Made by a program: the position numbers and the translations under genes. A stretch of DNA of 64,000 bases, taken from Mobula birostris (lineage: Eukaryota). This document shows, in pieces, positions 1-64,000 of this stretch; positions within the stretch are counted from its first letter, which is position 1, and the number at the start of each line of letters is the position of its first letter. The notes beneath the pieces are model-generated. The model saw only the letters and a list, made by a program, of their open reading frames with translations. It searched no databases and was not told the origin of the DNA. Where the stretch lies: the NCBI RefSeq assembly GCF_030028105.1, contig NC_092377.1, positions 99,516,865 to 99,580,864 on the forward strand. Direction: 5' to 3'.

Positions 1-1009
1 GGAGATGTGTTCAGTGTAGGAGCGAGATTTGGATTAACCAACCTGGAGATAAATCTTGTAAATTATCTTTGTGTTATTGAAGGAGTGAACATATATTTTC
101 TTTGTAACACCAGTATATCAGTTATCGATACCTGGAAAAGATGCCGTATCTCATCCCAGCTTGACGCTTGCTCTGTGTCTGAATGAAGTTTTCTGTTTTA
201 ACTTCTCATTGAAACCCATTGGATCCAGGGCCCTGAGAACACACCAGCAGATCTTCACTCGAGATCAGACACACAACTGCTTGAAGTGTTTTGGGGTGGG
301 GGGGTGGGGTTCTCTATGTTATCTGATCTGACAATGCATTAGAAATTTTATAGCCAGGAAAATTAATTCACCTGTTCAGTGTGGAAAGGGATTCAGCCGT
401 TCATCCAACCTACAGACACCAAGAAGTTAACAGTGGGTAAAATGTCATTAACCTGCTCTGTGTGTGGGAAGGGATGGAATTCAGTCTTGCAACTACAGTA
501 ACACCAACGAGTTCACACTGAAGAGAGGCCAGTACAAGGGATGGGACAGACTCTGTCATCCAGCTTCAAGATACATCAGGGAGCTCATGACACAGTGAGA
601 CAGTACACTTGTTCTGACTGTGGGAGGAGATTCATTCAGTTGTCCAACCTGAACACACATCATAAAATTTACACCAGGGGAGGTTGTTCACCTACTCCAT
701 GTGTGAGATGGAATTCATTGAGTCACCTGAGCTATTGACACATCAGAGATTTCCCACTGGGGAGAGGCTGTTCACCTGCTCTTTAGGTGTGAGAGAATTT
801 CCTAGGTTATCCCACATGCAGACACACCAGTGAGTTCACACCAGGGAGAGGCCATTCACCTGCTCAGGCTGTGGGAAGTGATTCACTGAGTTATCTCACT
901 TTATGAGGTAATAGTGAGTTCACACTGGGAGGCTGCACACCTGCCCTGTGTGAGCAAGGAGGTTTATTCAGTCATCCCGCCTGCTGACAAATCAAGTTCA
1001 CATAGGGGA

Positions 1010-1199
1010 CTTTTGGATCTCCCCCTCCCCCTCCAACTTTCAAATCCCTTACTCATTCTTCCTTCAGTTAGTCCTGATGAAGGGTCTCGGCCTGAAACGT
1101 CGACTGCACCTCTTCCTAGAAATGCTGCCTGGCCTGCTGCGTTCACCAGCAACTTTGATGTGTGTTGCTTGAATTTCCAGCATCTGCAGAATTCCTGTT
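1010..1199 (+). mobile_element. Penelope-like element 3' tail with 14-bp TSD
   Basis: Near-identical to tails at 4600-4759 and 63420-63612; GTTCACATAGGGGA duplicated at 996-1009 and 1200-1213. Confidence 0.9.
1069..1106 (+). ncRNA. Minimal type I hammerhead ribozyme motif in PLE tail
   Basis: AGTC-CTGATGA-AGGgtctcggCCT-GAAA-CGTC^GACT: intact core, helix I AGUC/GACU, palindromic ACGU helix III. Confidence 0.8.
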
Positions 1200-4184
1200 G
1201 TTCACATAGGGGAGACAGTTCAAATAAATCTGTTGAATTTTTAACCATTACGTTTGGCGAATCCAGATGCAAATTGAAGAGTGACTTTTGGTGTCAGATT
1301 CTGCTGTTCATCACACCTGGAAATGAACCCTGGTCACTGGGCACAGGAGGGGTTTGTTCTGATGGCATTAGCCTTTAATTGGACTGGAGTTAAATATTGT
1401 GGGTGTGTCAGAATTAAATCAGTTCTATTTTAAATCTTGTATCTCATGTCATTACTGACTCAATGTTCAGTGGAGAGGCCGTTCCTACCATCTAGTCCCT
1501 GCCAGTGTCTCTGCTCTGTCTCCTCCCATCACTCTTCTCCAATATTTTTATGAATTTTACATATAAGAATACAGAGTACAAGAAAAAAAGATACATCAAT
1601 ACATTATACTAAGTCGTATATAAAGACTCCTTACCCTATATTCATACAGATTAATTAATTTGTAGCATTGAAATATAGCAATTTTATTATATAAAAAAAT
1701 CTAACCCACTACCAAGACCAAAGCTGATTAGTAAAGAAAAAAAATTCGTCATCACCTGTGCTTTAACAGCAAATCAAAGGTTTTGAAAATAATTCAAAGG
1801 TCCCCACAATGTTTGAAAATCTTGGCTAGATTCAGAGATTGAACATCGAATCTTCTCTAAATTTAAACATGACATCACATCATGTAACCATTGAGCGTGA
1901 ATAGGGGGGGCCGCATCTTTCCATTTAAGCAACAGCGTCCTTCTGGCCATAAGAGACATAAAAGCCAAAATGTGCAAGTCAGATGACTCCAAAATTATAT
2001 CCTTTCCTCCAACAATACCAAATAAAGTGGTCAAAGGATTATGCTTAAAGTTTCCTTTGAAAAGTATTGAGAAAGTTTGAAATACTTCTTTCCAGTATTT
2101 TCCAAGACTCGGTCATGTCCAAAACATATGAATGAGTGTAGCTTCTCCAATATTACATGTATCACAATAAGGAGATATATCTAAAACAAACCGAGACAAC
2201 TTATCCTTGGTCATATCGGCCCTATGGACCACCTTAAATTGTAGGAGAGAGTGGCGGGTACATAACGATGAAGTGTTAACCAATTTAAAAATTTAATTCC
2301 AAGTTTCCTCAGAATTTGAAGTCTGTCAATCTTGTTTCCCAAAGATTTTTAATTTTATCTAAAGAAACGCTTCTCATTCCCAACAGCATATTATAAATAT
2401 TAGATATAGATCCATTATAAAAAGGTTTCAAATTAAAAATTACATCTAATAGATTCTTATCAGGACTTTTAGGAAATGTACTTATTTGAGACCGTAAAAA
2501 ATCTCTTACTTGTAGGTATCGATAAAAATGAGTTTTAGGTAAACTATATTTAGTTGACAGTGTTCAAATGAAAAGAGACTTTCCTCTACAAATGAGTCCT
2601 GAAAGCATTTAATACCTAATCTATCCTATTCTTTAAAAGCCACATCAGTCATAGAGGGTTTAAAAGAATAATTAGAAAAAATCGGACTCGAAAGAGAAAA
2701 TCTCAATAAGCCAAGTATTTTCGGAATTGTATTCAAATTCTCATAGTGTGTTTAACTACCAGATTATCAGTTAATTTACTCAGAGACAAAGGAAGTGAGG
2801 ATCCAAGAAGAGAAATATAGAAAATTTATTAACAGAGTTAGCTTCTAAAAAAAAAACCCTCATCGGGCAACCCTTGCGATTAATGTAATATAACCAAAAT
2901 GTAACATTTCTTATATTAACTGCCCAATAATAAAATCTAAAGTTTGGTAAGGCTAACCCTCCATTATTTTTATCTTTCTGAAGATGAATTTTATTTAATC
3001 TAGACGCTTATTCTTCCATATATAAGAAGATATAATAGAGTCAAGAGAATCAAAGAAAGATTTAGGAATAAAAACAGACAATGCCTCAAAAAGATACATA
3101 AATTTAAGTAATATATTCATTTTAATAGAGTTAATTCGGCCAATCAGCGGTAACGAAAGAGGCGACCAATTTGAGAGTATCCTTTTTATGTGATTCAATA
3201 GGGTAAGACAATTTTCTTTAAATGGACGCTTATAGTTTTTAGTAATTGTTATACCTAAGTAGGTAAATTGGTTTCTTACATTTTTAAAAGGAAGGTTAGA
3301 GTTTGTTGGTATCAAATTATTCAAAGGGAAAGGTTCACTTTTATGTAGGTTTAATTTATAACCTGAGAACTGGCTAAAACTGGAGAGTAAAGTAAGTGTA
3401 TGGGGTAACAAAGTGTCAACATTAGAAATAAATAGCAGCAGATCATCAGCGTACAGCGAGACTTTGAGAATAGTTTCTCTCCCTAAAATACTGGTGATAT
3501 CGTTAGGTTCTCAAAGGCAATGGCTAAAGGTTCTAAGGCCAGATCAAAAAGCAAAGGGCTCAACAGACAGCCTTGCCTTGTGCCACGTTGAAGCTTAAAT
3601 GGTTTGGAATTATCAGAATTAGTGATAACCCTAGCAGAAGGAGCTAAATAAAGTAATTTAATATATTGAATGAAAACAGGTCCAGAATTGAATTTTTCTG
3701 AAGTTTTAAATAAATAATTCCATTCAACTCTGTCAAAAGCTTTCTCAGCATCTAGGGATACCACACATTCTGATATCATGTTAGAAGGAGAATAAATAAC
3801 ATTTAATAACTGATGAATATTAAAGTGAGAATATCGATTTTTGATAAATCCAGTTTGGTTATGGAAATGACAGATGGTAAAATATTTTCAATCCTGTGGG
3901 CCAAAACTTTAGATAGGATCTTAGTATCAACATTAAGGAAAGAAATTGGTCTATAAGAAGAGCATTCAGTTGGATCCTTATTCTTTTTAAGGATAAGCGA
4001 AATGGAAGCCTCATAAAAAGATTGAGGGAGTCTGCCCGACTTGAATGAATCCAAAAAAACTGAACATAAATGAGGTATAAGCAGTGAGGAAAAGGTCTTG
4101 TAAAATTCTCCACAAAATCCATCTGGACCCGAAGCTTTCCTCAAATGTAATGATTGCACAGCCTCAACAATTTCTTCAATGTCA

Positions 4185-4759
4185 GAATCTCCCAGTGGCC
4201 ACACATTTTAATTCCACATCCCATTCCCATTCTGACATGTCCATCCACGGCCTCCTCTACTGTAAAGATGAAGCCACACTCAGGTTGGAGGAACAACACC
4301 TTATATTCTGTCTGGGTAGCCTCCAACCTGATGGCATGAACATCAACTTCTCTAACTTCCGCTAAGGCCCCACCTCCCCCTCGTATCCCATCTGTTACTC
4401 ATTTTTATGCACACATTCTTTCTCTCACTCTCCTTTTTCTCCCTCTGTCCCTCTTATTATACCTCTTGCCCATCCTCTGGGTCTCCCCCCCCCCCGTCTT
4501 TCTTCCCAGACCTCCTGTCCCATGATCCTCTCGTATCCCCTTTTGCCTATCACCTGTCCAGCTCTTGGCTCTATCCCTCCCCCTCCTGTCTTCTCCTATC
4601 ATTTTGGATCTCCCCCTCCCCCTCCAACTTTCAAATCCCTTACTCACTCTTCCTTCAGTTAGTCCTGACGAAGGGTCTCGGCCTGAAACGTCGACTGCAC
4701 CTCTTCCTAGAGATGCTGCCTGGCCTGCTGCGTTCACCAGCAACTTTGATGTGTGTTGT
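4185..4759 (+). mobile_element. Penelope 3' fragment inserted in L1 ORF2
   Basis: GIY-YIG C-terminus (HFNSTSHS..RLEEQHLIF..PDGMN) plus 3' UTR; no TSD seen; a short piece of L1 appears lost at the site. Confidence 0.9.
4660..4697 (+). ncRNA. Minimal hammerhead ribozyme motif
   Basis: AGTC-CTGACGA-AGGgtctcggCCT-GAAA-CGTC^GACT, intact core. Confidence 0.8.
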
Positions 4760-6666
4760 TCATTACAGTTGTTATCCTTAGAAGATTCTGAACTATAGTG
4801 TTTAGAATAAAATTCTCTAAAAGTATCATTTATTTCTAAATAATCAGGTGTCCTATCACCATTAGCTTTGAATATTTCTTTCATCTGCTGTTTAGCTATA
4901 AAGGTTTTAATTTGATCAGCCAATAATTTACCTGTTTTATCTCCATGAATATAAAATTGACTGTTATCTCTTAGGAGTTGGGTTTCAATTGGATAGGTTA
5001 AAAAGAGATCATATTTAGTTTTAGTTTCAACACATCTTTTTATATAAGGCAGATTCTGGAGCCAAGGCATACTCTTGGTCTAATTGTTTCAGCTGATCAG
5101 CTAAATCACTTCTCTCTGTATTAGCTTCTTTCTTAATACTTGCAGTATAAGAAATAATTTGTCCTCTAATACACGCCTTAAAGACATTCCATCTGATAAG
5201 ACTAGAAGTCTCCTCTACCGTATTCTCTTCAAAAAAAAGAGTAATTTCTCTCTCCATAAACTTTAAAAAAATCTTTATCAGATAACAAAGTTAAATTAAA
5301 TCGCCAAAACCTATTTGTTTGAAGAAGACTAGGGAAATTTAAAGATAGGAGCACAGGAGCGTGATCTGAGACAGCAATATCTTTATATTCACAGGATCGA
5401 ACTGATGGAATTATTTGGCTATCAATAAAAAAATAATCAATCCTGGAATATGTATGAGAGAGAAATGAATATTTCTTGTCTACTGGATGAAAAAAAAACG
5501 CCAAGCATCAACAATACCTCATTTCATTAAAAAAGATTTAATAAACACAGCTGATTTATTTAATATCATTAGTTTAGAAGATGAATGATCTAAAGCTTGA
5601 TCTAAGCAACAATTAAAGTCCCCATCCATCACCAATGATACAGACTTAGATCTGGCAAAAATGAAAAAAAACGCTCAAAGAAACCTGGGTCATCTATATT
5701 CGGAGCATACACATTGGAAAATACCATTAGTTTGTTATTTAATTTCCCTGATATTATAACAAAACGCCCATTAGTGTCAGAAATTACTTTATGTTGAACA
5801 AAGGGACCTTTATTAACTATAAGGATCGAAACTCCTCTGGCCTTGGCCTGAAATGAAGAATGGAAATGAAGTCCTCCCCATCGATTAAAAAGGCATGAAT
5901 TGTCACACTTACGTACATGGGTTTCTTGAAGAAAAACAATTGGTACCTCAAGTTTTTTAATAAAGGCAAAAATCTTATTTCTTTTCACGGGCTGATTTAG
6001 CCTTTTCTCGTTAAAACTAAGTAAATTAATACTTTGATCCATTTTAAAATTATTTATAAGAAAGGTTAAAGTAGCAATCAGAGAAATGTATATTAAACCC
6101 AAATAATAAATCTTGAGATATATTGGCTAAGCAACAGAATTGACTAGATTCCCAAATCAGGTTCAGGAAAAGAGAACTCCCAATCCCTCTCCGTCCTCCC
6201 AAAGAGAGAAAATCAGTCAAAGAATAACCACTATCTGCCCCTACTGAAAACATTCCTTAGAAAACCTGTTGGAACTGCTCCAAATAATTCAAGGTTATTT
6301 ACTGTTCCAACCAAGACTAAATAATATATAGTAAAAAAAAACAAGCTTAGACAGGTTTATCAAACAGAAAGCAAGTATTCATACTGAAAAATATTAAACA
6401 GTCATTTTTTTAATATACAGTATTTCTGTTTTGCAAGACTTTTAATCTATTCAATATATGTATACAGTCATTTTTTGAGTCTAAAAATTCTTGCGCCTGC
6501 TCCTTCGTCCAAAACCATTTAAGTGATCCATCTTCCATTGTGATTCTCAATCGAGCCGGAAAGGCTTAAAATTTTGGCTGTATAGCTCTGCCATAACTTT
6601 TTTAAACTTAACACGTTCTGCCATCACTTCTGATGAAAAATCTTCAACAATACTTCAAATCTTCAA

Positions 6667-6737
6667 ATGGTTCGGCACAGCCAAGAAGGGCCAAAATGCC
6701 TGTTTTTGTGCTGTAGTTTCTATGGTTCTATGGTTCT
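6667..6737 (+). mobile_element. CR1 3' tail inserted in L1 ORF1
   Basis: Near-identical to the end of the CR1 at 25108-25176, with a TTCTATGG repeat tail; AATAC is duplicated around it. Confidence 0.85.
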
Positions 6738-8239
6738 AATACGAATCTTCTGACCTTAGTAGTCAATCATACCTTTTCCACGGGCATCATGAATCAGATG
6801 GTCCTTTACTTGAAATTCATGGAAACATATAATGACTGTCTTGGTTTTGATTTTGAAGCAGATCCATAGATAGGCAATCTGTGAGCATGATCAATCAAAG
6901 GCAGAGACTTTATAATATCAGGAAATAATTCCATCAAAAGGTTTTCAAAGAATTCTTTAGGATTATCTCCTTCTGTTTGCTCTTTAAGTCCCAAGATTGG
7001 TAAGTTGTTCCTCCTACTTAGGTGTTCCAAATCAATAATCTTCTGTCTCAGTATTTCGTTGGACTTGGATTGTTTTTCATACAGCTTTTGCAAATCATCC
7101 ATTCTCTTGTCCAGTATAGAAATAACCTCTTCATGTTCCTTTATCTTCTTATCAAGCTCAGTTAGAGTTGCTTGAATATCATCTAATTTTGTACCTATTG
7201 GTTTAATTTTAGCGCTAATTTGTTGCGGATCAGCCGACGCTTCTTTTCTGAACTGTTGAAACTCCTCAGTAAGCTTTTTAATAGCTTCCAAAGCTGCTTT
7301 GGTAGTCATAGTAATATAATAACCCGTCTAACAGTAGTATTTCAAAAGGTTGGAAACAAAAGTAAGTAAGTTAGGAGCACCAACAGAGAGCTGTTACTCC
7401 ATCAGCAGCCACCAGGAAAACTCTGTAGTGATATTCTTTTCTCTCTTTCTATTCATTCACCTTCCCCTGAAATCCATCCCTGCTGCTCACTTCCGGCTGC
7501 CCCTGTGGAGACGGGTTCCGAATGGTCGCCACTCTGGATGAAGAAGTGACGTCACTGATCAACTGGTCTCTGACAACTTGCACTCATTCTTCCTTTAAAC
7601 TTGATATCCTTGTGCCCAAGGGCCACAGTCCAGCACCTGTCACTGATCTGCTCCGAAACTTTGCTCAGAATTGTCAATTTTATATGGTATTGACCAATTG
7701 AAATCTGTGCAGCTTCTACCACCTTGTTTGCAAACACAGAATACCAACCATTATACAATCGTACAGGTAGTAATAACCAACAAAACTATATATTATTTAC
7801 TCTTTTAAAAAAATTAGTCTGAGCGGAAGCAGCCAATTACACAGGACAAAGCTTCCTGAATACCTTGGGATGTATCTTATGGATTTTGGGTTGCTGAACA
7901 TGAAAACCACACAAAATTCCCCTACACACAGCAGTTTTTTGAAATTGCCTATACTTATTAAGTCAATTAAAATGCTGCCCACAATGTAAGCTGAATTTTT
8001 TTCCTGTCTTGTCCTTGTGTGTGCTCATTATAATAAAGTGATTGTATTTTCAGGAGTATTTGTGATAGCAAAATGTCTCTCCAATGTTGCAACAACCGCA
8101 ATCCTTGCTGCAGACTTCAACGTTTCTAACAATTCTGAGCCCAGACCAAGATCCCTGTTGCTGACCTCAGTGGTTCTAATTATCCCAAGCAGATTCAGAA
8201 CCCGGACTCCACCGCCAGCAATGTGGGTTTCTAAGACCT

Positions 8240-11045
8240 TGGACACCTTTAAAGTGCCGATTGCAACTTCCAGCTCCGACTCCAGGCTGGATCTTGACCA
8301 ACAATACCTCCAGGCTGGGACTTCACGTGCTACAGTTGGAACCTCCAGTCTCCCCTTCCCCCACCATCACTCTGCAATCCCATGTCTCTCAGGTCCCACT
8401 GCCAGCTCTTGGGTCCTCGGAGACTCTATCTTACTTTCACTCCACCTTCCCTGAACACCACAACTTTCCCCTCTCCTCAGACACCATCAACCCCCTTCCC
8501 TCTCCGATCCCAGCTCTCATCTGTGCCGGATCTTTGCAATTCTCTCTGACATTCCCCTCTCTGAGGCAGAATGTTCTGTTCTCAGTAAGGGGCTCACCTT
8601 CATTCCCCTGCACCCACACCAGTGAGCTTTGCGCCCTCTGTGACTCTGAGTTCTTCTTCCGCCATCTCCATCTCCGTGCCGACTTCTTTGGTGATAACTC
8701 TCCAACCCGCTCCAGTGACCCCTTCCTCCATCTTTAACCATCCTCCTCTTCCTGGACTCACTGCTCTGGTCTTCTGCCTGCTCTGGATCTTTTCATTGCC
8801 AATTGCCAACAGGACATTAACCGTCTAGACTTTAACACTCCCCTCTCCTATTCCAACCTCAGTGCTTCCGAACGCTCGACTCTCATTCACTACCCACCAA
8901 CCCTAACATCACCATCAAACCCCCAGATAAGGTGAGTGCTGTCGTAGTCTGGTGGATTGACCTCTTCTTTGCTGATGCCGGGAGACTACTGTCAGACACC
9001 TCCTCTTACCCCTTGGTTAGGACACCACTAAGGAGCAACAGGCCATTATCTCCCACACCATCACCAACCTTATTAACTCGGGATCTCCCAACCATCGCCA
9101 CCATCCTCGTAGTTCCCGCACCCCACACCTCTTGTTTGTACCTCCCACCTAAGATCCACAAACATGCCTGTCCAGGTAGACCTAGTTTCTGCTTGTCCCT
9201 GCCCCACCAAACTTGTATCTGCATACCCTGGCTCAGTTTTATCCCCACCCCACCCCCACACCGCCAGTTCAGTCCCTTCCTACCTACGCTCCTGACCCTT
9301 CACACGCTCTTGATCTTTTCAATGATTTCAAGTCCTCTGGCCGCAATCATCTTATTTTCACCATAGATGTCCAGTCCCTATACACCTCCAACCCCACCAC
9401 CACTCTCCTCCATCTGGCGGGACTTGTCCTCACTTTCAATAATTTCTCCTTAAGCTCCTCCCATATCCTTCAAACAAAAGGTGTAGCTATGGGCACTTGT
9501 ATGTGTCCCAGCTATGCCTGCCTTTTTGTCAGCGATGTGAAATGGTCTATGCTCCATGCCTACACTCCCCAACTTTTCCAAAGGCTACATCAATAACTGC
9601 ATTTGTGCTGCTTTCTGCACCCACATGGAGCTTGTCAACTTCATCAACTTTGCCTCTAACTTCCACCCTGCCCTCAAATTTACCTGGTGCATTTCTGACA
9701 CCTCCCTCACTTTTCTTGATCTCCATGTCTCTATCTCTGGAGACGGCTTATCTACTGCTATCTTCTATAGACACACTGATTCTCACAGCTACCTGGACTA
9801 TAACTCTTCCCACCCTGTTACTTGTAAAAATGCCTTCCCCTTCTCTCAGTTCCTCCATTTCTATCACGCCTGCTTTCAGGATGAGGCTTTTAATTCCAGA
9901 ACTAAGGAGATTCTCACCTTCTTCAAAGAAAGTTGCTTCCCCTTCCTCCACCATCAGTGCTGCCCTCACCCACATTTCCATTTCATGAACGCCTGCCCAC
10001 ACCTCATTCTCCTGGCTCCCCTCCAAGGATAGGGTTCCTCTTGTCCCTGCCAACCACCCCACCAGCCTCCATGTCTAGAACATAACTCTCTGTAATTTCC
10101 ACCATCTCCAATGAGATCCCACCACCAAGCACATCTTACCCTCTCCCCCCCAACCAGTTTCTGCTTTCTGCAAGGATTGCTCCCTGCACAACTCCCTTGT
10201 CCATTTGTCCCTCCCACACTGATCTCCCTCCTGGCACTGATCCTTGCAAGCAGAATAAGTGCAATGCCTGCCCCTACACCTCCCCCATTACTACCATTCT
10301 GGGCCCCAAACAGTTCTTCCAGGCGACGTGATACTTCACCCGCGATCTGTAGTATTCAGTGCTCCTGGTGTGGCCTCCTGTAAAATGGTGAGACCCTACA
10401 GAGACTGGGGGACTGCTTTGCCAAGCAGCCATGCTCTGTCTGCCCGAAAAAACAGGATCTCGCAGTGGCCACCCATTTTAATTCTACTTCCAATTCCCAT
10501 TCTGACATGTCAGTCCATGGCCTCCTCTACTGCTGCAATGAAACAACACTCAGGTTGGAAGAGCAACACCTTATATTCTGTCTAGGTAGCCTAGAACTTG
10601 AAAGCATGAATGTTGATTTCTCAGCCTTCCAGTAATGCCCCCTCCACTTCACCATTTGCCACTCCCCTTTTCATCTCTCACCTTATCTCCTTACCTGCCC
10701 ATCACCACCCTCTGTTGCTCCTGCCCTTTCCTTTTCTTCCATGATCTTTTGTATTCTCCTGTCAGATTCCCCCTTCTCCAGCCCTTTATCTCTTTCATCA
10801 ATCGACTTCCCAGCTCTTTACTTCATGACTCCCTGCTTCCGGTTTCACCTGTCACCTACTACCTTGGATTTCTTCCTCCCCACTCCCCATCTTCTTACTC
10901 TGACTTCTCATCTTTTTTGTCCAGTCCTGATGAAGGGTCTCAGCCTGAAACATCGACGGTTTACTCTTTTCCACAGACGCTGAGTTCCTCCAACATTTTC
11001 TGTGTATTGCTTGGATTTCTGGCATCTGCAGATGTTCTCTTCTTT
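8240..11045 (+). mobile_element. Long decayed Penelope-like element (RT + GIY-YIG)
   Basis: LPKIHK..PGRP, TIDVQSLYTS, QTKGVAMGT..PSYA.LFV, YINN (YIDD), HPALKFT, FLDL, GIY-YIG remnants; tail has a degenerate hammerhead at 10922-10959 (GAAACATC). Confidence 0.9.
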
Positions 11046-12249
11046 GTGAACTTTCTGTTATATTTGTTGCAAGTATACGATTAAATCCCACAGCCAGAGC
11101 ATGACTCCTCTTATTAAGAAAGCCAATAAGCTCTACTTTGGGTGTAAAATAGGCAACCAAAACAAAGCCTGGGCTTCTAAGATGTGCTGTCAATCTTAGA
11201 GCTTGTCTCAGGTGTCCTCGGAAGTTAATGCCATTCACTGTCCTGCTGATATAGCAAGGACACAAAGATCATGTGATAGACTGCTATTCATGTCTGCCCA
11301 GTGTGTCTGGTTTTTCTGCTTAAAACAAGAAATACTTCAATAGCTCAATAGTTCCACTTAATGTCAGAGAATGTATACAATACACAACCTGAAATTCTTG
11401 CTCTTCACAGACATCCACAAAAACAGAAGGGTACCAGAATGAATGAGTGCTAGTAAAACAGTTCGAACTGCAAAGCTCCCCCTTCCCCCATGCACAAGAA
11501 GCAGCAGCAGATCATCAACCGTCTCCCTACCCCTCACCCATTATTTAAGCAAAAAGCATCAACACCCACCACACTCCAAGCAAGCAATGGCAAAGCCCCC
11601 AAAGACAGGCCATGATCTGTAGTACAACAAAAAACACCTCACTGGTTGCAATGTTCTCCGAGTCCTCTCACTTGAGAATCAGCAGTAAACTCTCCTCCAC
11701 CATCCTGAGAAAGAGAGAGGGAGAGAGCAATTCACCAAGTTCAGAGACCTCTGACAGCCGATCTGCCATTGGGGACATTCCCTTTTCTCCAGCAATGCCT
11801 CAGTCAGTGACAGCGGCGTGGAATCGGCTTGTTCACTGGGCCATGGAGACTCAGAACCATGAAGGTGCTCTCATCTTCCAGGCCGTGTCCTTGGGATATT
11901 GAAAAGTGGCTGGTTGGTGAGCCCGGGGTGTGAGAACCATTGCCGTAAAGAACCGAAGTTTGAGTGCAGCTGTAGGTCAGGAACTCTGACAGAAACCCAT
12001 CCAGCTTGAAAAGGGGAAAGCAGACACTAAAGGAGGAAATCCTTTGAATACCTAAATCTTCCTTCAGCCTGGGGACCCGTGCTGCATTATGATAGTCTCT
12101 CAATAGTGAAGCCACCAGAGACATTAGAGGGCAGACAAAGATACCATGATGTATTGGCCAGCAATGGGGAACGGCACTGATACAGATTTTGAATCCTTTA
12201 TGTTGAGTAAGCCTCACCTGATAACTTGATCTAAGTTAAATGACGAACA

Positions 12250-13305
12250 AGATAAAATCTGCAGACGCTGGAAATACAAACAACTCACACAAAATACTGG
12301 AGGAACTTAGCAGGCCAGGCAGCATCTATGGAAAAAAATACAGTTGATGTTTCAGGCCAAGACCCTTCAATGGGTCTGGAGAGTAAAAGATGAGGAGTCA
12401 GAGTTAGAAGGTGGTGGGGGCGGGGGGGGCGTGTGCAAGGGGAGGAAGAAACACAAGGTGATAGGTGAAACTGGGAGGGGGTGAAATAAAGAGCTGGGAA
12501 GTTGATTTGCGAAAGAGGTACAGAGCTGGAGAATGGGGAATCTAACAGGAGAGGACAGAAGGCCATGGAAAAAAGGGGGAGGAACAGCAAAGGGAGGTGA
12601 TGAGCAAGTAAGGAAATAAGGTGAGAGAGGGGAAAGTTGAGTGGGGAATGGTGAAAGGGGGGAGGGAGGCATTACCAGAAATTTGAGAAATTGATGTTCA
12701 TGTCATCAGGTTGGAGGCTACCCAGACAGAATATAAGACGTTGCTCCTCCAACCTGAGTGTGGCCTCAGCATGACAGTAGAAGAGGCCATGGACTGACAG
12801 GTCAGAATGGGAAGTGGAATTAGAATGGTTGGCTACTGCAAGATCCTGCTTTTTCTGGCAGACGGAGCGTAGGTGCTTGGCGAAGCGGTCTCCCAATCTA
12901 CTTTGGTTCTCACTGATATACAGGAGGCCACAATGGGAGCACTGGATACAGAAGATGATCCCAACAGACTCACGGGTGAGGTGTCACCTCACCTGGAAGG
13001 ACCGTTTGGTGCCATGAATGGTGGTGAGGGAGGAGGTGTAGGGGCAGGATAAGTGCCAGGAAGGAGACCGGTGAGGAAGGTTGAATGGTAGGGAGTCATG
13101 TAGAGAGTAATCCCTATGGAAAGCATAAAGTGAGGGAAGAAGGGAAAGATGTGTTTGGTAGTGGAATCCAATTGGAGATAACAGTATTATGAAGAATTAT
13201 GTGCTGGATGCAAAGACTGGAGGAGTTATAGGTGAGGACAAGAGGAACCCTATCCCTGGTGGGGTGGAGGGAGGATGGGGTGAGGGCAGTTGTGTGAGAA
13301 ATGAA
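12250..13305 (-). mobile_element. Penelope 3' fragment
   Basis: GDRFAKHLRSV..RLEEQRLIF.LGSLQPDDMN (12672-12896); decayed hammerhead at 12341-12378. Confidence 0.85.
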
Positions 13306-13309
13306 AGAG

Positions 13310-14058
13310 ATTCTGATCAGGACCTGGTCCGGGACTTGGGTTTGTCAAAGGCAAAAGCAGAATTACTCGGTCCAAGATTGCATGAATGGAATCTGTTGTC
13401 ACCAGGCACAAAAATTTCCATAAAGGATTTTGATATATTTGAGACTGGTCTTTCCCAGAATAACTGACGCCAAGTTTAGGGAAGGCATTTTTTGGTCTGC
13501 AAATCAAACAATTCACCAATAATGGGCAATTCAAATAATTTCAAGGGTATTGTTGAAAATTTTCTTGGCAACAATACAGAGCACCAAACTACGGGCAGCT
13601 GGTTGACAAAATGCTTCAAGCATACAAAACCATGAAGTGCAACATGTCACTAAAGATTCATGTTCTGCATTCCTATTTAGACTTCTTCCCTGCAAATCTT
13701 GGCACTGTCAGTGACGGGCACGGTGAAAGATTTCATGAGGACAATGCGGTCATGGAGAAACTGAATCAGGGCAACTGGAATCCATCAATGCAGGCTGATT
13801 ATTGTTGGACACTTAAGCAGGAAGTCTCAGACACTGAGTACAAATGAAAACCATCAACAAAACATTTTAACTTAGTTTAATTACTGCAAAGTTTCAGCAC
13901 CATTATGCAATTAAATGCATTATATTCAATAAAAGTTAATTTATTGTTTCTCTGACTTCCTACGTGAAATTGTATTTGTTTTCAGCTTCAAGCAACATGT
14001 TGTAACCACACAACAATTCTGAGTAAGCAGCACTTTTGAAAAGATTTGCTGTCCAGTG
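13310..14058 (+). mobile_element. DNA transposon remnant, probably Chapaev3/CMC
   Basis: DLVRDLGLSKAKAELLG.RL.EWNLL and MSLKIH.LHS.LDFFPANLG.VSD.HGERFH.D..ME...QG.W.PSM.ADYCW; ends in ...CCAGTG. Family assigned from recalled motifs. Confidence 0.7.
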
Positions 14059-14199
14059 TTATATGTTAGTTCTAGTTAGTTATTGGTCATTTAAAATTGT
14101 GTGTTTTTCACTCCTTCACTGAGATCTTCATCTTCTCTTGGTGTCCATGCTGTATAAAGAGGAGCCACTCTTCCAAGGACCTTGCTCTGTACAACTCCA

Positions 14200-14740
14200 G
14201 ATGATCTTAAACCTCAACGTGGCTCAGCAGCCATGGGAGGGTCCCTCGATTTCACACTGGGGAGAGACTGTTCACCTGCTCTGTGTGTGGGACGGTATTC
14301 ATTCAGTCACTGAGCTACAGACACATCAGAGAGTTCACACTGGCCGGAGTCCTTACAACTGCTCTTTTTGTGTGAGAGAGTTTCCTTGCTCATCCCACCT
14401 GCAGACACACCAGTGAGTTCATACATACCTGTCCTGTATGAGGAAGGAGGTTTACTCGATCATCCCACCTGCTGACAAATCACCAACTTCACACAGAGGA
14501 GATAGTTTAAATAAATCTGTGTTGAACTTTTAACCATTATGTTTGTTGAATCCAGTTGCAAGTTGAAGAGTGACTATTGGTGTCAGATTCTGCAGTTATT
14601 GCTACTGTTTATCACACCTGGAACCAAACCCTCGTCACTGGACACGGGAGGGGTTTGTTCTGATGACATTAGTCTTCAGCTGGAAAGGAGTTAATTATTG
14701 GGGATCTGTTACAAATAAATCACTTCTAGTTTAAATCATT
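14200..14740 (+). pseudogene. Second C2H2 zinc-finger pseudogene, paralog of 740-1440
   Basis: QTHQRVHTGRSPYNCSFCVREFPCSSHLQTHQ*; 3' UTR aligns with 1215-1440; lacks the Penelope insertion. Confidence 0.85.
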
Positions 14741-17700
14741 TTCTTTCAATCAATTCTCTTTTAAATCGACACAATTTACCCGCACAAAGTGCTGAAGGAA
14801 CTCAGCAAGTCAGGCGGCATCTATGGAGGGCAATAAACTTGATGTTTCTCCCCCAATCACCCTCTCTCCCTGCCTCAGGATCTCCCCCAACCCCCTATTT
14901 TTAGGTCATCCCTCTCACCAGTCTTTGTGTTGCTCTCCACTCCTCTCCTCTACCCCTTCCCTCAGTCACTCACTTTCCTTTCTCTTTGTCAGCCCTTCCC
15001 TTCACTAGGACACTCCCTGACGTTTTCTCGCGATTATCAGTTGACGCATTCCCCTACTCATTCTGAGACTACCCAATCCCTTCCTCATCACCTTCATCTC
15101 TTAGATCACCCCCTTCTCACAACCCCATAACTTCCATCACTGAGTTACCCCTACCCCTTATAAATCCCTGCTCACTCCTGTCTCTGGGTCACCCCTTCCA
15201 CATCCCCCTCAGCCTGTTCTGTTTTAGCCCTCCCCCCTCACCACACCCACCCCTCCCACTTCCCCCCCACCCTTAGTTTTTGCACTTCTGCACCTGCTCT
15301 CTATGCTGCCCTTTTCTAAGCTTCTCCCCTTAACCCCACCCTCTATCCATCTCTGGGTTACCCTCTTGCCCACCACTCCTACCATTTCTTGGTCGGTAGT
15401 CAGTTCAGGTCCACTTAAAGCTTCCTCATCGTCCCTGTTGTGCTTTGTACTCCAAAACATAAAAACTAAATTGTGGAGAGAATGAATTATTTGAACAAAG
15501 AATGCTTAATCAAACGGTATATGCACACACACAATATTTCTGCAATATTAATAGATTAGTTTTTCTGTTATAGAGTACAAAACATAACAAGTACACCTCT
15601 TCAGGAGGGGTCAGGTGGAATGCATTGATCCAAATGTTGTATGTGGACTGATCCAGAAGATGCAGGATAATTAAAATGAAATTGGACACTGGCTCAGCTG
15701 TTTCAGTCATTCCACAAAATCGGATTGAATGGAATTTCAAAGATACTGATCTGAATCCTGCAGATATCCAACTAACAGTAAAGAAAACTCCGGTGCGAAT
15801 AACATTCGTAACAACCACCAAAAAGAGGGCCAGCATTGTGGGGCCATGATTGGCTGAGACAACTAAACTCGATTGGAGATTCATCCACCAGTTGCATACC
15901 ACATTCCCTGTGAAAAAGTCAACTGGAAGTGCTAATAAAGGTAATGGATAATGCCACAGCACTGTATAGGGATGGTGTTAGAAAACTCAAACATATCAAG
16001 TGTAAAACATTGTTAAATAAAAATGCCACACCAAATTTTACAAAGTCTGTCTGGTTCCTTATACCATCCATGATAAAGTAGCCAGTGAGCTGGATTGCAT
16101 GGAGACTGAAGGAATTCGTTCCATAGTTGAGTGATGCCCATGGACAACGCCAGTGGTCCCGGTAGCCAAGAAGAATGGGTCTGTCAGGATCTGTGGTGAT
16201 TTTAACTTCACCATCAACCCTGTACTGAAAGTAGATCAATGTCCTCTACCCAGGATAGAGGATATCTTTGCAAACCTTTCTGGAGGAAAATATTTCAGCA
16301 AAGTGGACTTAGCTGAGGCCAACCTGCAAATAGATGATTTCAAAGTGTTTCTCACCATAAAAAACACAAAGGGCTTTATCACTATAATAGGCTTGTTTTT
16401 GGAGTAGCATCTGCTCCTGCTCTCTAGCAGAAGGCTCCAGACCATGTGCTGAAAGGACGCCCAGGCACTCAGTGTTACCTAAATGACACCATTGTTATCA
16501 GTAAGGATGGCAAGGAACATCTTCAAAATTTCAAGACAGTGTTAAAACGATTAGAAGATTATGGGCTCAGAACATGATGCAACAAGTGTGAATTCTTTAA
16601 ACCAAGGATTACTTACTGTGGTCACTAAGTTGCAAAACTATTTCAAAATCCAAACAAAACAATTGCTGCTTGCCTGTGACCGTACAGATTCGTTACACTT
16701 CCATGATGTGCCCATGGCTCCAAAGATTGCTCCAAACATCGAAGCATTTAGTACATCCTTTACTAACATTAGCAAATATACAATTAAGCATAATTGAGCA
16801 TTCTCTCAGCATTATTCGGTGGTCAACAAAAGATATGATCTTCGCTGGTCCCAAGCTACAAAGTGCCATGAAATAAGCAAGAATACATAACTTATTCTCT
16901 TTGCTTTTACCACACCCCCATTCATGTGAGTGGTTACCATAGGGAAAGTAATAAAGTCGCAACACAGAATAGAAAGCAAATAGAGAATAGGTTCATGGAT
17001 CCTACATTCCAGCCCCTTAATTATTATACTGTAATAATTACAATTACATGTTACTACGGTACAGGAAACATGAAATCTCAACATTTACACAAATGTCCTC
17101 TTTTGGTAAGCAGTCTGTCCTGGATTGAGATCTTCTCCTGTGAAACCAGGTGGTCCCTCTTCACTGCATTCAGGAAAAGCTGTCTTGAATCTGTTGCCAA
17201 CACTCATTTAAATGCAACACTGAAGCCCCATTAACTGTCAGCTCTGGCTGAGCATAGTCTCTTCCACCGCTATGGTCTCCTTTCAATGGTCCATCAGCAG
17301 TCCAACCCAGCATTGTTCTGATTGTGTAGAGTCCAACATTAACACTGCAAATTACTTGTAATGGTTCCAATGCCACACATACATTTACCCCGATTAGCAG
17401 CTCAATTTCAGTAAATAAACATGCTTCAGGTGAGACCATTCCTGAAGATCTCTCTGACGAGGAGTAGGAAGGCATAGACATTAGGCAGGTCACAATAGTT
17501 TTCACTATCTAAGTCAGCCACTTCCAATCCTGAAAGGAAGTAGCTATTTACAACTTTCTCTTGGCCCACAGTGCATAAGAGAATGAATGGGTGTTCCTTT
17601 TCCTGTCAGATTGAGTTTGTTCATGAGGCTCACTGTGCAGAACACTGCTGTACTTCCTTGATCTAGGAAAGCATAAGTAATCACTGTCTTGTTATTCTTC

Positions 17701-19077
17701 TTAGACTTCACCTGAACTGGAATGATAGGAAGTTTACAATCATGATCACCAGCCTCCGTAAGGCCAGTAGATACTAGGGTGGTACTCGCTGCTGTGTTTG
17801 CTTATTTCGAATCTACACACTCTCATCAGGTCCAGGTTCAGTTTCAGCTCCACTTTCCACAGGAGCCACAGAAGTGGCAAAACAGCTTCCTTTAGTTTGA
17901 GAATGAATTTGTGATCCAGTTTTGTGCACACCTTCACTTACTGTCAATGATGTAGCATTGTATCTTTTTCCAAACACTGGGTATGTCGCAATCTTTACTT
18001 GCCTTTCGATAAAATCCACAATGTCAGTGACAGTAACCTTATGGTTGTACCTTTCTGGCAGTTTACAAGCTGCTGGTCTCCATTTCTCCAAACTTCATCG
18101 GGGAATTCATTGTCAACAATCCTTACTTTAGCAGCCATGTCCAACTCAGGCATATCCTGCACATCTCCCATGGTAATGGAACAGCTTCTAAGAAAAAGAC
18201 TGTAGTCTTGAAGAGCTTCTACAGCTTCTGATTTGATATGTGGCCTAGAAAGAGGCCTTTCCACGTAGACCGCAGCAATTTTGTGCTCTACACCAAAATG
18301 TTTCTGTAGTAAAGCTTGGGCCTTTAGAGATCCTTGCTCTGGGCTGGCCCACTGACAACGTTTGACAAGCTCTCTAAGGTATCTTTCAGTGAACAGTTTG
18401 AGAAAATAAAGATAGTCACGATAATTATCGGTCCTGTGTTCAAAGCTGTTGTTGAAAGCCCTCATAAATGAATCGCCATCGACAATGTGAATCTCTCTTT
18501 CAGGCAGGGATACAATCTGTTGTGGTTGTAGCACTATGCTTGTTATTTTCTTTTGTGTTCTTGTGGCCTCAAGCGTGGCATTTAGACCTTTATTATCTGA
18601 AACACGATTGCCTTCATACTGAAAATCAATGTTCTCAGAAGCACCTTGTGTTACTGGACATGGCAAAGGTTCAGAGTACCTCCTTGGTGCAGCCTGAGAG
18701 TGAACTGCCTCTTGGGGTTCTAAATCATGACTCATACACATTTATTCCTTAGACTCCTTGCCATTGGATTTTCTCTGTTATATATCAACATTGAAACACT
18801 AATTGGAGAACTGCTCTGCTGGAGCATGTTTAGCACAAACAGCACTTGAAGCCTTTGCACTTTAACTTTGGCCATCTTGCCTGCAATTTTCTCCTGCAAC
18901 TTAAGCTGTTCCATTTTTCTCCAAAGCTAATATTCCACACCTTTTTGGTTTCTCCAAAGCTGTTCCATGTTTTCTTCCTGGTCTCTACAAAGCAATTCTG
19001 TCTGTTCTGCCAAGGTGTGTCTATCCCTCAGTATCTGTTGTATTGTGCATAACTCAGCAAAATCAGCCTCCAACTTA

Positions 19078-20605
19078 GTCAGAATCAGGTTTAATATCAC
19101 TGGCATACGTTGTGAAATTTGTTAACTTTGCAGCAGCAATACAATGCAATAAATGAAAATAGAGAAAAAACTGAATGACAGTATCATCACAAGCCTGGGC
19201 GGAAGGTATGGAAATCCTGAGATGCCCAGTCGTCAAGATCCCCCTCTCGGCCTCACTGGTGTAGTCCAAAGGAAAGCTCATGAAGCAATACGTTTGGCAC
19301 CAGCTTGGCTACAGGAGCTGCCAGAAGGATGTTCAATGACATCCAGCCGCCTTAGGGGCTCCACTCCGGATTTGCTGTCTGGGTTTACTCCCATTGCCTC
19401 CACCTCTCCTGAGGCTGCCTATAAGGCAGTGGGACTATTAACTGACAGCTGGGGATCTGGTTCATAAGCACCAGGGCGTGTCCTACGTGCTGTGTGTGCT
19501 GGGGCCAGACCTCCTCCCTGTCCTCTGTAGTTCAGTCTGAGTCTGAAAGGAGTTCAGTTACCATGTGTCACCAGTGAGGAGAAACCACATGCAGAAAAGA
19601 TATATATAAAATAGTTAAATTGAAATAAATAGTGCCAAAACAGAAATTTAAAAAGTACTGAGGTTGTGTTCATGGGTTCATTGTCCATTTAGAAATCGGA
19701 TGGCAGAGGGGAAAACGCAGTTCCTGCATTGCTGAGTGAGTGCCTTCAGACTTCTGTACCTCCATCCCGATGGTAACATTGAGAAGAGGGCATGTCCTGG
19801 GTGGTGGAGATCCTTAATGATGGACACCAGCTTCCTAAGGCACTGCTTCGTGAAGATGTCTTGGATACTACAGAAGCTAGTACCCAAGGTGGAGCTGACT
19901 AATTTTACAAGTTTCTGCAGCTCACTTCAATCCTGTGCAGTAGCACACTCTCCCCAACCCCCACACCATACCAGACAGTGATGCAGCCTGTCAGAATTCT
20001 CTCCATGGTTCATCTATACAATTTTTTGAGTGTTATAAGTGACAGACCAAATCTCCTCAAACTCCTAATGAAATATAGCCGCTGTCTTGCCTTCTTTATG
20101 GCTACATCGATATGTTGGGATCAAGTTAGATCCTCAGAGATATTGACACCCAGGAACTTGAAATTGCTCCCTCTCTCCACTTCTGATCCCTCTCTGAGGC
20201 CTGGTATGTGGTCCCTCATCTTACCCTTTCTGAAGTTCACAATCAGCTTTTTGATCTTGAGTGCAAGGTTGTTGCTGTGACTCCTCTCAACCAGCAGGTA
20301 TATCTTGAATATCTATGCCTACCAAATCACCATCTGAGATTCTGCCGACAATGGTTGTATCATCAGCAAATTACTAGATGGCATTCTAGCTAAGCCTAGC
20401 CACACAGTCATTGGTATAGAAAGAGTAGACCAGTGGACTAAACACACATCCGTGAGATGTGCCTGTGTCGATTGGCACCAAGGTGGAGATGTTATTACCA
20501 ATCCACACAAATTATGGTCTTCTGGTTAGGAAGTCGAGGATACATTCACAGAGGGAGGTACAAAGGCCCAGTTTCTGTAGCTTTTTGATAAGGACCATTG
20601 GAACG
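19078..20605 (-). mobile_element. 5'-truncated Rex1/Babar-type LINE inside BEL
   Basis: KKLQKLGLCTSLCECILDFLTRRP, NFKFLGV, HPGHALFSMLPSGWRYRSL; the BEL frame joins across it. Confidence 0.75.
19185..19590. mobile_element. RTE-like fragment inside the Rex1/Babar 3' UTR
   Basis: GCAATACGTTTGGCACCAGC..CAGGAGCTGCC motif recalled from RTE elements; interrupts an A-rich tail. Confidence 0.5.
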
Positions 20606-21964
20606 ATTTGCACCAATGTGGTATCAGATGCATGGGTTGCTCTGCTAGTGACTGCAGAATGTGCTGCACACACGTTGGACACACTGTCTTTAACTTTATC
20701 TGTAGTCACAGCCCGTTCTTTGTCTTAGTAATCTCCCCCAGGGAATTGACCTTCAACGTCACATGTTTGATTAAGTTTTCTCTTAGTCTTGTCGGCAAGA
20801 TTACTGCTTCCAGCTGAACTCATTTTGTCTTCCAAGTGCACAAACCAGTTAAGACAATGGCAGTTCAATTCTTCAGCTTTTAACAATGGAAACAATTTAA
20901 TTCTTCAGCTTTTCAACAGAACCAAGGGTTGAACTCTTCAGGCAAACACCACTATACACCAATTGTACACAGCAGTGTTTGACCATACAAAACTGTCTTT
21001 CAAATCCAAAAACCCACAGCGTAAATCACCAAAAGGTCAATACTTGCCACAATCTGCTCTGGGCTGCAGTGCTTCTAATTTTTTGGAGACATCCGAAAGC
21101 TGATGTTCATTTGGTATAACTGTCAAAAACCATTCCTGACACAAATGCAGTGGCAAAACTAATCCAAAATCAAAACAGAACAATTATCCCTTGCCTGGGA
21201 TTGTAGGGACTTGTTTACTTGCGTGGCGCACCCACAGCTTCAACGATTGCATCAACCATCAAAGCCTTTATTTGATCCTTTATTAGCAATTAACAAATAT
21301 ACAATTAATCATAATTGAGTGTTAACTCATTGTTATTTGGCAGTCAGTAAAAGATCCAACCTCCACCTGTCATAACTTATTCCCTTCATTTTTACCATGT
21401 CTCCCCTAATGTGACTAGTTACCATGATAAATGCACAACACAGAAATCAAAACAGATAGGGAACAGATACATAGTTCTTACAGACACTATTGATTCACAA
21501 ACATGCTGAGAAAATTCAAGCAGTAGTGGATGCCCCAAGGCCAAAGGATGGACCACATTTATGCTCCTTTTCAGCATTCGTCAATTCCTGCCAAACCTGG
21601 CTACTATGCTTTACCCCTTGAGCTTGGGAACAAATGGCAATGGACAAAGCAGTGTGAGCTGGCTTTCCAAAAGGTAAAGGAAATGGTGACCTCAGACACC
21701 GTACTCACACATTATGATCCAAATTGTTCAGCAAAATTTGCCATGCACTGTTCAGCATGCCTGAGATTGTTTCGCAGCCACAAGTCTCATCTGCCAAGCA
21801 GAATGATACCCCCTTGTCAGGAAAGAAGTTATGCAACAAGAGTAAGAAAGCCTCCACAACAATTAAATCTTTAGGTCTGACTGGAACAAATTAATATTTT
21901 ATTTAAAATACAAATACAGTAAGTTTAGATCCCTTCTACATTGAGCTAAACTATAGAAGTTAGT

Positions 21965-24900
21965 TATAACTTCAGAGACCTGGCTTACTTGAAAGATCAG
22001 ATTAGGACAAGAAGGTGAAATACACTGTAGCAGTGACAAACAGATTTGAAGCTCTGACAGTGGAGAACACACCAAGCTGGTTGAAGTTTAAAAAGGCAGT
22101 GCTGGATGTGTCAAATGAGTGATAATGAAAATGAGAAAAGAGAAGAGAAAAGGTTGACAGATTTGCTGGATGATATTTATGATAGCGGAGAAATACCTGA
22201 GGAGATGAGCAAGTCAGTAATTATTGAACTGTCATAAAAACCTAGAGCAGTTGAACATGAGTTACACCAGACAATTTGACGAGTCATGGTGTGAAAGTCC
22301 TGTTATGAATCATTATGATGAAGGCAAGAAAAATCATGGAACTGGAGATTGTGCAAGAGTAGTGTGTCTTCACTGAAAATAGTGAAAGATAAAATGCAGT
22401 CTTCCTCCTCAGAATGATTTGTGAGCACTCAATTGAGGTCCAGAAAGACCTCTACCTATCTTTCATTGATTACACCAAAGGTTTTGATAAGGTGAGACAT
22501 GAAGAGCTTATAAAAATCCTTCAGCACTTGGGCATTGATAGGAACTGTATTAAATCATCAGAAATTTGTATTAGGAACAAAGAGCAGGATTGAGAGTTGA
22601 ACATGAGACATGTGGTTTTGACCAGATAAAGAGGGGAGTCAGACAAAATAACAAATGAGAAAGTGTTGTGAAAAGCTGGAATAAGAAACATAAAGTTGTA
22701 GTGGTAGGGGATTTTAATTTTCCATATATTGATTGGGACTCCCATACTGTTAGGGGTCTAGATGGTTTAGAGTTTGTAAAATGTGTTCAGGAAAGTTTTC
22801 TAAATCAATATTTAGAGGGAACAACTAGAGGGGATGCAATATTGGATCTCCTGTTAGGAAACGAGTTAGGACAAGTGACAGAAGTCCGTGTAGGGGAGCA
22901 CTTTGGTTCCAGTGATAATAACACCATTAGTTTCAACTTGATCATGGACAAGGATAGATCTGGTCCTAGGGTTGAGGTTCTTAACTGGAAGAAGGCCAAA
23001 TTTGAAGAAATGAGAAAGGATCTAAAAAGCGTGGATTGGGACAGGTTGTTCTCTGGCAAGGATGTGATCGGTAGGTGGGAAGCCTTCAAAGGAGAAATTT
23101 TGAGAGCGCAGAATTTGTATGTTCCTGTCAGGATTAAAGGCAAAGTGAATAGCAATAAGGAACCTTGGTTCTCAAGGGATATTGCAACTCTGATAAAGAA
23201 GAAAAGGGAGTTGTATGACATGTATAGGAAGCAGGGAGTAAATAAGGTGCTTGAGGAGTATAAGAAGTGCAAGAAAATACTTAAGAAAGAAATCAGGAGT
23301 GATAAAAGAAGACATGAGGTTGCCTTGGCGGTCAAAGTGAAGGATAATCCAAAGAGCTTTTACAGGTGTATTAAGAGCAAAAGGATTGTAAGGGATAAAA
23401 TTGGTTCTCTTGAAGATCAGGTTGGTCGCCTATGTGCGGAACCAAAGGAAATGGGAGAGATCTTAAATAGGTCTTTTGCATCTGTATTTACTAAGGAAAC
23501 TGGCATGAAGTCTATGGAATTAGGGGAAACAAGTAGTGAGATCATGGAAACTGTACAGATCGAAAAGGAGGAGGTGCTTGCTGCCTTGAGGAAAATTAAA
23601 GTGAGTAAACCCCCAGGACCTGACAGGGTGTTCCCTCGGACCTGAAGGAGACTGGTGTTGAAATTGCAGGGGCCCTGGCAGAAATATTTAAAATGTCGCT
23701 GTCTACAGGTGAGATGCCGGAGGATTGGAGAGTGGCTCATGTTGTTCCGTTGTTTAAAAAAGGATCGAAAAGTAATCCAGGAAATTATAGGCCGGTAAGT
23801 TTAACGTCGGTAGTAGGTAAGTTATTGGAGGGAGTACTAAGAGACAGAATCTACAAGCATTTGGATAGACAGGGACTTATTAGGGAGAGTCAACATGGCT
23901 TTGTGCGTGGCAGGTCATGTTTGACCAATCTATTGGAGTTTTTCGAGGAGGTTACCAGGAAAATGGATGAAGGGAAGGCAGTGGATATTGTCTACATGGA
24001 CTTCAGTAAGGCCTTTGACAAGGACCCGCATGGGAGGTTAGTTAGGAAAATTCAGTCGCTAGGTATACATGGAGAGGTGGTAAATTGGATCAGACATTAG
24101 CTCAGTGGAAGAAGCCAAAGAGTGGAAGTAGAGAATTGCTTCTCTGAGTGGAGGCCTGTGACTAGTGGTGTGCCACAGGGATCAGTGCTGGGTCCATTGT
24201 TATTTGTCATCTGTATCAATGATCTGGATGATAATGTGGTAAATTGGATCAGCAAATTTGCTGATGATACAAAGATTGGAGGTGTAGTAGACAGCGAGGA
24301 AGGTTTTCAGAGCCTGCAGAGGGACTTGGACCAGCTGGAAAAATGGGCTGAAAAATGGCAGATGGAGTTTAATACAGACAAGTGTGAGGTATTGCACGTT
24401 GGAAGAACAAACCAAGGTAGAACATACAGGGTTAATGGTAAGGCACTGAGGAGTGCAGTGGAACAGAGGGATCTGGGAATACAGATACAAAATTCCCTAA
24501 AAGTGGCGTCACAGGTAGATAGGGTTGTAAAGAGAGCTTTTGGTACATTAGCCTTTATTAATCGAAGTATTGAGTATAAGAGCTGGAATGTTATGATGAG
24601 GTTGTATAAGGCATTGGTGAGGCCGAATCTGGAGTATTGTGTTCAGTTTTGGTCACCAAATTACAGGAAGGATATAAATAAGGTTGAAAGAGTGCAGAGA
24701 AGGTTTACAAGGTTGTTGCCGGGACTTGAGAAACTCAGTTACAGAGAAAGGTTGATTAGGTTAGGACTTTATTCCCTGGAGCGTAGAAGAATGAGGGGAG
24801 ATTTGATAGAGGTATATGAAATTATGATGGGTATAGATAGAGTGAATGCAAGCAGGCCTTTTCCACTTAGGCAAGGGGAGAAAAAAACCAGAGGACATGG

Positions 24901-25560
24901 GTTAAGGGTAAGGGGGGAAAAGTTTAAAGGGAACATTAAGGGGGGCTTCTTCACACAGAGAGTGGTGGGAGTATGGAATGAGCTGCCAGACAAGGTGGTA
25001 AATGCGGGTTCTTTTTTAACATTTAAGAATAAATTGGACAGATACATGGATGGGAGGTGTATGGAGGGATATGGTCCGTGTGCAGGTCAGTGGGACTAGG
25101 CAGAAAGTGGTTCGGCACAGCCAAGAAGGGTCAAAAGGCCTGTTTCTGTGCTGTAGTTTCTATGGTTCTATGGTTCTAAGAAAAGAACAGTTATCATCAA
25201 TCAGAAAGTGGCAGCTGTGATTTCTGGGGACATGTACTAATGACATGTACGAGAAAAGGTTGAGTTCAACAGTGCATGGCATTCAAGAGTTACATCAAGG
25301 GATGGTCAAGCAAAAATTTTGAAGAGCGAATTAGAACTTCTCAGATCAAAAATAGATGGAAGACCATGATTGCCCATATCAAACAACATGGCACATAATG
25401 ATGGGGGCTGGGTGCACAGAGGGTACCCCAGAGGCAGGGAAGAGGAGATATGGGTGGGTGTCCCAGGGACTTGAGGTGGGGGATGGCACCCCAAAGAGAA
25501 AAGTGAAGGGAGAAGGCAGCGTACCACAGGAGCAAGGGTGAGAGGTGTCAGAGCAACCGA
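21965..25560 (+). mobile_element. Decayed RTE-clade LINE split by CR1
   Basis: VAVTNRFEAL, QKDLYLSFIDYTKGFDKVRHEEL; continues after 25184 (LGHVL..., WKTMIAHI). Confidence 0.75.
22689..25176 (+). mobile_element. Young 5'-truncated CR1 LINE with 7-bp TSD
   Basis: APE (GDFNFP) and RT (NYRPVSLTS, GVPQGSVLGP, FADDTK); one 1-bp deletion near 23642 and one TAG at 24098; TAAGAAA at 22682-22688 and 25177-25183. Confidence 0.95.
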
Positions 25561-25794
25561 GAGATGGGAGGGGGAAAGCTATTTGTGTATTTAATATCTC
25601 AATAATATTTGAGTAATCTTTTATGTATATTGTTTGATTAAGCATTCTTTGTTTGTTCAAATAATTCATGTATGAAGTACATGAATGGCATATGTCATCA
25701 CACCACCATGTGAGAAGTGCATGCCTCGCTTAAATTAGATATGCATTATGGACTCTCCATGTTTCCCTTTCAATTAGTTTTCTTTTCAACAGTC

Positions 25795-26660
25795 GTCCTG
25801 TTCCCCCTCCTCCCCTCGCCCCCACCCCAACCCCTGTATCTGGGTTGTCTTCTTCCAGCCACCCCCATCGTTTCTGGGACATCCCACCCACACGTTAGGA
25901 TCACAACATTCCACCCACTGTCTGCCCCTCCTGTGTTGGCCTGTTTCCTCTCTCCCGTGTCTCTAGGTCACTCCTTCCACCACCCATCCCATTTCTGGGA
26001 TTTATCCTTCCGCACTTACACGTTACCAGCTCTCCTATTCTCCATTCCCCATCTGTGGGTCATCTCCTCCCCCTGGTCTCAGAATCTCCTCCATCCACCT
26101 ACCCCGTTTCTGAATCTCCCTCCTCCCCCAGTATCTGGGTCCCTTTTGCACCTCTCTCTCACCCCATCACTGTGTCATAGTCTCTGGGATGCAACCTTTT
26201 TCCCCTCCTCTAGCCCTAATCTGTTTCTGAATGCCCCATATCCTCCCTCACCCATCTGGTCTCTGGGACAACTTCTTCCTCGTCTCTGGAACACTTCCCT
26301 GTGCCCTATCCCATTCCCCACATCCCCATAATCATCTCCGCGACACCCCGACATCGATCCCCTGTTCGGGGTTGCTTTATCTCCTTCCCTAAACATAATG
26401 GAATACCCCCTTCCTCCTCTTCTCACCCTCAATCCCAACTCTAGAATTCCCCTTTCCCCACCTCCCACAGCTATCTCTGTGATGCCTCACTACCACCTCC
26501 TTACCCAACACACCAACCCATCTATTTAACGCACCTTTCACCCTCTGACTTTGTGATGCCCCTTACCCTTGCTGAGTATGAGATGCCCCACTCATCACCA
26601 CACACTACTCCTGCGTCTCTGCGATGTGTGCACCCAATTAACCATCTCTGGGATTCTCCC
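25795..26660. repeat. Pyrimidine-rich cryptic repeat
   Basis: Recurrent CCC..TCT(C)TGGG motifs; a similar tract lies at 14850-15390. Confidence 0.55.
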
Positions 26661-26954
26661 AAATCCATAAGATACTCCTCGAAGTATTCAGGAAGCAAAA
26701 TCTTTGTTGTCCAGTGTAATTGGTGACTTTTGATCAGACTAAATGTTTTCAAAGAGTAAATAACATGTAGTTTTGTTGATTATTACGACCTGTAAGAATT
26801 TATCATGATTGCTATTCTGTGTTTGCAAATAAGGGATTAGAAGCTGTACAGATGTCAATTAGCCAATATCCATATATATTTGACAATTCTGAGCAAAAGT
26901 TTCAGAGCAGTTTGGTGACGGAGGAGGGGGTGTTCCAAGGGGAGGACATTCCCC

Positions 26955-27150
26955 TTGGAATGCATGGGTTTCCTCTAGGTGCTCCAGTTCCCTCACCCCC
27001 ACCCCCACAGTCCAAAGATGTACCGGTTAGTAGATTAATTGATCATGGTAAATTGTCCCATGATTAAGCTAGAATTGAATCAGTGGGTTCCTGGCAGTGC
27101 AGCTTAAAGGGCTGAAAGGGCTTATTCCAAGCTGTGTCTCTAAAAATAAG
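26955..27150 (+). mobile_element. V-SINE / HE1-like SINE fragment
   Basis: TGGGTTTCCTCTAGGTGCTCCAGTT..CACAGTCCAAAGATGT core with a CR1-like tail. Confidence 0.7.
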
Positions 27151-27159
27151 TTAAGGATT

Positions 27160-28800
27160 CACCCTTGAGGATTATAAAAAAGCCAGAAAAAAGAACTCAA
27201 GAAGGGAATTAGGAAGGCCAGAAGGAGCCATGAATAATTCTTGACAAGTGGGATTAAAGAGAATCCCAAGGCATTCTATATATACATCAGGAACAATATG
27301 ACAGCTAGGGGAGAAAGTAGGACCATTCAAGGATAAAGGGATACATTTGCTTGGCTGTGAAGGATTTGGTTGAAACCCTTAATGAGCACTTCCTATCAGT
27401 ATTTACCAAGCAGAAGGACATAGAGGATAGAGAGATCAATGCCAAGTGTATTGATATACCAGGGCACTTTATGGTAAAGCAGAAGGCACTGTGAGTCTCT
27501 TAAAGAGCATTAAGATGAGTAAGTCCCCATGGCTTGATGGAATATACCCCAGGTTATTGAGAGAGGCAAGAGGAGAGATTACTAAGGCCTTGATCAATGT
27601 CTTTGTGTCCTCTCCAGGGACAGGTGAGGTCCTGAAGGACTGGCAAGTGGGTAATATTGTTCCATTATTCAAAAAGGGAACCATGCATAATCCTAGAAAG
27701 TAGAGACCAGTGAGTCTCATCTCAGTGGTAGGGAAGATACTGGAGAGAATTCTTCAGAATAGGATTCATGTGCGTTTGGAAAATCGTGGCTTTATGGGGG
27801 GCAAGTAGTGTCGTACTAACTTGATTGAGAGTTTTGATGAGGTGATGAGGGTGTTTGATGAAGGTACAGTAGATCTGTTGTCTACATGGATTTTAGAAAG
27901 GCATTTGACAAAGTTCCTCATCCAGAAGATTGATTTGCATAGGTTTCATGGTAAATAGGCAATCTGGATTCACAACTGGCTTGTCTGTAGAAGACGGATG
28001 GTAGAGATTGAAGGGATTTACGCCAGCTGGAGATCTCTCATTACTGGTGATCCACAGGGATCTGGACTGGGATCTACTGTCTGTGATGTGTATAAATAAC
28101 CTCGATGAAAATGTAAATGGGTGGGTTTGTAAGTTTGTAGATGATGCAAAGATTGATGGTGTTGTGGATAGTGTAGAAAACTGGCAAAGAATACAGTGGG
28201 ATACAGATCAGTTGCAAATGTGGGCAGAAAAATGGCAGATGGATTTTTATCTGGTCAAATGTGAAGTGTAACACCTTGATAGGTCAAATGTAAATAGAAA
28301 GTACACTGTTGAAGGCAATACCCTCAATAGTGTTAATGAGCAGATGGATCTTGGGCTCCAAGTTCATAGCTCCATGAATGTGGCTACACAGGTCAATAAG
28401 GTGGTTAAGAAGGCAATTGGCAGGCTTACCTTTATTAGTTGAGGCACTGAGTTCAAAGGTCAGGAAGTTATATTGCAGCTTTATAAAACTCTAGTTAGAC
28501 AACATCAAGAGTATTGCATACAGTTTTGGTCACACCATTTGAAGCACCTTCAATAACTCCAAAAGACTGGGGTTTGGTGAAATACTGAAAGGCTTTTATT
28601 TGCTGTACAATACGACCTCCACAGTGAGTGTCTGCCCCCGGACTGAGGGGGAGGGGAAAGGCGGAACACCTTTATACAGGACTCTGTGGGAGGAGCCACA
28701 GGGGCAGTCAGCAGAGGAGCGTGTCCAGACAGTTAACTCAGTTACAACAAAAATGTGGTTTACCACATCATTATAGAAAGGATGTTGATACTCTGGAGAA
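27160..28800 (+). mobile_element. Old CR1 fragment
   Basis: KSPWLDGIYPRLLREAR, KFVDDAKI; many stops. Confidence 0.85.
28540..28767 (-). mobile_element. Short solo LTR
   Basis: TG...CA termini; flanks CCATT/TCATT; interrupts the CR1 codons WSHH|YRKDV. Confidence 0.75.
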
Positions 28801-29105
28801 ACACCTGCATCTCCTCTAAGGCCATGAGTATCACGAACTCATTCATGAACAATATTTGTGAGTGCATCACAGGTGAGGCTTCCTGCCTGGCCCATTACAA
28901 GAAACAGTCAACCAGCAGCTCCCCGGAGGTCCAGACTGCCATGCGGCTATCGCTGCTTGGGAAGCTGTCCAGTCTTGTCATGTCAGAAGGAACAATGTCG
29001 GTGACCGAGTACACCAACTCAAAGTGTATTTCCACAGGATCCTGACAAAACAAACTGAAAACCCAATGGCTCTATTAAATGTCACACACAGTTTCCATGG
29101 AAGAA
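28800..29105 (+). pseudogene. H2B: 5'-truncated histone H2B pseudogene
   Basis: [51 protein letters not shown]; decayed stem-loop ACCCAATGGCTCTATTAAATGTCAC and HDE-like GGAAGAATT. Confidence 0.9.
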
Positions 29106-30069
29106 TTGTCTTAATATTTTGACTATACTTTTCTATATCTGCCTCAATATTTCTCTTTCGGGAGATAATATTCATCAAGTTCATGTTGATGACAATTAGC
29201 TGTCCCCCTGCCTGGTGACATTCCTGTGATCCTGCACACTGAACTAACACGGAGCTTCCCCTTCTCCTGTCCCGTTAGTTTGTCTTCATCTTCAAGCACT
29301 TGTCCCACTGAACTCTCCATTGACAGAGGAAGACATTGATCAGGATTTTTGTATGCTTTCTGTTCTTCATGTTCTAGTGAATGCCTCTTCATTTCCCCAT
29401 TATACTGTTTCCTTGCTGCCCTGAATCTACATCAGAATAAATTAACTGTTGTATCGCTGTTTCTGTGTTTCCACCACAGACTGTGAAGTGACCCTTCCAT
29501 GATGTGATGTGTTTTCACAAAGAGGGACACATTCCCAGAGGCAGTTATGGTAGAATTAATTCACATTCTCTGTGGACAGTAACCAGGATTCAGTGACTGA
29601 TCATGCAGGGAGTCCATGTTCACAGAGAGGTTTCTGAGTGCTTCCTTTTGGTCTGTTGTTTAATTTTATTTTCTCTTTGGTGTTAAACTGAGGAGGCTGA
29701 GTCAGTGCCCAAGAGTATCAAAGCAGCAGGGCCCGGATCCGAGAGCCAGGAATGAGCACTAGGCCAGATTTAAAGTCTCAGTCTGTCAGGGTTGGGGTGA
29801 GGGAGTTATTCAGCTTGCTGCTTTGGGGGGTTTGTTCATCCCTGTGCTGAACTGAGGCTGTGGCCTGTAACTAACAGGCTCCTGGACCAGCTTTGTGACT
29901 TTAGTTCTGAGTATTATTTACTTTTTTTTACTTTTTGCACGATTTGTTCTTTTTTGCACATTGGGTGTTTGACAGTCTTTTTTCATGAGTTCTATTGGGT
30001 TTCTTTGTTTTGTGACAGTCTCTAAGGAGATGAATCTGAAGGCTCAATATAGTATACACAGTTTGAAGT

Positions 30070-30688
<619 letters not shown>

Positions 30689-30718
30689 AGAGATAAAGCG
30701 ACAATTTAAAAACCCAAA

Positions 30719-30760
30719 GGCTCTTTTCAGAGCCACTCAGATTGTCTGTGGAAGGGCTGA
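30719..30760 (+). terminator. Histone 3' stem-loop and HDE
   Basis: GGCTCTTTTCAGAGCC 30719-30734, then GGAAGGGCTGA. Confidence 0.95.
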
Positions 30761-30934
30761 GCACCGACTGCGGTGAGTCCGGGGCATTTCCGTTCAAAGT
30801 GTCTGTCGTAGACAAGGGCTTAAACTCTCAATCTAAAGTGCATTTCCTTCCCCGAAAAGAAAACAGTATTTATCTCCGCACTTTACCGGGTTTTACCAAT
30901 TGTACTGCGCATTTGACCGAAAATGAAGGTTCTC

Positions 30935-31075
30935 TCCACCCCCCCCCCCCCGCTTCCTGGTTAATGCAGAGCGATGCTTGATTGGCGGTAAAGCGCCTAA
31001 CGTAATTGGCGAGTGTAAACGCCCAATCAGAGAGCGGCCATGTTCACCGAAACATTGAAATTTGAGAAGTCCTCG
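30935..31075 (-). promoter_or_regulatory. Gene-less histone-promoter-like module downstream of H2A
   Basis: On the minus strand: CTCAAATTTC, GCTCTCTGATTGGG, two CCAAT boxes, then CCAGGAAGC followed by G13. Confidence 0.6.
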
Positions 31076-32748
31076 ACGAGTAAGTTAATTTTATAGAACA
31101 GTCTAAAAGTAAATAACTACAGATGTGTGCGAATAGGAGCCGTCACATGACCCTGATCCATTTTTACTATAAACAATGTAAATTTATTATCAAAATACGT
31201 ACACCACACACAGCCTTGAATTTCATCCTGTAGGCACCCACAAAGTAAACAATAGAATCTATGGAAAAGCTACACACAACAAAGACCGACAAACAAGAGG
31301 GGAAATCGTGCAAACAAAAATAGTAATATAAAACATTACCCGCAGAAACCCCGAAAATGAGTTCTCCGATATGAGAGATATGCATATTAGATTAGAGTCA
31401 ACTTTATTGTCATTGTGCCGAGTACAGATACAAAGCCAATGAAATGCAGTTAGCATATGACCAGAAAGGCAAAGGATAGTGTTATTTACAAAATAACTGC
31501 GAATAAAAAAGTGCTACAGCACACACATATAAAAGTACTGAGACAGTACAATACGGATGCAATACTGCTTAGCGCTGTGATGAGAGGTTCAGCAGGGTCA
31601 CAGCCTCAGGGAAGAAGCTCTTCCTGTGCCTGATGGTGCTGGAGCGGAGGAGAGTAAAAAGTCCATGGTTAGGGTGAGATGCACCCCTGATACAGTAATG
31701 CTTTTCGCCCTGCCCAGGCAGCGTTTATGGTAGATGTTCTCAATGCTGGGCAATTGGGTGCCAATATTCCGATCAGTACAAATGCTGATTCATGGAACAT
31801 GACAGGTTTTTATTAAGTTATGGACGGTTCGCAAACTGCGGTCGGGATCGGGAGTGTAATGTGAAGTTGTTTGTGAAAGGACCGTGAACCTATTCTGAAT
31901 CCCAAGAAGAATCAATAGTATTCATGACAATTACAAAGCACCTATTTAACCACCTTCACGGCAATTAAACCGCATCAGCAACAACAAAAATCTGCCTCAG
32001 AAGAATAAACTCTTTGAGTAAGGTTGTGTGTGCATGTCTGAAGATGGAACCAAGCTGATGTAGGAAAGTTTAAATGGGCGAGGAGAACCAATCACAACTC
32101 GCCCGGAGCCCGGTAACTCTGGCAGGGCGGTGGAGGCGGAAGTGGAAGAAGCTGACATTGAGAATCATTGCTTTTCTTGCAGCAGAGGAGGCTGCAGATC
32201 TCAGATCTGATCGAGTTATCTATACCCGGGGTGTGAAACTGCTCAAATGCTGATCGACACACGGGGATTCTGAGCGTACAAAACTGAGCTGACGGAAGGG
32301 ATGGGTCTGAACAGACGGTATTGTCCTGTGCCGGCTGAACAGCCTCACTCTCTGCCAGACATTCCTGGAATGGTTTTATTCTTTACCGGCGTGAGGGATT
32401 CGCCAGCAGGGACACCAATATCCCCAAATCCCTGGACGTTCTTGAGTGACTTTCTAGCCCATTTCAGAGGGCAGAGAAAGGTCGGCGACACCGTAGCGTG
32501 TCGGGAGTCACACAGAGGCCGCGGGAAGGACTGCAGATTTCCTCCCCTGGACAGAAAGGCTTTCACCACAGGCCAGTACGCTCCACACTGGACCAGCTGT
32601 TTATTCCAGACTGAGTGCTCTGGTGTGGTGCCCGCTGATTCTGGGAGCTCACACACTAAATGCTGTGTAGTGGAAATGAGTATGTTAATGAGGGCAATGT
32701 TGTTTACGTGGACCCCAGTGAGGAGTTTAACGTTTGAGGCATCGGAGT

Positions 32749-33274
32749 TGTCAGGATGCTGAAGCGGAGACCCAATTGCAGACCAAGTACTGTGCGCACT
32801 GTGATATTTACTGAGTAGCAAATCCAGGGGGGCAACAAAGTCGGCGTCAAAGTTCAGGCAGAGATCAAAACACTCAGAGAAATCCAAAAACCAGAATCGG
32901 GAAACAGGCAGAGTCGATATTCGACAAACAGAGTCAATATTCAGACAGACAGAGTACAGATATGAATACTGGAAAGGCTCAGGAAAATTCACTGGTACAA
33001 TCTGGCAACAAACAAGTGAGAACACAGGACTGAAATACACTGAGCAATAGAGAGGCAGATGATAGTTGGAGCACAATGAGACAGAAGTGGCAGCAAAACA
33101 GGTAGTGATGAGAAACAGGTGAGGGGTGGAGTACTCAGTAATACAGGGGCCGGAGTGAGGACAGGAGCACATGGGGCATGAAAACAGACAAGAGCACATG
33201 GCAATACAAAACCACAGACTGACGGCTAGGGGGATGACACACAAAAAGACAAAGTTCAACTGGGGGTACTGACA
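32749..33274 (-). mobile_element. Solo LTR with perfect 5-bp TSD
   Basis: TGTCAG...CTGACA termini; GGAGT at 32744-32748 and 33275-33279. Confidence 0.9.
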
Positions 33275-33289
33275 GGAGTCTGGTCCAAA

Positions 33290-33880
33290 CTGTTCGAGCC
33301 CATAAGATACGAGGTGAGGTGGCAAACTGGAACTAAAATCAGCTTGGTTTATGGGAGGCCGAGGATGGTGGTGGAGAGTTGTTCTTCTCACTAGAAGGCT
33401 GTGACCAGTGGTGTATCACACGGATTGGTGCTAGGATCCTTTATGTTTGTGGCAGACAGCAACAACTTGGATGTTAAAGTAGGTGGTGTGATCAGCAAGT
33501 TTACAAGTGACACAAATATCTGTGGAGGTGTAAAGAGTGAGGAAGCCTGACTTAGATACAACATGATATTCATCAGCTGGTCCGTCAGGCAGAGGAATGG
33601 GAGGTGGAATTCAATCTTGACAAGTGAGAGGGAAATGGTACATTGGTGTAAGTCACAGGGGGTGGAGATCAGAAATAGGGAAGTACTGATATGGTTGTAC
33701 AGGGAGTTGTTGAAGTCACAGCGAGGAAACAGATACAAGTTCTTTGGGATTTGGAAAATTGAGGGGTGACCTTCCTGAATCACACAAAGCCCTTAGGAGT
33801 GCTGACGAGAGAGATGTTGGGATGTTTCCAGAGTTACAAGGTCAGAGAGCTATTTAAAGCTGATGTGCGGGAACATCTCA
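33290..33880 (+). mobile_element. Old CR1 RT fragment
   Basis: KAVTSGVSHGLVLGS, SKFTSDTNICG remnants. Confidence 0.7.
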
Positions 33881-34749
33881 TGTCCCACAAATACTTGGAA
33901 GCCTGCAGAAATGTGCCAGTGGGACACACTTGGTTTTTACAGTGACAGGTAACTGATACTGCACCGTGTGACCTCTACATCTGAATAGAGAACTGACAGG
34001 AATCAATGAAAACACACCACACTGCATTGTCCGGAAACAGTCAGCAATGTTCCACTCGGACAATGAACTTTCCAACATTGTCCTTCACCGTAAGGACAGA
34101 GACCTACAAAACTCTCCACACTGTGCAGTGAGCACACAGGCCTGTACACACCCAGCATTAGGGATCAAAGTGTTAACCTGTCTGTAGTACCAGAGGGTGT
34201 GGACTGAATTGTATAGTTCTCAGCTGTATTCATTAAAGAGAAAGGCATTGTACTCTGGACTTAGCCACCACAGGCACCTGTATAAATGAATTTCACAGAT
34301 TCACCACCCTCGAGCTGCAGAAATTCTTTATTACCTCTGTTCTAAATGGATGTTCCTCCATTCTGAAACTGTGCCAGCATATCTTAGACAAGGAGTCCAA
34401 AGCTGCTCACATTATTTCAAGTACAGTCTGACTAATGTCATAGAAACATAGAAAACCTACAACACAATACAGGTCCTTTGGCCCACAAAGCTGTGCCGAA
34501 CATGTCCTTATCTTAGACATTACCTAGGGTTACCCATAGCCTTGTATTTTTCTAATCTCTATGGACCTGTCCAGGAGTCTCTTAAAAGACCCTATCATAT
34601 CTGCCTCCACCACCGCCGCTGGCAGCCCATTCCACGCACTCGCCACTCTCTGCATACAAAACTTAGCCCTGACATCTCCTCTGTACCTGCTTACAAGCAC
34701 CTGCTGGCCAAGATGTCGATCCAGGCAGTCCCATTTGCCTGCATTTGAA

Positions 34750-36330
34750 ACGAATTTATTACTTATATCCTTCATATACATGAGGAGTAAAGATCTTTAC
34801 ATTACGTCTCTGTCTAATGTGCAATTTATAGTAAATTATAAATACGATGTACAACAGGACAGTCAATATAACATGGAAATACAGTAGCATCAGCATGAAT
34901 TAATCAGTCTGACGGCCTGGTGGAAGAAGATGACCCAGAGCCTGTTGGTCCTGGCTTTTATGCTGCGGTACTGTTTCCCGGATGGTAGCAGCAAGAACAG
35001 TTTGTGGTTGGGCTGAGTCAGATCTCCAATAATCCTTTGGGCCCTTTTTACACACCTGTCCTTGTAAATGTCCTGAAGAGTGGGAAGTTCACATCTACAG
35101 ATGCTCTGGGCTGTCCACACCACTCTCTGCAGAGTCCTGTGATTCAGGGAACTACAGTTCCCATACCAGGCAGTGATGCAGCCAGTCAGGATGCTCTCAG
35201 TTGTACCCCTGTAGAGAGTTCTTAGAATTTGGGAGCCCGTACCAAAGTTCCTCAACCGTCTGATGTGAAAGAGACTTTGTTGTGCCTTTTTCACCACACA
35301 GCCAGTATGTACAGACCATGTGAGATCCTCAGTGATGTGGATGCCAAGGAACTTAAAGCTGTTCACCCTCTCAACCCGAGATCCATTGATGTCAATAGGA
35401 GCTAGCCTGTCTCCATGCCTCCTGTCGTCCACAACCAGCTTCTTTGTTTTTGCGACATTGAGGGAGAAGTTATTTTCTTGGCACCACTGTGTCAGGGTGA
35501 TGACTTCTTCCCTGCAGGCTGCCTTGTTATTATTTGAAATTAGGCCATCAGTGTAGTGTTGTCAGCAATTTTAATATGCAGATTGGAGCTGTGGGTGGCG
35601 ATACAGTCATGGGTATACAGAGAGTAAAGGAGGGAGCTTACGACACAGCCCTGAGGGGCACCTGTGTTGAGAGTCAGAGGGTTGGAGGTGAGGGAGCCCA
35701 TTCTTACCACCTGCTGGCGATCAGACAGAAAGTCCAGGATCCAGCTACACAAGGCAGGGTGAAGGCCAAGGTCTCTGAGCTTCTTGTCGAGCCTGGATGG
35801 AATTATGGTGTTGGATGCTGAACTGTAGTCCAAGAACAGCATTCTCACATAAGCATCCTTCTTTTCCAGATGCATAAGGATGGTGTGTAGAGTTAAGTCT
35901 ATTGCGTCATCTGTCGATCGGTAGGCAAAATGTAGATGGTCCATTGTGGGTGGTAGCGTGCTGCAGATGTCGTCCTTGACCAGCATCTCAAAGCATTTGC
36001 TTATTATTGAGGTGAGTGTGACCGGACGCCAGTCATTCAGACATGTTACATTGGTCGTTTTAGGGACTGAAACAATAGCAGGAAGGCACTCTACACTGTG
36101 AGGGGGAGAGATTAAAAATGCCTGTAACCACACCTGCCAGTTGTGCCATGCACATCCTGAGTACCCACCGTGGGATGCCGTCCAATGCCGTAGCCTTATG
36201 ACTGTCCACTCGTTGGAAACACCTGCATACTTCATCCTTAGAGATGACCAAGCTGCAGATGGCATCAACTGTAGGTCTCCTCAGGGGCTCAGTGTTGGCA
36301 GCATCAAATTGAGGGGAGAAAAGATTTAGC
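34750..36330 (-). mobile_element. Rex1/Babar-type LINE, RT half
   Basis: LNDWRPVTLTSIISKCFE, YVRMLFLDYSSA.NTIIP, TGAPQGCV, SFKFLGIHITEDLTW. Confidence 0.85.
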
Positions 36331-36419
36331 TCATCTGGGAGAGAGGCAGCAATGCTGGAAACTCCACTTCATTCAGCTTTGAAGTCTGCGATGGCGTGCA
36401 GACCTTACCATAAGCTGCA

Positions 36420-38880
36420 TAATTTGTTGGTGGAAAGTTGTGCCTGGATCATGTCCCAAACCCATCTATTAACTCCTATCTACTTTTCTAAATATCATTT
36501 AGGTGTTGTGATTGTGACTGCCTCAACCATTTCCTCTAGTAGCTTGTTCCATATACCTACCACGATCTGAGTCACTGAAGTCCCATTTAAATCTTTCCCC
36601 TCCCACCTTAAAGCTATGCTCTCTAGTTTTTTTAATCCCTTACCCTGGGGGAAAATGACAGAACAACCACTTGTGCCACTCATGATTTGATACAGTGCAA
36701 TAAGATCACCACTCAGTCTCCTGTGCTCCATGGAATAAAGTCCTTGCTTGTCCAACCTGACCCTACATGGTCAATAAGGTCACCAGTCAGTCTTCTGTAC
36801 TCTATGGAATAAAGTCCTTGCCTGCCTAGCCTGACCACATAAGTTAGTCTCTGTCGTCCTGGCAACAGCCTCATAAATTTTGTACTCTTCCCATGTAAAT
36901 GGTGTCCTTCCTATAACACTGTAACCAAACTGTACCCAGTACTCTAGTTGTGGCCTCCCCAACATCATGTACAACTGTAGAAATAACATCCCAGTTACCA
37001 TATTAACAGATAGACTTGTGACATTGAGGGTGATATTGGAGGGTAGCCTCTGAGGTGGGATGTCTGTGACCAGTGGTAGATGGCAGAGATACGTGCTGGG
37101 TTTGAAGTTCACAGATAACACAGAATTGGTGTTTTGCGTCCTGTTCTGGTCACCACACCAAACCTGATTGCTGCTCCAACATGTCATCAGCAAACAATGC
37201 AACCAATAGCAACTTCCGACTGATAGTTCACAAAACTACTTCCTTTACTACCACTTTCAAATATGATTCTACTACAAAGTCGTGTGTGATTGGAACCTGT
37301 GATTTACATTTTGGTGGTGTGTTTTTGGGCCAATTGATTGATCTGGCACTTTGCTGTCTCTGAGAGAGTTCGATGAGGATAGGAGCAGAATGTGTGGCCT
37401 GGTAGCCTGGAGCCCATGATCAACACCATTACTTCTCTGTGATTAAGGCATCAAGCAAGCTGAAGCCAACAAAGACAAGAGCAGAGAGCCAGCCGGTGTT
37501 CAGCGCTGTTTGCCTGGTCTTCCTCTCTCTTTCTCGCTAGCTACTGTTGGAGGAAAGTGAAGCAGTCTTGGGATCCACATTGGCAGGATTGATCAGAGAG
37601 GTTGTGGACTTGTCTTGGACTTTGAGGTTCATGTTGCATGTGTTCCTGAATACTGTTTTTGAACAGTTTGATTGGGACAATTGATGTGGACTGGGGCACT
37701 TCAGCAAAGAATGCATTGGCTGGAGGTATAGTGCTGAACTAAACTAAACTGAATTCTCCTGGTTTGATATTCTATGTGTTGTGCACTCGCTTTTTGCCAT
37801 TTGCACAATTTCCTTTTTTTTTCAATCATTGGGTGTTTCATGTTTTCTCGATGGGTCGTATTGTGCTTTTTTTTAGCTTTATTGCTGCCTGTAGGATAAA
37901 TCTCAGAGCCGTATTCTGTATACATACTTTGTAAATAAATGTACTGTGAACCTTTGAAGAGATGTGACTACAATTGAGAGACTGCAGAAAAAAGTCCAGA
38001 CAAATGTTGTATAGGCTGGTTGGCTTCAGTTATAAGGGATTGAAAAGGCGGGGGTTTTCCCTGGAGTGAAGGAATCTGAGAGGTGACATTAATCAGGTAT
38101 GTAGAATGATATGAGGCATAGAATGGATAAATTATCAGAGTCTATTTTCCATGGTAGCAGTATCTCAATCTAGAGGCTGTGAGTTCAAAGTGACAGGGTG
38201 GAGGCTCAGGGGAATCTGAGAGGTAAATTTCTCACAGACAAAGAAGCTAATATCTGGGATGAGCTGCCAAAGGAGATGATGGAGGCAGGAACCCACACGG
38301 TCTCACTGTTCAATAACACAACTCAGGATCCTGTCATTCACTGTGATCAGCTTCCCTGGTTTAACTCCCCAAAACAGAGTCACAGATGTATACAGCACAG
38401 AAATAGGCCCTTTGGCCAACTCATCCATGTCGACCAAGCTGCACCAAATTGCCTTCAATTAGGCTGTTTCACTCCAAATCTTTCCTCTCCATGTACCTGC
38501 TCAGACATATTGTGAATATACCTACCTCTACAGCTTCTTCCACATATCCTTCTGTGGGAAATGTTGTCCCTCAGGTCCCTTACAATCTCTGTCCTCTCAC
38601 AATATCTATGCCCTTTACACTTAAACATTCCTCTGTTTGGGGGAAGAGACTGATCGTCCACATTATTGATACCTCTCATGATTATATAAACCTGTACAAA
38701 GTCTTTATACTCCAAGGAAAAGTCCCAGTCTATCAATTCTCTGTTTATAACTCAAGCCCTCTCCATATAACTCCGGCCCCAGGGATATCCTTGTGAATAT
38801 GTTCTACTCCCTTTCCAGCTTAAATAACTTATTTCCTGTGGCTCTGTGACCAAAACTGCACATAGACCACAAGAAGTCTC
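36420..38880. mobile_element. Mosaic of old CR1 3' fragments in both orientations
   Basis: LYSMEHRRLSGDLI, RPQLEYWVQF, IWDELPKEMMEAG remnants. Confidence 0.6.
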
Positions 38881-38940
38881 AGAAATATGTTGTGCAGAGT
38901 AACATGACACCGTCATTGCCTCCACCCCTCTCCGCACTGC

Positions 38941-39091
38941 NNNNNNNNNNNNNNNNNNNNNNNNNNNNNNNNNNNNNNNNNNNNNNNNNNNNNNNNNNNN
39001 NNNNNNNNNNNNNNNNNNNNNNNNNNNNNNNNNNNNNNNNNNNNNNNNNNNNNNNNNNNNNNNNNNNNNNNNNNNNNNNNNNNNNNNNNNN
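38941..39091. other. Assembly gap in the H4 promoter
   Basis: Run of 151 N. Confidence 0.99.
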
Positions 39092-39142
39092 AGGTCGGGG
39101 CGCTGTGTATAAAAGTTTGTTACTGAACAACGACTGGAGTGA

Positions 39143-39463
<321 letters not shown>

Positions 39464-39495
39464 GGAACTCTTCGTTCTTCCAAACACAAAACAAA

Positions 39496-39538
39496 GGCTC
39501 TTCTAAGAGCCGCCCACAGGCTCGCGGGGAGAGCAGGT
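39496..39538 (+). terminator. Histone stem-loop and HDE
   Basis: GGCTCTTCTAAGAGCC 39496-39511; GGGGAGAGCAG. Confidence 0.93.
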
Positions 39539-40329
39539 CCCATACCATTGACCTGAAATGTTAACTCTTTATTATGCGATTAATGTTAAAACAAAGGGAC
39601 GAGGTTGTCACATAATTACTGAGAATTATGGCACAGGATTGAAATCTCTCCGAACACAGAATGAACGGTATCGGGCCACGAAGAGCGTCATTGTTACATT
39701 AAGGGTCTGGAAATTAAATTTCCATTCTCTGGTGAACACAATAACCCAATCAGAGAGCGGCAAGTGTACCTCAGTTCTGAGGATCGTGTAGTTTTGAGGT
39801 TGTGGGGTGGTCAGTTTTCTCATAGTTTTGAAAACTCTGAAAGGGCTGAGGTCCTGACAAAAACTCTACCCATGTCCCTTAGTTCTCCTTTCCAGTCTCC
39901 TCTCCCCATGTACTAGATCCTCCTGTGGACAGTTTACAATGATGGAAGCAACCTTCCAGAAATGCTTGGTATGGCCATTCCAATCGATTTACCTCTTGTA
40001 TTGGTCACTGCCCCACTCAATATTCACATGGGTATCATCCCTGAGAACTGTAATCTTACTGTGGCCCTCATCATCTGAAGGTTGTTCAATTAAATGGAGC
40101 TGAAAACTGAAAAATGATTACTCCATCTGGCTTGATAATGTCACCTCTAGAATTTTATTGCATAAGAACTGTAAGGTTTTGCATAAGGTTTTATCCACAC
40201 ATGTCAAACCATCTACCGGAGCATAATAGAAAACTGAATCCGCTATTTCTCCCTCAGAATTGAAATGGGTAGCCACCGGGAGATCCCGCTTTGCCATTTT
40301 CAATGGGCGTGGGGTGCATTTGTTCTGTT

Positions 40330-40480
40330 CACATTGTCCAATTAAAAGGTTAGATGGAAACCTACCAATGAAAACTTATTCTACCCGATTCCTTATTAGC
40401 ATAGGGCGGGGCATACTGTCTATTTAATCGGCACTGCGAGTTGGTTCCGCTTATTTTCGACTCCGAAATTGACTGAAGAA
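40330..40480 (+). promoter_or_regulatory. H2B promoter with octamer variant
   Basis: Two CCAAT boxes, CCTTATTAGCAT 40391-40402 (H2B box consensus CCTTATTTGCAT), a GC box, TATTTAA at 40421. Confidence 0.8.
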
Positions 40481-40849
40481 ATGCCTGAACCGAAAGCTTC
40501 CAAGAAGGGCGCGAAGAAAGCCGTGTCCAAAGCGCAAGCCAAGGGCGGCAAGAAACGCAGGAGAACCAGGCGAGAGACTTACTCTATCTACGTCTACAAG
40601 GTAATGAAACAAGTTCATCCCGACACCGGCATCTCCTCGAAGGCCATGAGCATTATGAATTCGTTCGTGAACGATATTTTCGAGCGCATTGCGGGCGAGG
40701 CTTCCCGCCTGGCTCATTATAACAAACGCTCGACCATCACTTCTCGGGAGATCCAGACCGCCGTGCGCCTGTTGCTGCCCGGGGAGCTGGCCAAGCACGC
40801 CGTGTCAGAAGGGACAAAGGCGGTGACCAAGTACACCAGCTCCAAGTGA
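40481..40849 (+). CDS. H2B: Histone H2B, 122 aa
   Basis: [13 protein letters not shown]...[14 protein letters not shown]; ATG at 40481. Confidence 0.98.
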
Positions 40850-40879
40850 AGCCGCAGAAAGTGTTGACACAAACCCAAC

Positions 40880-40922
40880 GGCTCTTTTAAGAGCCACTCA
40901 CAATTTCCAGGGAAGAGTTTTA
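40880..40922 (+). terminator. Histone stem-loop and HDE
   Basis: GGCTCTTTTAAGAGCC 40880-40895; GGAAGAGTTTT. Confidence 0.95.
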
Positions 40923-41619
40923 CTAATGTTCGACATTGGATCGCAATCACTTTGTCTTTGAAAGATTTTACTCCCAAAGGTAATTCTAATTCTGTTAATA
41001 TTGAGTAAACCTTACATCACTCCGTACAATCCTTATCGCATCCCTGCTTCAATACACTAACACCGACATTTTGCCCTCTTGCTTCCGTCAGTTTGTCGCG
41101 ATTTTCTCCCACTCAAAATTTTGCACAAAGCATTGAAGTGAAAATGTTTGCTGTGGCTGATGTGATTTAATTGCTGTGAATGCGATGCATTATCTGGAGT
41201 ACCCCTGTGATGGAAAAACCCTGAATCCTCGAGATCACAACAGGTTCACTCGGGTTCCTTTCACACTACAGTCCAACAGTCATTGCTACGATTGTAGGTA
41301 GTGACCCGTCTACAATCTGATGCGTTGTACCTTGTATCCTGTGAATCAGTTTGTACTAGTAGGTTACCAAAGGAATGAAAGTGCAGATTAAAATCAAATA
41401 ATCTCTCGTAAATGAGGATTTTGCACCTTGTTCTTATTGTAAATGAGTGGGGACGCTGTGATGGTGAATCCTGTTCTCGCATCTGCATGTTTTTGGATTA
41501 AACGATAAAAGTATAATCTTGGCGTGCTTTTCACAAACTGGGGATTTAGATCAGTTTGGGGTATCTATGTCTGCTGTTCGCTCGCTGATTTCACCGCTCC
41601 GCGTTGCCCCAGGAAGTTC

Positions 41620-41910
41620 ATGGACGAGCGCGAGATTATCTACTCATTATTGGTAAAATATCTGGTACAAGAAAATCAAAGATTTCGCAAACCACTAGGC
41701 AGAGAATGAGGAATTCCTCTCGCGATCCCCCCCCCCCCCATAGCTTCTGGAGGATTGCGAAAGGACACTTACGATTGGTGGTTCCGCGCCTTCTCTGAAC
41801 GGTAATATAAAATTACCCAATCAGCGAGCTGTCCGGTTCTCCAATGATCAGACGGCGTCAGAGAAGCGCGGAAAACTGTCTCTCCCCACCCGAAATTTGA
41901 AAAGCCCGCC
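41620..41910 (-). pseudogene. Orphan H2A promoter/5' UTR remnant
   Basis: Reverse complement aligns with 30070-30300 (CGTCTGATCATTGGAGAA, ACCAATCGTAA.TGTCCTT, CGCAATCCTCCAGAAGCTAT, TTCCTCATTCTCTGC); no intact CDS follows. Confidence 0.8.
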
Positions 41911-42153
41911 AAAGAAAAAAATAATAATAATTAATTAATCAATAGTCTAAAGCCTAGATCAGTTACAAATCTGTATGATCTCGGATTTCCTGCATAACTA
42001 GTTATTTGATCTCAGTCCACTTCTGTCCATATAGAATGTGAATTAACTGTACCATGACTGACTCTAGGAATTTGTGGTTCTTTGTGAAAACACATCAGAT
42101 AATGGAAAGATCTCTCTTCTCAAACTGAGGATGGAGTACAGAACATTATGAAC

Positions 42154-42278
42154 AGGTCACAAGGAAATCTTCAGATGCTGGAAATTCAAGCAACACACAC
42201 AAAATGCTACAGCAGCCAAGCAGCATCTATGAGAAGAGGTACCTCTTCCTATAGATGCTGCCTGGCCTGCTGCTTTAC
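42154..42278. mobile_element. Miniature fold-back Penelope tail insertion
   Basis: Palindrome centred on GGTACC (42238-42243); ATGAAC at 42148-42153 and 42279-42284. Confidence 0.75.
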
Positions 42279-43218
42279 ATGAACGCGTTACTCTTTTCAA
42301 ACTGTGGCTGGAGTCACAGAAACAGGAGGATGGGTGGTCTCTGCGGAAGACAGAAAGGGATGGGGATCAGAAGATGTGGCTGGTGGTGGTGTCCCACTGC
42401 AGCTGAAGCAGTGACAATTCCTCAACCCCCACAGATGCTGCTCAACCCACCGCTCCTCCAGCAGATTGTTCAGTGCACCAGATTCCAGCATCGGCAGTTT
42501 CTGCAGTCTCAAGTTTCCTTTCTCAAGTGGGTACTAGTAAACTCAATGTGGACGTGGGGTATTAATGCTTTCAGATGGCTTTCTATGACATGCATTGAGT
42601 CAAAGAGCATGGAAACAGGGCCTTCACCAACATGTTCATTCTGTGTTTCCAGTGAGCTTGTCCCACCTGTTCCTGTTTAGCCCATAACCTCAAAATGTCT
42701 CCTTGCCATCTACTTATCTAGATGGTTTTTAAATATTGCTCATGTGCCTGCCTCAACTACTATTTCTGACAGCTCATTCCAAATACAATCCACCTTTTGT
42801 GTGAAGCTGTCTCTGATGTCCCTTAGAAATCTCTGATCTAAAACTAATGCTCTCTTGTTATTAATACCTCTTCCCTGGGAATGCATTTGTACCCTGTGTA
42901 TGCCCCCCCCCAATAATCTTGTATACTTCAATCAGTTCATTCCTTCATCTCCTATGTTCCAGGGAATAAAGTACAAGTCTACAAAACCTCTCCTTGCAGA
43001 GGATGCATAGAGAGAGTAAACCTTGCCACACCACTGGTATGGCCGCAGCTGGAGAACCATGTCCGTGTCTGGTAAAGATGGAACAGCTTGCGATGGATTT
43101 GACTGAACTGGTCACAGCAGTGAGGGATCTAATCACTGCACCAACTGAAACACATTGCCTTTCTCCTTGGTGAATACAGCTGAGAACTATTCACTTCATC
43201 CCTGCCCGCCTCTTCTAG

Positions 43219-44393
43219 TGTCACGTACTCCGTGACGGGAATAACCAGCAGAAATAGAAAACACTTTGGAGTCCAGTATTTCTATTAACTAATAATATTT
43301 ATTAGTAACTATGCAATACAGTAATATAAATATGGATAAATCAAACAGGTTAGCAATTATTATATTTAAGTAAGTAAATCAGTAAGTGTGGAAATATTTG
43401 TGGAAAAGAAGCTTCTTTAAGTCTAGGGGTAAAAAGATACAGTCTGGACAAGGACTCAGAACCTGGGTCTTGACTTGGGCTCGGACCCCGGAACTAGGTG
43501 AGGACATGACTTGGCTACAGTACTGGACGAGGCTTGGGTTCTTCGAGGCGAGGATGTGATGAGGCATGGGTTTGTCTCCAATCTAGAGATTGGACAAAGA
43601 CCCAGAACCTGGGTCTTCACTCAGGCTCGGACTCCGGAACTAGGCAAAGACATGATGGGGTCTTGGGAGACAGGAACCTCAGAGCCTTGGACGAGGACTG
43701 GGCACTCGGAGCCTTGGACGAGGACTGGATGCTTGGAGCCTTGGTCTAGAGCATGGGAACACAGAGCACTGGACTTGAGAGACAGGAACATGGAACACAG
43801 AGCCGGGACCCCTCCTTAGGAATAGGATGTAGGGCCAGGACTCATACACAGGATGCTGAATACGACAAGTTGGTTCCCAACACTAGGTAGCGGCAAACGG
43901 CCGGACCTACCTAGAGAAGGTGAGGACACACAGACGGTTCCCAACATTAGGTAGCGGCAAACAGCCAGACCAGCCTAGCGAGGGCGTGGACACAGAGACA
44001 GTTCCAACTCAACGATAGACAGTTCCTTATCTTGGCACAGCAAGGCTCTGGTCTTGCTCTGGTGGTAGAACTTGACAAGGTTGCAGGCAAGGCTCCAGAC
44101 ACAGGTTGCAGGCAAGGCTTCAGAAGGAAGGGGAAGGGAAGGGAACAGTCCAGCCTCAGGGTAACAGCAAAGATGGCCTGGCTTACCCAGTGGAGGCAAG
44201 GATGGGATACTGACGAGATAAACCAGCACCCACACTCGAACCCAGGGCCACTTATATCCCCAGCCCCAAGATGAGCATCAGGTGCCTATGATTAAGCCCA
44301 AATAAAACAAGGGACAGCTGGAAGACCTGGAGTCTGGAGTCCAAGGACCAGACCGTGGACTGGAACACGGACTTCATGGACTGGACCATGACA
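43219..44393 (-). mobile_element. Chimeric LTR (two families joined near 43444)
   Basis: Left part resembles the LTR at 45088; right part resembles 58109-59706; TG..CA ends, flanks do not match. Confidence 0.65.
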
Positions 44394-44394
44394 G

Positions 44395-45020
44395 CGGGGA
44401 CTACAGCAAATACGTCAAACTGGGAGAAAACTAACCACACAGATCCATGAACATGAACTGGCTGCCTGTCTCTACCCATGAAGAACAAAAAGGGCACAAA
44501 TTCGACAGGGCATCAGTGAACATCATGGTGCAAGTAAACACATGGCATGCAAGAGAATTCCTAGAAGCATGGTAAACAAACCTGTAGACCTCAATCCTAT
44601 TTATGAGCCAATGCAGGCAAAATGCCAGACCACAATGCACGGAATTTGTAAAACAACCAATCAGCAACCAGGTTTCCTCTCCATAACTCAAGTAAGTTTC
44701 TGAAATGATAACTGACCAGCTGACTGATAAGTATATAAAGACCAGGCATTCGGATGACACACCACATTTTACAGCTCACTAACGATGTCCCCTTGTATGG
44801 TGAAAAGTTTGTAAGTAAATTGCCAATATCGGAGAACAACCCAACCCAATTCATTAATGTTTATATTATTAACATTTATTGAGCACTCCCTTAATCTTGG
44901 TTGCCACTGTTAATTTGTGACTTGTCTTTGCCCTTTGAATTTCTCTACCCATGAAGAAGAGGAGCACAAATTTGACTGGGCATCTGCCAAAGTCATGGCA
45001 CAAGCAAACACGTGGCATGT
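44395..45020 (+). mobile_element. Fragment of a second Penelope family
   Basis: QTGRKLTTQIHEH..HEEQKGHKFD..WHAREFLEAW; partial tandem copy at 44940-45020; decayed hammerhead near 44775-44815. Confidence 0.7.
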
Positions 45021-45087
45021 AAACTCTGCAAATCTCTACACTGCTGAAGGGTCTCCCTATTCTTCAATGCTCTTTCCCTGTCGCATC

Positions 45088-45917
45088 TGTTACATACCCC
45101 GTAACTGGGTTGCCAAACTAGCAGAAATGGACCACTTAGCTGGAGTCTGGATTACTGGAACTAAGAAAGTTTTATTAAAGAAATAAGTAACACAGTACTC
45201 TAAATGTAAGGATATAAATGCAACGGGTTAGCAATGATAAAACACGTACACAGAACTATGATAATAAGATCAATCAAGCTCTATCGCAGTCTAGGGGTAA
45301 AATGATCAGTCTCAAGTGACACAGAGTTCAGTTCAGTTTAGTTCAGTTCACAGTAATCGCTGTTGTGCCATGGGGGGAGAGAGAGAGAGAGGGAATGATG
45401 ATATTCAAATCGGATTCAACACCTTTGATATTCCTCGCAGTTAGCTTTCAGGCGAGCCCGTTGTAATGTCTTCTGAGGTCACCGACTGTGACCCCTCCAT
45501 TCCGGATACAATCGTTCTTCTGCGGTGAACCCGGCACCCAGGCAAGGGCGGACACACACAGCAGGTTCCCGCTGATCGTACCTTTTCACCCTGTGCGTCT
45601 ATGGTCGGTCCTGCGATGCAACCTCCAAAACTCCCACCAACTTGTGGGGGGGGCACCGCACTTCCAGGGTCTCGTTACCTCGTCGTGTCATGGTGTGTCT
45701 GTTGCCTTAGCAAACCTGTGCCTTTTATCCCCCTGCTGGGGTATCGCCTGTCCATCAAACTTCAAACAGTTCAAGTTCAAAGCAACCGGTCTCTGACAAT
45801 ACTCGGAACTGTGTCTCCTTTCGTTAATCTCTCTCGTCTCCCATTAACATTTCTGAATGTTCCCCCATTGTCTTTCTTATCGGCCTCAATCTTCTGATAA
45901 CTTGGTATTTTGTCACA
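45088..45917 (-). mobile_element. Solo LTR with 4-bp TSD
   Basis: TGTTACA...TGTCACA termini; CATC on both sides. Confidence 0.85.
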
Positions 45918-45921
45918 CATC

Positions 45922-46290
45922 ATCATTATCATTATGTGCTGTTTCGTATGATGTTGGTGATCATGGTCTTCCATCTCTTTAATCTGAATATATTCTTATT
46001 CTTTTCTCTATCCATGATCATGATTGTTCTTGGCAAATTTTTTCACAGAAGTGGTTTGCGATTGACTTCTTTTGAGTTGTAACTTTACAAGACAGTAACC
46101 CTAGCAATTATTAATACTTTTCAGAGGCTGTCTACCTGGCATCAGTGATATGCACCAGCTGCTCATATGACCATCTACCACCTGTGCCCATGGCTTCATG
46201 TGACCCTGATTGGGGTGATAAGCAGGTGTAACCTTGCTCAAGGGGGATCTGAGGCGAGTGGAGAGAAGGAACATCTTGCATTCCTTCCCA
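45922..46290 (-). mobile_element. RTE-related SINE/tail fragment
   Basis: (CAT)n tail and CAGAAGTGGTTTGC.ATTG.CTTCTT motif recalled from RTE-type SINEs. Confidence 0.5.
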
Positions 46291-46664
46291 TCGCCCATTA
46301 TCTACCACATGCTTCTTATTATTTCAGTGGCACCTCAACACCACTTCACATCCAGGAACCCCTGAATCTGCCAAAATTGCTCATCACGCTCCCAAAAATA
46401 CAATTTAAAAAAAACTGAGGTGCAAGGGGACTGGGAGTCCTTGTGCAGGATATCCTAAAGGTTAACTTGTAGGTTGAGTCAATGTTAAGGAAGGCAAATA
46501 CAATCAATGTTAGCATTTTATTTGAGAGGACGAGAATATAACAGCAAGGATGTAATGCAAAGGCTTTGAGTCAGTGGTATTATGAACACTCATGGTCCTC
46601 ATATTTCAGAAAAGATGTGCTGGCATTGGAGGGGGTCCAGTGGAATGATTCTGGTAATGAAAGG

Positions 46665-47215
46665 TGGGGACCAACACCCCTCTTGTGAGGAGGCTCATGG
46701 AGGCCTGCAAGGAGAAGGCTGGGGAGAGCTTTCTGGGAACATTGTCCATGCACCCGGTGTTTCGAGCTGCTTTTGAGGAAGTGCGCGGCTGCATTGGGCC
46801 GGATACCAAATTTAAACAAGGGACTGCGTGGCTCACCCAGTCGAAGCCACTGGTGGTCCGGCCTGGGGAAGTAGGAAGAGTGATGGGAACCCCCAGATCT
46901 CCTGGTGTGCCTGAGGGCAAGGCCCCCTTAGTGGACGCTCCAGAAGACCTCGAAGGGGAGTTGGGATTTCCTGCTGGGATACTGGTGAGGCCCAAATTGC
47001 AGAAACCCTCGGTTGTACAGGCAAGCAGGATGGCAGTGGTTGTCAGGAACACTACAAAGAGGGAGGTCACTTTCAGGCGGGGGATGCCCCTGGCGCATCT
47101 GTTCCTGGTGACAGATATGTCTAGTGTCCCTATGAGACAAGCCAGCGAGAAACTGTTGGAAAAAGGAGGAAAGTTGACCTCTGATTCATTCAACTTCAGG
47201 GATTCCCTGGTTCTT
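46665..47215 (+). mobile_element. Gypsy-like internal fragment (post-protease region)
   Basis: Open frame GTNTPLVRRL..VVVRNTTKREVTFRRGMPLAHL..FNFRDS; abuts a CR1 remnant. Confidence 0.55.
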
Positions 47216-47939
47216 TGTAACCGGGCAACACATCACGCAGCATCCACACAAATGAGGTTTCTTAGTTTGGCGGAGCTAGAAGCTGTCTTCCCCTAGACAA
47301 AGACATGCAGGCTGAGCCCGAGGGTTGCATATAAAATTTTCTTGAATCTTCCTCATGACTTTTCAATTTCCTTTTTGGCCATCTTAATTCCCTCGAGCTC
47401 TCGGAGCAAAGAACAATACAGGCTATTTGACCCATGATATTGTGCTAACCAGGATGTCAATTTATACTACGTGTCTCCCTTCTGTATATCATCCATATCC
47501 CCCCCAGTCCCTTCATATTCACGTGTCCATCTAAAAGCCTTTTAAACTCCAGCAAACTGTCTGTTTCCATTAGTAGCTAACCTTAAAGCATGTCCTCTGG
47601 TGTTTGACATTTCTACCATGGGGAAAAGATTCCAATGATCTAACCCCATCTATTCCTCTCATAATTTTAAAAACCTCTGTTGGTTCCTTCCGCTGCCTCT
47701 GATATTCTATGAAAAACATAAGTCTGTCCAACATTTACATTGGGCTCCTTTACTCTAACCCAGGTAGAGTCCTGGTGAACTTCTTCTGCACCCTTTCCGG
47801 AGCATCCTATACTGGCACAACCAGAACTGCACACGACACTCTAGTGTTGTCTGATTCAAGTTTTACAGAGGTGCAGTTTGACTTCCTTACTGTTGTATTC
47901 AGCACCCCCGCTAGTGTAAACAATGCAGTGTGCAGTGAG

Positions 47940-49830
47940 ACTGTGAGAAAGGACAGGATGATGGGGCAAAATTGAAAAGTGTTATGAATACAGGACTGGA
48001 TGTGGTAGATTTGAATGCTCACAGTATATGGAATGTTAGATGATCTTGTTGCAAAGTTAGAGGTCGGCGTCTTTGAGTCATGGCTGAAAGAAGATCATAA
48101 TTGGCAGCTTAGCATCCAAGGATACACATTGTATTGAAAGTTCGGAGAGGGAGTGGGCTGTCTCTGTTGGTGAAAAATGAAATCAAATGTTAGAAAGAGG
48201 TGATATGGGTTCAGAAGACGTAGAATGCTTGTGTGTAGAGTTAAGAAATTGCAAGGGTAAAAAGACCCTAATGGGATTTATATACAGGACTCCAAATGGT
48301 AACCAGGATGTGGGATACAAATTATAATGGGATATGGAAAAGGCATGTAAAAAAGGGCAATGTTATGATAGTCTGGGGGATTTCAGTATGCAAGTAGATT
48401 GGGAAAATCAATTTGATGCTGGATCTTGAGAGGGAATTTGCAGAATGCCTACAAGATTGCTATTTAGAGCAGCTCATGGTTGAGCCTACTTGGGGAAAGG
48501 CAATTCTGGATTGGATGATCTGTGATGAACCAGATAGGATTATGGAGTTCAAGGTAAGCGAACCCTTTGGAGATAGTAATCTTTATATGATAGAATTCAT
48601 TCTGCAATTTCAAAGGGATAAGATAAAGTCAGATGTATCATTATTACTGTAGTGCTAGGGAAATTACAGAGGCATGAGAGAGGAACCAGCTTAAAGTTGA
48701 TTGAAAGAAGAATGACAACAGAACAGCAAAGACTGGAGTTTCTGGGGGCATGTTGGAAGGCAGAAGATTGATACATACCAAAGATGAAGTGGTATTCTAA
48801 AGGGATGATGAAGTAACTATGGCTGACAAAGGAAATCAAGGACAGCATAAAGCAAAAGAGAGAGCAGATAATATAGAAAAAATTGTAGGAAATTAAAGAT
48901 TGGGAAGCTTTCAAAAACAAACAGAAGGAAACTAAAAAAAAACATAGAAAAGAAAAGATTAAGTATGAAGGTAAATACTATGAATAGGATACCAAGACAT
49001 TTCTCAGATATATAGAGTAAAAGAGGGAGGAGAGTGGATATCAGACAACTGGAAAATTATGCTGGAGAGATAGTAATGGGGGACAAAAATACCAAATTAA
49101 CTTAATAATGCGTCAGACTTCACTGTGGATGATACTAGTAACATGCCAGAATTTCGAGTGTCATGGGACAGAAGTGTGCATTCATTAGATTCTGGAATGG
49201 TTTAGAAGGACTGGAAAATTGCAAACATCCCTCCACTCTTTGGAAAGGTAAAAGGCAGAGGAAAGGAAATTACAGGCCAATTAACCACACTTCAGTGGTA
49301 GTGAAGGTGTTGGATTCCATTACTAAGGATGAGGCTTCGAGGTCAAGTTAGCATGATTTCTTGCAAGGGAAGTCTGTTGGAATTCTTTGAGGAAATAACA
49401 GACAGGATTTTCGGAAGGCCTTGGACAAGGTGCCACTCATGAGGCTGCTTAACAAGTTGTAAGTCCATGGTAATACAAGAACGATCGTAGGACGATTGGC
49501 TGACTGGCAGGAGGCAAAGAGGAGGAATATGGGGGGCGGGTGGCCTTTTCTCGTTGACTGCCTGACACGTGTCAGTGTTCGGACCGCTTCTTTTTACATT
49601 ACATGTTAATAATTTGGACGATGGAATTGGCGGCTTTGTGGTCAGGTTTGTGGATATGAAGCTTGGTGGTGTTACAGGGAGTGTTGTTGAGGCAGGGTGT
49701 CTGCAGAAGGACTGAGACAGATTGGGAGAATGGTCAAAGAATGGCAGCCGGAAAGTAGTGGAGGCCATGCACTCTGGTAGAAGAAATAAAAGCTTCCAGT
49801 AATTTTCAACGGGGGGAATACCCAAAACTC
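47940..49830 (+). mobile_element. Old CR1 ORF2 remnant
   Basis: EQLMVEPTWGKAILDW, GNYRPINHTSVV; heavily deleted. Confidence 0.85.
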
Positions 49831-49874
49831 AAACTACCTCCCCACCCCCAGTCAGCTGCCAACTGATGAAGGAA

Positions 49875-50446
<572 letters not shown>

Positions 50447-50475
50447 ATCCGGCCTCGGCACCAAGCACAACAAAA

Positions 50476-50519
50476 GGCTCTTTTAAGAGCCACTAACTCA
50501 GCAGTGGAAAGGGCTGTCA
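50476..50519 (+). terminator. Histone stem-loop and HDE
   Basis: GGCTCTTTTAAGAGCC 50476-50491; GAAAGGGCTGTCA. Confidence 0.95.
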
Positions 50520-51159
50520 TTTCCTATTCACTCACCTTTTGTGGTTACGACACGCTGATTTCCTCTGACCCTCCCTTGTGGGTGTTTTGTGTAATATTGT
50601 TCAATAATTCATCCCGGTTTGTTACAGACTCCAACACGGCCGGACCCACCAACACTGAGAATCAGCAGTTCTGTGCCGTTGGGTTAAAGGCAGCGCGAAC
50701 ACCAGAGATAAACTTTTCCCTCGCTGTCAGGATGTCTCTGTCCCCAGACCCCTGCCGTGAACAGCAGGTTGTTTTTGGGGAAGGTTTCCAGGGTTTTGTG
50801 GTTGTTACTGTTACGGGGAATGAGCTTTAATAAATGTAGCCTTCGAGTCCCATTTCTAGTCGAGCCCATAATTGGTTCACGGGGACACGTTAGTCTGCAG
50901 ACACTGGAATTCCTGTTCTTTCAGAGAACAACTTCTTTTTCACGTTGCAAACTCGTCTTCGACCGCAGTTTGAGAGACCAGTGATGTTTATACACCAGCC
51001 GACCGCGAATATAAACTGGATCGGAGTTTGGAAACTAAATGACCAGAAACATTCAAACTGCTGAGCTAAATAATACTTAGGCTGTTACTGTAAAATAAAT
51101 CTTGAGCTAGTTAATGGATCAATGCATATTTTTGTAGACTAGGGTTCAATAAACAACCC

Positions 51160-51330
51160 TTTCGTGGGCTTTTCAAATTTCAGGTCATACTGGGAAGAGG
51201 TACCTTCGGCGCTTCTCTTGCCGCTCTCTGATTGGGTTATTGCGTTCAACATAAGAGATTGGATATTAATCGCCAGACCCTTAATTTAATATCGGCGCTC
51301 TTCATAACCCGATACCGTTCATTCTGTGTT
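51160..51330 (+). promoter_or_regulatory. Gene-less histone-promoter-like module between convergent H3 and H4
   Basis: GGGCTTTTCAAATTTC, CGCTTCTCTTGCCG, CTCTCTGATTGGGTTATT (as at 30156-30173), ATTGG, TTTAATAT, CATTCT. Confidence 0.6.
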
Positions 51331-51431
51331 CGGAGTGATTTCAATCCCGTAGTGTAATTGTCAGTAATCACCTGACAATTTCGTTTCTTTGTTTTAAATT
51401 TAGTCGCATAATAAAGAGTTAATGGTATGGG

Positions 51432-51490
51432 ACCTGCTCTCCCCGGTCACTGCTCTCTCCGTGAGGCGGTGGGCGGCTCTTAGAAGAGCC
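51432..51490 (-). terminator. Histone stem-loop with two tandem HDE-like motifs
   Basis: GGCTCTTCTAAGAGCC 51490-51475; GGAGAGAGCAG-TGACC-GGGGAGAGCAG. Confidence 0.93.
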
Positions 51491-51522
51491 TTTGTTTTGT
51501 GTTTGGAAGAACGAAGAGTTCC

Positions 51523-51843
<321 letters not shown>

Positions 51844-51925
51844 TCACTCCAGTCGTTGTTCAGTAACAAACTGTGTGCTGGTGTCACCTTTTATACCCAG
51901 CGCCCCGACCTGTCCGAGAAACGCG

Positions 51926-51949
51926 TGGGGGGGGGGGTGAGGAGGGGGG

Positions 51950-51988
<39 letters not shown>

Positions 51989-52001
51989 GGGGGAGGGGTG
52001 G
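51926..52001. repeat. Poly-G and (GA)n tract in the H4 promoter
   Basis: Two long G runs, a GA microsatellite, then GGGGAGGGGTGG. Confidence 0.9.
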
Positions 52002-52369
52002 AGACAGTCATTGATAGACAGAGTAGAGGGCGGCTTCTCATCTTCATGATCCGCAATCGCTAGTTTCCAACGGTTTGGCCGCATCGGAACAAAAACTCAG
52101 CGCCCCGGAAAAAAAACAACAGATGCACAGATCCGATATCGAAGGTCGGTATGTAACATTACCGCCTAAAGCCCTGGATAAATGATGCAATCCATTCAAA
52201 TTTCTGCTCAACGTTCCGAAAATTAACCGATGATATTCTGGAAAAAGAATAAAGACCAGAGTTCTGAAATTGAAGTAAAATACAGCTCAGGCAGCTTCCC
52301 TGGTCAGAAAAACAGAGATAACGTTTCAGGCAGGAACCTCTTCATCAGATAACATTCTGCTATCTTTCA

Positions 52370-53420
52370 ACATTTAGATAATGTGCGTTATTGCCTATTT
52401 TCCTGCAAAAGTGTACAATCTCACTTCCTCTCACAATGTCTCTCTACAGCCTCCTTACCCCATCTTCACAACTGAACGTTCCCATCTCTCTCCATGTCCC
52501 CAGTAAGTTCAGTATTCACGGTGAGCTTTCATTTTCCTGATACCCTGTGAAGGAGCAGCTTATCAAATGGACATCTTAGTTCAGGACAACCACTGTTTCC
52601 TTTATCCGCAGCTTGTGTTCCCACTCCAAAGATTCGAATGTAATCGTGAAACATGGAATCACCTTCACAAAACCCTGTCCACTTCGCCTGATTGTTTTGG
52701 AAATGTGCATTTATTCTCCCTGTTGTTACAGCTTCAAGCGTTTTCTGGGACAGGTGATAAACTGTAGAAAGGTGACCAGAATTCGCACAATACTCTGAAT
52801 TTGGCCTCATCAAGTTCAAGTTAACATCCCGACTCCCGTACCCAATGTTTTGATTTATGAAGGCCAGTGTGCCCAGAGTTCTCTTTACACGTGACTCCAC
52901 TTTCAAGGAATAATCTGTCTGCCTTCCCGGATCACACTGCAAGCTACAATACCCTTCCTCGCTATTCACTACACACACAATCTTGCTGTCATCTGCAAAC
53001 GTGCTGATCCGTTTTACCACATTATCATCCAGATCCTTGATATAGATGACAGACAAACATTGATCCCTGCTTTAGAGGGGATATGATTTTGGATATAGAA
53101 AATCATGTGGGGTAGAGTTTGGGTAGGTTGCAGAGAGCTTCCCCCATATCAGAAGTGGATAGATATGCTGCACAGGGTGGGGTGAGGAGGTCCTGTTCAC
53201 CCAGACAGTGTTGAGTACCTGGAGTACACTGCCAGAGAGGATGGTGAAAGTGGAGTCACGGGTGGTATTTCAGAAATGTCTCATCAAACACGAAGCTTAG
53301 AAAAATAGAGGGCTATGGGTAACCCTCTATTCTAAAATAAGTACATGTTAGGCACAGCATCATGGGCCGAAGGGCCTGAACTGTGCTGTAGGTTTTCTAT
53401 GCTCACATGTTTTCTATGTT
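52370..53420. mobile_element. Old CR1 fragments (minus then plus)
   Basis: DLDDNVVKRISTFADDSKI; CR1 tail near 53350-53420. Confidence 0.75.
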
Positions 53421-53928
53421 CAAACCGTTGAATTACCAAGGCTACAGGCCAAGTATCGGAATATGGATGAGTTCCCAATGGCTGGTAGAGAGATGATGGG
53501 CCAAATGACCTGTGATAGTGCTGTAACATTCTGTTAAAGTGAGAATCAACAAACCCCTACTACTAGAATCATTAAACCAGGTCAATACGATAATTGTATT
53601 CACCATCTGTCCCCATTGAACTTTCTTTTCCCTCACTTTCCAAATTTTGACCTGAAATCTTCCTTCTCTTCCTCTTTCCATAGGTGCTTCCTGAGCTGCT
53701 GAAGATATCCAGCATTATCTGCTTTAGTTTCAAATATCACCCGTTTTGTCATTTAAAACTAATTAAATCAAACATGCTCTGAAAAAGAAATCAACCTTGC
53801 TGAATTAAACTTGCTTTATTTTTCGACATTTTCGACTTCTTCTCTCTTTCAAAACACAGATGATTGGAATTATTGTCCTTTCTGTCCCAGTGCCAAATTC
53901 TTTTTTCCCTTTCCCATCTAGAGATTTA

Positions 53929-56855
53929 CATAGAAACATACATAGAAAATAGGTGCAGGAGTAAGCCATTCGGCCCTTCGAGCCTGCACCACCATTTATT
54001 ATGATCATGGCTGATCATCCAACTCAGAACCCCGCCCCAGCCTTCCCTCCATACCCCCTGATCCCTTTAGCCACAAGGGCCGTATCTAACTCCCTCTTAA
54101 ATATAGCCAATGAACTGGCCTCAACTGTTTCCTGTGGCAGAGAATTCCACAGATTCACCACTCTCTGTGTGAAGAAGTTTTTCCTAATCTCGGTCCTAAA
54201 AGGCTTCCCCTCTATCCTCAAACTGTGGCCCCTCGTTCTGGACTTCCCCAACATCGGGAACAATCTTCCTGCATCTAGCCTGTCCAATCCCTTTAGGATC
54301 TTATACGTTTCAATCAGATCCCCCCTCAATCTCCTAAATTCCAACGAGTACAAGCTCAGTTCATCCAGTCTTTCTTCATATGAAAGTCCTGCCATCCCAG
54401 GAATCAATCTGGTGAACCTTCTTTGTAATCCCTCTATGGCAAGGATGTCTTTCCTCAGATTAGGGGACCAAAACTGCACACAATACTCCAGGTGTGGTTT
54501 CACCAAGGCCTTGTACAACTGCAGTAGTACCTCCCTGCTCCTGTACTCAAATCCTCTCGCTATAAATGCCAGCATACCATTCGCCTTTTTCACCGCCTGC
54601 TGTACCTGCATGCCCACTTTCAATGACTGGTGTATAATGACACCCAGGTCTCGTTGCACCTCCCCTTTTCCTAATCGGCCACCATTCAGATAATAATCTG
54701 TTTTCCTATTTTTGCCACCAAAGTGGATAACTTCACATTTATCCACATTAAATTGCATCTGCCATGAATTTGCCCACTCACCCAACCTATCCAAGTCACC
54801 CTGCATCCTCTTAGCATCCTCCTCACAGCTAACACTGCCACCCAGCTTCGTGTCATCCGCAAACTTGGAGATGCTGCATTTAATTCCCTCATCCAAGTCA
54901 TTAATATATATTGTAAACAGCTGAGGTCCCAGCACTGAGCCTTGCGGTACCCCACTAGTCACCGCCTGCCATTCTGAAAAGGTCCCGTTTATTCCCACTC
55001 TTTGCTTCCTGTCTGCTAACCAACTCTCCACCCACACCAATACCTTACCCGCAATACCATGTGCTTTAAGTTTGCACACTAATCTCCTGTGTGGGACCTT
55101 GTCAAAAGCCTTCTGAAAATCCAAATATACCACATCCACTGGTTCTCCCCTATCCACTCTACTAGTTACATCCTCAAAAAATTCTATGAGATTCGTCAGA
55201 CATGATTTTCCTTTCACAAATCCATGCTGACTTTGTCCGATCATTTCACCGCTTTCCAAATGTGCTGTTATCACATCCTTGATAACTGACTCCAGCAGTT
55301 TCCCCACCACCGACGTTAGGCTAACCGGTCTATAATTCCCCGGTTTCTCTCTCCCTCCTTTTTTAAAAAGTGGAGTTACATTAGCCACCCTCCAATCCTC
55401 AGGAACTAGTCCAGAATCTAACGAGTTTTGAAAAATTATCACTAATGCATCCACTATTTCTTGGGCTACTTCCTTAAGCACCCTGAGATGCAGACCATCT
55501 GGCCCTGGGGATTTATCTGCCTTCAATCCCTTCAATTTACCTAACACCACTTCCCTACTAACATGTATTTCGCTCAGTTCCTCCATCTCACTGGACCCTC
55601 TGTCCCCTACTATTTCTGGAAGATTATTTATGTCCTCCTTAGTGAAGACAGACCCAAAGTAATTATTCAATTGGTCTGCCATGTCCTTGCTCCCCATAAT
55701 CAATTCACCTGTTTCTGTCTGCAGGGGACCTACATATGTCTTTACCAGTCTTTTCCTTTTCACATATCAATAAAAGCTTTTACAGTCTGCTTTTATGTTT
55801 CCTGCCAGTTTTCTCTCATAATCTTTTTTCCCCTTCCTAATTAAGCCCTTTGTCCTCCTCTGCTGAACTCTGAATTTCTCCCAGTCCTCAGGTGATCCAC
55901 ATTCTCTGGCTAATTTGTATGCTTCTTCTTTGGAATTGATACTATCCCTAATTTCTCTTGTCAGCCACGGGTGCACTACCTTCCTTGATTTATTCTTTTG
56001 CCAAACTGGGATGAACAATTGTTGTAGTTCATCCATGCAACCTTCAAATGCTTGCCATTGCATATCCACCATCAATCCTTTAAGTGTCATTTGCCAGTCT
56101 ATCTTAGCTAATTCACGTCTCATACCTTCAAAGTTACCCCTCTTTAAGTTCAGAACCTTTGTTTCTGAATTAACTATGTCACTCTCCATCTTAATGAAGA
56201 ATTCCACCATATTATGGTCACTCTTACCCAAGGGGCCTCTCACGACAAGATCGCTAATTAACCCTTCCTCATTGCTCAAAACCCAGTCCAGAATAGCCTG
56301 CACTCCAGTTGGTTCCTCCACATGTTGGTTCAAAAAACCATCCCGCATACATTCCAAGAAATCCTCTTCCTCAGCACCTTTACCAATTTGGTTCACCCAA
56401 TCTACATGTAGATTGAAGTCACCCATTATAACTGCTGTTCCTTTATTGCACACATTTCTAATTTCCTGTTTAATACCATCTCCGACCTCACTACTACTGT
56501 TAGGTGGCCTGTACACAACTCCCACCAGCGTCTTCTGCCCCTTAGTGTTACGCAGCTCTACCCATATCGATTCCACATCTTCCTGGCTTATGTCCTTCCT
56601 TTCTATTGCGTTAATCTCTTCTTTAACCAGCAACACCACCCCACCTCCCCTTCCTTCATGTCTATCCCTCCTGAATATTGAATATCCCTGAACGTTGAGC
56701 TCCCATCCCTGGTCACCCTGGAGCCATGTCTCTGTGATCCCAACTATATCATAATCATTAATAACAATCTGCACTTTCAATTCATCCACCTTATTACAAA
56801 TGCTCCTTGCATTGACACACAAAGCCTTCAGGCGCTCTTTTACAACTCTCTTAGT
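53929..56855 (-). mobile_element. Young CR1 with nearly complete ORF2
   Basis: APE (55767-56870) and RT (54024-55763) are in frame, separated by one TGA; TTTCTATG repeat tail at 53929-53948. Confidence 0.95.
54024..55763 (-). CDS. CR1 reverse transcriptase domain (579-aa open segment)
   Basis: NYRPVSLTS, YLDFQKAFDKV, GVPQGSVLGP, FADDTK; an upstream in-frame stop makes expression doubtful. Confidence 0.6.
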   Translation of the reverse strand: MKRKRLVKTYVGPLQTETGELIMGSKDMADQLNNYFGSVFTKEDINNLPEIVGDRGSSEMEELSEIHVSREVVLGKLKGLKADKSPGPDGLHLRVLKEVAQEIVDALVIIFQNSLDSGLVPEDWRVANVTPLFKKGGREKPGNYRPVSLTSVVGKLLESVIKDVITAHLESGEMIGQSQHGFVKGKSCLTNLIEFFEDVTSRVDRGEPVDVVYLDFQKAFDKVPHRRLVCKLKAHGIAGKVLVWVESWLADRKQRVGINGTFSEWQAVTSGVPQGSVLGPQLFTIYINDLDEGIKCSISKFADDTKLGGSVSCEEDAKRMQGDLDRLGEWANSWQMQFNVDKCEVIHFGGKNRKTDYYLNGGRLGKGEVQRDLGVIIHQSLKVGMQVQQAVKKANGMLAFIARGFEYRSREVLLQLYKALVKPHLEYCVQFWSPNLRKDILAIEGLQRRFTRLIPGMAGLSYEERLDELSLYSLEFRRLRGDLIETYKILKGLDRLDAGRLFPMLGKSRTRGHSLRIEGKPFRTEIRKNFFTQRVVNLWNSLPQETVEASSLAIFKRELDTALVAKGIRGYGGKAGAGF

Positions 56856-57852
56856 CCTAAATAATTCCAAAATATTCCCAAGAAGCCCCTGTGTAAAGTG
56901 ACTGTCTACATTAGCTCTCTGATTGACAGTTCATTCTGCCCTGACCCCCGGTCTGTGGACAGGGTGTCATGTGATGTGAGGTCACTTCCTGAGACGAATT
57001 GTGTGTGATCTCACTGACCGACGTTCCTGTGGCAACGGGATTGTATTGCCCAAGTAGTTTAGTTTGGGATGGGGGTGGAGGTGAGGCTTTACTCTGGGTG
57101 GGGCGGAGGCAGCTGAACTGAAGTGGGGTTGGTCTGTACATGCTGCGATTTTGAAGAATGAGATGTGATATAATTGACTTCTGGAGTTTGCTGATTAATG
57201 TTGAAAGACGGATAAGACAGCAAATGGATCAGGTGAGCTGCTCCTTGCTCTCTGCCATTATCAAGCAGATGTACGAGCGGACAGTAGGGTCTGGTGGGAT
57301 GAGTGTTTCTCCACAGTGGGCATAATCTCTTCCCGCCTGCCACCATGGGAACGGTGAATGTCTGTCAGTGCCTTACTGCACCAGTTCCAAAGTGCAGGTT
57401 TTCCATTCTCATCCTCGGGCTCACATCCCTCCTTGGTCCTCAGCCTCTCACTCTCCCTGTAACATCTTCACATCCTGACAAACTCTCACAGTTCTGCTGT
57501 CCTCCCTCTGTGGCCTCTTCTGCCTCTATATATCCGTACCCTTTTCAGATCGGAGACCTGTGACAGTGGTGTGCTACAGGGATCCGTGCCTGGTCCCATG
57601 TTGTTTGTCATGGGTGTGTATGCTGATAAATAAATTTACTTTTTTGATGAAGTAGGTTGGAGGCCTGTGACCAGTGGTACTGCTGGAGAAGGTGCTGTGT
57701 ATTTTGTTTGTCGAATATATTGACAATTTGTATGAGAATATATTTGGCATCTTTACTAAGTTTGCAGTTGATACCAAAACTGATGGTATTCTGAAGTGAA
57801 GAAGGTTGTTCATGTTACAATGGGGACATAGAACAACTACGAAATTGGGCCA

Positions 57853-57943
57853 CACATCAAAGTTGCTCGTGAACGCAGCAGGCCAGGCAGCAACTTTGAT
57901 GTGTGTTGCTTGAATTTCCAGCATCTGCAGAATTCCTGTTGTT
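57853..57943. mobile_element. Miniature fold-back Penelope insertion in an old CR1, 15-bp TSD
   Basis: TACGAAATTGGGCCA at 57838-57852 and 57944-57958; arms CACATCAAAGTTGCT / AGCAACTTTGATGTG. Confidence 0.9.
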
Positions 57944-58108
57944 TACGAAATTGGGCCAGATGGTTAGACTACACTTGGGGTATGGTCAGAGTCTTTTCCC
58001 CTCAGTGGAGGGAAAACTATATGTAAAGGGCATAAATATGTTGTGAGAGGATAAAGGTTTTAAGGGACCTGTGGGGCAACATTGTATCTGTCGGGGGTGG
58101 GAGCGTTC

Positions 58109-59706
58109 TGTCACAATGGCGGGGCATTGGGAGCAAGGGTGGACCCAAATGCAAGACACATCTTGTGAGGTTACTTAGATTTAGTTTATTGTTCAATACC
58201 AGGAGAACTAGGCAGGAGCAGGAGTGGCGAACTGGACAAGGACTCAGGACTACGACTAGGCTGGGACTAAGGGTCTGGGCTAGGACTCGGAATCGGCTCC
58301 CAGAACTAGAGGAGACATGAAGAGGCTAGGGTATGGACTTCGAGCCCGAGACTGGGCAAGGACCCAGTACCTGGGTCTTGCCTCGGGCTCGGACCCCAGA
58401 ACCAGGCATGGACATGACATGGGCTAGGGAGAGGAGGAACATGGGAACACAGAGCCTCAGTCTCGGGAGAGCAGGTACATGGAACCATGGACACATACAC
58501 AGAACACAGAGTCGGGACCCCTCCTTGGGTACAGGACGTAGGGCCGGGACTTGCACACAGAACAAAGAGCTGGGACCCCTCCTTGGGTACAGGACATAGG
58601 GCCGGGACTCATGATCCTCCGTGGGGCAATGGCAAGATGGCCTGACTTACCCCACGGAGGCGAGGACAAGACATGACCCCCCGCGGGGCAATGGCAAGAT
58701 GGCCTTACTTACTCCACGGAGGTGAAGACAGGACAAGACAAGACATGACTCCCCGCGGGGCAACGGTAAGATGGCCAGACTTATCCCGCGGAGGCGAGGA
58801 CAAGACAAGACAAGACCAACACGAATGAACACCAGACAGTACCTATCTAGCTCCGGTGATGGAACTAGACCGAAGTGCAGGCGGGGGCTGCAGATGAGGG
58901 CTAGAGGCAAGAGGGGCAGAGAAAGGATTACAGAGAAGGGTGTAGGACAGGAATCACAGACCTCCAGGGCCAGGACTTGACATGGGACTTGAACGCCGCC
59001 AGGGCCAGGACGTGGACGTGGTACTTGAACACCGCCAGGGCCAGGACGTGGACGTGGTACTTGGACGCCGCCGGAGCCAGGACGTGGACGTGGTACTTGG
59101 ATGCCGCCGGAGTGAGGACGTGGAAGTGGTAGTTGGATACCACCGGAGCCAGGATGTGGACATGGTACTTGGACGCCGCCGGAGCCAGGACGTGGACGTG
59201 GTACTTGGACGCCGCCGGAGCCAGGACGTGGACGTGGTACTTGGATGCCGCCGGAGCCAGGACGTGGACGTGGACATGGTACTTGGATGCTACCGGAGCC
59301 AAGACGTGGTGCTTGGAACCTCCAGGTAGCGGTGAGCCCTAGACTCAGCCCGGGAACAGTAGACAGCGGCTCTTGATTCTCTCCGGCGGGTTAACTGGCT
59401 GACCCACCTCGATGAGGAAACTTTGTAGGCTCGCTCGGGTAAGGAAAGGCGAATTACCGACACTCACTATGGGCGGAGACAAGGCTTGCTCCAGCCAGGT
59501 AACATTGGCACGCCATGACTTTGCAGACTTTGCGGATGCTCCCGCACCGAACAGCTGAAAGCTGGAGACTATAAACTACCAGTTCAGCCGAGTGTTAATT
59601 GCCTCCAATCACCAAAGTCGAGGGACACGGGAAAACAGGGAATCAACGGTCTGGATCGTAACATAAACAAGCTAAATTTAAAGGGACCCCGATCCGGACC
59701 ATGACA
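58109..59706 (-). mobile_element. Long LTR-like element with internal repeats
   Basis: TGTCAC...ATGACA termini; homologous to 43444-44393. Confidence 0.75.
58968..59320. repeat. 36-bp minisatellite, about 9-10 units
   Basis: Unit GCCAGGACGTGGACGTGGTACTTGGACGCCGCCGGA. Confidence 0.95.
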
Positions 59707-61987
59707 GTATCAGAGGGATAGGAAGGTAAGCAGAGGGGGTGGTGTGGTTCTGCTAGAAAAGAATGGCATCAAATCATTAGAAATATGTGACATAGGATTT
59801 GAATTAAGAAAATAAGGGTAAAAGAACCCTGATGGCAGGGTCCATACTGCTGCTGGGATGTGGACTGCAGATTACTATGGCAAATAAAATAGGCATGTCA
59901 AAAGGGCAATGTTATGATAGTCATGTCAGATTTGAACATGCAGATGGGTTGGGAAAATCAGGTTGGTAATGAATCTCAAGAGAGTGAATTTGTTGAATGC
60001 CTATGAGATGGCTTTTTAGAGCAGTTTATCATTGAGCCTACTAGGGGATCAGCTAAACTGATTTGGGTGTTATGTAATAAGCCAGAGGCAGTTAGGGAAT
60101 TTAAGGTAAATGAACCATTAGGAGACAGTGATCACAGTATGATTGCATTCAGTTTGAAATTTGAAAGGGAAAAAGTAAAGTCTGACGTAGCAGTATTTCA
60201 GTGGAGTAAAGGAAATTATAGTGGTACGGGAGAGGAAATAGGAAGGAGATGCTGGCAGGGGTGACAGAAGAGCAGCAATGCCTTAAGTTTCTGGAAAAAA
60301 TGAGGAAATGGCAGGATAGATGTATCCCAAAACAAAGAAATGCTGACATGGTAGGATAGTACAACTATGGCTGACAAGGGAAGTTGAAGCTAATGTAAAT
60401 GCAAAGGAGAGAGCATACAACAAAGCAAAAATTAGCAGGAAGATAGAGGATTGGGACGCTTTTAAAAACCTTCAGAAAGCAACTAAAAGAATCATTGGGG
60501 GGTAAAGATAAAATATCAAAGCAAGTCAGCAAACAATATCAAGGTGGATAAAAAAAAAGCTTTTCAGGTATATAAAAAAATAAGATAGATGAGAGTGGAT
60601 ACTATTACAAGGGAGAAGGTGCTCAAAAAGCTGGAAGACTTAAAGGTACACAAGTTACCCAGATCAGATGGATTGTTCTCTAGGGTTCTGAAAGAGGTAA
60701 CAGTAGAGATTATGCAGGCATTAGTAATGATCTTTCAAGAATCATTCGACTCTGGCATGGCTCCAGGGGACTGGAAAATTGCAAATTTCACTCCACTCTT
60801 TAAGAAATGAAGGAGGCAACAGAAAGGAAATTATAAAGCAATTAGCCTTAGCTCAGTGGTCGGGAAGACATTGGAGATGATGTTATGCAGTACTTGGTGA
60901 CACAGGACAAGATAGGACAAAGTCAGCATGGTTCCCTAAAGGGAAAACCATGCCTAATGCACCTGTAGGAATTCTTTGAGGAGATTACAAGTAGGATAGA
61001 GAAAGGAGATGCAGTGGATATTATATATTTGGATTTTCAGAAGGCCTTTGACGAGGTACCACACATAAGAATGCTTACCAAGTTAAGAGCCCATAATATT
61101 ACAGGGAAGTTACTAACATTGGTAGGAGGCAATGAGTAGGAATAAAAGGATTCTTTTCCGGTTGGCTGCCAGTGACCAGTGATGTTCCGCAGGGGTCGGT
61201 GTTTGGAACACTTTTTATGCTGTATATCAATGATTTAGGTAGCTTTGTTGCCAAGTTTGCAGATGACACAAAGATTGGTGGAGGGGCAGGTAGTGTTGAG
61301 GAAACAGGAAGGCTTCAGAAGGACTTAGACAGATTAGGAGAATGGGCAAGAAAGTGCCAAATGAAATTCAATGTTGGAAAATGCATGGTCAGGCACATTG
61401 GTAGTAGAAATAAATGTGCAGACTATCATCTAAACAGGAAGAAAATCCAACAATCTGAGGTGCAAAGGGACTTGGGAGTTCTTGTGCGGAACACCCTAAA
61501 GGTTAAGTTACAGGTCGAGGCAGTGGCGAGGAAGGCAAATGTAATGTTAGCATTCATTTCAAGAGGTCTAGAATACAAGAGCAGTGATGTGATGCTGAGG
61601 CTTTATAAGGCACCACTGAGCCCTCACCTTGAGTATTGTGAGCAGTTTGGGCTCCTCATCTGGGAAAAGATGTGCTGGCATTGGAGAGGTTCACAAGGAT
61701 GATTCCAGGAATGGAAGAGTTATCATATGAAGAATGTTTGATGGCTCTGGGCCTGTACTCACTGAAATTCAGAAGGATGAAGAGGGATCTCATTGGAACT
61801 TTGAATGTTGAAAGACCTAGACAAAGTAGATGTGGAAATGATGTTTCCCATGACAGGGGAGTCTAGGACAAGAGGACACAGCCTCAGGATAGATGGGCAT
61901 CCATTTAAAACACTGATACAGAGTAGGAACACACATCAAAGTTGCTGGTGAACGCAGCAGGCCAGGCAGCATCTGTAGGAAGAGGTG

Positions 61988-62025
61988 CAGTCGACGTTTC
62001 AGGCCGAGACCCTTCGTCAGGACAA
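61988..62025 (-). ncRNA. Minimal hammerhead ribozyme motif, intact core
   Basis: Minus strand TGTC-CTGACGA-AGGgtctcggCCT-GAAA-CGTC^GACTG; helix I has one mismatch. Confidence 0.75.
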
Positions 62026-63477
62026 ACTGAAGGAAGAGTGAGTAAGGGATTTGAAAGTTGGAGGGGGAGGGGGAGATCCAAAATGATAGGAGAAGACAGG
62101 AGGGTGAGGGATAGAGCCAAGAGCTGGACAGGTGATAGGCAAAAGGGGATATGAGAGGATCATGGGACAGGAGGTCCGGGAAGAAAGACGGAGGAGGGAC
62201 CCAGAGGATGGGCAAGAGGTATATTCAGAGGGACAGAGGGAGAAAAAGGAGAGTGAGAGAAAGAATGTGTGCATAAAAATAAGTAACAGATGGGGTACAA
62301 GGGGGAGGTGGGGCCTTAGCGGAAGTTAGAGAAGTCGATATTCATGCCATCAGGTTGGAGGCTACCCAGACGGAATATAAGGTGTTGTTCCTCCAACCTG
62401 AGTGTGGCTTCATCTTTACAGTAGAGGAGGCCGTGGATAGACATGTCAGAATGGGAATGGGATGTGGAATTAAAATGTGTGGCCACTGGGAGATCCTGCT
62501 TTCTCTGGCGGACAGAGTGTAGATGTTCAGCAAAGCAGTCTCCCAGTCTGCGTCGAGTCTCGCCAATATATAAAAGGCCACATCGGGAGCACCGGACGCA
62601 GTATATCACCCCAGTCGACTCACAGGTGAAGTGTTGCCTCACCTGGAAGGACTGTTTGGGGCCCTGAATGGTGGTAAGGGAGGAAGTGTAAGGGCATGTG
62701 TAGCACTTGTTCCGCTTACACGGATAAGTGCCAGGAGGGAGATGGGGGGGGACGAATGGACAAGGGAGTTGCATAGGGAGCGATCCCTGCAGAATGCAGA
62801 GAGAGGGGGGGAGGGAAAGATGTGTTTAGTGGTGGGATCCCGTTGGAGGTGGCGGAAGTTACGGAGAATAATATGTTGGACCCGGAGGCTGGTGGGGTGG
62901 TAGGTGAGGACCAGGGGAACCCCATTCCTAGTGGGGTGGTGGGAGGATGGAGTGAGAGCAGAGGTACGTGAAATGGGGGAGATGCGTTTAAGAGCAGAGT
63001 TGATAGTGGAGGAAGGGAAGCCCCTTTCATTAAAAAAGGAAGACATCTCTCTCGTCCTAGAATGAAAAGCCTCATCCTGAGAGCAGCCACACTCAGGTTG
63101 GAGGAACAACACCTTGTATTCCATCTGGGTAGCCTCCAACCTGATGGCATGAACATCAACTTCTCTAACTTCCGCTAAGGCCCCACCTCCCCCTCGTACC
63201 CCATCTGTTACTTATTTTTATGCACACATTCTTTCTCTCACTCTCCTTTTTCTCCCTCTGTCCCTCTGAATATACCTCTTGCCCATCCTCTGGGTCCCCC
63301 CCCCCACCTCCTTGTCTTTCTTCCCGGACCTCCTGTCCCATGATCCTCTCGTATCCCCTTTTGCCTATCACCTGTCCAGCTCTTGGCTCTATCCCTCACC
63401 CTCCTGTCTTCTCCTATCATTTTGGATCTCCCCCTCCCCCTCCAACTTTCAAATCCCTTACTCACTCTTCCTTCAGT

Positions 63478-63515
63478 TAGTCCTGTCGAAGGGTCTCGGC
63501 CTGAAACGTCGACTG
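63478..63515 (+). ncRNA. Hammerhead motif with a core mutation
   Basis: CTGTCGA instead of CTGACGA (A6U at 63486). Confidence 0.65.
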
Positions 63516-64000
63516 CACCTCTTCCTACAGATGCTGCCTGGCCTGCTGCGTTCACCAGCAACTTTGATGTGTGTTACTTGAATTTCCAGCATCTGCAGAA
63601 TTCCTGTTGTTTGAGTGATACAGAGAAATTTGTTTAGCCAAAGAGTAGTGAATTTGTGGAATTTGATACCACAAGCAGCTGTGGAGGCCAGCTCGTAGGA
63701 TGTATTTAAAGCTGAGATCGATAGGTTCTTGATTGGCCATTGAATCAAAGGTTATGGATTGAAGGCCAAGAAGTGGGGCTGAGGAGGGAGGAAACAAAGG
63801 ATCAGCCATGATTAAATGGCGGAGTAGACAAGAAGGGGCAAATGGCCTAATTCTGCCCTTGTGTCTCATGGTCTAACATGTCACACAGAAGGATATGTGG
63901 AGAAAGCTGTAGAGGTAGACATATTTACAATATGTAAAATACATCTGGACAGGTACATGGATAGGAAAGATCTGGAGTGCAGTGATCCAAATGAATGCAA

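Follow-up and report, generated by a model that had tools for sequence, protein, structure and literature searches.

Between about 28.7 and 52.1 kb, the window (the whole stretch of 64,000 nucleotides analysed here) contains a small histone cluster, with an H2B pseudogene, H2A, H4, H2B and H3 in plus and a second H4 in minus orientation (Table 1). The five live genes are of the replication-dependent type, with an intronless ORF, a 3' stem-loop and a purine-rich downstream element. The stem-loop motif was found in all five, and two of them (H2A and H2B) reached the Rfam score for RF00032. Among named relatives, the closest H2A proteins were those of rays (Pristis, 97.7% identity; Mobula, 96.9%; Hypanus and Hemitrygon, about 96%), and this H2A type, with KSKPKSR and a C-terminal NPKAK, has counterparts across rays and in a sawfish. 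Searches of the window found no further H2A by tblastn, no tRNA and no Rfam family beyond the two histone stem-loops. The H2B pseudogene (62.7% amino-acid identity over 75 codons; 73.75% nucleotide identity over 320 columns) has a CpG observed/expected ratio (o/e) of 0.38 and was used as a local control for decay.

Table 1. Genes, promoter copies and paralogous flanks of the histone cluster, in order of position in the window.
Feature	Position	Strand	Description
H2B pseudogene (3' part, decayed stem-loop)	28750..29090	+	Directly upstream of H2A
Flank F upstream of P	29461..29678	+	Paralogous to 42143-41917; z 34.5; 160/216 columns identical; 0 CpG
Real H2A promoter P	30073..30298	+	TTCAAATTTC, TTTCGCGC, four CCAAT boxes, TATAAAA at 30242, cap-box motif TCATTCT at 30272
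H2A gene and 3' stem-loop	30299..30734 (ORF 30299-30688)	+	129 aa; ORF, RF00032
Copy A	30926..31110	-	CTCAAATTTC, three CCAAT boxes, 13-G run for TATA, cap box TCATTTT at 30926, no ORF
Flank S1 upstream of A	31770..32070	-	67% to S3 over 270 columns, z 19.4; to S2, z 7.6
H4 gene (a) and stem-loop	39152..39511	+	ORF, stem-loop motif
Copy B	39664..39764	-	One CCAAT box, cap box at 39664; paralogue of D
H2B gene and stem-loop	40481..40895 (ORF 40481-40849)	+	Short, 122 aa; ORF, RF00032
Flank S3 upstream of E	41060..41365	+	Paralogous to S1
Copy E	41518..41655	+	New, decayed; CCAAT cores and TTCAAA broken; cap box with one mismatch
Copy C	41686..41913	-	TTTGGCGG, 4 nt, TTCAAA; three CCAAT boxes; 13-G run for TATA; cap box TCATTCT at 41709; no ORF
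Copy of flank F upstream of C	41917..42143	-	1 CpG in 227 nt
H3 gene and stem-loop	50036..50491	+	ORF, stem-loop motif; coding sequence partly unread in the window
Flank S2 upstream of D	50710..51040	+	z 7.6 to S1; to S3, not significant
Copy D	51135..51325	+	TTTCGTGG, 4 nt, TTCAAA; two CCAAT boxes; no TATA; cap box TCATTCT at 51319; no ORF
H4 gene (b) and stem-loop	51475..51834	-	ORF, stem-loop motif; 98% to H4 (a)

Several other features of the window were recorded. The H2B promoter (40383-40425, plus strand) carries the octamer variant ATTAGCAT within a CCTT..GCATA context, and it has no head-to-head H2A partner, unlike the order suggested by Hemitrygon gene models. In the promoter of the second H4 (51910-51990), an extended (GA/CT)n tract and runs of G/C stand near the TATA box. 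CpG-rich, promoter-like DNA at 32050-32500 (plus strand; CpG o/e 0.71) holds a CCAAT box at 32088, GGGCGG and GCGGAAGTG; no gene was recognised downstream of it, and it shares no homology with the copies of the H2A promoter. Outside the cluster, CpG-rich DNA at 45300-45750 and at 58950-59500 (the second with short repetitive ORFs) probably consists of repeats. Long ORFs at 54024-55697 (minus), 22944-25099 (plus) and 61217-61702 (plus) are presumably fragments resembling retrotransposon reverse transcriptase.

In the live H2A promoter (P), the ATG lies 27 nt past the cap-box motif, from which the start sites of P and of all copies were placed. Unless tied to a cited paper, the motif names used here, including cap box for TCATTYT, are those that we take these elements to bear. 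About 390 nt (29680-30070), part of which matches a dispersed repeat, abut the TTCAAA block of P and separate P from flank F. At this TTCAAA edge, the live promoter is the more altered one, and copy C retains an E2F-like site there; the site, 4 nt before TTCAAA in C, was lost from P through an insertion.

The first-pass annotation had described blocks of the H2A promoter that recur without a gene 3' of H2A, H4, H2B and the second H4. Our alignments bore this out: copies A-D are alignable with P, and all four face the nearest stem-loop. Counted narrowly, A spans 30926-31065, B 39664-39764, C 41709-41913 and D 51160-51319. The 13-mer GCTCTCTGATTGG, with at most one mismatch, occurs seven times in the window against 0.14 expected; five occurrences are in P and A-D, one is in the H3 promoter and one is inside a long ORF outside the cluster. 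TCAAATTTC also occurs seven times (1.4 expected), four of them in P, A, C and D, and the five-way alignment sets both blocks in P and copies A-D. A decayed H2B octamer was considered by eye as a candidate identity for TCAAATTTC. Homology to the H2A promoter spans the copies from the TCAAATTTC block to the cap box. C and P share 75.5% identity over 212 columns (E = 1.5e-34; identical columns, 166/213), and the other pairwise tests against shuffles gave z-scores from 4.4 to 9.4 (A-C, 9.2; A-P, 4.4; D-C, 9.4; D-P, 7.0).

A fifth copy, E, was detected between H2B and C. By profile search alone it reaches E = 0.56. A chain of four blocks scored 40.9, ranking fifth of about 124,000 positions; the highest-scoring background site reached 27.5, and 300 shuffles gave at most 20.5. 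This score is somewhat favourable, because the blocks were picked after E had been noticed. The existence of promoter copies beside the histone genes largely holds, and they are more varied than first noted.

Motif loss among the copies is graded, from C, the fullest, through D, A and B to E. Against the four CCAAT boxes before the cap site in P, there are three in A and in C, two in D and one in B, and those of E are broken. The TATA box, which in P lies about 30 nt before the cap box, is missing from all five copies. The cap-box motif TCATTYT persists in A-D (4/4), at the normal spacing from the CCAAT boxes, and E differs from it at one position. The TCAAATTTC block is present in A, C and D and absent from B and E (3/5). 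In B, the upstream half of the promoter has been replaced by unrelated CpG-poor DNA. Compared with P, C lacks one CCAAT box and the TATA box, differs by one base in its E2F-like site and has an extra upstream TTTGGCGG, which is E2F-like; D has TTTCGTGG in its place. CGCTTCT, listed earlier as recurring, occurs among the copies in C and D only (A has CTCAAATTTC, and B lacks the block), and the strict E2F form TTTSSCGC at the H2A position is intact in P only.

The hexamer assigned to the CHR, the homology region of cell cycle genes, reads TTCAAA in P, C and D and TTTGAG in A. According to the accessible part of PMC4176359, TTCAAA functions as an inverse CHR and the variant TTTGAG is functional too, which makes the name given in the first-pass annotation plausible by sequence. 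The CHRs described there sit on or very near the start site, whereas the putative ray site lies 139-198 nt upstream of the cap box; in position, then, the label is atypical. The likeness to the CDE/CHR (DREAM/MuvB) elements of that source extends to a G/C-rich site 4 nt upstream in C. Such a CDE/E2F site 4 nt upstream of the CHR-like hexamer, which members of this family may or may not have, was found in C only (1/5 copies) and is absent in P.

The runs of G that replace the TATA box in A (30939-30951) and C (41727-41739) are the longest G/C runs of the window, at 13 nt each, among seven runs of at least 9 nt. A comparison of the two gave no support for a common origin.

All five live genes have a gene-less copy no more than about 1 kb from the 3' end. 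The cap boxes of A, B, C and D lie 192, 153, 814 and 156 nt from the nearest stem-loop. It had been proposed that every copy is antisense to its adjacent gene. This describes A-D in so far as they face the nearest stem-loop, but it fails as a rule because E, on the plus strand, points away from H2B and meets C head-on; D, moreover, lies in sense orientation behind H3. Random placement relative to histone genes, named at the outset as grounds for rejecting the idea, was not seen: in three of four events the copy lies 3' of a histone gene and faces it (p about 0.006). Relics of tail-to-tail genes, however, would show the same placement by construction.

The four copies A-D represent three events, because B and D derive from one duplication of H4 together with its 3' flank (80% identity over 243 columns). 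A weak local inverted self-match (39768-39891; E = 0.0045) lies just past the breakpoint of copy B. Long paralogous flanks accompany the other copies (Table 1). Since 200-300 nt of such flank came along, the copies are segmental duplicates and not a compact cassette. At phylogenetically informative sites, 7-16 supported grouping P with C against 2-5 otherwise, and A and C do not group. The identity between C and P in the promoter (166/213) does not differ from that in flank F (160/216; p = 0.21).

An unrelated origin, with the copies as a small NF-Y element, mobile or assembled by convergence, that inserts near histone genes and of which H2A has co-opted one copy, is very improbable. The core 13-mer recurs in the H3 promoter and is, we presume, near the NF-Y consensus, which we counted in favour of such an element. 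However, a search of the window with the promoter profile returned no match beyond the cluster at E below 1, and the long flanks differ among the copies. The same layout also precedes H2A in Hypanus and Mobula, so that this explanation is already largely refuted. In wider scans, a 19-mer gave four metagenome loci, which we consider chance matches because none has a histone gene nearby or any further similarity, and a viral scan for the two-block pattern gave no match.

The promoters of other rays were read through over-extended gene models. The Hypanus H2A model P0024 has an in-frame extension of 87 residues that can be aligned with P (E = 8e-5) and with C (E = 0.007). This extension reads FWRAVSNFS, fitting TTTGGCGGGCT..TCAAATTTC of C, and its SNF, which fits TCAAATTTC, lies 225 nt before the Met, equal to the distance in P (chance about 0.006). 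Where the TATA box is expected, Hypanus P0024 and Mobula P0031 both read RYKKGE, as a TATA box with purines behind it would; such purines could be a source of the G runs found where A and C lack a TATA box. Among 127 longer H2A-family proteins, none matches a gene-less copy at E below 0.01, and P is matched by P0024 and P0131 only. Fused Hemitrygon models, which show order and strand but not distance, place an antisense H2B (P0126), or an antisense H3 and then H2B (P0131), between two H2A copies; H2A thus faces H2B or H3 tails in a relative. In the Mobula model P0017, an exon resembling the H2B pseudogene is joined to the same H2A type, as in the window, and this layout may be shared.

These results point to an origin of the copies in genes. 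We consider, with a probability of about 0.62, that they are relics of H2A genes lost from duplicated units, often arranged tail to tail, in a cluster evolving by birth and death. Each copy would once have driven an H2A gene whose coding part was later deleted. The first-pass annotation had offered relics of lost tail-to-tail partners as one option, and this proved the best supported of its alternatives, given promoters that are complete to the cap box, long paralogous flanks and the match to the H2A promoter of another ray. The same cluster also holds an H2B pseudogene, B has lost its upstream half and E has lost its CCAAT cores. For histone clusters, the available text of PMC13525598 describes pseudogenes and evolution by birth and death.

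The head-on pair E and C may indicate how the coding sequences were lost. The two cap boxes are 65 nt apart, and the expected start codons are separated by 11 nt, a gap that would be the expected leftover of excising two inverted coding sequences. Here, two near-identical inverted coding sequences were probably excised as an inverted repeat, with the diverged promoters being spared. In yeast, intra-strand annealing of inverted repeats can cause their deletion, according to the accessible part of PMC10164571, and we infer by analogy that E and C could have arisen in this way. Copy A may likewise be what is left of an inverted H2A/H2A pair that lost one arm. However, excision of an inverted repeat does not account for B and D, which face H4.

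Other observations weaken the relic explanation. None of 13 alignments of the DNA after A, C or D to histone coding sequences exceeded z = 1.4, while the local H2B pseudogene keeps a coding relic; several clean deletions must therefore be assumed. The TATA box has been lost in all copies, while a CCAAT box and the cap box persist in A-D. In addition, C shows no excess of private changes (6-7 against 8-9 in P, of 127-140 columns) and has 15 CpGs against 8 in P, and B and D are identical at all 20 motif columns. Separately, a short H2A-like stretch after C that had been spotted by eye failed against shuffles (z = 0.9).

We also considered a role for the copies as active promoters that converge on the adjacent histone gene and, by antisense transcription, damp or terminate it. 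The orientation of A-D and the normal distance between cap box and CCAAT boxes would suit this role, which we nevertheless judge improbable. All five copies lack the TATA box and E faces the other way. No ORF or processing signal common to the copies follows the cap boxes; a polyadenylation hexamer occurs 95 nt after the cap box in B and D only, at 541 nt in C, and is absent in A. According to the available text of PMC3372504, human genome-wide run-on data show, in general, no significant antisense transcription beyond the 3' ends of genes, and Pol II falls sharply after core histone genes. Separately, a weak protein search of 17 candidates with an open frame of A gave no match at E up to 1. 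Four presumed RNA runs of organisms A and B contained 0.23-0.37 of the sequence words, no more than the 0.39 that the mRNA by itself could supply, which speaks neither for nor against transcription.

The original description noted that CpGs are retained. The o/e values of A (0.99), C (0.97) and D (1.22) are indeed near or above 1, compared with 0.37 for the window. However, high CpG is not specific to intact motifs: E reaches 1.28 though no CCAAT box precedes its cap site, the DNA between gene and copy has values of 0.72-1.0, and the block of B itself holds 1 CpG. Just beyond B and C, the o/e drops from about 1 to 0.09-0.11, and the CpG island extends past A and D without ending there. Of the 9 CpGs that C has and P lacks, 6 correspond to TG or CA in P.

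These data bear on a further possibility, namely that the copies have the same origin in H2A genes and were then repurposed as selected, TATA-less NF-Y/CHR elements serving as 3' enhancers or CpG-island borders; loss of the TATA box would then curb strong antisense initiation. The fall in CpG past B and C is consistent with a border, but E holds its CpGs despite broken motifs and the island does not stop at A or D. C is richer in CpG than P and is not evolving faster, and the E2F-like site missing from P still stands before TTCAAA in C; a recent loss of the gene would explain C as well, without any function. B and D, which have been gene-less since before their split, share 7 CpGs and do not differ at any of the 20 columns of CCAAT box and cap box, while 163/194 (84%) match elsewhere (p = 0.037); for the second-longest identical run, p = 0.02. 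The p-value of 0.037 is only modest, because several tests were run. The corresponding comparison between C and P was not significant for motif columns (41/48 against 125/165 other columns; p = 0.11) or for the longest run (p = 0.19). TATA was lost in both A and C though these do not group, as might be expected under selection, whereas motif content is uneven and B lacks the CHR-like and E2F-like half. Turnover between promoters and enhancers is documented in mammals, mostly in the reverse direction, in the accessible part of PMC6172195. Overall, C and B/D show modest signs of retention, and we regard repurposing as a serious though rather unlikely explanation.

A bolder form of this idea is that rays domesticated dead H2A promoters, with the coding sequence excised, the TATA box lost, and the NF-Y and CHR/E2F sites kept as a conserved 3' enhancer or CpG-island border; we hold this to be unlikely. 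The repeated cassette of a histone gene plus a convergent element, as first proposed, is weakened by the count of three events instead of four, the orientation of E, the uneven motifs and the lack of a common predicted transcript or ORF after them, though the non-random placement and the modest retention in C and B/D speak for it. If the copies are relics of lost H2A genes, as we prefer, the surviving CCAAT boxes may still be bound by NF-Y, with a longer unmethylated island as a side effect, and the neighbouring gene need not require them; some copies may also help to keep adjacent chromatin open. NF-Y action depends on position relative to the start site, as stated in the available text of PMC11269187.

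Related systems have been reported. The histone pseudogenes in the jumbled vertebrate clusters treated in the accessible text of PMC13525598 are likewise dead copies among live replication-dependent genes; those are non-functional genes, whereas in the ray cluster, in five cases, nothing of the coding sequence accompanies the surviving promoter. The P/E elements in the available part of PMC6172195 suggest that a promoter without a transcript could likewise serve as an enhancer, but they are defined by chromatin and RNA data and mostly changed from enhancer to promoter. The sea urchin enhancer of alpha-histone H2A and the insulator sns5 also show a regulatory element flanking an H2A unit within a histone cluster (PMC2794192, in the part available). 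There, sns5 is a functionally shown enhancer-blocker 3' of H2A in a tandem repeat unit, and that part does not describe it as a promoter duplicate. Human intergenic regions resembling histone promoters, a gene-less motif layout predicted earlier, are genome-wide model predictions in the accessible text of PMC2880410, whereas the ray copies lie next to histone genes and can be aligned as duplicates of a single promoter. In the accessible literature, outside which most subscription journals lie, we found no description of gene-less promoter duplicates in ray histone clusters, either as relics or as selected elements, and the available main text of a 2026 review of histone gene organisation (PMC13525598) mentions no shark, skate or cartilaginous fish.

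If the copies are relics, they would represent an unusual form of histone gene death, in which the coding part is cleanly gone and the promoter is left behind. Their decay series would then offer a natural experiment on the time for which a promoter keeps its CpG island once its gene is gone. If they are selected instead, they would be vertebrate histone 3' regulatory elements made from old promoters, and a paralogue-based case of promoter-to-enhancer conversion.
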